DNA of 63,964 nt, filler included, from Bigelowiella natans CCMP2755 (lineage: Eukaryota > Protista > Cercozoa), in NCBI GenBank assembly GCA_000320545.1. It is 7 parts of 7 records of this genome, joined end to end, with 100 filler letters (N's around TTAATTAATTAA, not from the genome) between each part and the next. Parts side by side here need not be neighbours in the genome. Positions count along the whole stretch, not along the records: positions 4,682 to 31,938 come from ADNK01000633.1; 6 more parts are not named here. One strand, 5' to 3'. Both the position numbers and the translations under genes were made by a program. Shown in pieces: positions 1-63,964 of this stretch. The notes beneath the pieces were generated by a model. The model made no database searches, was not told the origin of the DNA, and saw only the letters and a program-made list of their open reading frames with translations. Numbering within the stretch: position 1 is the first letter of the stretch; the number at the start of each line of letters is the position of its first letter.

Positions 1-51
1 ACATACACACACACATACACACTCAGACACAGAAACACGAACAAACAATAA

Positions 52-55
52 ATAT

Positions 56-136
<81 letters not shown>
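52..136. repeat. (TA)n microsatellite, preceded by an imperfect (CA)n tract
   Basis: Directly visible dinucleotide run; one of dozens of (TA)n, (CA)n, (GA)n and trinucleotide runs in the window, mostly intronic. Confidence 0.95.
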
Positions 137-141
<5 letters not shown>

Positions 142-1429
142 TACAACATATTTACTAATCGATATTATTTGTAGTTGTGACTCATACAACGTAGGGATAA
201 TTTTAAATGTATGCGTGTAGAAATTACGCACATTCATCATTCGTATCGAGGCACAGCATTTATATCTCAATGAAATGAACAATGTATTAATCCATCGGAT
301 CTCGGTTTCATTATACATGCTATAGGTAGATTTACCTAAAATTTATCTGTGTGCAGCATGTATCTATCTCTTGTGTGCACAAAGCTAGAAAGGCTCATAG
401 GTGGGCATTTCTAGATTTGGCGCTCATACAACGCTAGAACGGCTAAGTTTGCATGATGTGCACACGTGTGTACAAACATCCATGTATGGTATGATCTAGC
501 ACCAGCTTTGAATTGCTACATGCAAGGTGCCAAAGAAACCGATGCAACACCGCCACATTCTAGCATTGCTCGCATTAGAGGCTGTGTGTGTGTGCACTGT
601 TCGGCTATCAAACGTATTCAAAATACGTGCATCCCGGAATTTATCAATCGCTATGTAATTATTAATGTTCCAGACTAACACACAACGCGTCCCCCCCGCA
701 ACATTGGGCATCTATGAGCACATACAATGATGAACTCAGTAGCTCACAGTGAGTTTTGTCATACATTTTTTTTATGATTCTCAAAACCCGGAAAAATACA
801 TGAAGTAACAGCTGCTCGCTGGATTTATCGCTCGGTTGATGTTACAATGTGCCCATTCACTGCGTTGCGCTTCTGCTACGATTCGTGGGACTCAGCTCAT
901 GGCGTCCAAATTCCCGTCATGTGCTCTGAGCACCCCTTGTCACAGAATCATTCAGTGAATACTGATTTCCCCATGTCGCTGGTGAAAAACATTCTACGTA
1001 TGACATGATTATTTATTTGTAAAATCCCCTACATATATCAAGAGCGGTAACGGCCCAACTGTGGAAATGGCTCATTGATCAGAGGAAATATAAGTCGCAA
1101 CCACTAACGGTCTTTCCAACAGTACCGACAAGACTTATGCGTTGACGCAGTCGTTTGAACCCCATCAAATCTTACTAAGACGAAGGAAATTCACTAAAAA
1201 TAGCTCCACTTGCAATGCGACTTGTGAGGGGTTTCGCGGAAACGCTCAAAACATCCGTGATCGGTAGGCGTTTGAATATAGTACGACAACCAATTTATCG
1301 TGACGTTCAACGATTATTCTGGCTATTTTGTGCTCGAGCTGTCTTCCACCCTGCCCTGTGCGAACGCCCGTTTTGAGGTTGATATAGCGCGTGACAAACC
1401 ACCCCCAATAACAAAGCAGTGCAAAGAAG

Positions 1430-2613
1430 ATGGGATCGTCTAAGAAGAATGCCGTAACGAAGGTCGCTTCAGCCAGCGTCAGCGACGCAAAGGTCGATAT
1501 CCTCATTTGGAACTTCAAAACGAGCTTATTCTTCACGCAACTTGCATTATTACTCTCTTCATGAGTCTAATTCAAACCTCATGGTGATATTTACTCCTTA
1601 TTGCAGAGACGCATTGAGAGGAAGAGACTCTTTGACTACAACGAAGGTAAACGTCTTTTCTCCTTTTTGGTACAAGCGGATGCGAAGAGTTAAAAATGCG
1701 TTGTTATCAGTTGGATTCGGCTGCTTGTCCCATGATTCCGCCATGTACGACTTGGGAGAGTACATCAAGGTCAGATCTCTGTTTAAATGACTTCCTTAGA
1801 TATATCCTTACAGGAGTTTGATGCTTAGGATGACTATTCAAGCACATTCTGCTGCTGCTGTACCTCGAAAAACACGGTAAGACTTAGCGATGAACTGTAG
1901 TGGTAACTATAGCTTTGACATTTTCTTTCGGCCTTCAGGAACTCATCCGTTCTGATGCTGTGGTCACCATCGCTTTCAACAAGGGAAAGTAAGTTGTTCA
2001 GGCAGATGATTGATAACTTGCAACTTCCATAAGATTGTTTAGAAAGACGACTAATTTTTTGGTTGAAATATATAACAGCTTATTGCTTAACTGCCTCAAA
2101 TTTGGATGCTGCTCGGTAGGAAATATAATGTTTTGCTCGCTTTTCAGAAATTTAATATGTTGTATTTGAACAGGCATGTTGCGCTGCTTGCTGCCCAGCT
2201 GCATGCAGTCTCCCTATGATTGTCGAGTGGAAATTGGAAGGGGGTTTCACAGCATACTCCATCATCTCGGAGGTATTTCTTAATATGAAACACGTTTTTT
2301 GCAAAGTCGGCTTCCTCCTCCTCCTCTCCTCTTCTTCCTATTCCCCTCTTGGAAAAAGTAGCGTCATGGATTCTAACTACTCTCTGAGGGTTTAGAATAG
2401 TTCGCCTTTTTTTGAAATTGCCCCCCCCCCCCTCTCTCTCTCTCTCCCTCTCTCTCTCTGTCCACCCTGTATTTGTACGCGTGCATGCGTGTGTGTGCAC
2501 TGATCCAACTGAAATTCGGTTTTTCTCAGCATGATGCAGAACGATTCGAGCTCTACTTCTACGAGAAATACAAGGAGAAGTTGCGCACTGCGAAGAAGAT
2601 TGCTATGGCATAA
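1430..2613 (+). CDS. Small Cys-rich hypothetical protein (~149 aa, 8 exons)
   Basis: Manual splicing of GT-AG introns with consistent phases gives MGSSKKNAVTK/RRIERKRLFDYNE/VGFGCLSHDSAMYDLGEYIK/DDYSSTFCCCCTSKNT/ELIRSDAVVTIAFNKGN/LLLNCLKFGCCS/ACCAACCPAACSLPMIVEWKLEGGFTAYSIISE/HDAERFELYFYEKYKEKLRTAKKIAMA*. Family not recognised. Confidence 0.65.
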
Positions 2614-2881
2614 GAAGGCTTTAATTAGCTGCCCCCTTGTATCTTCGAACATACTTCAAAGAACGTGAGTGGGGGTTGAGTCATATGATCTGCAATGATC
2701 ACCCATTTTGCTGGTTGCTTTTTGTTACCTATACCTCCCTTAAAAGCTAAACATATTAATCGATGGAAACCATACCCTAGTCTACTTTTAACACTGCTTC
2801 TTACCCTCTTAACCATGAGAGACACACACACACACACACGCTGGGTGGATTTATTAACGTGAGGCAAATTCCCGTTCCGCA

Positions 2882-2928
<47 letters not shown>

Positions 2929-3520
2929 ATATAAACAATATGATATGCATCGTACGTACTACGGCCGCAGCATAGCAGGATGCGTTTGACTTTTATGAAC
3001 AATAACGCGTCGTGCATGCCAAGCTAGTACTAGTACAAGCTCGGTGGGCATGGATCAATAAAGATGCAGCGTACATGTAGGGATAGATAGCAGGTCGTGC
3101 AATGATGGCCGGCCCACGCAGTGATATTTGACATGGACATCGAGACTGCGTATCGTACGATACGACATTTATATATCATGAGACGATTGCGTATAATGAA
3201 TTGATTTAACTTTTTCGATGGTCATTTCTGACATAGCTATATATAGCTATGCAATGTAGCGGCGTGCATTTATGTAAGACGAATGAGTAATTTATAAATT
3301 AGTCAGCAAAATTTGTTCAATGGCTATTCTTATATGTAGCTTTGTGTGCAATGCAGCGGTACAGCGGTACTTGCACTTAGCACTTCTTATGTGCGCACGG
3401 TGTGTGCTAACTATGATAATATTGGATCAGGGTTCGGGGTTCATCTATATATCATAGTGGAAGAATGACCGTCGTCGCACACGTACACGAGGCCGCTCTC
3501 GATACATATATAGCATGCTA

Positions 3521-4390
3521 CTACAGCCCTAGGTAGCCATTCTGCTCTCCATCATCAGTATTGTCATCATCATTTCTAGCATCGTCGCCCTGACGCAAGG
3601 CTTCTCCATCCGCCACCTCCTCCTCATCACCATCATCGTCTTCCAAGTCAATCTCCTCATTCAGCAGCGCGGCAGCTTCCTGTTCCTCAGCATCCATCTC
3701 CTTCTGCTCGCGCTCTCTCTTCGCCTTTTCGCGCTCACGGGCGGAGGCGATGAAGTCTTCCATTTTCTTTTCTGCCGCTCGGTTCTCTCTATCTTCAACC
3801 ATTTGGGCTCGGAGGATCGCTCGCGCCCTGTCCTCAGATATACGCATAACCTACGAGAGGGCAAGGGGAGGAGGGGGGGGGGGGGGGGAGGGGGTGGCAG
3901 AGATGCGTGGTCTGTCTGGAGATGATATGCTACGTAACATGTCGCTGAAAATGTGTAGTTATGAGCCAATGAAGAGGCAGCAGCCTTTCTCGAGGGCTTG
4001 CTTCAAACAAATGGGAGAAGTGCCGATGTAATATATCGTATCGCCGAGAAAAGCAGCCCGACTCCTTCCCCACCCCCCAAAGAATCAAAACACTACCTTT
4101 CGAACGCGGTTGTTCAGAGTATCCGCAACATAGATAACGCCCTCCTCTTCATTGACCGCAATGCCATATGGCCCATAGAACCGAGCAGATCTTCCCAAAC
4201 CTAGTAGGAACAAGTAGCGCACATTGCCGTTACTAGGAGGTAGTCATTTGAGTCGTTGGGCACGAATGAACGCAACAACTACAACAATAATAACTACAGC
4301 GATGGTGATGGTGATGATGATGATTGTATATCCGAAACACTACCGTCGCAAATCCCACCACTTCCACTTCCGGCAATCGTCGTCACCTTC
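3521..4390 (-). CDS. NHL-repeat protein, 3' fragment with acidic coiled-coil tail
   Basis: Spliced exons give VTTIAGSGSGGICDG/LGRSARFYGPYGIAVNEEEGVIYVADTLNNRVRK (typical NHL blade), then the ORF 3521-3847 acidic tail. The 5' part is lost at the gap 4582-4681. Confidence 0.75.
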
Positions 4391-4443
4391 ATTTATGTTC
4401 CGCGAGATTCAATTTATAACTCAAGAAAAGAGTGTGTGGGAGA

Positions 4444-4484
<41 letters not shown>

Positions 4485-4581
4485 GAAAAAAGTAAAGCAG
4501 CATATTATTGGTATCTCTTCATGCGTCCATTCAATAGACTATAAAATTAGAAGGTAGCTTTCACCCTCCTGCTGCATCTAT

Positions 4582-4681
4582 NNNNNNNNNNNNNNNNNNN
4601 NNNNNNNNNNNNNNNNNNNNNNNNNTTAATTAATTAANNNNNNNNNNNNNNNNNNNNNNNNNNNNNNNNNNNNNNNNNNNN
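4582..4681. other. Artificial assembly spacer N44-TTAATTAATTAA-N44
   Basis: 100-bp N block containing a linker with stops in all six frames. Confidence 0.97.
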
Positions 4682-4721
<40 letters not shown>

Positions 4722-4785
4722 TGCGTGTGTGTGTGTACTATTCTGAGCAAGAAACAACGGTAAATATAGGCAAGAAACATACACA

Positions 4786-5803
4786 CCTCCGTTGGTGCCT
4801 TTGGGAACGTCTTTCAATGTGGTAATCATGGTCGCAGAAGGGGAATCTGAGAGTGTACCCAATTCGGAGGCCCAGCTAGTTGCCGCACAGTTGTGGGTGG
4901 AGAAGAGAAGAATTAGGAATTATTCAATGTATGCATATTTGTGGAAATGGTGAAAGGACGATCTGGACTAATTGACGGATATACGTGTCGCCATTGCAGC
5001 AAGCGAAGAAACCCATGTAGCTACAGAGAAGGAAGCTTGCGATGAAGTTGGCCTCGTAGTCAACTATAGCATTTGTATCGATCAGTTTCAAAGATGAGAG
5101 AGAAAGGCCTTCTACAAAGAGCCTTTCGGTTTAATAACACAAAGCTAGCACCTGGAAGGTCATTTTGGGAGAACATAGTGAGCCATACGAGAGAATATAT
5201 CACTGCAGTCGCGGAGCATGATAGTACCTTAGCATAACAGTTAATGAAGAGATGAGTATAGAGAGCGAAGTGCTCGAAAATCATATTAGAAGAAGAAGAA
5301 AAAAAAAATTGTGACAAGAATGGTTCTACCTGCTCTAAGCCCCTCCGTGCATCTTGATCATGGTCTGCTTCTATCTTAGCCTTTTTTTTCCTTCCAAATT
5401 TTGTTAACTGCGAAGATGAGTAGTAGAAGAGCAGAAGACAGAGTCCAAACCTGTACCACCCATGAGTGAAACATCTTTTTAGCGAACATTATATCATCGC
5501 TTCAGAATGTCGTTCTGACCTCCAAGTTACGGCCAGAGTAGTCCCCCCTACCATTAAAGCGGCCAAGGCACCGCCCTTAGTTAAGCGGTTCTTCTTGAAT
5601 CCTCGAAAGGCAATAAACCCCGCCGACAAGAAGGCAAAGATAGCCTAGGACATAGGAATGTATACGAATGGCTTTATGTGAAGAAGTTAAAGAGAAGAAG
5701 AAGAGAAGCAGAAAGAGCTAAATGCCTCTCCAACGCCAATGACCCCCTCATCCCCAATGGAACGGTGTAGACCGACCTGCAGAAGTCCTCCCCCCCCTGG
5801 CAT
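4786..5803 (-). CDS. TMEM19: TMEM19 / DUF92 family membrane protein, 3'-truncated by gap
   Basis: Exons give MPGGGGLLQ/AIFAFLSAGFIAFRGFKKNRLTKGGALAALMVGG.../FGLCLLLFYYSSSQLTKFGRKKKAKIEAD.../...FFACCNGDT/WASELGTLSDSPSATMITTLKDVPKGTNG. The DTWASELG and VPxGTNG motifs are DUF92 hallmarks. Confidence 0.88.
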
Positions 5804-6155
5804 TTCGCTCTGACTTCGGCTTGCACGTTCTTCGGCGAGGCCGGCTCAGCGTCGGTCAAATATCGTAGGAGTTTTTATCTAAAGGACATTGAAATTCTCC
5901 TGCGGTTCTTCTCTGCGACAAGGCTTTACTGATGTTTTAATCCCAAAACGGGACTACCTGTTCGGATGGTTTCCGCTCCCCACACCACATCCGAGACAAG
6001 TCTGCGTCCGGAATAGAAAGGGCCGCCAGGGTACCTTGACACGTACCAATGAAGGTATCAGAACAACAGAACGCGTAAGAAACCTGTCGGTGTATTTGAA
6101 GACTTGGTTGCGAACCTAGCAGGACTCTACTGCGTCCACCGCTACTGCTCCAACA

Positions 6156-6600
6156 ATGGAGAAGACGGGTGATGCTGCTGCTGCTGTCCCCGTGTGCTGG
6201 CACTGGAAACGTCTGGGCGGCTTTTGCGCGATGGGAGCCGATTGCAAGTAGGTCAATGGGATGTTTAGTAAATGTTTCATGATGAGAGAATACTCACGTT
6301 ATCATTTAACAAATAAATCTAACCCATACGACGGCGATCGTTCAGATTTCGCCATCCAAAGGAATTTGCCAACGGGCAGATATCTACACTACCTACAGTG
6401 ACTCCGAGCATAATGGTGGCCAAGCAACCGGTGCCGGTGCCGGATCGCAATGGCCGTACTGGTATACACAACCCGGTTATGTCTCGGCTCAGAAGAGAGG
6501 CATGGTTGAAGGAATACGATAAGCGCCAAAAGGCCGAGGAAGAGAGAAAGGCTGCGAAAAGAAAAACAGGGTCACCCCATTATTGAAAGTGCATTTTATC

Positions 6601-6687
<87 letters not shown>

Positions 6688-7126
6688 ATGACGTGTTGAC
6701 TTTGATCGTTGGACGTCGATAGGAAAAGGGAGGGACCTCGGAGGAGTTGGGCCACGCAGCGAAAGCTAAAGAATGGTCACAGAGCCTCGTCTTTTTGCAG
6801 ATGGCTTCTTGACACGTAAAAAATGGCTAAAACAAACACGCATAAACAATCGTAATCGTATGAATGCATTTTCAGCATTGGAAAAGAACGTATGCAGCGA
6901 GGATGGGTAAGAAATTTATATTGAAAGCTCCTTCAACTGCCCAACATGATATTGGCGCAATAAATTTTGTTATCATAAGGTCGTAGACGTGGCTGGCGGT
7001 TCAGGGGAGTTAGCCTGCCAATTAATGCTTACGCAGATACCTAGCGTTATCGTAGATCCCAGACCACCAAATTGGCGCCGTACGCTGGGTTCTCTCTCTC
7101 CCTCTCCTTCTCTCTTCTCTCTCCCT

Positions 7127-7160
<34 letters not shown>

Positions 7161-9000
7161 CTCTCCCTCTCTGAGTTTCTCTTATCTCCGCCGTGTCTGC
7201 GTATTTGTGCGAACGGTTTGTGAGATCACCGATCATAATATCGTGAGAGCGCGGCTTATTCGTCTTATCTGGATTTCTCCTTTAAATTCATTAAATTGTT
7301 GTGTGGTGTTCGTTGCGTTTGTTGCTTTTGCTGCTACTGTTATTGTACTTAAGGCCGCCTTCGCGCTGGCAAGTCAATGCGCCAAAAAATATTGGACGTC
7401 CTTGCTGAAGAAGTGGTAGAGGAAAAGCAGCAAAATCAGCAGCAAGAGGAAAGAAACAATCCAACAAATAAAAATGGCGGTGCAACAGATGGCGAAGATG
7501 CTGCCCACCAGCACACAATAGCCGATGATGGCAGTAGCAAGAATGGTAGTAGCGGGAACAACCTGGTCGATGCCAACAGAAGAAGGAGGGGAAAGAAGCT
7601 TAGGAAGAAAAGAAAGAAGATGAAGATGGAGGAGCAGGAGGCTGCAGCAGATCCTTTTGGAGGAAAGACGTTGACCGTAGAGGAGGTGTCACGAGGACCA
7701 TATGGGCCTTTCACCTCTATCACATTACCCAAAACGATTCGAAATCCGTTTCCCTTAAGAATAAAAAATATGGCGGACATTTCCAACTTGAGAGATGGTA
7801 GCCATAGCAGCAGCAGCAGCAGCAACAACAACAACAACAACAACGACAGCAGCAACGCTTTGCCATCGTGCTCAGGCCCAGCTGCCGCTCCAGACACTTT
7901 ACAAGATGCACTGCGACGAGCCTCAATAGTCGTCGGTATGCACAGTGACCAGGTTCGGTTGAAGAGGAGGAGGAGGAGGAGGAGGAGGAGGAGGGGTGAA
8001 ATGTTGTTTGTAGAAATTGATAATATGTACGGATAGAAAAGAGAGAGACTAAGATTTTTGAGTGCTACTATTTCCTTGATATTTTCACAGCCAACAGAGG
8101 CCATTATTGACTATGGGCTGCTCACTGGCACCCCGGTAACGCTGCACATATTATAATTCTAAACTCCCCTTCTCTTCCTCCCATATGCATCTCCTCTTCT
8201 GCCTTCATTCCTCAAGCACAGACGATGTCAAGAACAAGGACATAGCATCATAGAAGACCATAACCTCCTCCACTCTCCAATTCGTTTTGATTAGGTGGCC
8301 GTGGTACCGTGTTGCGTGTTCCCAAACCTATTTACTGAGAGAAAGCTCCCTCCCCCTCCTCCCGGGAAGTCTGATGTTCATGAAGCGAAGATTCCTCGGA
8401 AGAAAGGCGTCAGGACTTACAAAGTCGTATGATGAGCACAAAAAATCATTTCGTTGATATCCTACCCCTATGCTCTCTATCTCTCTCTTCCTCTTTCCCT
8501 CCCTCCCTCTCTTTTCCAAAATCGCATCATCATTTGGGTATTATCTTTCCCGAATTTATCTTTACTTCTTTACCAAACCTTCTACTCGTATCTACTACCT
8601 TCAATACAGCAATTTTGTCAATATCTTCTCTCCAAGAGCCCCGAGCTGAGGTTCCTAGTCCCAAATAACGCGCACACGACTTAGAAAACAGAGGAAACTG
8701 ATCATAGATCGTTTTCAGTTCAATTTGAACGAACATATGCATCGATGATGGGATCTGCCGAGAACTTCTGCGTATTAACTAATGGTGTTTCACACTAGGA
8801 GCGAAAGGTTAGATTTTGAGGGAAGAAACGTCGTGATCTTCTATCCTGGAAGAAGCTATGAGAATCGTAGTGAATGCAATAAGAACACGCAAGAGGAGGG
8901 AGCAAGCAGCAGTCTTGACCCATGCGATCGGAGTTTGGGAGATGATGAGAAAAACAACAGCGACAGTTATAACTCTTGTGTAAAATGCAATCTTATGTGA
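6156..9000 (+). CDS. CCCH zinc finger plus class I SAM-dependent methyltransferase-like protein
   Basis: N-terminal CWHWKRLGGFCAMGADCK/FRH (C3H finger); motif I VVDVAGGSGEL, IVDPR, IVVGMHSDQPTEAIIDYGL, VAVVPCCVFP and terminal LDFEGRNVVIF; about 9 exons, with poly-S/N and Lys-rich inserts. Confidence 0.75.
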
Positions 9001-9162
9001 ATAGAGCAGACAGAGTTCAGAGCACCATTAACATTGCTAGTGAACTAAACACCGATTTCTGCAAGCGAGAATGAATGTTTGTATTATACACCAAATAATA
9101 AGACATGTTTTGTATCACTGTGTACTACATATACTATATGCAGCTAGGTGTATATAAATATA

Positions 9163-9164
<2 letters not shown>

Positions 9165-9239
<75 letters not shown>
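9165..9239. repeat. (AT)n microsatellite
   Basis: Direct observation. Confidence 0.95.
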
Positions 9240-9242
<3 letters not shown>

Positions 9243-9717
9243 GTACCAAGTATGTGCGTATACCTGTATAGCCTAGCAATAATTCGAAACGCAACATACT
9301 GTAGTCCATACAGGGCGATACGATCCCAACCTACTACTATTCGGGATTCCGTTAATACGTTTGTTTTGTAGGGAGACGCTGTTGGTCTTGTTCCATGCGC
9401 TAGCCAGTTACTGCATGAATATAACATGCCATTCTAGCGCACATTCTTCGCTGCGTAGATAGAGATACTTGTATCGAATTGTGCGTAGATCGATGGCGGG
9501 AGAACACTGACTATTCAAATATAACATGTGAGCTTTTGCCATCTCCTCATGTATTAAGGGCAGACTTTCTCTTAGAAGGTACACAATATGATGGACAGTA
9601 TATGAGCAGCAGCGTGTTATGGGTCTCGGGCATGATCTGCATCAACATATTCTCTCGATTAGCTCACGTTTAAAAGGGCATTTCTAAGAAGTGGGACGAT
9701 ATGAATATCGTTAATCG

Positions 9718-9750
<33 letters not shown>

Positions 9751-12365
9751 TAATAATGTGAAAGTAAAATACTATGCTAATATCGACCCTCGTCTCTGAC
9801 TATGCTCGACGCTAGTCGTGTTGTTTTAAAGTTATTTGCTACAACCAAATTGATACGATTATATTCGATTTTGGAACCTCACGGGCCGAACGGCCTGCGA
9901 GCAGTTGCCGCGAAACAATTAATGGTTTCGAAGGCTTGCAGGTGGCAGATGTATTGGCGTAAAGAGGTTTGATTAGCCTTCCCATCACACGTCAGGAGAA
10001 TGTATAGCAATTGTGATGCATGCACAGCTCATTATTCGGTTTCGACCTGTCGAAATTAGTCGACGCGAGATCAAAGATATTTGAGAATTTGAGAAATTAT
10101 TTTAACAGAGAGAACACTAAAATTCACCTACAAGTATAGCCTACGACAATGACACGTGGATCACTAAATCTCTAAAAATGGTGATGTCGAAGAGCGTGAA
10201 AAGGAGCTACGTATAGGCGCTACGGCGACCATAAAATCAGGGCGCATGCATAGCTGCCAGGGATATTGAGGTGCGACATGCCTTTTCATTCGACAACCAG
10301 ACGATAATGCTGTGAGTTCGTTAATTAAGTAACACGACGGTTGTCCTTCCCGCGTTTTGCCTAAAAGCATAATTTCTAAGGATTAGAGGGTATTTTAGGA
10401 TTGAGACGAGCCTTGGTTTTTGAACTACGGGAACTCGTAGCCGGTCGTCGGGAAAAGCACTCTTCCACTCCCGAACAGAACACCTCCTCTGACACCTCCC
10501 CTGACACCTCCTCCCTTGCACGCCAAGTTGGACGAATCAAAATAAAGAAGGATGTATCCTACCCCTTGTCATATAAATCAGTTAGTCCGCTCATCACCCC
10601 TTCGGATTACAAGTTTGAGCTCGTTTTCCAGGTCAAAGAGGCTCTTGTCGACGGCTGTAAACAGCAACCGGAAGAACAATGGAGTACAAAACCATCCGTT
10701 CAAGATCAGGAAGACCGGAAACCCGCGCCTATCTTTTCTAGTTAAAACCAACGCTGCTATCAGAGACATTTTTCGACTTCCAAAGAAGGTTGACCATGTC
10801 AGAAAATTCTTGCAAACTCCAAAGTGAGAACTAGTCTGCCAGTTTAATCCAGGTTAGTGTAGAAAATTATCATTTTAACTGTCTTCCAGTCGTCACATTA
10901 TTTTGTCCAGACTAAATTATGTACAGATGTTCTAATAAGGGTGATGGTTGAACCATCAACTAGTCGCATGTCTAACAAATTTCAGGATGTGCATGTCGGC
11001 CTTGATTGGTTAGTACAGCGCTTCGTGGTGTACTGCAAGGAAAACAGAGATCATATACAGTTTTACTTGTTTTTGAATGATGTTCTGTTTCCATCATGTA
11101 GACAAATATGAAGACCTTATTTTTCGCATTCGATTGCAGCAATGACATAGACAAACAGGTGCGTGTCGCATATCGTCTAGCTAGCATAGATTGCTCGTGC
11201 AGGCGTGTAGGCGCGCAAACGAAAACACACAGCTGCATTTATGTGTGAACGATCGCACTTATAGCCCTATAGGCTCTAAACGTGTGTTGCAACACATAGC
11301 TAGATAGGGCTCTAAGCACAATCAGCATGTACGTAGCACATGGTGTCCAGTAATAACTTGTTGCGCCGCACAAGATCTACACTGCTACACTGTCCCGAAT
11401 GTAGCTACACATGCTGCGAGGGAAAGCCGAAATGATCTATAGCTAGATAGTGATGTCTGATGTACCTGCACAACATGCACTGATGGCAACTAGCTTAGGC
11501 ATAGTAGAATAGTAGGAGGGTGCTACACGTAGGGTGTCTGCTTAGCCCATGCTAGCTAGCTAGCTTGCATGCGTGCATCGCATGCGTACAACTGCTATGA
11601 ATGCAGCCTACCTGCTAGCTAGCAAGGCAGCTTTCACAGCTAGAATTGGACGATAGTGGTGCACACTATAGCACGACACGCACTCGCACTACTAGACTAG
11701 CTCGTCATCGCATGATCGACTGCATGCATGTGTAATGTGCATGCATTTTCACAGCTTTTGAACAATGCATGTGCATGCAAACACAGATTTGCTGCAAGAG
11801 ATAGATCGCAGCAAAGTGCACTCATCGATCATGACACTTCTCTAGCACTTCTACTGTCTACAGTATAGCAGATGTGTCGATCTTAAAACAACCGCATTGT
11901 CATGTGCGCATGATGAAGTTACAGTTTGAAAGCTGCATTTATGGCTACGATGTACAATGCATGCGCACAAGTCTCTATGCGCTAGTCGTACGATATGTAG
12001 CAGCAGATCTACAGATCTAGAGATATCGATTATAGATCGCTAAATCTATGACGACGATATGCAACAATGACAAACTGAACAAGGCTGCAAGCTAGTCGCA
12101 TCGTAGGTGCATGCGCATCCTATGCACGATAAATAATGTGCTTGACTGTGCGGGTTCATGCTACATTATATATCCGCGCGAGCAGCAACGACATCCGCAC
12201 ATGCATAAAGTATATACGCGTGAAACGTGAATTGGCAACATTAAATTACAAATGTGTATTCGCATTAAAAATATGCTACAATGGCATTGCAAACGCTACC
12301 GGCCAATACCTCCCATTCTAATGCTTCATTTTGGCTGGCTAAAACTATAATTTCTTCTCGCTCTT

Positions 12366-15300
12366 TTATTGATTAAACATGACGTTGAGAGCAACTGGAA
12401 CAACTGTAGCTGTGAAAAAACCGTATGATATGGACCTTAGGATAGGCTCAGTAGTTTCGAACGTTTTAACCGCATATCTTCGAATTGAAGGTACCGCGTT
12501 GCATGCCATGGACAAGGAACTCGTCAAGACCCTCCGAATGATCCAACGCGCACATAGCTGTAATATGAACAAAACTATCACTCCGAACGCACCAACCATC
12601 AGCTTATTCGTAGTAAAAGCATCCGTGGCTGTTGAGGATGGGCGGATGGCTTTGGTACCCAACATGAAGGCGAACATCGCAGCCATATGAGAAGCGAGGT
12701 GCTGGTACATCTTGAGCGTGTACTTCAGTTCGCGGTCCGGCAACGGGCAAAAGCATAGCATTGCCAATCCGAACAAGAGAGGAGGGCATGTTAGATTCAT
12801 GTTGTCGCCGCTCAGCCAGGATAGCGTCGGTTCACAGAAGAACTGAATCATGACGTGAATTCCAATGGAGCCCGCTACCAGTCCACCGATTACGTTCGAC
12901 GGGGAGTCACCTCTTTGCATGCTACTGAAGCTGATCATCACCACCCATATCACTCCAGCTATCGCAATCGCAAGATTGTTGACTGTGAAAGCGTTATAGA
13001 GCCACGCCTGCCCAAAGAAATAGCGGAGTAGGAAGAACGGCAGCCCCACCGCGTTCATAGCGGTTATAGATGGCCATGAGTAAGCATCGTTCTTATTCTC
13101 GCTCATCACGCACTTGAGGATGCAGCCTGCTGAACAGAGGAGGCAGTAGAAAATGAATGGCAGAGCAGCGGACGAGGTGGCACCGAAGCACCAGAAGATG
13201 ACAGGAAGCAAGATGGAGTAGCTCTGGTGGGAACCAAGTACGCGCGTGAAAAAGAAAAAGGCACGCACGGATGGCGAGGTGGCGTTACGGTCCAAGCCTA
13301 ACATGTGGAGCCATCGGTCGACAAATCGAGAGGTTATTTCACTTTCGTGCTGCAAGAACCGCTTGTAAAGAGACAGGAATGCCCAGACTAGCATAAGTAG
13401 TGGCACACTAAAACCTCCATTACCCTCAGAGATAGCGCGATCTGTTTTGTACACGGTGACCTCATCTTCCATTGATTTGTCCCCTAGTTGCGCAGTTTTG
13501 GGGGAGGCCGGCTTTTGCGACAGAGGTGCAGCGGCAGCAGAACCCGTCTCTTCCTTAAGGTCCTTGCCCATGTTCGAAAGATCCGGGGTAGGATGCTGAA
13601 TCGTCTTCGTCGCCGCTTTATGGTTCGTGAGCACGCGAGTAGTCACAGACTTTAGAGTGGACAACGCGAATGAGACTTGTTTGTCTGAGAGCCCTGAGGA
13701 TGCACACACCCTAATCGCTGCGGGGAACTCGACGCCTTTTGGTCTGAAACCGATTGAGGGTCGGTTGTTGAACATGCTTATGGCCAATCCTTCTTTCTGG
13801 CACTCATGGCAGATCTTCTCCAGGATAGCTCGCGCCTCACACTTGCCTGACGCGGGGGCGCTCAAAGAAACACTCATCATTGGAGCTACTCTGGAGCCAC
13901 ATACCTCCAGGCCGGAAATTTGTTTAATACCGTCTCTGATTTGATTGGTGATTGTCTTCAGCCGCTCAAGGCGCTCCTTCCCTAGCTTCCTGATGGAAGC
14001 TAACGCAGCCGAGACAGAGGTAGCAAGGTAAGGGGGAGGGGCCGCTGAATAGCAATAGCCTGAGCCTAAGAGACGTTGGTAAGATACAACGCCTGTGGCG
14101 CCAGTCGCGAATCCGCAGCAGCTTGCCATTCCTTCCAGGGAGGCACAGATAACATCCACTTCCGTGGGTTTTAATCCAAAATGCTCCGTAGCACCCCGAC
14201 CAGAGGCCCCTAGGAGGCCGAAAGAGTGCGTTTCATCGAGGATGAAGCGGCAACGATACTTTGTACGCATAGCACATAGGCTCCGGAGAGGTGCTAACTT
14301 ACCCGTGCTACCAAACACGGCCTCGCTGATCAAAAAACAACGTTTAGGCTTGAACCCGCTACCCTTGATATTCCTCCACTCGTCCTCTGATAAGTCCCGA
14401 AGAACTCGCTCGCAATCGTTAGGATCACAGTGCTTATAGAAGCGCACTTCGGCACGGGAGAGCGAGATCCCAGTGAGTACATTGCGTCCGACACCTTCAT
14501 CAACGACGAGGACGTCACCTTTTCCAGCCATGCAGGAGATGACGGAACTAACAGTACATGCACCGAAAGGGTAAAGGACTGCCTGTTCCGTCTCCAAGAA
14601 GGCAGCTAGGTCACGCTCGGCTTGAAGATGCTCAGGATATGTTCCATAGAAGCCGCGGGGGCCGCAACTTCCTAGACCTTTTTGATCAAGAGTACGGATG
14701 CAGGCGGCCTGGATGGAGGGATTGTTGGCGAAACCGTGATAGTCCCAACTAGAGATATTGGCTTTGATCGAAGTGGACGAGTTGATTTTTCGGTCATACC
14801 ATCCAAACACAGGCTTACCATCATCATTTTCTCCTGCGACAAGTGGGGCCCACCTAGTTGTTTTGAGGGTGGCAAGGGCATCCTTGCGGCCCTTCTTCGC
14901 TCTCTCCTGTCGCTGCTTCTTTTCCAGTGAAAATTTGTGTTCCAGCGAGTCAAGAGTTCCTGGGAAACGAAGATTTGGGGCGTGTACTGTGCGATAACGT
15001 AACTTAAGCTCGTCAGCAATATCCTCGATCTTGAGCAATGCGTCCTCAAGATCGGCTTGGGAATGCGCCGCCGAGATGCAGAAGCGCACGCGTCCGTACA
15101 TCAAAGGCACGGCTGGCGCGCCCACAGTTACTACAGCTAGGTTGCGGCGGAACGCCAGGCGTGAGAAATCGCCAATTTTAGACGGAGTGTAGAGCATTAC
15201 CGGGATGACTGGAGATGGTGCATCCCCTAAAACCTCTAGACCCATCTCCTCCAAACGTCGCCGAAAGAATATGGAATTGTGGCGAATAGCTTTAAGTCGC

Positions 15301-17117
15301 CTTTGCCCAATATCAGTGCCATCAGCCCCACGAATCAGCTGATGTGAAGAATTATTCTGAATTAGGGTATTGCTCCCAAGATAACCTCGAAGTCATAATA
15401 TCAAAAGAAATGAGTTTTGATTTTCCACCTTGAGAGCCTCAATAATCTGCACCGTACAAGCCGGGGGGAGGGGACATGCATCTGTGCATCCGGCCGCATA
15501 TTTTCTGACATGATTGACCTGTTACCACCATTCGCATGTAAGAGACTGGAGGGCATTGAACACTCACATTCACATTCAGGTATAAAAATTAAAATGAGAA
15601 ACAACATCGATGATGGCTGTTCCTCACAGCCACCGTTACTCACTAGCTTCTTATCTCCGGCAATGTATCCCCCAGAACTCCCGAAGGACTTGGAGAAAGT
15701 GCCCATCATTATATCGATCTGCTTGGTGTCGATTCCGAGTTCCTCCGTAACACCGCGACCTGAGGGACCTATGGCACCGATGGAATGTGCCTCGTCCAGA
15801 TAAATGTAGGCACCGTACTGTTTTGCGACAGGGACGATTTCCTTCAAATTGCAGAGATCACCTTCCATGCTATAGATGCCTGGTTATTTAAATCAATTCT
15901 ATCATGCCAGCTAGCTGCAATCTCTCCATCATGATGTTTTACCTTCGATAACTAGAAGAATCTTGTTGTACTTTCCGGATTTAACTGCCTCTTGTAGTAC
16001 GAGTTCAAGATCTGCAGCGTCATTATGGCAAAACGGTTTGATTTTTGCACCTGACTCACGAGCTCCCTGTTCGAAGAATAAATAGCATTAAGGACGAGTA
16101 GCATTCTTGCTGAACAGTCTCAGTTCAGGTAATCCAGAAATAGTGCAGCATGTACTCTTACCTGCACAATGGAGGTGTGGTTGAGCTGGTCAGAGATAAT
16201 CAGGTCACCTTTACCAACGAGCGCAGGCAATACTGTGGAGTTGGTCGCGAATCCCATACCAATCACCATGCTATCCTCTTTGCCAAGAAAATTTGCCAAC
16301 TGGGTCTGTAATAAAAACGTAGTCTGTGTTCAGCACTGAAAAAATTCGGATACTCTTCGCCACCTTCTTACCTCAAGCTGGTGATGAATAGGGTGGTAAC
16401 CAAGCTCCACTGAGGGTGATCCTGTGCTCAAAGGATATTTTGTGACCGCGTCACGCAGTGTCCGCTTCGAGCCTGGATACTTATCAACCCCACCGAAACC
16501 GAGATAATTGTACGATCCGAGATTTAGGCATCGCTTTACCTTGTCCGTCAAGCGAAGGGGAGCCAGAAACCCCTGATGGTGCAAGTTATTCGCCATGAAT
16601 GATATAGACTATTCGCATTCGATTATCTACCACAAGATGAAGGAGGAGATGATACCTTGTATGAAGGATCTTTCTCTCGAATAATACAATCTATCCAATC
16701 TGCAGGCTCAGATGAAATTGGTCTGTTGAAAGTGTCTTCGATTAACCCATAGAGCACCCGAATGTATAATCCCTTTTCCGAACGAAATAAGGCAGGCAGG
16801 CCTTTTTTTTCACCATCAGGATCGCTCGTCCGGAAGTCAGGAACACCTCGAACAACATTAAGGGCGTTTTTCGCAAGGCCTTGAATGGTCTGACCACAAA
16901 GCATCTATCATTCTTGGATTCTTCGTGACTTCTAGATGACAATGGAGAAAAGTTGACAGAAATTCGCGAACGAAATCAAAACAGTCGAAAGATGGGGAAG
17001 TTAAAACAATGACAGGTTACATACGAAAAGGCCCCATTGGCATGAGGAGCAGGCAGTGTGTCCGGTGATGGCCGGGAGCCAAGAGCCTCCATACGGTTGG
17101 TATGAGTCGTAGTCCAT
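12366..17117 (-). CDS. SPT: Single-chain serine palmitoyltransferase: LCB2-LCB1 fusion with C-terminal PAP2/S1P-phosphatase-like membrane domain (8 exons, ~1300 aa)
   Basis: LCB2 motifs: [51 protein letters not shown] (PLP Lys), [13 protein letters not shown]1 motifs: [32 protein letters not shown] (no Lys), [10 protein letters not shown]. Then an SGPP/Lcb3-like multi-TM domain. Seven phase-consistent GT-AG introns lie between ~15341 and ~17024; the last exon (~12366-15340) is a single open frame. Confidence 0.93.
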
Positions 17118-17864
17118 TGCCTTGACTTCTCAAAGAAGTATAAAGAAGCACAAAGAAGTCAAGAAGAGAAAAGATATTCTCCTCCACTATTCATTTACCG
17201 ACAAAAAAAGTTGTCGTTATTTGTATAAACGCATCCATTCGTTATAGTTTGCATTGATTTTGCTGAAGCTGTGCGATGAAACAGGTTCCTACCGACATGC
17301 ACGGTAAATGATTTTTTTTTCGGACGAAAAAATAAGTTAAAGAAAAATCTTACGACAAAGTTACCTACGTAGTAGTTTTCTCAAAACACAGAAAGAGTGA
17401 TCACTTCTTCTAAACGACAATATATTTTACACAGAATAACTATCCAATGCGCTTTTTTCACTGATATTATGGAAGTTGTGGAAGCGACTGAATAATGTAT
17501 GAAGTCGAGTCTATCAATAACAAATGCATGTCGCAAGACCGTGTTATTCGCTCCTTTTAGTCTTTTTCCTTCGTGCCAGTGCAAAAACGACTTTTCTCTT
17601 TGGTTGAACAAAAATAGACATGGGGTTAGAGGAGTTACAGGGATCCCGGTTAATCCAGGTGAATTATTATTTCGTCCAAGTAATTTACTTAATTTACCCT
17701 TATCTTACCGATTCAAAAGTTTTTTTTAAAATTTCGGTTCTCATATTAACACCATTGACCGTAAATATTTTTAATGCGACAACAGTTTTGCATTGAAATC
17801 TGCATTAGATGTCAAACATGTAAATTTCGGGTAATAATTACCACAACCAGGCATCTACGAGTAC

Positions 17865-17891
17865 CTGTAGATCTAGTATCTAGATCTACAG
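17865..17891. repeat. Perfect 12-bp inverted repeat (CTGTAGATCTAG-TAT-CTAGATCTACAG)
   Basis: Arms 17865-17876 and 17880-17891 are exact reverse complements. Confidence 0.9.
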
Positions 17892-18385
17892 CTTGTACAT
17901 GTAGCTACAGGTACAGGCCTGTAGAGATCTAGACGGTCATAGACCTACGGTGCATTAAGAGGACTCTCGCAACCGCAAATTGCGTTCTGGCTGCAGGCGC
18001 AGTGCTCCTCGTCTCAGCTCTGTTGATAAGTCGTACGACGGCCAACAGCGGGGATCTAGATCTGCATCTACTCGTACAAATGACAAAATGGTCACACAAA
18101 ATATTTTTTCGTGACTCATTTCAATTGTGAAAAGTACGTGACTCAAAAAGATGATAAATTCTTACTACGACAAGTAAATAATATTGATTCTATCTACCAA
18201 AATAGCATAGAAATTTCAATTTTCAACAAACTTATGCAGCCCGAAATTCTCATCGACCCGCCCCCTGTGCGCGCGTAAGAGTACCATATCCAGCCCAATA
18301 GTGAGCATGTCCCCAGGGCCTGCTTAAGCATAGCGTCACTTTTGCAGACGGAACTTGGTATTAATTCAGGCGAATCCCACTAGAA

Positions 18386-19216
18386 ATGATTCCCTTTCAG
18401 CTCTTCGGCGGCCGAGCAACACCGCAAGTGGCGCGAAAAAAACGCCGGACGTGGGTGCACAACAAGAGACAGAAAATTGAGGTCTCTGCAAGCCTCGCTT
18501 GGAGCCATAACAACGCCAACGGCACTATCAACAAGAGAGACTTACGAAGCTCCCGATCCTTCTCCGAAGTTAATACTCCTACAGACACTAGTATATCCCC
18601 CTTCAATCATCCTTCGCTCTCGTCGTATTCAAGGATGAAAACGCCACCATCGAATCGTCCAACGAGCACCTGGTTGAACCAACGAGGATTATCGACCGTC
18701 AATATTGACGGAACTAAAAGCGAAACTGAAAAGAGCAGATCGCATATTCGGGAACATGAGGAAGCCATTATCAAGAGGCCTAGCAGGAAACTCAGAAGGA
18801 TACAAGATTGTGCTTTTGCTCCCACCTCACCACCCCTGTTCTCCAAACAGACAAAATATGGGTCTCAGGCAACGAAAAAAAGACTCGATGACAAGTATTC
18901 AGATTGCAAAGGGATGAAGAATAGACTTTGGCAAATTGGCAATTCTATCGTTGAGGGCGCTCGGCTAGACGAAATTGAAGAGTTGGTGGAGAATCGCCAT
19001 ATTGCACAGATAGCTCTCAGCTTTCAAAAATATGTTGAACAAAAAAAAATAAAGTCTGAAAAGCAACGTATTGCAGTCCGAGAATTCTTTGAACGTCATG
19101 GAATACATCTCCCCGATGATGAAATTGATGAGGTAAGTAAGTGTGTTAGGATCGGTAATACTCAAATACAGCGACTTCGAAGAGTGGCATTGAGACTTGC
19201 CGAGCTCCTTAAATGA
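18386..19216 (+). CDS. Hypothetical protein (276-aa ORF, basic Ser-rich N-terminus, helical C-terminus)
   Basis: Long non-repetitive ORF divergent from SPT; no family recognised; a possible splice donor near 19133. Confidence 0.5.
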   Translation: MIPFQLFGGRATPQVARKKRRTWVHNKRQKIEVSASLAWSHNNANGTINKRDLRSSRSFSEVNTPTDTSISPFNHPSLSSYSRMKTPPSNRPTSTWLNQRGLSTVNIDGTKSETEKSRSHIREHEEAIIKRPSRKLRRIQDCAFAPTSPPLFSKQTKYGSQATKKRLDDKYSDCKGMKNRLWQIGNSIVEGARLDEIEELVENRHIAQIALSFQKYVEQKKIKSEKQRIAVREFFERHGIHLPDDEIDEVSKCVRIGNTQIQRLRRVALRLAELLK

Positions 19217-20030
19217 GACCAAAGTTCCTAGTATATAAACAGGCTGCATAACACTATTAGTTCTTCAAGACTATTAGATCTTAAAGCAAATCGTACGTCA
19301 GAATATGAAAGTATCGAAACTATATCATCAGTCATTGGATTTTAACAGCTAGTCCATAGTCTAATAACGATAGTCTAATAATGAAATTCTAAAAATGAAT
19401 GTTATATTGTTATAGACACATGTAATCATTCCTTGATACTTTATACTCTAAAATTCCAAAGGAAATGTCTGAATCCCAATGATGACAACTCTGTACGTAC
19501 GTACGTACATCCAGCTCGATCGCTCGGCGTAGCGACGTATGTTTGCTCTGTTGCTGTTGCTGGCTCGAGTGAAAGTGGCAAAACGCGCGCAAAACGTCCA
19601 AATGAAGCTCTAGACACATAGATGAGCGTTTGTGACTGTGGCGTTTCGCAAGCACTCTAGCACTGTCCGCCATGCTAGCTAGCATGATCGAACGTCCCAT
19701 GCCAATTCTTCAATTATTTCGCAAGTTTGACACATGCTGGCATGAGGCGTATAGCGTCGTAGTATGCGCAAGTCGAGTTAGACGGATATATGTAAATGAA
19801 TACATTATTTTTTTTCAATTGTCATCCTCACGTATCGTAGCTGTGCAAAGCTGCGCTAGCTGCGGCTAGCATGGCATGCTGTTCAATCCTTTGCCCCCCT
19901 CCCCCCCCCCACAAACAAAATGCGTTGAATATGATGGTTGCAGTTGCGTGTAATAAGTACATTGCCTACATACTCTCGATTTGGTTGTCAGGAACACCAT
20001 GCATTGTCGGTCTCATCGAAAACAGCCTCA

Positions 20031-26449
<6,419 letters not shown>

Positions 26450-26983
26450 GTAACTTCAGATTACGTCATCATCAGCTCTTGTTTGCTATTCACTTCGATG
26501 AAATGGCGCTCGCGAAAAGAAGAGTGGCGAGGAGAAATAGTATGGGCCGCCATTGACAACCACACACCCCTCTTTCATCGTTCTGAGCGGGTATTATACA
26601 CGCATCTCTCATTCATTACCTACAGCATCCTCGTGCCCCAAATTGCCTCTCGCTCCCTTCACGGGTTATACTGAATGTTTCGATTCAGATAATATTTAAT
26701 ACCTAAAACTTCCCAATAAATATTCCTGTATAAAACCAACGTCGTTCACAAGTGCGGGTTTTTATCTGGATCGATTGGTTTCGAAATACACAAATATTCA
26801 GTCACTATCACGTCAAAAAATGGACTAAAAGGGATACTACTTCAAGCCGCAAAACCCTTGCCGCAGGGAGATCTCGTGGGACGAATGGCGTCGGACATCG
26901 GAGCGGGGGTGCGCAAGCGGTCCCCCTTGTAGCCAAACAAGCTAGTGTTGGAAAGATATTCGCAGGGAGGCTTGGAAGTGGCC

Positions 26984-28073
26984 ATGGCTATGAGGGCTGC
27001 CAAGTTTTTCTACGTGATTACCACACAAATTAAACATAAATTGTAGTTAAGAGTAGTGATAATAGAGTAGTAGTATAAGGACTGTGGCGCCTATCGTCCA
27101 ACGATCTTCGAACAAATAACAAAAGGGTTTTCTGGTGGCTGGTGGAGCCTTTTTCCTCGCGCAATGGGCTCTGTTTCTTTTTGATTCAAGGTTGTTGTTG
27201 TTGTAATCCACCCCCCCCTTCCGTAAAGCTGGTTTGGCTGTTGTCGCTCGTCGTCGTCATCTCTATCTTTCCTTCTCTCCCTCCATTCCCCCCCTCCCTG
27301 CTCCTGCCTCTACCCCTGCCCCTGTCCCCTCCTCCCCCCACGTCACACCCCCATCCTTTCCCAGGTTCTCCGAATTTTCCTCCCAAAGGGACCAACATTA
27401 CGAGCCCCCCCCCTTGCCGAGGTATACGTCGAATAATGGTCAAAGCACGCATCAACGAAGGCGAGCGAGGGCGATGATAGCCCCCTCTCCTCCACACCTC
27501 TCTACAACCAGTATCAGGATGGCAGAAGAGGTGACGGGTGCTTCCTCCTCCGGGCGGAGTGGTGGTGGCGTTCTAGGAGACACAATCGTCGTCGCGGCAA
27601 ATGGAGGAATCGGCGAGAACAACGGCGATGATATCGATGCTACTAATGCTGGCAGTGATGCTGGGAATCATTTAGAAGTCTCAGACCGCGTGGTAGCAAT
27701 TTCACGAAAACGAAGACATTTTCTTTTTTTGTGTCCTGAGCAGCGGTATACGTACTCGTAAGGGGGGGGGGAGAAGCCGAGTTCTGTATCGGAATAAACC
27801 ATGTTGCCAAGTGCTAATTAGTACCACACCACGAGCACAACTTCTTCCACTGTAGTTTTACATCAACACATCTATTACTACTGCTGCTGCTGCTGCTACT
27901 ACTATTCAGCACGTGTTCTATTACCCTTGGTATGGAACCCCTTCTGTTGATGGAGAGTGGCAGCACTGGAATCATGAGATCATGTAGTCGTAGTAGTAGT
28001 AGTAGTAATAGCAGCAGCAGTTGACCCAACATTTGTAGTAGCCGCTTTTCATAAATTAGAGTGAGTGGATTAG

Positions 28074-28106
<33 letters not shown>

Positions 28107-28386
28107 GTGGTGAAACGTTGGCGTCTGTGTGATTGACCAGGCCACACTGGACTCAAAGCGTCACTGATCGATACCCGAAGGGAAAGCACCCCTCCCCCGG
28201 CGAAATCGGTGCCAATTTCTACCCTATTCTCGGGCCGTATAGCTCTATGAACGCCTCTGTGCTTCACACGCACTTCAACTGGATTCGAAGGGCTGGAGCA
28301 GGCGTGTGTGTCGTGTCATGGTAGCAAGCGATGTAGTGTTGCAGCAGAAACGCTAGCAGTAGAAGAGAGGGCGGGGGGGGAGGGGG

Positions 28387-28434
<48 letters not shown>

Positions 28435-28712
28435 AAGGAAGAAGAAGAAGAGTATATGACAGTGCCAGTGCTAATTATTGGGTGGCGAACAAGCGCGACG
28501 AGTGAGGCATCATCCATCGCTGTTATCGTACAAATGGCCAAGATCTGTGTCGTTTCTTGCTCACTGCGAGATAGGTACCCTCCAGGGCGAGCAGATCCCG
28601 CGCAGGCTGCTTCGATTGAGCATTCGGACAAAGTGGTAGGAAGAAAGAGTAGTAGTATCGTAATAAATGATGCTAATACTCGAAGCAACCTCTTCCCAGC
28701 TTCTTTTCTGGA

Positions 28713-28782
<70 letters not shown>

Positions 28783-29932
28783 TATACATGCACACACACG
28801 TATGCTTGCACTTCGTGTGTAAATGCGTGTTTGACAACGCAGGTGCCCCTTCTTCTTCGTGCAGGAGAGGCCACCGGCGTGAAGATCGCCTTCCATATCG
28901 AGCCATATAAAGGCCGAGATGCCTCCTCTGTGGCAAGCGACATTCGATATATAGTTGACATGTACGGAGGCTCACCAGCGTTTTATCGATCTGCTACGCA
29001 CGGAGACAGACCCGTTGTGTACGTGTACGATTCCTACCACACCCCCGCGCACGAGTGGGCGCGTGTCTTGTCCCCCAGCGGGATTGACACGATTCGGGGG
29101 GGGCGGTACGATGCGGTGGTGCTTGCACTGTGGGTGCGGGGAGAGCAGCCACAGTCGAACAGCGGCATTGAGGATTTTTTCGTCGCATCTCACTTTGATG
29201 GAGCGTATACCTACTTCGCCGGTGAGGCAGTAAGTAGGTTCAGGAAGAATATCACCGATGATGACGTTTGAAACACTCTCCCCATTCTCCATCACCGTTT
29301 CTTGAATCATCCCCATTATCACAATAATCATCATCATCATCATCAACAACAACAACAACAACGGTAGTTATCAATGATCAGGTTCTCGTTTTGCATGGGC
29401 CTCCAACCCAGGAAATTGGAGAGCTCTGCGTGAGACAACGCAACGGAGAAACCTTCTTTTCTGCCCTTCTGTTGGCCCAGGCTACATCGACACGAGGGTG
29501 CGGCCCTGGAATGGCGGCAATACTATCAGTCGCAGGGGGGGGCAGCACTACGATCAGGTATTTGGAAGCGCGCTCGCAGCGAGCCCTGACTTTATCTCGG
29601 TCACGTCCTTTAACGAGTGGCACGAGGGCACCCAGATTGAGCCCGCAACATGTATCGATGACATCGACGACTCTGTAGCAGTAGCAGCAGCGGCAGCGGC
29701 GGACGATGCCATGGATAAAGCCACCGCTGATAACAATCAAGGAGTAAGGAGGAGAAGCAGCAGCAGCCAAACGCCTTATTCGCCACAGCAGCAGCACTCC
29801 AGGTGGAGCGCCTTGTTGCCCAAATATCAGGACTACGGGCAGCTCTCACCACATTACTATCTAGATAGAACGAGGCATTGGGCCAGGCGTTTCGAGGGTG
29901 ATGATCGCGCTGCTACATTGCCTTCGTATTAG
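26984..29932 (+). CDS. MANEA: Glycoprotein endo-alpha-1,2-mannosidase (GH99)
   Basis: HVFYYPWYG, QHWNH, IGANFYPILGPYSS, VVSWYPPG, FHIEPYKGR, VYVYDSY, DGAYTYFA, ISVTSFNEWHEGTQIEPA (catalytic ExxE). N-terminal signal-anchor MAMRAAKFFY/GFLVAGGAFFLAQWALFLF; the start codon is inferred. Confidence 0.93.
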
Positions 29933-30860
29933 TGCTTTTTATTGTATGGCTATTACGAACGTAGGAGACATAGCTGCATAGCTGCATGGTTGGCGTGTGT
30001 ATGCGCATGCTATATGAGTGCTTGGACTACGTACGCACTGAACGTACGTACGCGCATTTGCGAATAATAATGATTATAATGGCCTATATCTGGAATCAAG
30101 TCGCCACGCACAATGACATGTGTAAACGGAATGGATCGATCTATCATCAGCAGACCATATGGCAATTATAATTGAGGTTTGCAGCCTGCAGACGCGCTTA
30201 AATGCTATAATGCGTATCGTGAACACATAATCATTGCACTGACCATGCTCATTGCACCATGCATGCATGTATGCAGCTAGCTAGCTACAGTGGTAGGCGT
30301 TGTATAATTGCATTGCCAGCAGTAGATTATAAGCACCAAATAAAGCTGTGCTATATATTTTGTGCCCCAACAATTGATACTCTATATGTTTACGCCATGC
30401 ACATCTATTTGTTGCGCTGATGCTACTGCGGCGCCTGTCTTACACACACGTACCTGCTCTACATAACATTGTACTGCACACTACACGGCAGCATGCCACA
30501 TACTTCTAAATGTTGACTCGTAAGTCATTGATTTATGAGAGTAAGAGACACGAGAGGATCTCCAATATACGAAGTACATGGGGTCCCTCTCTGCATGTCT
30601 CTAACAAGAACAGCGGGACTAATCGCATCAAAAGTTTCACTACGCTATACAGACTGTATATGCTGCGGGTATCATCCTGTCTCAGCGAGGGGTTTTTATG
30701 TTGTCTTGGCATATAATCCGATAAGATCGTGCGTAGATGAATTCTGTCTCTTCCTGTCTGTCTTATTACGCCGTGATGCTGCTACTTTCCTTTATTGTTG
30801 GTGGCGTCATCACGCCAGGAGCCTGTCAACCGCATCCAACCACCCTGACCTTTGTTTTGA

Positions 30861-31896
30861 CTAGGACTTGGATTTTTTCTTGAGCGGTGGGAACTTTATC
30901 AGCATCTCTGGGCCGTACGAAAACCCTGATGCGACGAAGGCGAATTATATTGAATCAAGACTCTGATTGGCGTTCAGCGACAACTGACGGCAAACGCAGC
31001 CATGGAGAGTGTTAAGAGGGTTAAAAGATCACATCATACCGTTTGTCAATACAAGCTTTTCGCAAGGGGAGAAATGGGCTGGCGTGTATTCAGTGGACGC
31101 ACAGTCTTTCCGCAACAAGTTAAGATGCTTTAGAGCCTTGGCCACCTAAGGATAGGAAAGAGACCTTGTTGATGACGATGTTGTTGATGATGATGATTAT
31201 GATGATGATACTAAAGATGATGACTATGACGACGACGACGACGACGACGTTGACGAACAAGCAGGGTGAGGTGGGTGTGATTACCAATTCTGAGCAGAAG
31301 TAGGTTCTATCTTTGTCATCAAACGACATGGTGGACATCCGCCTTTTATAGTAGCGGTAGGTAGGTAGGTAGGTAGGTAGTAGTGGAGAAGAGGAAATAT
31401 GTGATGTTTGGTTCATCAGACAGATAGAAAACACACCAATGCAGTAAACATATGTGTATTGTAAATATATACAAAATATATACATATTACACGCAAAATC
31501 TTAAAAAAAATACATATGTATTTAGAACTATGGGCGTGCATGCATACGAGTTAAGGTGCTCCTCCTCCTCCTCCTGGTTGCTCGTTACTACCTCATAAGC
31601 TTTCCTGCTGTCAGTCCATACTTCTTGCCTTCCACGCCCTTTGTAGTATCATTTCCGATGTTAGACATATTTGGCGCAGCAGCAGAACAAGCAGAGCGAC
31701 GAGAGAACGATGAGAAGGAGGAGGAGGAGGAGTAGGAGGAGGAGGAGAATTTAGAGAAATCTCAACTAAAATGTGAAAACATCAACAACACGCGACCGCA
31801 CACGTACTCGACAAAAACGGCGAAATTGCTTGAGTGCATTAGCATCTAGGGCAGGCTCCAGTCTTCGCACAACTAGCCCAGTATACTGCTGAAACC
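30861..31896 (-). CDS. Permuted papain-like NlpC/P60 (YiiX/YebB-like) protein, 3' fragment
   Basis: Spliced exons: YTGLVVRRLEPALDANALKQFRRFCR/GVEGKKYGLTAGKLMR/RMSTMSFDDKDRTYFCSEL/VAKALKHLNLLRKDCASTEYTPAHFS.../GFSYGPEMLIKF. FCSELVA carries the family's catalytic Cys. Confidence 0.72.
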
Positions 31897-31938
31897 TGTA
31901 TATATGATGATGTCAGTACGAGCGTCTCCCTCTCTCTC

Positions 31939-32038
31939 NNNNNNNNNNNNNNNNNNNNNNNNNNNNNNNNNNNNNNNNNNNNTTAATTAATTAANNNNNN
32001 NNNNNNNNNNNNNNNNNNNNNNNNNNNNNNNNNNNNNN
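31939..32038. other. Artificial assembly spacer
   Basis: N44-TTAATTAATTAA-N44. Confidence 0.97.
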
Positions 32039-32264
32039 CCCCCCCCCCCCCGAGGAGGAAGGCGAAAGGACTAACCCTTTCCCTCTTCTCCTTATTGCGG
32101 CCCGGATCCATTTGTTTCTGTGGTGGAAATATAATCATTTGAGACTGATTGACATGTATCACTATATGTATATTTGTAGCTGTGGAGTATTTCGCCCGCC
32201 CCCACTTCCCGCCCCCCCCCCCCCCAGAACCGCCCCTCCTTTCTCTTTCTCTCCATCATTTTCT

Positions 32265-33599
32265 TACGTTTGTGCACGTGAAGAGAAAGCCATTCAGGTA
32301 GCCCCTCCACCACCCATTTTTGAGTTGATCCTGGCCTTGATGTTGCTGGTGAGGTTGCGGGTGCTGATGCCGAGGTGCTGCTGTCTTGCCGCCGCTCATA
32401 CGAGACGGCGGCATCATACCTCTACTATGATGGTGTTGGTTATTTTGAGGGGGCATTTGTTCAGGGGGGGGGCGGAACTCCCTGTTGGTGACCGGAGGAG
32501 GACGAGATGGATGGGGAGGCCTGTTTAGCAGGTGCATGTTGCTGTTCGGATGCGGTCCATGCCTCGCATTCCCAGCGTTCCCCAGTCTCTCCCCCGGACG
32601 AAGGAGAAGAGGGTTGCGCGGAGCCATTGCGCCTCCTTGGAGGGGGGGAGGGGGGTGCTGCTGACGATGATGGGGAAATGGAGGAAAGCCCGCCGGCCTT
32701 CTCGAGGGCCTCAGTAGTGGCTGCCGTGCTGCTCCGAGCACTGCGCCACCAGGGACTAGTTGGCGGAGGCCATTTGTCTGATGAAGGGCGTTGAATGGAG
32801 GACGCTTCTGCAATGGCGGTCGAAAGTTGCTACCGCGACCTGCAGGCTGCAGTGGGATACGGTTTACCCCCCCCCTCTGAGCATCATTCCTGCTCCCTCT
32901 GCCTCGGGTGGGTCCTTGCTGCACGCCCGAGCGATGTCGCGATTGATTGGCTGCCGATGTTGTGACCCCATTCTTGTCAAGGGATGGCGCGTTGGTGCTA
33001 CTGCTATCATCATCAGCCTTGTCACGGCCAAAGAGGTCATCATCGTCATCCTCCTCCTCCTCCTCCTCGGAAGAATCACCGTAAAGGTGGCCTGATCTAT
33101 CACCACTCCCTGTAGCAGCCTCATCATGGCACCCATCATACATGGTTGTGTTCGGGTCGTTGCTGTGCGTATCGCGTGTAGGTGCCACCTCCTCCTCCTG
33201 CTCCTCCTCCTCCTCCTTCTGTCCTCCCTCCTCCTCGGCAGGTCTCATTTCTACGACGTCTTCCTGCTCTTCCTTTGCATCCTCACCCGTCGTGGTTTCT
33301 GCTGCCTGATTATCTGCGGTGTCCTCTATTCTCGTTCCCCCCTGCACGGTAGGATCCACGATAGCTTTCTCCCGGTGCAGGAAATCGAACATGCCCTCAA
33401 CAAACTCATCAGTAGAGCTTCCAACGAAGTCTCGGAGCTCCTTGAGGCACGTCCGCTTCAGGGTTCCCGGATCCTCCTCGCGCGAGAGAAGGGCTTGCAC
33501 GTATTCGGCTAAGATTTCAGGGTCTTGGTCGCAAGCACGGGGAATTTCATCTATCAGGTAGGACTGAAGCGAAGGCCCAACCGCCTCTTTAACCACCAT
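32265..33599 (-). CDS. PWI-domain (RBM26/27-type) protein, first exon; rest lost at gap
   Basis: LQSYLIDEIPRACDQDPEILAEYVQALL...LKRTCLKELRDFVGSSTDEFVEGMFDFL matches the RBM26/27 PWI domain, followed by acidic and Pro/Arg/Gln-rich low complexity; gtaag donor after FTCTN. Confidence 0.8.
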
Positions 33600-34314
33600 G
33601 TCTCAGGAGCTAAGCTATGCTACTGAAGAAAGGCTAGAAAGAAAGGAAGGAATGAAGGAGGTCACGCAAACAGCGGTAACCAACAGTGAACGGCAAAAGC
33701 TTCCACAGAGACTTAGATCTTCAGCTTAAGGAAGGCGGGGTGGGCCCCGGGCCGCGAGGAGCCATACGGGTATGCGTTCTGCTGAGCTCTTGCAATTATT
33801 TGTTGTCGTAGGACGAATATGGGATTGAATTTTTGCATTTTAACGTTGCGGCCTTTCTCAGTGAGGATAGGGAATCCAGTACTTACGACAATGATAACCA
33901 GGCGTTTCGTCTTGGACAAATGCGATCTCGTGCTGCCTGGCCACCGTGTGGCAAAAAATCTTAGGTTATTCTGGGTTCCCTTCGAGCAGATGCTTATAGT
34001 TCCAAAAATACATGATATTTTTAATGGGAGACAAACGAAATAGAGCCGAAAATTGCCGAACAGCGAATTCCGTGTTTTCCATCGCCTTCCTTTCCCCCCC
34101 TATCGGCCGGTGCAAAGCTGGAAAGGTAGATCTGAAAACTGAGAGCGTCGCTCTCCACCATGATGATCAGTCAAATAGGAAGAGGGGGGGGCATGGGCAA
34201 CGGATAGAGCAAAAAGGAAAGAGGAGTTAGGGATTCGTTGCTGTCCTTGTTTTGCAGTTGGTAGACTTGAGGCACTCAACTGTGCTCGGAGGGCTGGAGC
34301 CAACATCGGCAGCG

Positions 34315-35793
34315 ATGGACGCGAAAAGCGGAGTTGGGAAAGAGGGTGGTGGGCTTCCTGAGGATAAGGACAGAAGTGGCAAGGACAAAGCTAACAAAAA
34401 AAGAGGCAGCCAGGATATATTCGGCGAGCTCGATCATAAAAAAGTACGTGTGTGTGTGTGTGTGCCTTCGTGTGGAAGATCATGTGAGCACGATATTATG
34501 ATCTTGGGAAAGTATATATATATCATGTGAACACAATTTTATGATCTTGGGAGTGTATCATCATCCCTTCCATCAATATGTAGTCCTTATTTTCGACAAT
34601 CGTGTGGCAGATCATTCGTGAAGTGTGGGCGCACAACTTGAAGGAGGAGATGGAGCGAATCATGGACCTTGTAGACGACTATCCGTTTATTGCGATGGTA
34701 TTATTACAATCGCCGTATGCAACTTGAAAATTTTCGGAATACGATCCCCTGAGGGGTTCTTGCGTAGTTCGTGCAAAGAATCCTAAGCACGGCACCGCTC
34801 ATCACTCATCATGTGCCCATTCGTCTTGAAAAACAGGACACCGAGTTTCCGGGAATCGTCGCGCGACCAGTTGGACCTTTCCGGAACTCGCAGGTATAAT
34901 CTCAACTTCTTCACAGTACATGTGCATGAAACACACACACACACACACACGCACGCACGCACGCACGCACACGCACATTTTATAACATACGCATTCTGAG
35001 AGTGACTGTGTTGCTAAAGGCTAGTCTGCTGTCGTCGTGACGTTTGAATTAAACGCATTTTTCATTGCATTTTTCGTCGTATTATGTTTCGGGAGATTAT
35101 TCCAAAATCAATCTGCATATTAAGAATTCGAATTTTAAGGCAGGATATTTCCTCTAACGACTGTGCTCTAATACATCAAAATAGGAGTGCCGATATAGAT
35201 TGCTGAAATGTAATGTAGATCTCCTTAAGATTATCCAGGTCGTCCATTTTATCATCACCCCACACATTATTTCTCTGAAACACGGCGAGGACTCGCCAGA
35301 CCAAAAACAACCCAAGTGCTGCTGTGGGTGCTGTTGCGAATCATATTAGAAATGTCACTTTGGATGCATTTTGCTGTTCGTGCAAAGAATTCAGCCTGGA
35401 TTGTCACTATTTGCCGTATCATCCTCCTTTCGCAGATGGGGCTGTGTTTTTGCGATGCGGAAGGCCGTCTCCCACCTGGCGTTTGCGTATGGCAGTTTAA
35501 TTTCAAGTTTGATCTTAGGTGTGAAGTTGCCCTCTTTCCCCCGCCCCCCCCCCCGCTTCTTCCCTTCATATTTTATTGTGTCGAGATGCGTGTTGCAAGT
35601 GAGGCATTCCCTAGAAATTCATTTTTCAACTTCTTCCTCTCTCCTTGCACTAACGGACACCACTAACAAACACTGCCAGCGAGACATGTACGCCCCGCGA
35701 CTCGATCGAGTTCTTGAAGAAATCCCGAATTGACTTCGACCGGCACGCTAAGGAAGGGATCGACGTCATGGATTTCGCAGAGGTGCGTGTTTG

Positions 35794-35873
<80 letters not shown>

Positions 35874-36195
35874 GTATTTGAGCGGCGCTTTCCCGACGCA
35901 ACCGTCGACCCGCGACAGCAGCCCCCCCTCCTATGATAGTGTCGGCGCATAACCGCAGCACAGATAGTGGGGTACGGCGTGTGGTTAGCCCAGCTTGCAG
36001 CCGGCTGAGAGTTGGATTGAGAGCTCTCGAATTGATGGCTCCCACCACCACCACCACCACCCTCACTCACTCACTAAACTCACCAGGTGTTGATCACTTC
36101 TGCAATTGTGTTGAATGAGGACGTCACGTGGGTTACCTTTCATAGCGGATACGACTATGGTCGGTGATGGCTCGAAAGCAATAGCAGCAGCAGTT

Positions 36196-36229
<34 letters not shown>

Positions 36230-36868
36230 GGGGGGGGGGGAGGAGGAAGAGAGAGCGAGTTGCATGTATCAACAACGCAAACGCACACACTTCCTCGAAT
36301 GACCAAACGCTCGTCCTCAGGATATTTGCTGCGGCTGTTGACGTGCGAGAAACTTCCTGATAAAGAGGTTCTACCCCAAGGCCCCCCCAACACGCACACA
36401 CCCAAACACAAAAAAGGAAGCGACGAAAAGCCGCTGATGTAAGGGGGATAGGTGGCTTTTGAGAGATGAGGAGGAGGGGGGGGAGGAAGAAGTGAATGTG
36501 ATGGTGGTGGTGGTGGTGGTGGTGTGCAAATGGAATTGCAAATCACCTCGATGATGATGCCCTGTTCGTCGTGAATTTTACTCAAAAACAACATTTCGAT
36601 CGCTTCTGGTCAATTCCGTCGTCCACCGCTTCTCCCCTCTCCGTTTAGGATGAGTTCTTTGAGCTTTTGAAGACCTATTGCCCCTGCGTGTATGACGTTC
36701 GTTTCCTCATGAAGGTTGTGGTGATAGTAGTAGTAGTAGGTGGAGGAGGAGGAGGAGGAGGAGGAGGAGGAAGAGCTTTAGAGGGCGGGGGGGGGGGGGA
36801 GACATGAGCGACAAAATAGTCCCTCGAAAGGAAATAAAACACCATACACTGATACAATCAGAAACACA

Positions 36869-36917
<49 letters not shown>

Positions 36918-37668
36918 ATCTCACTGACCCCACTAATCATTGCCGCGAACATTGGCAGTCTTGCAGATTAAAGGGCGGCCTCAGCAGCGTTGCGAATCAT
37001 TTCGGGGTACCACCACCTTTCTGCAGTAGCGATGCTGTAGCAACCACGACAAGAAAAAGAAGAAGAGGAAAGGATAATGTTCTTTTATCGCAGGAACGAC
37101 AATCCCAAGAAACATGTGTAATATGGTGTATTAATCATCGTGCATGTATTGAGTAATCCACCCCCCACCCACCACAGATAAAGCGCTGCGGGCCGCAGCA
37201 CCAAGCTGGAAGCGACAGTCTCCTTACGCAGGCGGTAGTAGCGAGTGAATGAGAGAGATTGTATGACGGTCTTGAGGGTTGCCAGACTTAAAGAAATGGA
37301 AATAAACACACTCACTCACACAACGCACGCACACGCACACGCACACGCACACACAACCAACGTATATTATTATTACTATTATTATTATTATTATTATTAT
37401 TATTAGCAGTAGCAGCAGCAGCAGCAGCAGCAGGACAAAACAAGCATGAAGCCTTTCCACCATCATCAATCAGGTGTTCTTTCACCTTCGCAACAACCAT
37501 TTCGATGGGCGGCTTGGCTCTCCCCACAACAGCAGCAGCAGAAGCAATAACTCCGGCCACGCCGATAGAAGCAATAAGTACATGAACCATCTCTACGGCC
37601 TTGGGTCGGAGTCCCAGCCCGTGCTCCCTGCGCCTTCAAAGCAGAGAAGGGGTGCTTCTGATAAGTAG
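34315..37668 (+). CDS. CAF1: CCR4-NOT deadenylase subunit CAF1/POP2 (CNOT7/8), with one apparent +1 frameshift
   Basis: [99 protein letters not shown]; DEDD residues intact. Confidence 0.93.
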
Positions 37669-38524
37669 TAGAAGCAGCTCAGCGAGGAAAGGAGCATGCT
37701 AACCGCCAAAACGCAAAGATAGATAAATTTAGCGAAGCAAGTGTAAATGCTCTTTTACGTATTTGTTAGTAATCGAGCACGGTCCTTTTCAGCCTCGTTC
37801 TGCGTGACATATGTCTACTAACACTGCGCGTCACAATGCCTCATTGATGTACATGTCTGCAGATAAAAGCGTATATACTAACATAGTTCGCAGTGGGTAC
37901 GCTCAAGATGTTTGCGGTCGCGGCTCAAATGATCAAGAACTGTGGACACTGTTAGACAGTGACTGCTGCACATAATGCTTATCAGATAGTATAAGCAATG
38001 GTTACATAGTCTGCGTAGTGAAAGCAAAAGTCACCGCAGCTTGCCCGTTGCATGACTCATGTGCTATGCATAACAATGTGCTGGTCTTGTCTGCATGCGC
38101 AGGACGCAGGACTAGCTAGCTAGAGGAGCTATCATCTAATTCTAGAGATATCGTGGCTCGTCAAATGTCTAGAACTTTTTTAAGGGTTAAACAGCAGCAC
38201 ACACTGCATGCAAAACAACATGTAATCAGCATTGCAACCACGCTAGCACGTGCGCCGCCAGACCTAGCTAGCTAGAGACATGTAAAGGCGCATGGTTTGT
38301 TGACAGAGCTAGAGAGTTAGCGATGTTACGCATCTAGACGTATGCAATGTATATGTGTCACTTGCACTGCGCAAAGCGTGCTCAGAGTTATGACTTATCC
38401 ATCACTCTCCACAGCGAAATAAAGCTCTATTTCGGGCATATTTTATTTAACTAACCGACAGCAAATAACATCGATCATTAACCGTTTCACTGATCTCAGA
38501 AGAGATAGAGCTTACCGAGGATTG

Positions 38525-39656
38525 TTATTTCTGTTTGCCTGCCGAGTAATGCATTGTCTTCCCGTTACCGGAGAAATCTAGGTTACTGTATTCTTCTGAC
38601 CATTACAATACGAGCGTTCGGTTAGAGAGATCGCGAAGAAGAAATTAGTCAGGAGGGGTCTACTCAATATACCGCACCACCTGTTGAAGATATGTTTTTC
38701 ATTTCGGCGGTAGCTGCCTGAGAGCTAGATGTCCCTACCCTCCTTGAGTCTTTCGACATTTTGGGAACGACCGGATCCACGGGAGTCGTTTTCTTCGAGT
38801 TGGCTACTAGCGAGTAGAGCAAAGGTCTGCCAAGCATAGTACGTTGGTGAGTTTCAGGCAAACCTGTGAGACTGCATTCGTTGCAGATTCAGACTGCGGG
38901 GAAAAAATGTCGAATTGAATAATTCCAACAGTGGTCCCGCTCTCTATTTTGTTTTACATTTGTGATAGTTTCGGATCTTGCTGTATATTGAGCTCCGAGG
39001 CCAGGTACTTATTGTAAATCTTTTTCTGTGGTTGTCCCGTTTCTGATCGATGCCAAGAGGGAAAATAGTCAGGAACGAGAGACATTTCGGCCCCGACCGA
39101 TCTCCCCACTCCCTTAACCAAGGATAAAAATAGTAACCTGGCATAAACACCGACAATGTGTGGTGATACTTGTTGAATTCAAGGTACTCCCGAATCAGCT
39201 CATTTATCACGACATTTGTACTGGAAAGCTCAGGCTTCTTGACTCCCTATTTCATTGATGAAGGTTACCCTGAGTTTGCGTCCAAACAACGCGACTGGGA
39301 CAAGTGATGGCGATCATGATGCTTTCAGTAACAGGAGTACCTGGTGGTCATCGAGTGCAGAGAAGATCTCCGCTCGTAGCCTGGCCTTGATCTGATTCAA
39401 CGAGCCTCTGGCCTCTAGAGTCTCCTTTATCACTACATTGATGGATACATGAAATCAAGACCCAAGGAATCATGGTGGAAGGGTGTTTTCCAATGGAAGC
39501 ACAGAACGCCCAACAACGCGTCGTTTTGGCGACGACACGGCGATGACACCGGTACACTCTGATCGCTCCTCATCATTGGACGTGAACGACCTCAATACAC
39601 GTAGAATCACTGTAATCTTCAAGATTACCTGATTTGAGCTCGTTGAGCGTGGTCAT
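38525..39656 (-). CDS. CEP20: Centrosomal LisH protein FOPNL/FOR20/CEP20
   Basis: MTTLNELKS/VIKETLEARGSLNQIKAKLRAEIFSALDD/...VINELIREYLEFNKYHHTLSVF/ETGQP.../PLLYSLV, matching the FOP N-terminal-like family along its short length. Confidence 0.88.
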
Positions 39657-39759
39657 CGCAGGGGATGGGGGGGGGCTGTTTTTGGCGGTTGATTTCGGAA
39701 CAGGAGAAGGGCTTGCTCGCTGACGGCTATTCGCATTAAAATCCTTGTCGTTTTATAAT

Positions 39760-39879
39760 TGCGACAAGTAAATATGGGTTGTCGCAATACAAATATCCCG
39801 AACTTAGGAAGTTTCCCGCGATGAGTATTTTCGAAACCCTCATATTTCTATCTGCGACAATTAATTTGTGTTGTCGCAG
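39760..39879. promoter_or_regulatory. Two inverted dyads of TGCGACAA in the CEP20 divergent promoter
   Basis: TTGCGACAA-N11-TTGTCGCAA (39759-39787) and CTGCGACAA-N10-TTGTCGCAG (39852-39879); regulatory function is inferred. Confidence 0.55.
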
Positions 39880-40137
39880 GAAAAGGATTACAGAGGTTTC
39901 CGCCCTCCCCCCGCAAACCATCATCGCAAGACGACTGGTAACTGGCCAGGGGGGCAAGGTGCTTGGGATTTCGAGCCAGAGAGAGCTCACCTCCCGCGAG
40001 GAGGCGTTCCCGTGAATTTTCAGGTATGGGTGAGTAGGGGGTGGTCCGGGGAAGGGAGCTCGACTTCGTCGCTTCGCTCTCTAAACCTGATGTGACGCTG
40101 ATATGACGTTGCTCGTGTATACGGCGTGCAGAAGGCA

Positions 40138-41495
40138 ATGGCTCCGACGTCGAGGCAGATTTTGGCAGCTTCGGGGATTGCCATCTGCATTGTAGCGTCC
40201 GCCTTGAGCATGGTCAGTTGCCCAGTTGCTCGAAACATGAGCGATCTCGACTCACGCTTCTCTTTTCCTTCCCCTCTGCTCATTAGTATGACCTACGACC
40301 GTACATCCAAATCTACGATGGCAGCAACCACATCGCAGCTGAGTTGGCTCCTATCGACGATGGTCAGATATTTGAAGAAGATATGGACGATGCTATTCCT
40401 CTTGAGATTAGAGAGGAAGCGCGACCCCTTCCAGGGAGCAACAGGGCTGCTACCTACTGGCCGGAGGGGGAACGCTGGGATACGACACTTGGCAAACCAC
40501 GGAATAAGTAAACTTACTTAACAAAGCACGCGACACACTATGCAGCATGGGCGAGCTGCTTCCGATTTGGCTATGAGAAGCTAATTCTCATTCATCACCC
40601 TTCGTCCCTTGCGATGTTGTCCCTCTATTCTGTTCTGCTTGTTGTTTGCTGATGTTTGGCCACGTTGTTTTCTCGTCGTCAAGTTACCACATCGCCGTGA
40701 TCAATGTCTGGCTGGGGCGGTCACTCCCGGAGCATACAATACAGACACTTCACACTTTCTCCCGCAATCGGAACGGCACTACGTAATTATTGATTTTCAA
40801 AGATTTGGCCTCTTTCATCGATTTGAGGAGGAAGAACCCCCCCCGCGCATGCCTATTTGATGTCCCGTTTGAGTCTAGGGGGTTGTGTCAAAGATTGTCG
40901 CTCTTCTGTGTGTGTGTGTGCGCGCGCGCGCGCGTCTCCGTGTGTCCAGGAACTCGCCTCTCACGTGCGCTTTGCTTGTTGGCGGAAAGGTACCTTCTTT
41001 TCACTGATCCGGAGTTCATCGCTGGGCTATCAGGGCAGATATCTGGCATTCCGGGCGTCAAGGTGGTGGTGGTGGTGGCAGCGCAGTGTGCGGAGTGATG
41101 ATGATTCGTAAATGCTGAGCCTGCAATTTGAGAGACTATTGTATATGAGCATATACACACACACACACACACNNNNNNNNNNNNNNNNNNNNNNNNNNNN
41201 NNNNNNNNNNNNNNNNTTAATTAATTAANNNNNNNNNNNNNNNNNNNNNNNNNNNNNNNNNNNNNNNNNNNNGGGGGGGGGGGGGCAGACTTGTCATCTA
41301 GCTGTGGGGATGTCCTTGCAAGATCTTCCCTTTTTCTTCAGCCATTTTGCGTACTCTGATTTCACTCGTACCTACGATTTATATAGTAGGCCGAGAATTG
41401 ATTAGCCAAAAATCAATCACACCATTTCTACTAATTACCATAGGATGAATATCCCTTGATAAACATCTCCGCGAACTAAAATGTATTCCCATAGC

Positions 41496-41556
<61 letters not shown>

Positions 41557-41904
41557 GCCCCCCTTCTCTCCGCGCTTTCAAACCAGAAGTGCTTGCGGAG
41601 TTTGTTCCGCGATGTTGTCCAAATCGGAATCTGCCAAACATAATTTACACAGTGGTGGCCATAATCAAATATCAGTGTAGGTGGAACATCGAAGGCAGTT
41701 CAAAATGTGATCGCCAACCTATGAGAAAGCCCGTCGGGAATAGATCCTTGAGGTGATCCGTAGCCTTGGACTTCTTGCCCATCGCGGCACAGCTTCGGGG
41801 GACGGGGGCTCAAGGGCTATTCGTACGAGGATCTGGCTACGTCCATCGCGACTGAGATTTCCAGCCGAGACAAATCTCTTGTGAAGCTGGATCACGTGCT
41901 CTAA
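40138..41904 (+). CDS. Putative type II membrane/secretory protein, possibly glycosyltransferase-like, interrupted by gap
   Basis: Signal-anchor MAPTSRQILAASGIAICIVASALSM and exon-like pieces YHIAVINVWLG and YLLFTDPEFIAG. Exon-like pieces after the gap (...LVKLDHVL*) may belong to another gene. Confidence 0.4.
41173..41272. other. Artificial assembly spacer
   Basis: N44-TTAATTAATTAA-N44. Confidence 0.97.
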
Positions 41905-42257
41905 TCGATGGGGTAAACACCCTGCGACATCAGAATCATGCCGGACTAGCTTATAAATTAGATGGGAAAATAACCCTACGAGCGTACGACTCCTACCCTT
42001 AAAACATTTCCTTATTTTGGAAGTCTTCACGAGGAAATGGCCTGCGTTCCTGTGTTATCCGGGAGTAGTCGCCAGATCACCGTCAGAATCTCCTCGCCGA
42101 TAGCCCAGATAGCTGATATCGAAGGGGGAGGAGGAGGAGGAGCCAACTCAATTTCCAGACTGCATCCCCGCCCATCCGCACAGAGGTAGTGACGACGATT
42201 TTTTTAGATGGTTGATGATTTTTCGTTGAGTACCTCTTGCTTTTCTTGCCTGCAAAG

Positions 42258-43583
<1,326 letters not shown>

Positions 43584-44253
43584 AAGCAAATGTATTGGGG
43601 TAACTCGAACATCATTGGAGAATGCAAACATGTAGCTTAATGTAGACCTTCGATTATGCGCTCGATGTCCAATTTATGAAAAGCTGTGGTATACAGCATT
43701 CCACGCGCATATTTCACTTGTTTATATGGACTAACAATGCTAACCCTAATGCTACGATGCGCTATACCGTCAAGTATTCTAACGATCGAAAGCAAATAAT
43801 TAACGAAGCACGCACATGCCATCAGAGATCTTCACAGGCTATCATTTTGAAAGCTTGCGGCGACAGTCTAGCTACGTACATATGCTATGCATAATCGCGA
43901 AAATTAAAAAGATGAGACACAATCACTAAGGATCTCCGACAATTAAACACTGCCTCAGTGAGAATCTAATTTACTGGCGTCGCGGTGTAACATGTGGTTT
44001 TGTCACCGCATGCATGCATGCATACGCGACATATACCTGGTAGTATCCACTTCATACTATTCTATAATTCGATTATCATCAATTCATAAACTACCAAATA
44101 TATTGTGATGTTGCGTATCCCGCAAGCAAGAAAAACATGCTAGCATCCGTTAGTAGGAGAGTCTTTACCCTGCTCTCGGTGGGCAAGCTATAGCAGTAAA
44201 AATACCCTACCATCGAGATACCGGAGCAAAGCGGAACCTACGGAGGAAACTCA

Positions 44254-44658
44254 TCATAGAAGCCAACTCATGTAAAACCAAAATAGAAGTCCGGTGAGCA
44301 AAACCACCATCGCTAGGTTCAATTTCATCATATGCAATTGATTAAAGAGAACATCATTGCTTTCATCGGAATCCAAGGAAGATGAAGAATTGACCTCCGA
44401 AAAGAGATAGGTTGCACTTTTTTTCCAGTAAATACTATTGAAACATTCAAAAATAACTACCGTTATAATCGTCAGGAAGGATATGGCTTCCTCAGGACCA
44501 GAGCCGCTGGGATACTTTGGCTTTCCCAGTAGCTTTCGGAGCGTCGGTCCGAAAGTAGAGCAGCTCCAGAAGAGGCTAAAGAAACCCACAGCGCCCCCTA
44601 CACACATCCACAGACACGCGGACAGTAACGCAAAGATGACGGTGAAAATGGAAACCAT
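44254..44658 (-). CDS. Small single-exon membrane protein (~134 aa, ~3 TM)
   Basis: MVSIFTVIFALLSACLWMCVGGAVGFFSLFW..., AISFLTIITVVIFECF and LNLAMVVLLTGLLFWFYMSWLL*; a TGCGACAA motif lies ~130 bp upstream. Confidence 0.5.
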   Translation of the reverse strand: MVSIFTVIFALLSACLWMCVGGAVGFFSLFWSCSTFGPTLRKLLGKPKYPSGSGPEEAISFLTIITVVIFECFNSIYWKKSATYLFSEVNSSSSLDSDESNDVLFNQLHMMKLNLAMVVLLTGLLFWFYMSWLL

Positions 44659-45393
44659 GGTTGATTTAATGGCTGGATTGTGGAAGGCCCCCGTGACGGA
44701 ATGAATAATAAAGCATGTGTGGAAAGGCTGACGCCGACTCTTCCGAGAGCCACTTCGGATCTGAGGGTTGCTACTGTTTCTGACCCTGCGACAACATAGA
44801 AAAAATAGCATAGAGGTAAAATCCCCTCGAAAAATGAAGAATCTCGATTGGGATGGTGCTTGCTGGGCGTCATATACCGGTAGTCAAACGAAGTTCAATG
44901 TTCAATGTTCAATGCGTCAAAATTCTCCTGCGTTTCAATGACGTCATGTCAGCATCGTGGCGTCCGTCAGGTGCGCACGTCCAGCTGTTGCAAATGTGCA
45001 AATGTTGCAAGTTGGCAGCGGCACCGACGTTGCACACGCATCAAACAGACGAATGCGCATTGTCCATCGTGCATGCTAGCTGGCATGCTGCGCTCGCTTC
45101 ATTCCATGCAATTTTGGTGGCTACATTTAGATGTGCCAACAAATCTGAACACGTCCACGCACCACACTAGCACAGCACATGGCGCTGTCTTCGCTCATGA
45201 TGCGACAATTGAACTCGCATGGTGTCGCGCTGGTGTTGACAGCCAACACCATGTGAGGCTCTGGCACATGGAATACGTAAGATGTAGACAGTTTCGAATT
45301 CATGCTACCACCAGCAGCTTTGACAAGACCACCGATGTAGCCTTCGAGAATCATTCATTTCAAAGTTGTCATTACTTCTTCCTTCTGTTATCA

Positions 45394-46784
45394 TTAATTT
45401 TTCTCGTCGTCCTCCTGCTCCTTCGCGACAAGACGAGCACGCTCCATCTTCATCAAGTTCAGCACATATCCATGCGACCGCCGAAGCCTGAGCCACACAA
45501 ATAACACAAACACACGCGTTATACGTATCTAGGTAATCTTGTATGGTCTCCAGGTGTACATTGTTAAACAGTGGCGTCACAGTAACGAATCAAATACAGC
45601 ATCAAGGGGGAGTTGAGTATTACCGAGGATCATCCTCCCATGAGCGCTTCGGCAGGAGCTCGTAGCCCCTCCTCTCTGCTTTCTCTTCGTCATCCATCCA
45701 GGTGTCGCCCAGTGTCTGAAAGTAGAGGATCGAAGGGCACACGAATATGACGGCCATGATAAGAGGAGGATGATTGGTGATGCCCCACAACACACAGAAG
45801 GGTACTTTCGTGGAGATTACTTACATTTTTTTGCATATTATCATTACAATCGTCTTTACAGACCATAATCACTACAACTACGACTTCTCTCACCTCCCTC
45901 CTCTCCCTTTTCTCCTCTTCAGCCTGACGCTGTTGCTGCTTCCATCGTGCGTGTCGGGCCTCTAACGCTCTTGCCCTTAAAATCTGTCCCTCCGGCTTCA
46001 TCGAAGGAGCTCCCCCGTACCTATCTGAATCCTCTTTCGCTCCTTTCCCCCTGAGAAGGGGAGGGAGGACCTGTGGTTCGTAATCTTCGTCGTCGCTGTC
46101 GTTACACTGGTCCTCATTTGCCTCAGGATGCTGCGGTTTGTCTCCTCTTCTTATGCCTAAGTCCTCTTGCCGTGCTTCTCCATACTTGACCTCTTTCCCA
46201 TCGTCTCCCGCGTCGAGGTCGCTAGTTTTGATGTCGCGATCGCTGCTGGCGGCTCGGTTTTCATGGAAGTGGACGTATTTATTCTTCAGGATCTTCATCA
46301 TCGTGCTGCTGCAGCTGCTATTCGTAGTAGAAGTGCTACTATCAAGTGGTACCAGTTCTTGCTCGTCGATATTGATAGGACGTTTCCCGGATGCTAGAGC
46401 AGTGCGCTCTCCTCGATGATTCACGCTATTTTGTGTCTTCTCCGCCGTATTCCTCGAATCCATCGTCTTCATCTTCATCCTTTCCTTCCTCGCAGCTATC
46501 TTCCTTTGAAGTTCCTCCACTGAGTCGCCTACGATGGAGGTCTGGCCGATGCGGACGTTACGGTTGCTATAAAGCGTAGCAGGAGAGGGGGTCGGGGTTG
46601 GGCGCATTGTGGCCGCAGCCGTTGGCTGCGGCGAGAGTCCAGGAGGACGATGGGGAAGTGGTGAAGAAAAGGGAGAAGGCCGCTCCTTTCGCCGCCAGCT
46701 TTTTAAGGCAAAAAGACTATTGTTAGAGCTTGGGGATGACGACACGATCCAGTAATTTAATGTCAATCTTATAGTGAGTGCGAT

Positions 46785-46823
<39 letters not shown>

Positions 46824-47886
46824 CTACCTTCGCCTCGGTCCTTCCATTTCCCTCCCGCTCCTTTCCGCTTGTTGATTGTCAAGATCATCAACATCGCCCA
46901 TGATACTCCAACCATCCCCCCTACGTCCGAAAGGTCGTCTCGTTGCCTTCTCTGGAGCAACAAACGTGCCTGCTCCTTCTTCTTCTTCTAGTCTATCGTC
47001 CAAATCCTCTTCCCTCTCTAATTGCTGCTGCTGCTGATGCCGGTGTTGCACTTCGTTCGCGAGGAGCTCCTCGCTGTGGTGGTTTCTTTTGTTGGTCTCG
47101 TTGTGATTACCTTCGACCTGCATTTGCTGTAGTCCAGAGCGAATTACCTATGTGGGGGTTGGGAGGGGGGGAGGAGGAGCAGTTTGAGGAGGATAATGAT
47201 GATGATCATGTGTGTGAAGTGTATGAATGGGCAATACCTCCTTGTCAGCTTTCAACAGCTCGAGTTCCCCCTCTCCCCTTAGCAGCCTGTCGGCCATATT
47301 TCTCTCAGCCTCCGTTGGTGATGGGGGAGGGGTGGCGCCAGCAGCTCTGAGCCTTTGTCGCCGTTCTTCTTCCCGTATCACGTCTCTACGGAGACTGTTA
47401 GGAAGGAACATTTCGTCGTATTCATCGTCGCACTCCTCCTCCCCCCCCTCCTTGCCTCCTCGACGACCACGGCGAGCATGGGTGTGGGCATCATCGTCGC
47501 TATCCTGTGAGGACCATGCCTCTGGATCCGCTATGATAGCAACGGCACAAACGATATGTGTTAGAGAAGAGGAGGAGGAGGAGGAGGGGGAGGAGGAAGA
47601 GCTCGTTGGGTTGACCGTTTATGTTGTCTGTGTCTCTTCTTACGTGTGCCGACGATGGTATAGCTCCCGACTCCATCCTCGTCTTCCTCCCTCGCAATCT
47701 GAGAAGGGCGAGAGGGATATAGAGGGAGGGGAGGGAAGGAGGGAAGGGTAAGCCAAAATCAAGGAGAGGAGGAGCACTTAAAACACTGGCATCTGGTTCA
47801 TATTTAGCAAGAGATATTATGTCGTCTATGGCGGGATTGCCGTTCTTCTAGCTAGTAGGATCTGCAGGGAAATTGAGCCTTCCTCT

Positions 47887-47929
<43 letters not shown>

Positions 47930-48323
47930 TATCTGCCCCCCCCCCCGCTTCGACTCACCACATTTATCTTCTCTTTCTTTGGCTGCGGCTCATAGATCCA
48001 ATCATACGTGGAAGTTTTATTTCGATCGTGAAGGTGGGGAGGCTTTGGCTTGCCCTCGTCGGTTCCCCCCTCCCCGTCCTTCTCGCGCTCGGTGATAGGA
48101 TAGATTCTTCCCCCTGGAAAAAGCATAATGAAGTGTATTATTTGCTATGATTCTTGTGGTACGAGAACAGCACGGCTTGCTTCACCCTGTCCCTCTGGAT
48201 TTTCCTCAGAGTGGCTATGGCTGTCCCACGCGTCGTTGTCCTTTCGTGCAAACCCTCCAGAAACTACGAACTTTTGGAATGATGAGCGCCAGGAAGAAGG
48301 AATGGTAGGTGTATGGAGGGAGG

Positions 48324-48372
<49 letters not shown>

Positions 48373-48647
48373 AGGAGGAAGAGGAGGGCACAACGATGGA
48401 AAGAGAAGGAGGAGAGGGGGGGGGGGAGCACAGTAAGCTTTTTGATTCAACATCGTGAGCAAATGAAGGTGAAAAGGATAGAAAAGAGGGAGTGATGCTT
48501 CCAGTGGCGAGCGAAAGCAACAAAAGCAATGCCTGAGCATTCTGCTCCTTTTCTTCTTCTTTTTCTTCCAAGTTCAATTGAAAGGGGAATGTCATCATCC
48601 ACCACTGTTGGTTCGCAGAGGAGTGGGAGGAAGAGAAATGTATTTAT

Positions 48648-48688
<41 letters not shown>

Positions 48689-48698
48689 TACATAATAG

Positions 48699-48759
<61 letters not shown>

Positions 48760-49607
48760 GAGAGAAACTTCGTCACACAGTACCTCTGGGAGCTGGTCAT
48801 CTTCGAGCTTGCTCAGACGGCGCTGTCAGCATGCATACGGTGTGAGGTAACAGTACACAAATCTGGAGAGGAATGATGTGAGAGAGAAATGACGATGAAA
48901 TCTCCCTGCGCTGTACACACCCCGTACAAATATCTCACTTACTTGCACATCCGTCGTCGCCATTATCATCATCATCATCATCATCATCATCATTATCATC
49001 ATTATCATCAATACTATCAACACGCAAATATCTCATCATCATCGTCACGATAGATAGCGTCTTAGTTGTTGTCAGTACAAGGTCCTTCGTAACGAAGGGG
49101 GGGCTTTCAGGAGGCTGATGATGATCATAGACTTGATTCGTATCTTCCTCTTCAATAGCGTCAATAAGCTATTAATTTCAATAAATGACAAACAACACAT
49201 CACAGCAAGGCTGATTAGATCGAGCAATGCGAACGGGGGGGTAAATCTCCATTTCTCTTCTGATCCCCCCCCCCCCTCCCTTCTTATCACTTTCACGCAT
49301 AAATCGCCATAATACATGGGGATGAGATGAGAATGATGATAACAACACAATCAGCAGCAGCAAGAAAGCAGCAGCAAGCGTACATTTTGATTTTCTTTGT
49401 AGCCTGGGATCTTTTGCCTCTCCTTCGCAGAGAGATTCAAAGGATCACGGCCCCGTACCTGTGCCTTTTCGCGATGAAAATTCACATCAGACAGCAGCGT
49501 GAAGGAGAAGGAGGAGGAGTTGTAGTCAGGATGGGTGAAGAGAAAAGATCGCACCTAACTTGATATCGTATCCTCCGCTGTAAGAGATCAATATTACATA
49601 TTTATAT

Positions 49608-49645
<38 letters not shown>

Positions 49646-49728
49646 TAGGTATTTGTGTGTATGTGTGCAGTTGCTATCACGCGTCGCCGGAAGCAAGTGC
49701 AAGATAAGCAAATAAGCAAACATATTCG

Positions 49729-49768
<40 letters not shown>

Positions 49769-50340
49769 TACTTCGTGCAGCTCTGATTGCGTGATCTCTT
49801 TCTCAATGACCCACGAGTCCGCTTCCTTTTTAATCCGGTCATCCAAATCGATGTTCGCTGCTTCGGTTGCATGCGACATCGTGTACTCGCGCATAAGACT
49901 CAAAGCATCCTGAGAAAGATACGAGGGGGCTCATGCCGGTGGTGTTTGAAAGGAGCAGGCCAAGTGGGAGGCTAATAGCATACATTTCCTCCACATCATA
50001 GTCATTTCACCTTCACATTGAGGAGCTGTCTTCGGTAGTGCGGAATGTGCTTCTTATTCTGCTGCTGCTGCAGCAGGTGGTGGTGGTGGTGGTGGTGGCT
50101 GCTGTTGCGTCTCTCCCTGTTGGAGATTTCTCCATTATCCTGGTCCCCCTCCTTCTCGTGCTCTCCACATTTCACGTCGTGGCTTGTAAATGCCTCTCCT
50201 CCTGGTGACCCTTCCTGTCTCCCTGTCATTTCATTCTCCACTTGATGCTGCCCTGAGCCGAACTGCCTCTTTCTCGACGCCTTCTTCGGCTCTTCAGTTT
50301 TCCTTTCAAAAGGCAATCAGTAAGGGGGGGGTGGACGGCT
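45394..50340 (-). CDS. Large multi-exon, low-complexity, charged coiled-coil hypothetical protein (5' end at or beyond gap)
   Basis: Exon-like segments with splice sites, e.g. DALSLMREYTMSHATEAANIDLDDRIKKEADSW, the ORF 45690-46766 body, TLGDTWMDDEEKAERRGYELLPKRSWEDDPR/LRRSHGYVLNLMKMERARLVAKEQEDDEKN*. Confidence 0.55.
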
Positions 50341-50430
50341 GCTGCGATCGGTTGACACTTGCGCGCATCTACATAAATATATAATAATCTATGAAAGACG
50401 TTGGTAGATCATATGTGTCACATATATGCA

Positions 50431-50489
<59 letters not shown>

Positions 50490-50538
50490 TGTCTTTCATA
50501 GATTATTATATATTTATGTATATGCGCGAGCGCATGCT

Positions 50539-50638
50539 NNNNNNNNNNNNNNNNNNNNNNNNNNNNNNNNNNNNNNNNNNNNTTAATTAATTAANNNNNN
50601 NNNNNNNNNNNNNNNNNNNNNNNNNNNNNNNNNNNNNN
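50539..50638. other. Artificial assembly spacer
   Basis: N44-TTAATTAATTAA-N44. Confidence 0.97.
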
Positions 50639-50689
50639 GATGTGCGCGCGTGTGTGTCGGTGCTGTCTGCTCTGCTTTTCTGTTGGTAG

Positions 50690-51096
50690 CATTGTTCAAT
50701 CGCTACGTTCTATTGAGATCAAGATGAGCTTCATCAACTACAACCTCGATACGATTTCGCAGCCGTGCTATATTTGGGACATCTCCTCTCGGTCGTTTGC
50801 TAGTTGGTTGCTGCAGGAGTTGTTATGTAACATTGACATCGATTGGGAGGCATCGTCGGAAGGGGGGGGGACAAGAAGAAGAAGAAGAAGAAGAAGAAGA
50901 AGAAGAAGAAGAAAACCCCTTTCAGTATAGATTGGTTTGAGAAGCAGTCTTATGCGATTGATGTTGTTGTTTATGTGGCATGTGTTACCATCCCCCCCAA
51001 ACACGCATACAGCTACGTGGCGACGACTTCAGGAAGGGTAATAACGTTATTCTCTTGATTGATGCAGTATACTACAACAGCACTAGTGTCACCACC

Positions 51097-51130
<34 letters not shown>

Positions 51131-51540
51131 TCATTTGCTAGAAACACCTGGTTGACACCAGTCTTCTTTCAGCATCGAAATGTAGGATTATTATTCACAT
51201 GAGTGCATGCATGTAGCAGCCATTCCATCCCTTCCACACACACACACACACACACATGCATGCATGCATGCATGCATGCAGGCATGCATGATACTTCTTC
51301 TCTTCGTAATTCTCACTACACATTCGGTTGGTCATCGTTCCATCAGATCGATCTCGATTTTGTGGCAACCCCTGCTTTATGCACTATGGTTGGTTTTAAT
51401 CCCACCATTATCATCATCATCATCATCATCACCGTCACCACCACCACCTTCATCATCATCATCATCAGAAGTAAAGAGGCAAAACAATAGTAGAGAGAAG
51501 ACACGGAAGTAGTAAATAGACAAGTAAGCTTTGTGGGCAT

Positions 51541-51615
<75 letters not shown>

Positions 51616-52262
51616 GTGTGTGCATGTGCGTGTGCGCGTGTGTGTAGGAAATACCGAGTATCACAGACGGCAAAAAAGGTCATCATCATCATCATCATCA
51701 AATAAAGAAATGCATCCTGCCCCCTTCCCCTTTCGCTTGAAGAAGAACGATAACAAGATCTATCTTTTCATCACATTCTATGGTTAATATCTATTCTTCC
51801 TGCGTCGTGCTATGAATCTAATTCGTCTTGTTCTTCTTGTTGTTGTTGTTAGGATTTTCCGCGTGGTCGGACCCCGGGGCGAGGGATGGCTTCATAGTGC
51901 TTTTAGTCCTTATCTTGTGTTTCTGCACGCTCTCGCAGCTCCTCTACATCAAGGCCTTATATAGGGATCTGCAAGTATGCTTTCCTTGTTCTCCTCCGCC
52001 CCACCCCCCTCATATATCTGTATTTGTGTTTTCTGCCAATCGATTCTGAGAGGACTTTGCAATATAAATGCTTCATGATGCCCTTCGGCCCGGTCTTTCT
52101 CGTCTATTCTTATCGTTTCTTTCTCCCCCCCCCCCCCTTCCCCGATGCAGTTCATACGGGAGCGTCGTTCCAATCCCGTGTCTCTATTAACCGACACAAA
52201 GTAGTGCGAGAAAAAACGACTGCTCATCATCTCCATAGAAGCTCCTCACCAAAAATGATTTT

Positions 52263-52311
<49 letters not shown>

Positions 52312-52329
52312 GCGTTTTTGAGCACACGA

Positions 52330-52376
<47 letters not shown>

Positions 52377-53091
52377 CGCGCGCGCATAGAAGATAGGCTG
52401 CACGTTTATGTTTATCGGCAAGCTAAGATAGAATAGATGACATCGTTGTAGTAGATTACTTCAACCTCTCATCATCATCGTCGTTTGTTGTAGGAGAGGC
52501 GGGGAAGGAACCGCTCAGAGCTCTGCCTCCACCATGGTCAGGAGGAGGGAGAGGCATCTGCATTATTATCATGAAACCATCAGCTTTTGACAACTGATTT
52601 ATTGAATGATCGATGATGATGATGATGATGATGATGATGATAATGATGCGTGAAAATTGTCTTCTCTCCTTCTCTCCCTCCCTCCCTCCCATTATTGGCC
52701 GAACATTCATTCTTCGCTCTTTACCTTAGGTTGTGTTCTTCGATGGCACGATTCCATGTAAGTAGGCAGCACCCCCCCCCCCCCCCCCCCTTCGCATAGA
52801 GGCATTCATGGTGTGTCGTACTATCTCAGGCTCAGAGGCCATAAAGTTCATCAATGCGTGGTTTGTGATAGCGACTGTGAGCAACGTCTTGCTCATCGTC
52901 CACTCCTCATATTGCCTCAGCAGGTGGGAGCAGTAGTAATAGTAGTAGGTAGTGTATTTACCAAGCAAAGAAGATCAGTATGGCCATGGTAGATATAAAT
53001 ATGGCATGGTAGGTAATAGTAGCAGTGCTAGCAATGTACGATTCTCCCGTGCATTATTCAAAACACGCATATATACAATACACATACATAT

Positions 53092-53136
<45 letters not shown>

Positions 53137-53314
53137 GGACATGTTCTTATAATTGCTGCATTGATTATGTATTGGTGAGGTCTTTCTCCTCTCATTTCTT
53201 CTTCTTCTTCTTCTTCTTCTTTTTCTTCTGCTGCTGCTGCTGCTTCTTCTTCGATAGAGGTGTTATTGCTTCTAACGAGGGGCCTTGGCTCGCAGTTATG
53301 GGGTAACACACACG

Positions 53315-53366
<52 letters not shown>

Positions 53367-53732
53367 ATTACATCTTTCTTCCAGAGTGCGTGTCTGTACA
53401 ATAATAGGCTTTTCTTCTCTTTCCCCCACCTGCGATAGCATGGTCATAAATGCGTCGTCTTCGTCGGCACTTTTGTTGATATTGAGCGTTTATTCACCTT
53501 CATCTGCTACTGCTGCCGCTACCACTACTGTTTGTTACTACTGCTAATAATACCCTTACTCAGGTTTGGGGGATTGGCTGCGTGGTTGAGTGTGACGCAA
53601 TTCTTCGAGTCTACATCGACGTAATGATGATGATGATAATGATGATGATGATGATGACGACGACGGTGATGACGATATTCAAAACGTGCTGCTTCTCTTT
53701 CAACGCTATGTATGCAAATGGTGTCACCCGCT

Positions 53733-53783
<51 letters not shown>

Positions 53784-53811
53784 ACGCACACACGTCATAT
53801 ATCACACACAC

Positions 53812-53853
<42 letters not shown>

Positions 53854-54083
53854 GTGATCGTGTGTGTTGCTGCTCTCTGTGATACGCAGGTACTATGTTT
53901 TAATTGCTACGCTCCAAGGGGGTATTCCACGTGTGAGTCGCTTCTTCATCGGGATCTTGCCGATTTTCTTCGCATATGCGATGTTCGGAGTGGCTTACTT
54001 CTCCTCCTACTCGTACAGGTGTGTGGTGTGTGCTCTTACCAACTCACGAACTTACGACCCACAGATATCTGTGCTGTAGCGTG

Positions 54084-54121
<38 letters not shown>

Positions 54122-54273
54122 TGATCGAAGAGAGTGAGAAGCATCATAGACACGAAATCGGGAGAGCGATGGAACACCAACCACGCCGTGTGAGCAGAAG
54201 TATATGCTCTAGAAATGGAAAATAGCAACACGCCGACGCCGCCGCCGCCCTCATTTTCCGCCGGTTGCGTGGT

Positions 54274-54314
<41 letters not shown>

Positions 54315-54426
54315 ACAACGCAGATTCAGCACGCTGGACAATGCTTGCGTGACGCTCTTCAGCTTGGTGAGGAGTGTTGAAATTATACATCGCACACACA
54401 CGCACACACACACACACACACGCACA

Positions 54427-54478
<52 letters not shown>

Positions 54479-54545
54479 GACAAAATTACACATTGACAAT
54501 AAAAAATATGATTTATAATATAGAAACCCTAGTTACGTTTTACTG

Positions 54546-54579
<34 letters not shown>

Positions 54580-55008
54580 AACTGCTAAGTGCTAAGTGCT
54601 ACTACCACAATTGCTTCTCTCTCTCTCTCAGTTAAACGGTGACGTGATCCATGACGTCTTCGATGACCTTCACGCCAACAGCCCTGTCATTTCCAGGTAA
54701 TTAATTGATTGGTTTATTGATCGATTGAATGAGCAATAAATGTATCGATTGTCCGGTGGATGATAGTATGTTTTTTACCCGCATTTTGCACGTAGAAGAC
54801 GCACACACGCTCGTAATCATGGTCTTTTTTCTTAATTTTTGCGTGTTTTTTTTTTAGTTTTTTAATCGAGTTGTTGTGCTGTGTGTGTGTGTGTCTGTGT
54901 ACATTGGTAGGATATATCTGTACAGCTTTCTCGCACTATTCATCTACGCCGTGCTTAACATCTTCGTGGCGATCATCGAGGTATGATGTTGTCGTTTTAG
55001 TCGTCTAC

Positions 55009-55041
<33 letters not shown>

Positions 55042-55176
55042 AATGAGAGCAGGGAAGAAAAAGGAGGCAGAGGAAGAGGAGGGGGGGGTTTGATATCGGA
55101 AGCATATGCCCTATAACGTCATTGCGTAGTTATGCTAACAACAACGTTATGCTCACATGCATGCTTGCGACGATAC

Positions 55177-55213
<37 letters not shown>

Positions 55214-55252
55214 AGGACTCATTCTTCGCAACGAAACATCTGCAAGACAAAG
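50690..55252 (+). CDS. MCOLN: Mucolipin (TRPML)-like cation channel, internal fragment between two gaps
   Basis: S3 IKFINAWFVIATVSNVLLI; S4 GLAAWLSVTQFF; S5 YYVLIATLQGGIPRVSRFFIGILPIFFAYAMFG; pore RFSTLDNACVTLFSL/LNGDVIHDVF; S6 RIYLYSFLALFIYAVLNIFVAIIEDSF. Confidence 0.88.
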
Positions 55253-55274
55253 TAATCGTTCGCCCAAGCAAGCA

Positions 55275-55328
<54 letters not shown>

Positions 55329-55354
55329 AGAGAGGAGGAGGAGGGAGGGGGAGG

Positions 55355-55454
55355 NNNNNNNNNNNNNNNNNNNNNNNNNNNNNNNNNNNNNNNNNNNNTT
55401 AATTAATTAANNNNNNNNNNNNNNNNNNNNNNNNNNNNNNNNNNNNNNNNNNNN
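55355..55454. other. Artificial assembly spacer
   Basis: N44-TTAATTAATTAA-N44. Confidence 0.97.
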
Positions 55455-56806
55455 TCTCGAGCTCAGATCGAAGTCTCCATCGTCATCCATCGTAGTACCA
55501 ACAGCATTGACGACGGCCCCATCATCAATCAAAAATTCATCATTATTGATAGAGTGGGGAGTGACGGTCAATGGTTGGTCCAGCTGATGAGACAAAGTAA
55601 AGCGCTACATTAGCCCGACGGACGCTTGCTTGTGCATTCTTGCACTGAAAGCATCTAAGTGGTCCCGCATCCAGCGAGAGAGGATTCAGGATAACAACAA
55701 CGAACCACATTGTCCAAGAGCATGGCGAACACTGACATGAATCGCGGCAGAAAGCTACAGTATTATTACCAGACGTATAACCGAAATGACCTCGTTCTTC
55801 TCCTCGTCCTCGATGGCCCCACACTCCCCTCCTCCTCCGATATCACTAGAGACCACCCTCTCAGTTTCCCCTCCGTCTTCGTCAGTAGAGGCTATGCGCG
55901 TATCGATGTTTCTCGGGTCAGGCTGTGCTGTGGCAACGAAGAAACCGCGTCGCACCGCACCAGAGGGTGAGGAGGACGAATGCCCAATACCATTTTTCTC
56001 CTCCTCGTCCTCTTCCTTCCCACTCCCTTGTTTATTATCCTCCATTCTCTGTTACTTTCGCTTAGCACTGTGCTACAGACTAATAGATGGTCGCTCGGCT
56101 CTCCGCTGCCACCGCCGCCGTCGCCGCCGCCGCCGTCGTCGTCGTCGTCGCCGCTGCACGAGCGAGCGAGTATCCCGACGCGTTCACGGTCCATATTCCA
56201 AGAAAAAACGAGAAGCCGCAAAATTTGGAAGGCTATATTCAACATTTTAATGATTCTGGTCAAGTCGCAATCAAAAAATAAAACCTCTTCACAAGATACG
56301 ATTCCGGACGTATGAAAATTTTCGGGCTTGTTAAACCGTCACGAAAAAGCCCTTGTAGAATGACGGAGAATTAAACGGATAAAGTTTTCGCATTTGGTTG
56401 TCGCAGGCTTAAAAATCGAAGGGAGTTCTCGGAAAACATGAATCCGAAGAAACTGCTCTGGAAAATCAACTCCAAGCTCAAAATATAGAAAAACGGATTA
56501 GGATCATTGTCTTCAAGAGATATTCCCCTTAATTTCAATACAATCTGAAAGTGTGAGTTGGGATTATTTTTGAGCCTAGAATACCTAAGGAAGGAAAACG
56601 TGAAAGTAGAACGGAAACTTGGTAACTTACTGAAAACGGCAAGCACGTTTCCCCCCCGTTTCCTCCACCTAAGGAGGGGGCATGGACTGGCCTGCATAGG
56701 CTAAGATAGAGCCTGATTAGGAATCTGCAATCCATCGCAAGGAAGACAGGCAAACCGTTTTATTTCTTAAGTATAGAGTAGGAACACGCTTCCCGTCGAT
56801 CAAACG

Positions 56807-57394
56807 ATGCAGGACAAGGTGAATATGTGAACGGATAATGACAAAACACTTCTTCCCAATTCCCAACACCCCCCCTCCCCCGTAGACTGCGCACTCGTTT
56901 TATAAAACCAACGTGCACGCATGTGAATTGATCGGTTGGTTGGGTGTGTGTTCCTCAGAAAGCATACCAGGTCAAGGAGGAGCAGAAAGCAGCGTACGAG
57001 CGCATGCAGAGGCAGTATGCGATTGAACAAGATATCGAAGAAACAGAGGCAAAATGGAACAAGAAGACGGTAGCAGTTTTTCCTCACTGTCTGGAACCAT
57101 CCAACCTCTGCCTGAACTCCATTCGAGTGAAAGAGTAATTGCTTGGTTGTGTTGACTACGGGGCAGGTGTTCCAAACGCTTATCTCCCAGGCGTCCTTGG
57201 GCGATGTTGAAGGAATAGTGCGATCTCTTGAAGATGGGGTTTCTTCCAACTGTCAAGGGGAACAAGTAGTGATTTTACGATATATACATATAATCTCAAT
57301 AAATATATAATTCACTAATCTTCTGTCAATCTCACACTTGATCTTCCGCATTAATCCAATCGTTATTATTCATCCTCTTGCTTTCATCAACCTT

Positions 57395-57450
<56 letters not shown>

Positions 57451-57814
57451 CTCAGTGTGGGGACACGCCACTGGTCGTTGCGTGTGAGCATGGGCACTTG
57501 AAAGCAGCTCAGCTCCTGCTGGACCGTAAAGCCACCATTAACATGAAATCCAAGGTTTATCTTGCCTAACGAAACAGGAACAGCACCAAGACATTCCACA
57601 TAAACAATCATCTCCACATTCTCCCAATAGCTCCTGTAACAGATTCTAGGCAATTGTGCCCTATGGACATTCGTGAGCTATGTGTGTTCTGTGCCCTTAC
57701 CTTTTCTCAGCGTGGGCTGACGCCGTTGATGGCGGCTGCCGCGCACGGCAGGATGGACTGCTTGGAGCTTCTTCTTCGTAGCGGCGCTAGTGTAGACGAA
57801 ACCGAGGAGGTACA

Positions 57815-57869
<55 letters not shown>

Positions 57870-58270
57870 GTGTGTGTGCGTGCGTGTGTGGATGACCCAC
57901 CGTCCAAGTTTTCGGATATCATTCTATTTTGATTTGGCACGTAAACACAAACGGCGCCACACCGCAGACAAAGTTAATTCTATTACCATTTATACTCTAC
58001 TCGATCAACGGTCAGTCCGGATACTCCGCGATGCATCTGGCGGTTCGCAGCGGCCGCATGGAATGTGTCGATCCGCTCCTAGAAGCGGGCGCCGACATCA
58101 ACATTAAAACGCACGTGCGTAAGCAAAGCACGACACGAGATCAGATTTGTAGAAAAATGAAGAATTGCGATGTGATGTGATGCTAAGAATTCAAAGCCTT
58201 CAGATAATGCGTTATACGCTCGTAGATATACGTTTATACACACATTCTAATACGGAAAAGTTTTAAACAC

Positions 58271-58321
<51 letters not shown>

Positions 58322-61300
58322 TGTATACGTGTTTTCTATGAAGGACGGGGAAACGCCGATAATCATTGCATCGGAACAAAATAACAAAGAGGGTGTCCAA
58401 AGACTGATTGACTTGAAGGCAGATATGAACCTGCAAGATAAGGTGATTTTTAGGAGGGGAGAAAAGGGGGGGGGGCGTCATAGGATGGGGATGGGGATGG
58501 GGAGGAAATTGAGAATGATCTATATACTCTGTAGCACGGAGAAACAGCACTGGCATCTGCCGCGCGCGACAACTTTCCAGAGATCGTCAAAACGCTCATC
58601 ATTGCCAAAGTGAACCCGGCGATAAGAACGCACGTAAGTAGCAGAGGATGATGGGGGGTGGAGAGCGCCAGAGAGAAATTAAGTGAGACATAATGAGAAG
58701 CGAGAAAACATCACGCAATGCATGCGACAAAGGGTGAAACAAACAGTTGCTCATGAGCACCATGGCAGCGTGTTTTTTTTAAGATTCATCTTTATCGATT
58801 GTGTTTTTCTCATCCACGGCTTCTACTCCCCAACTCGTCGTTTCTCCTCCACCCTCCCTCCCCCCCCCCCCATCAGTCGGGCAAGACACCCTTGCAGCTA
58901 GCAAAGATGCCAAACACGATCTGATTGTGAAGTTCATCTTAAATGCCTCTGAAGACTTCAACGCTGCTCCTCGCAGCCATAGCTTCTTCAAAGCACAAGC
59001 AACTGAAGGAGATAATCTATTACGCGGAGGAGCTTAACTGCGGGGATCCCACTCTCTTGAAGAAGGCGAGATACCTCTTGAATGTAAGTCGCTTCAACGC
59101 CATTGCGCTGCTGCTGCTATTGATAGCAAGTGACGCTGCGCGAAGTCCGGTTAAGAACGTGCCGTTGAAATGGTTTGCGTCGCTCGCATACGCTGACCCA
59201 TTAATGGCCTGTTTCCCTCCCTCCTATCACCCCATCCACAGCTGAGTTCCCGACTCTCCGCGAGTGTGAAGAAGGGCAAGTACAACCCTCTGTTGATCAT
59301 CGTGAACGAGGCGAAGGAGAGCAAGTTCGGTGACCTAGAGCTATTGGATCGAGCCAATGAAGTCCTAGAGGTGATGGAGCGAGCTGCCGCTGCGGATATT
59401 CATTCTGGAAGAGCTAATTGCCGTTGTCTGCGAATGTTTCCTTCTTTCTCCGTGGTGTATGAATCAGGTGTCAACAATGCTGACCGATTCGCTAGAAGAC
59501 TGTGAGTTGAAGGAGATGGAGGATGCGCTCAGCCGTGCCGACAATATTAAGTAAGCAAGGGAGGCGGGGGGGGGGGCAAGGCGAGGAGGAGGCATCTGAT
59601 TGCAGAGAATTGGGGGGCCTGAAAGTGTGTCTGGATAAGTCGATCGTTAACGATCCATCTATATCTACCTGAGACAGTAAATGAGGCTATTCTTTTATTG
59701 CAATTGCTTGTAGATTCGGCGACCATGACCTGATGCAAATCGTGCGGGAAACAATACAAGTGAGTCCTCATCCGCGATGTATATTTATTGTACAGACACG
59801 CACACATGCCCCCCCCCACCCCTTGGGTCTTTCTTCTTTATCTCTTCGCAGAGTTCCTACTGTTTATTATCATCACTACACGAATGAGTCATATCTCGCT
59901 CAAACTAGTAGATGTATGTAGGGTGTTTTTTTATCACATATCATTCTTCTTTCTACGTCTCCCCTCCTATCTTCAAAACCACTTCCACTTGCAGGCAATC
60001 CACAAACTGGAGAAAAGCATTCATACAGGGATCCCTGAGGACCTCAAAGACGCCTTGGCTGAGGCGGAGAGAGTTCATCTGAGAAGCGTCAGGCTCATCG
60101 AGACGGCAAATTTTCACTTGGAAGTAATGCTCAAACTTGCTGCCCTTCAGTCTTTGTGCCGCCCCTCATGCGCAACCGACTCTACGTTGGAGCTCGTGTG
60201 TGCTTACTATCATTCGTACAGATGATGATATCATCATCGTCGTCATCATCACCTGACTATTCTTATTCTTCTTCTTCATCATCCCCCCCCCCCCCCCCTC
60301 GCCTAACCAGACAAACAGGGAGCTGAATAAGGCCATTTGGAAGTGGGAGCGGTTCACGACTCATCTTAAATCTGCGATCAAGCGAGCGGTGCGCTCGGAC
60401 TTTGGCAATGCACCTCTCCTTCAGGACGCTCGGGCCGTGCTGCAGGTTGTTGGGTAGCAGTGCGAAGTGTGCGGTGTGCGGTGTACAGTGAGCATAATCA
60501 TGCCGATTTGTATTCGCGCGGCGATTGACGAGGGAAACGCATGCTGTATCTTCCGCCGCATCATGTATTCTGCCTCTTCTTCTATGCCGTTGGCAGCTCG
60601 AGAAAGACATCGAGACGGGAAGTGAAGGCAAGATCAGCGAGGCCCTTGGAGTCGTTTACAAGCTGAGATTGCACCTAGTTCCTGCCGTCAAGATAGCCAC
60701 GGAATTGATAGAGGTAACTGTGATAAGGCTTCCGCTTCCCTCCCCCCCCCCCACCCCTCCCTCTATCTATTTCTCTTACGAGCCTGGCACGAGGAAGCTT
60801 TGATGGAAAGAGGAAACCTTAACTATTGAGTCGAAGGAGAAATGGAAATGATGTCTTTGGTTAGGTTATCCGCGAGATACGTGTAAGAACGAAGGAGGGT
60901 ATTTTCAGGCCGCTGCTAAAGATCATAGCGAAGGCGAAGGAGATCAAGCTGAACGACACAGCTCTGATTGCGAGTGCGGAGGAGGTGTGCAAGGTAGGAA
61001 TGTCTCCCACCAGGCCTGCCGCGCCGACTCGGCATCCATTTCATCCCGAAGTAACTCTTCATGTAATCTATGCTGAGAGGCCATGTGCGCATATATATAT
61101 CATCCCAGATCGGCCAGGACATCTTTGACGGAATTGAGAACGGCGACATCGAGCTGATCACCCGCTCGCTCCAACTCGCCGAGGAGTTGAACTTCGGCGA
61201 TAAGAGGCTGATTGGGAAGGCGAAGGGAACGCTGCAGATAGGCCGCGTGCTTGACAAGGCCAGCCAGAGTACGCGATGCACCCTACAACAAAGAATTATT

Positions 61301-61641
61301 TGACAATATGAATATTAATGATGCTTTTAGATTATTGGCGGTTGCCTCTTCCGAACGCGGGGCATTGACTTTCTCTGACTGTTGTATTTCGTTCGCAGCT
61401 GGGGACTTGACGACGCTCAAGACGGGGATGACCTTCGCGCGCTGGATCGCCTTCAAGAACCTGGGGATCCTGGCCAAAGCGAAGACCGGCCTCATGCTGC
61501 ACCGCGCGGTTGAGACTGAGAAAAAGTCCAACCTGTTCGTCTCCCTTGACGCGGCAAGGAAGTGCAGATTCCCGTTCCAGCCTCTCGTCACTGAGGTGTA
61601 CATTCGTTCTGACAAACCGAATCATCATCAGCGAAATAGAG

Positions 61642-61677
<36 letters not shown>

Positions 61678-62201
61678 AACACACAGCTACAGTTGCTTAG
61701 GATTTCTGTGGATATATCGCCATTAACTAAGAGTGTCGTTTGTGTTTGGGATATTGCAGGCGCAGAGACTGTATGACATGCACCTTCGTCTAGAAGCGTG
61801 CTTGCGCCACGGGGAGTATGAAGAAACCATCCTAGCCATCAAACAAGCAGAGGTGTGGAATAAAACGCACACACGCACGAATGCACGCACGCACGCACGC
61901 ACGCACACAGGGGCATGGCAATGCAAAAACGGTGCCACTCTCCAAAGTCTGACAAATCGATAAATAACCACAAGAGAGAAGTGAAGGAAATCGCCCCGTG
62001 CTCTGCTGCTCTGCTCTAAGTTCCGTTCATCCGTGTTGATCATTCCCACAGAGCATTAAGTTTTTGGACGAGAAGAAGATACAAAAATGCCGTCGCTCCC
62101 GCGACATGACCCCGGAGCTGCTTGCTGCCCAGGAAACCGTCGATTACAACAAAATGCACTTCGCGATGACGAACGCCAAGCACATCAAATTCGGGTAAGC
62201 A

Positions 62202-62240
<39 letters not shown>

Positions 62241-62500
62241 GTATGGTTGAAGCGACATAGCTATCTATGCTACAATAACTGTTAGTAGTTGTGGCACGCA
62301 GTCCCACGTTTTCTTCCTCCTCTTCTTTTTTCACTACTACTACTGCTGCTACTACTGCTGCTATTACTACTACTGCTACTGCAAGTGACGCTGGGCTGAT
62401 GTGTCATTTCATTAGCAATAAGAAACTAATGGCGAGTGTGAAGCTGACGATGAAAGGAGCTCCCCTTCTGAAGGCGTTTGAGCAAAACGACCTCAAAATG
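56807..62500 (+). CDS. Ankyrin-repeat protein (~7 ANK) followed by more than 10 copies of a ~43-aa helical repeat; 3'-truncated by gap
   Basis: GDTPLVVAC, GLTPLMAAA, GYSAMHLAV, GETPIIIAS, GETALASAA, GKTPLQLA, then repeated 43-aa exons; two compensating indels at 58903-58943. Confidence 0.85.
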
Positions 62501-62565
62501 GTTGATGTGCTGCTGACCCCTGTTCTCCCCCCCCTCCCCCCCCCCTCCTCACCTCTCTTTGTGTA

Positions 62566-62600
<35 letters not shown>

Positions 62601-62603
62601 TCG

Positions 62604-62703
62604 NNNNNNNNNNNNNNNNNNNNNNNNNNNNNNNNNNNNNNNNNNNNTTAATTAATTAANNNNNNNNNNNNNNNNNNNNNNNNNNNNNNNNNNNNNNNNN
62701 NNN
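62604..62703. other. Artificial assembly spacer
   Basis: N44-TTAATTAATTAA-N44. Confidence 0.97.
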
Positions 62704-62829
62704 CCGTACCGCATAGCACGTATACGTGCAGCCTGCTTCCAAGCCCTCCATGCTGCTATAGTGGGTGCTGTAGCTACTACCTGAAAGGCCAATAGATATG
62801 AATGCATATAGAATGTGTCTTTGCTATTC

Positions 62830-62871
<42 letters not shown>

Positions 62872-63151
62872 ATTGTAGATTTTCATATATATTTTATGTG
62901 ACCTGTACTGCAACGAAGAGTAGGATAACGAATGCCCCAGTACTTGCGCTGTCATCTCCCTAGCATCATCATCATTATCATTATCATCATCACCACCAGC
63001 ACCATCGTACAAAAACCCCTTTGAAGAAACCACACACACACACGCACACACACGCACACACACACACACACACATACACACACACGTATATACACACAAA
63101 GGGGCATATCATCATGCATTGCACGCATGTATATCATCAAGAACGGTAGCA

Positions 63152-63265
63152 TCATAATGCTACCCCTTCGACTCTTGATTTAGGCACTAAGAATGCGAGA
63201 TGGGCGAGCGGCACCGACGTAAACATGTGAAACATGAAGAGAGCAGTAGCTAAGACCTGCACACA

Positions 63266-63310
<45 letters not shown>

Positions 63311-63824
63311 AAATGGCAATGACTTTTGTCCTGCGACATGGAAAGCTGCCGTGTCACGGAACCAAAAACCATGAAACGCTCTCTGGCAGTTCTTTCCATG
63401 GTTCTTTTCACTACTATCTTCATTATTTGCTGCTTCGCTCGGAATTAGCGGATGATAGGGGTGTGTGCGGTGGGGCCGCATGTTGATAATACCATGCGTG
63501 TACGGTCTTGTGAGACCTGTGGAGAAAGAAAGAGAGAGGGAGAGAGAGAGAGAGAGAGGGAGGTTGCATAAAGTAGTAAGACAAAGACGATGACCATGCA
63601 CTTCAATATGCACGCACATAGCGCAGGAATATGCTGCAACGACGACGAGGAGGGGGAGGAGGAGGAGGAGGAGGAGGAGGAGGAGGAGGAGAGAATAGCA
63701 CACCTCTCTCGAGTCCAACAAACGAAACGCCCACCGCCTGGCGACGGGCTCAAACTCCATTCGAGGAATGCTGGAACTAGCTGGTTTGGTGCCAGCATGG
63801 TCACTTCTGCACGCACATGCGACC
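63152..63824 (-). CDS. Fragment of an unidentified multi-exon gene
   Basis: Exon-like segments bounded by AG/GT between microsatellite introns (e.g. RMEFEPVARRWAFRLLDSRE; VLATALFMFHMFTSVPLAHLAFLVP); frame and family are uncertain. Confidence 0.3.
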
Positions 63825-63964
63825 TGTGAGAGAGGAGAACAATGGTTGCCAGCAGGATACGATCAGGATTGAGACGAAGGGTTTTAATAGCACTAGGTGT
63901 TATGATGTGTGTTGTTTTTCCTCTACTTGGTTCTATCCGAGATGAGCCCCTCCCCCCCCCCGCC

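Follow-up and report, generated by a model that had tools for sequence, protein, structure and literature searches.

A single-chain serine palmitoyltransferase gene of Bigelowiella natans with a PAP2-derived C-terminal membrane domain

The chlorarachniophyte Bigelowiella natans has a real, expressed gene that encodes serine palmitoyltransferase (SPT) as one long protein, in which an LCB2 half is followed by an LCB1 half and then by a PAP2-derived membrane domain. SPT is the committed, tightly regulated sphingolipid step; animals, plants, and fungi have it as a membrane complex of several subunits. The gene lies in a window of 63,964 nucleotides (the whole stretch of B. natans CCMP2755 DNA that was analysed, filler included), in the part that comes from ADNK01000633.1, a contig of B. 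natans nuclear origin and not human, and all features described below are on the minus strand. Altogether, we consider it likely that the protein is a single-chain SPT whose dead PAP2-derived domain does not act as a phosphatase, but anchors or scaffolds the enzyme and may also bind and sense lipids. Here, we describe the gene and its three domains, and then their relatives and the putative working of the protein.

Gene structure and expression

The gene occupies positions 12366..17117 from start to stop codon and consists of eight exons and seven GT-AG introns, yielding a 1364-aa product. Exon bounds were obtained by exact peptide matching, with the splice solved junction by junction. By translation, the reading frame opens with an ATG at 17117-17115, four codons downstream of an in-frame stop, and ends with the stop codon at 12368-12366. 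Exon 1 (17025..17117) encodes aa 1-31, and exon 6 (15644..15879) contains the PLP-lysine motif; exons 2 (16656..16889), 3 (16372..16572), 4 (16162..16305), 5 (15943..16066), and 7 (15429..15518) are each defined by a peptide match and a GT-AG splice solution. The introns measure 63-135 nt, and all seven fall within the LCB2 half. Exon 8 (12369..15338; 2970 nt) is a single open frame for aa 375-1364, covering the end of LCB2, a linker, LCB1, a second linker, and the PAP2-like domain. Both the LCB2-LCB1 junction and the junction between LCB1 and the membrane domain lie inside this exon, with no stop codon.

The gene has already been modelled and annotated in public data. Protein P0115 (JGI Bigna1 52830, 1364 aa), which is also an MMETSP transcript product, is identical to the gene product and matches the window at 100% in eight pieces. 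Thus, LCB2 and LCB1 share a single ORF and a single transcript, in which LCB2 comes before LCB1. The sequence-only reading had proposed a single LCB2-LCB1-PAP2-like polypeptide without an intron at the LCB2-LCB1 junction, and had argued that the fusion was not a splicing or gap artefact; the continuous exon 8 and the transcript products that span the domains agree with it on each point. It had also named separate transcripts, or a stop between domains, among the outcomes that would count against it, and neither was seen.

The opposing possibility is that the fusion is an artefact of annotation or assembly and that the domains are separate genes or transcripts. Against it stand the stop-free exon across both junctions and the recurrence of the same full-length product in the JGI model and in assemblies made independently of it (MMETSP and metatranscriptome). 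The same architecture is also present in other chlorarachniophytes and in Mamiellales, where the genes lie on long contigs and seem to be free of introns. We found no evidence in favor of an artefact: even the shortest transcript product (P0001), which begins at an internal Met, covers all three domains. We give this explanation almost no credence.

The two SPT halves

The LCB2 catalytic half (aa 28-491; 14988..17036, introns included) is most similar to LCB2/SPTLC2 among the alpha-oxoamine synthases: it matches Arabidopsis LCB2a (AtLCB2a) over aa 28-491 (E 6e-129) and residues 78-541 of human SPTLC2 (E 1e-117). Pfam PF00155 (class I/II aminotransferase fold) is matched by both halves of the protein. 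The GTFSKSFG motif with its PLP lysine, which the sequence-only reading had placed in this half, is indeed translated at 15703-15680, and the PLP-binding lysine K329 (codon 15689..15691) is invariant across 31 homologs. In the same set, H219, D294, and H297 are conserved at ≥90%, and little or no variation is seen in the DEAH region and at further LCB2 active-site positions; along with the lysine, this half thus has the conserved His and Asp residues that contact PLP.

The LCB1 half (aa 567-944; 13629..14762) corresponds to residues 101-472 of human SPTLC1 (E 1e-69), and LCB1/SPTLC1 is its best similarity; for both halves, chance can be dismissed as the source of such matches. An 11-residue LCB1 motif already picked out from the sequence is found at 14672-14640 by translation. 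The SLEG that had been described as lacking the lysine is translated at 14141-14130, where it aligns to NMEN of SPTLC1, and there is no Lys at the PLP position.

Both PLP-fold halves are clear orthologs of the subunits of heteromeric SPT (human SPTLC1/SPTLC2/ssSPT/ORMDL3, Arabidopsis LCB1/LCB2a, yeast Lcb1/Lcb2/Tsc3/Orm), in which the Lys is likewise found only in the LCB2 half. However, the heteromeric enzyme has two chains, while the B. natans protein has one. The matches to human SPT begin at SPTLC2 residue 78 and SPTLC1 residue 101, and the helix-bearing N-terminal regions, including the N-terminal membrane helix of SPTLC1, are missing from the B. natans protein. Linker 1 (aa 492-566; 14763..14987) is charged and poorly conserved and has no hydrophobic segment, and linker 2 (aa 945-1015; 13416..13628) is of low complexity and predicted to be disordered. 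Hydrophobic segments are confined to aa 1013-1364, with none earlier in the protein. Because all of them are there, the C-terminal domain is most likely the membrane anchor.

We also considered targeting to the plastid or periplastid compartment and rejected it: both B. natans paralogs (see below) share a conserved Met-Asp-Tyr N-terminus with no signal-like hydrophobic stretch.

Descent of the C-terminal domain from PAP2 enzymes

The third domain (aa 1016-1364; 12369..13415) holds all predicted transmembrane segments and is PAP2-derived, as both its fold and its profile homology place it in the PAP2 superfamily (PF01569). The AF2 model of the domain has a pLDDT of 83.2 and a pTM of 0.81. In a Foldseek search of this model against the PDB, the top seven matches were all PAP2 enzymes, each with a probability of 1.0, and the next ones were <0.2; the top matches include human G6PC1 (E 4.5e-4, TM 0.5-0.56), B. 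subtilis PgpB, and LpxE. An HMM of the domain found 202 proteins at E<=1e-3, with the best PAP2 proteins down to 1e-31; many of the 202 stand alone and are 350-470 aa long. When 20 of these finds were scanned, 20 matched Pfam PAP2 (19 above threshold, E 1e-13 to 1e-22, and P0164 below). Furthermore, hhalign aligned the domain profile to stand-alone PAP2 proteins over 339 columns (probability 99.9%, E 1e-33). The "PAP2-like" label given from the sequence alone was therefore well chosen.

Direct Pfam/NCBIfam scans of the membrane domain returned nothing significant (Pfam PAP2 E=2.9, below threshold), the closest ortholog reached 24.2 bits against Pfam PAP2 (cut-off 27.2), and the domain profile found only a chance match among PDB sequences. 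A word-index search with the same profile gave only four short matches, probably fragments of fusion genes.

G6PC1 (a 9-TM PAP2 enzyme; PDB 9jtm, 9j7v), the best structural match, has the same nine-helix layout, but it is only 11-13% identical to the B. natans domain and is an active enzyme with its His nucleophile present. The stand-alone eukaryotic PAP2 phosphatases (350-470 aa; among them P0165, P0167 from Lapot gusevi, P0171, and P0242 from Paradermamoeba) show homology along almost the entire nine-helix domain and share Trp/Phe-Pro-Ser, Asn-Ala, Ser-Pro, and Gly-Gly with it. By their motifs, these relatives are presumably of the sphingoid-base-phosphate phosphatase type (LCB3/SGPP). They carry the full K/RP/PSxH/R/H/D set, which is invariant among them, whereas the B. 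natans domain has just K and PS.

Loss of the PAP2 catalytic residues

The remnants of the three PAP2 motifs can be located in the C-terminal domain. In vestigial C1 (13113..13115), the lysine K1116 is all that is left of K-x6-R-P, the Arg-Pro being gone. Vestigial C2 (13068..13076) retains Trp-Pro-Ser at residues 1129-1131, but P-S-G-H is broken by the change of the catalytic His to Thr; across the clade, this position is Thr, Ala, Ser, or Gly. In vestigial C3 (aa 1180-1193; 12882..12923), S-R-x5-H-x3-D is no longer found: the Arg is Ser, the nucleophile His is Asp with a one-residue deletion, and the Asp is Asn, while Gly-Gly at residues 1192-1193 is retained. PAP2 catalytic residues are needed for the phospho-histidine mechanism (PMC7564803). 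Because C1 has lost its Arg-Pro, C2 its His, and C3 its Arg, His, and Asp, the C-terminal domain is, as judged from its residues, a pseudo-phosphatase. The view of the PAP2 domain as an enzyme module thus has to be given up, with nearly all PAP2 catalytic residues lost. There is a precedent in PLPP7/NET39, where PAP2 folds have been kept after losing critical catalytic residues (PMC7564803); however, these are free-standing, unfused animal proteins, and we found no specific relationship between them and the B. natans domain.

A bifunctional chain, in which SPT is joined to an active lipid phosphatase (e.g. for LCB-1-phosphate), would be in keeping with the established PAP2 fold and descent and with the weak Pfam PAP2 signal of the closest ortholog. 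It is very unlikely, given that the residues lost from this copy are both invariant in the stand-alone relatives and required by the phospho-histidine mechanism, and given the Pfam E value of the domain itself. As a conserved acidic residue occupies the place of the former nucleophile His, a non-canonical activity is at least conceivable.

The pseudo-phosphatase domain is most conserved around its dead active site: the vestigial C1-C3 region scores 0.62, vs 0.46-0.54 for the rest of the domain and 0.32-0.43 for the linkers, and Lys, Trp-Pro-Ser, Asn-Ala, and Gly-Gly are invariant in it. In all examined SPT-linked PAP2 domains, which come from several lineages, the nucleophile His is missing and the surrounding motif is kept. 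This strong conservation points to a maintained function and argues for more than a passive anchor.

Distribution, phylogeny, and the viral enzymes

The B. natans genome encodes two tri-domain paralogs (the second is P0007), as does Lotharella, and the architecture is also found in Mamiellales, Cymbomonas, and several other plankton lineages. Homologous metagenomic clusters have up to 546 members, and some have >100. The architecture is common in small marine green algae, and the B. natans gene is interesting but not unique. The sequence-only reading had seen a self-contained SPT in one more protist lineage and had cautioned that a very wide distribution would lower its novelty; the caution was justified, and the idea of an isolated oddity does not survive the paralog in the same genome and the design shared with other plankton. 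None of the papers covered by a literature search connects SPT to a PAP2 domain or reports a tri-domain SPT.

The clade of the B. natans gene groups with green algae (SH-aLRT 99-100), and the green algal and chlorarachniophyte clades are reciprocal sisters. The retrieved stand-alone matches of 530-700 aa are LCB1-type, and the tree set contains no stand-alone LCB2. The trees of the LCB2 half, the LCB1 half, and the PAP2 domain are congruent, which indicates that the three parts evolve as one unit.

The two-domain SPTs (coccolithovirus-type, and Entamoeba at about 880 aa) have the same LCB2-LCB1 order and are 30-35% identical over aa 61-950. However, they end after LCB1 with no PAP2-like domain, and they fall on separate long branches. 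The activity of the single-chain SPT of EhV was reportedly published by Han et al. in 2006. Our set includes two coccolithovirus-type ORFs (870 aa on L010 and 875 aa on L009), which are about 35% identical to the B. natans protein. In the core tree and in both half-trees, they group with P0166, a tri-domain protein from a contig with 65% GC (SH-aLRT 99 for the core, 99 for the LCB1 half, and 80 for the LCB2 half). The GC content and the grouping with the virus are all that suggests the "haptophyte-like" label for P0166.

If coccolithoviruses had obtained their single-chain SPT from something near the B. natans gene, the shared domain order and the 35% identity would be expected, but the viral ORFs side with P0166 while the B. 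natans clade sides with the green algae, each with the SH-aLRT values given above. This origin is highly improbable. Instead, the coccolithovirus-type enzyme seems to go back to a tri-domain gene of a lineage other than that of B. natans, with the PAP2 domain shed. The separate domain phylogenies called for by the sequence-only reading thus gave congruent halves and PAP2 domains, and placed the viruses away from the chlorarachniophytes; the hope that this gene would inform on the origin of the viral enzyme was hardly borne out, since the coccolithovirus-like SPTs group with P0166, away from the chlorarachniophyte/green clade.

Proposed working of the protein

In the single-chain SPT that we favor, the LCB2 half (with PLP Lys329) and the LCB1 half would fold as an intramolecular counterpart of the LCB1/LCB2 heterodimer. 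By homology, this unit would condense serine and acyl-CoA at the cytosolic face of the ER, and we infer SPT activity (3-ketosphinganine formation) from the conserved residues. As the canonical LCB1/LCB2 membrane helices are missing, the C-terminal domain (~350 aa, nine helices) would attach the enzyme to the membrane instead, connected to the LCB1 half by a putatively disordered tether of ~70 aa. The domain descends from a eukaryotic family of stand-alone PAP2 lipid phosphatases. With the residues for PAP2 chemistry lost, it would serve for anchoring or scaffolding, and might also sense lipids by binding them. That the enzyme sits at the ER, and that the domain anchors or regulates it, are inferences too. 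An AF2 model of LCB1 with the PAP2-like domain had a pTM of 0.43, a linker pLDDT of about 26, and no confident domain packing; because of this, a defined scaffold interface is unsupported.

The C-terminal domain might go further and be a built-in regulator, which would still bind sphingoid-base phosphate or a related lipid, sense the products of the pathway, and adjust SPT activity in the place of ORM/ORMDL. This reading is an extension of the anchor model and is compatible with an anchoring role. It would explain why the vestigial active site, with its invariant residues, is the most conserved region of the domain, and why the motif flanking the lost His was kept in all examined SPT-linked PAP2 domains. 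It also fits the closest stand-alone relatives, which are active PAP2 enzymes with motifs that seem to resemble those of sphingoid-base-phosphate phosphatases. On the other hand, AF2 does not predict contacts of the domain with LCB1 with any confidence, a long, disordered tether separates the two, and the substrate-coordinating C1 and C3 Arg are also gone from this copy, which weakens phosphate binding. We therefore hold a built-in regulator to be possible but rather doubtful. A broader version is an ancient fusion of SPT with a sphingoid-base-phosphate-type PAP2, which lost catalysis and then persisted in chlorarachniophytes, prasinophytes, and other plankton as an integral lipid-sensing regulatory and anchoring module, replacing the membrane helices and perhaps an ORM-type regulator. 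We regard this version as unlikely; if true, it would represent a natural self-regulating one-chain SPT, as well as a "Rosetta stone" that ties the first step of sphingolipid synthesis to the recycling step.

In all, ecologically abundant picoplankton use a natural one-chain SPT with its own membrane domain, which raises the question of how SPT is anchored and controlled once the usual helices are gone. The compactness of such an enzyme suits it to structural and biochemical study, and the pseudo-enzyme nature of its appended, conserved PAP2 domain offers a lead that can be tested. The trees also bring the viral enzyme into clearer view, as the coccolithovirus-type SPT would belong to another lineage and has seemingly lost the PAP2 domain.

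Gene structure and product

A eukaryotic gene on the minus strand fills positions 12366-17117 of the window. The ORF listing gave a 962-aa open frame at 12366-15254 with shorter coding pieces upstream of it, and a search with this exon by reference returned the MMETSP transcript product P0001, which is 100% identical to it. Cluster look-up of P0001 led to the full-length protein P0115 (1364 aa; JGI Bigna1/52830; EukProt Bigelowiella_natans_P010266), which the window matches exactly in eight pieces. These hits assign the DNA around the gene to the nuclear genome of the chlorarachniophyte Bigelowiella natans, not to human DNA. Splice sites were determined by solving GT-AG junction by junction and comparing the exons with P0115 in a local script; single exons were the queries for exon searches and the database protein P0115 for full-length searches. 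Based on the P0115 match and GT-AG, the minus-strand exons are exon 1 (17117-17025), exon 2 (16889-16656), exon 3 (16572-16372), exon 4 (16305-16162), exon 5 (16066-15943), exon 6 (15879-15644), exon 7 (15518-15429), and exon 8, the last (15338-12369; 2970 nt). Introns are 63-135 nt long, and an in-frame stop lies four codons 5' of the ATG. Every intron falls within the LCB2 half, and the last exon (2970 nt) spans both domain junctions, which confirms the proposal of the sequence-only reading that no intron separates the fused domains; its motifs were also recovered by translation, offset by a few bases at most.

The same cluster holds a near-identical JGI protein, P0117, which is probably an allele or from another strain. 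The 16 residues at which it differs from P0115 spare the LCB2 core (aa 1-475) and the LCB1 core (567-944); they are residues 476 and 486 at the LCB2 end, 527 and 559 in linker 1, five positions in linker 2, and a further seven in the PAP2-like domain.

Elsewhere in the window, an ORF piece at 28831-29268 (+) resembles glycosyl hydrolase family 99 (endo-alpha-mannosidase type; E 3e-33) and is probably one exon of a neighbouring gene. None of nine larger ORFs near the gene (18386-19216 (+) and eight of 130-220 aa) matched Pfam; introns probably break up the neighbouring genes. Microsatellites with dinucleotide and trinucleotide units are common throughout, and a TG-rich 37-nt tandem array (24078-24354; 7.5 copies, 96% match), in a microsatellite-rich stretch, accounts for a spike in GC-skew and AT-skew at 23.7-24.7 kb.

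Serine palmitoyltransferase halves

Residues 28-491 of P0115 align with residues 78-541 of human SPTLC2 (E 1e-117) and with Arabidopsis LCB2a (E 6e-129), and residues 567-944 with residues 101-472 of human SPTLC1 (E 1e-69). Across 31 aligned full-length homologs, K329, the PLP lysine, never varies, and the LCB2 active-site columns around it vary little or not at all. In the LCB1 half, Ser-Leu-Glu-Gly aligns to the Lys-less Asn-Met-Glu-Asn of SPTLC1. The N-terminal parts of SPTLC1 and SPTLC2 ahead of the matched regions have no counterpart in P0115, and a hydropathy scan found no membrane-grade segment before residue 1013, buried PLP-fold strands aside.

A PAP2-derived third domain

The third domain was not recognised by Pfam or NCBIfam (Pfam PAP2 E=2.9). 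We describe it from A2, in which it is aligned with eight orthologous domains that were extracted, by DNA reference, from loci in transcripts and metagenomes. The AlphaFold2 model on A2 is all-helical and confident (pLDDT 83.2, pTM 0.81), and its seven best Foldseek matches in the PDB are all PAP2-superfamily enzymes with a probability of 1.0 each (five entries of human G6PC1 at TM 0.49-0.56, Bacillus subtilis PgpB, and Aquifex LpxE); later matches have probabilities <0.2. Searched against 1.84 billion representatives, the A2 HMM matched 202 proteins at E<=1e-3, including fused SPTs and many stand-alone eukaryotic proteins of 350-470 aa that aligned over nearly the whole profile. All 20 matches scanned hit Pfam PAP2, 19 of them above threshold (E 1e-13 to 1e-22), with the degenerate, partial P0164 slightly under it. 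In a profile-profile comparison, the fused domains matched 19 stand-alone PAP2 proteins with a probability of 99.9% (E 1e-33, 339 columns), and Pfam PAP2 matches the nearest ortholog of the window domain at 24.2 bits, again in the same register. Because of these fold matches and this profile homology, the earlier label "PAP2-like" is established by both fold and descent. By motif, the stand-alone relatives probably resemble sphingoid-base-phosphate phosphatases (LCB3/SGPP).

The stand-alone relatives share an invariant PAP2 set: C1 Lys and Arg-Pro, C2 Pro-Ser-x-His, and C3 Arg, His, and Asp. In PAP2 enzymes, the C3 His acts as nucleophile and becomes the phospho-histidine, cleavage of the phosphate bond falls to the C2 His, and the substrate is held by three residues, Lys and Arg of C1 and Arg of C3 (PMC7564803). 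MAFFT and hhalign alignments agree that the clade of P0115 (the window clade) retains no more of this set than the C1 Lys and, preceded by Trp, the Pro-Ser of C2. Nothing remains of the C1 Arg-Pro; Thr, Ala, Ser, or Gly stands in for the C2 His; Asp or Glu occupies the C3 His position, beside a deletion of one residue; and Asn usually takes the place of the C3 Asp. In the window copy, the C3 Arg is missing as well. PLPP7/NET39 is a precedent for a PAP2 protein that has no catalytic activity (PMC7564803).

The SPT-linked PAP2 domains of P0350, P0166, P0289, P0363, and P0040 are less decayed than those of the window clade, and P0166, P0181 (representative of P0350's cluster), P0289, and P0325 (representative of P0363's cluster) pass the Pfam PAP2 threshold. 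In all less-decayed domains examined, the C3 nucleophile His is absent, with Ser, Thr, or Cys in its place. In a maximum likelihood tree, one weakly supported branch (74/79.9) splits all 18 SPT-linked domains from 17 stand-alone proteins. This fits a single fusion after which catalysis was lost early. The dead active-site region is the most conserved part of the third domain, with a majority-residue frequency of 0.62 versus 0.46-0.54 in the remaining domain and 0.32-0.43 in the linkers.

Three metagenomic proteins (P0289, P0325, and P0363; 794-899 aa) have one aminotransferase domain and a Pfam-passing PAP2 domain in which the C1 Arg-Pro is retained and both His are gone. These may represent LCB1-PAP2 genes that lack LCB2, or truncated gene calls.

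Distribution and phylogeny

Outside the window, B. natans encodes a second tri-domain paralog, P0007 (Bigna1 84787; 1363 aa; L004:134-4228), which shares 39% identity with P0115 over exon 8 by BLASTP and 47% in the full-length alignment. Two paralogs are likewise present in Lotharella globosa, and the duplication is older than the divergence of these chlorarachniophytes. Homologs with full coverage are known from Mamiellales (Ostreococcus-type, ~1416 aa, on long contigs and apparently intron-free), Cymbomonas, and several metagenomic lineages, and some homolog clusters have >100 member sequences, up to 546. On the Mamiellales loci L005, L006, and L007, conserved neighbours are PIG-S and acyl-CoA oxidase upstream, and PAP_fibrillin, amine oxidase, thiamine pyrophosphokinase, and Mago nashi downstream.

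Trees of the PAP2 domain, the LCB2-LCB1 core, and each half all agree, and thus the three domains evolve as a unit. Each of the two chlorarachniophyte paralog groups includes one further relative (P0010 or P0009), and together the groups make up a clade whose sister is a clade of green algae (union supported 99-100). Since these two clades are reciprocal sisters, the direction of any transfer, e.g., from the green endosymbiont, cannot be read from the trees. Two-domain proteins of Entamoeba form a separate long branch.

A scan of viral contigs yielded two giant-virus loci of low GC (38%) with LCB2-LCB1 ORFs of 870 and 875 aa that stop after LCB1. The sequence-only reading had proposed separate phylogenies of each domain and expected the fusion to be informative for the origin of the viral enzyme. 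The viral ORFs group with tri-domain P0166 (SH-aLRT 99 in the core, 99 in the LCB1-half, and 80 in the LCB2-half trees), away from the window clade. Among the cellular proteins of this analysis, P0166, on a contig of 65% GC (L012), is most closely related to the viral SPTs. Its gene call (1221 aa; 1068-4733) is preceded by a 256-aa call (164-934) with a faint aminotransferase match, and the true gene probably extends further and is interrupted by an intron or frameshift. A giant-virus MAG contig (L011; GC 34.5%) carries a 636-aa ORF at 2767-4677 that has just one alpha-oxoamine-synthase domain, shares 30% identity with the LCB2 half, and differs in kind from the fused viral SPTs on L009 and L010.

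Proposed organization of the enzyme

The window gene had been modelled and transcribed in public data, with relatives annotated as serine palmitoyltransferase; fused LCB2-LCB1 enzymes are already known, and an Aminotran_1_2 plus PAP2 architecture is Pfam-visible in some lineages. The PAP2 pseudo-enzyme that holds all membrane segments in the chlorarachniophyte/prasinophyte clade appears to be undescribed in the literature searched.

The best-supported reading is that P0115 is a single-chain SPT. Its two PLP-fold halves would form an active heterodimer-like unit on the cytosolic side, linked by a disordered tether of ~70 aa to the C-terminal PAP2-derived pseudo-phosphatase, which would be its sole membrane attachment. 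The pseudo-phosphatase may serve purely as an anchor, or it may in addition bind a lipid and regulate the enzyme. AlphaFold2 modelling of LCB1 with the third domain gave no confident packing (pTM 0.43). Given a cytosolic N-terminus, the helix order of the third-domain model suggests that the vestigial C1-C3 loops are lumenal, as in canonical PAP2. That the dead site is conserved speaks for contact with some ligand or partner.
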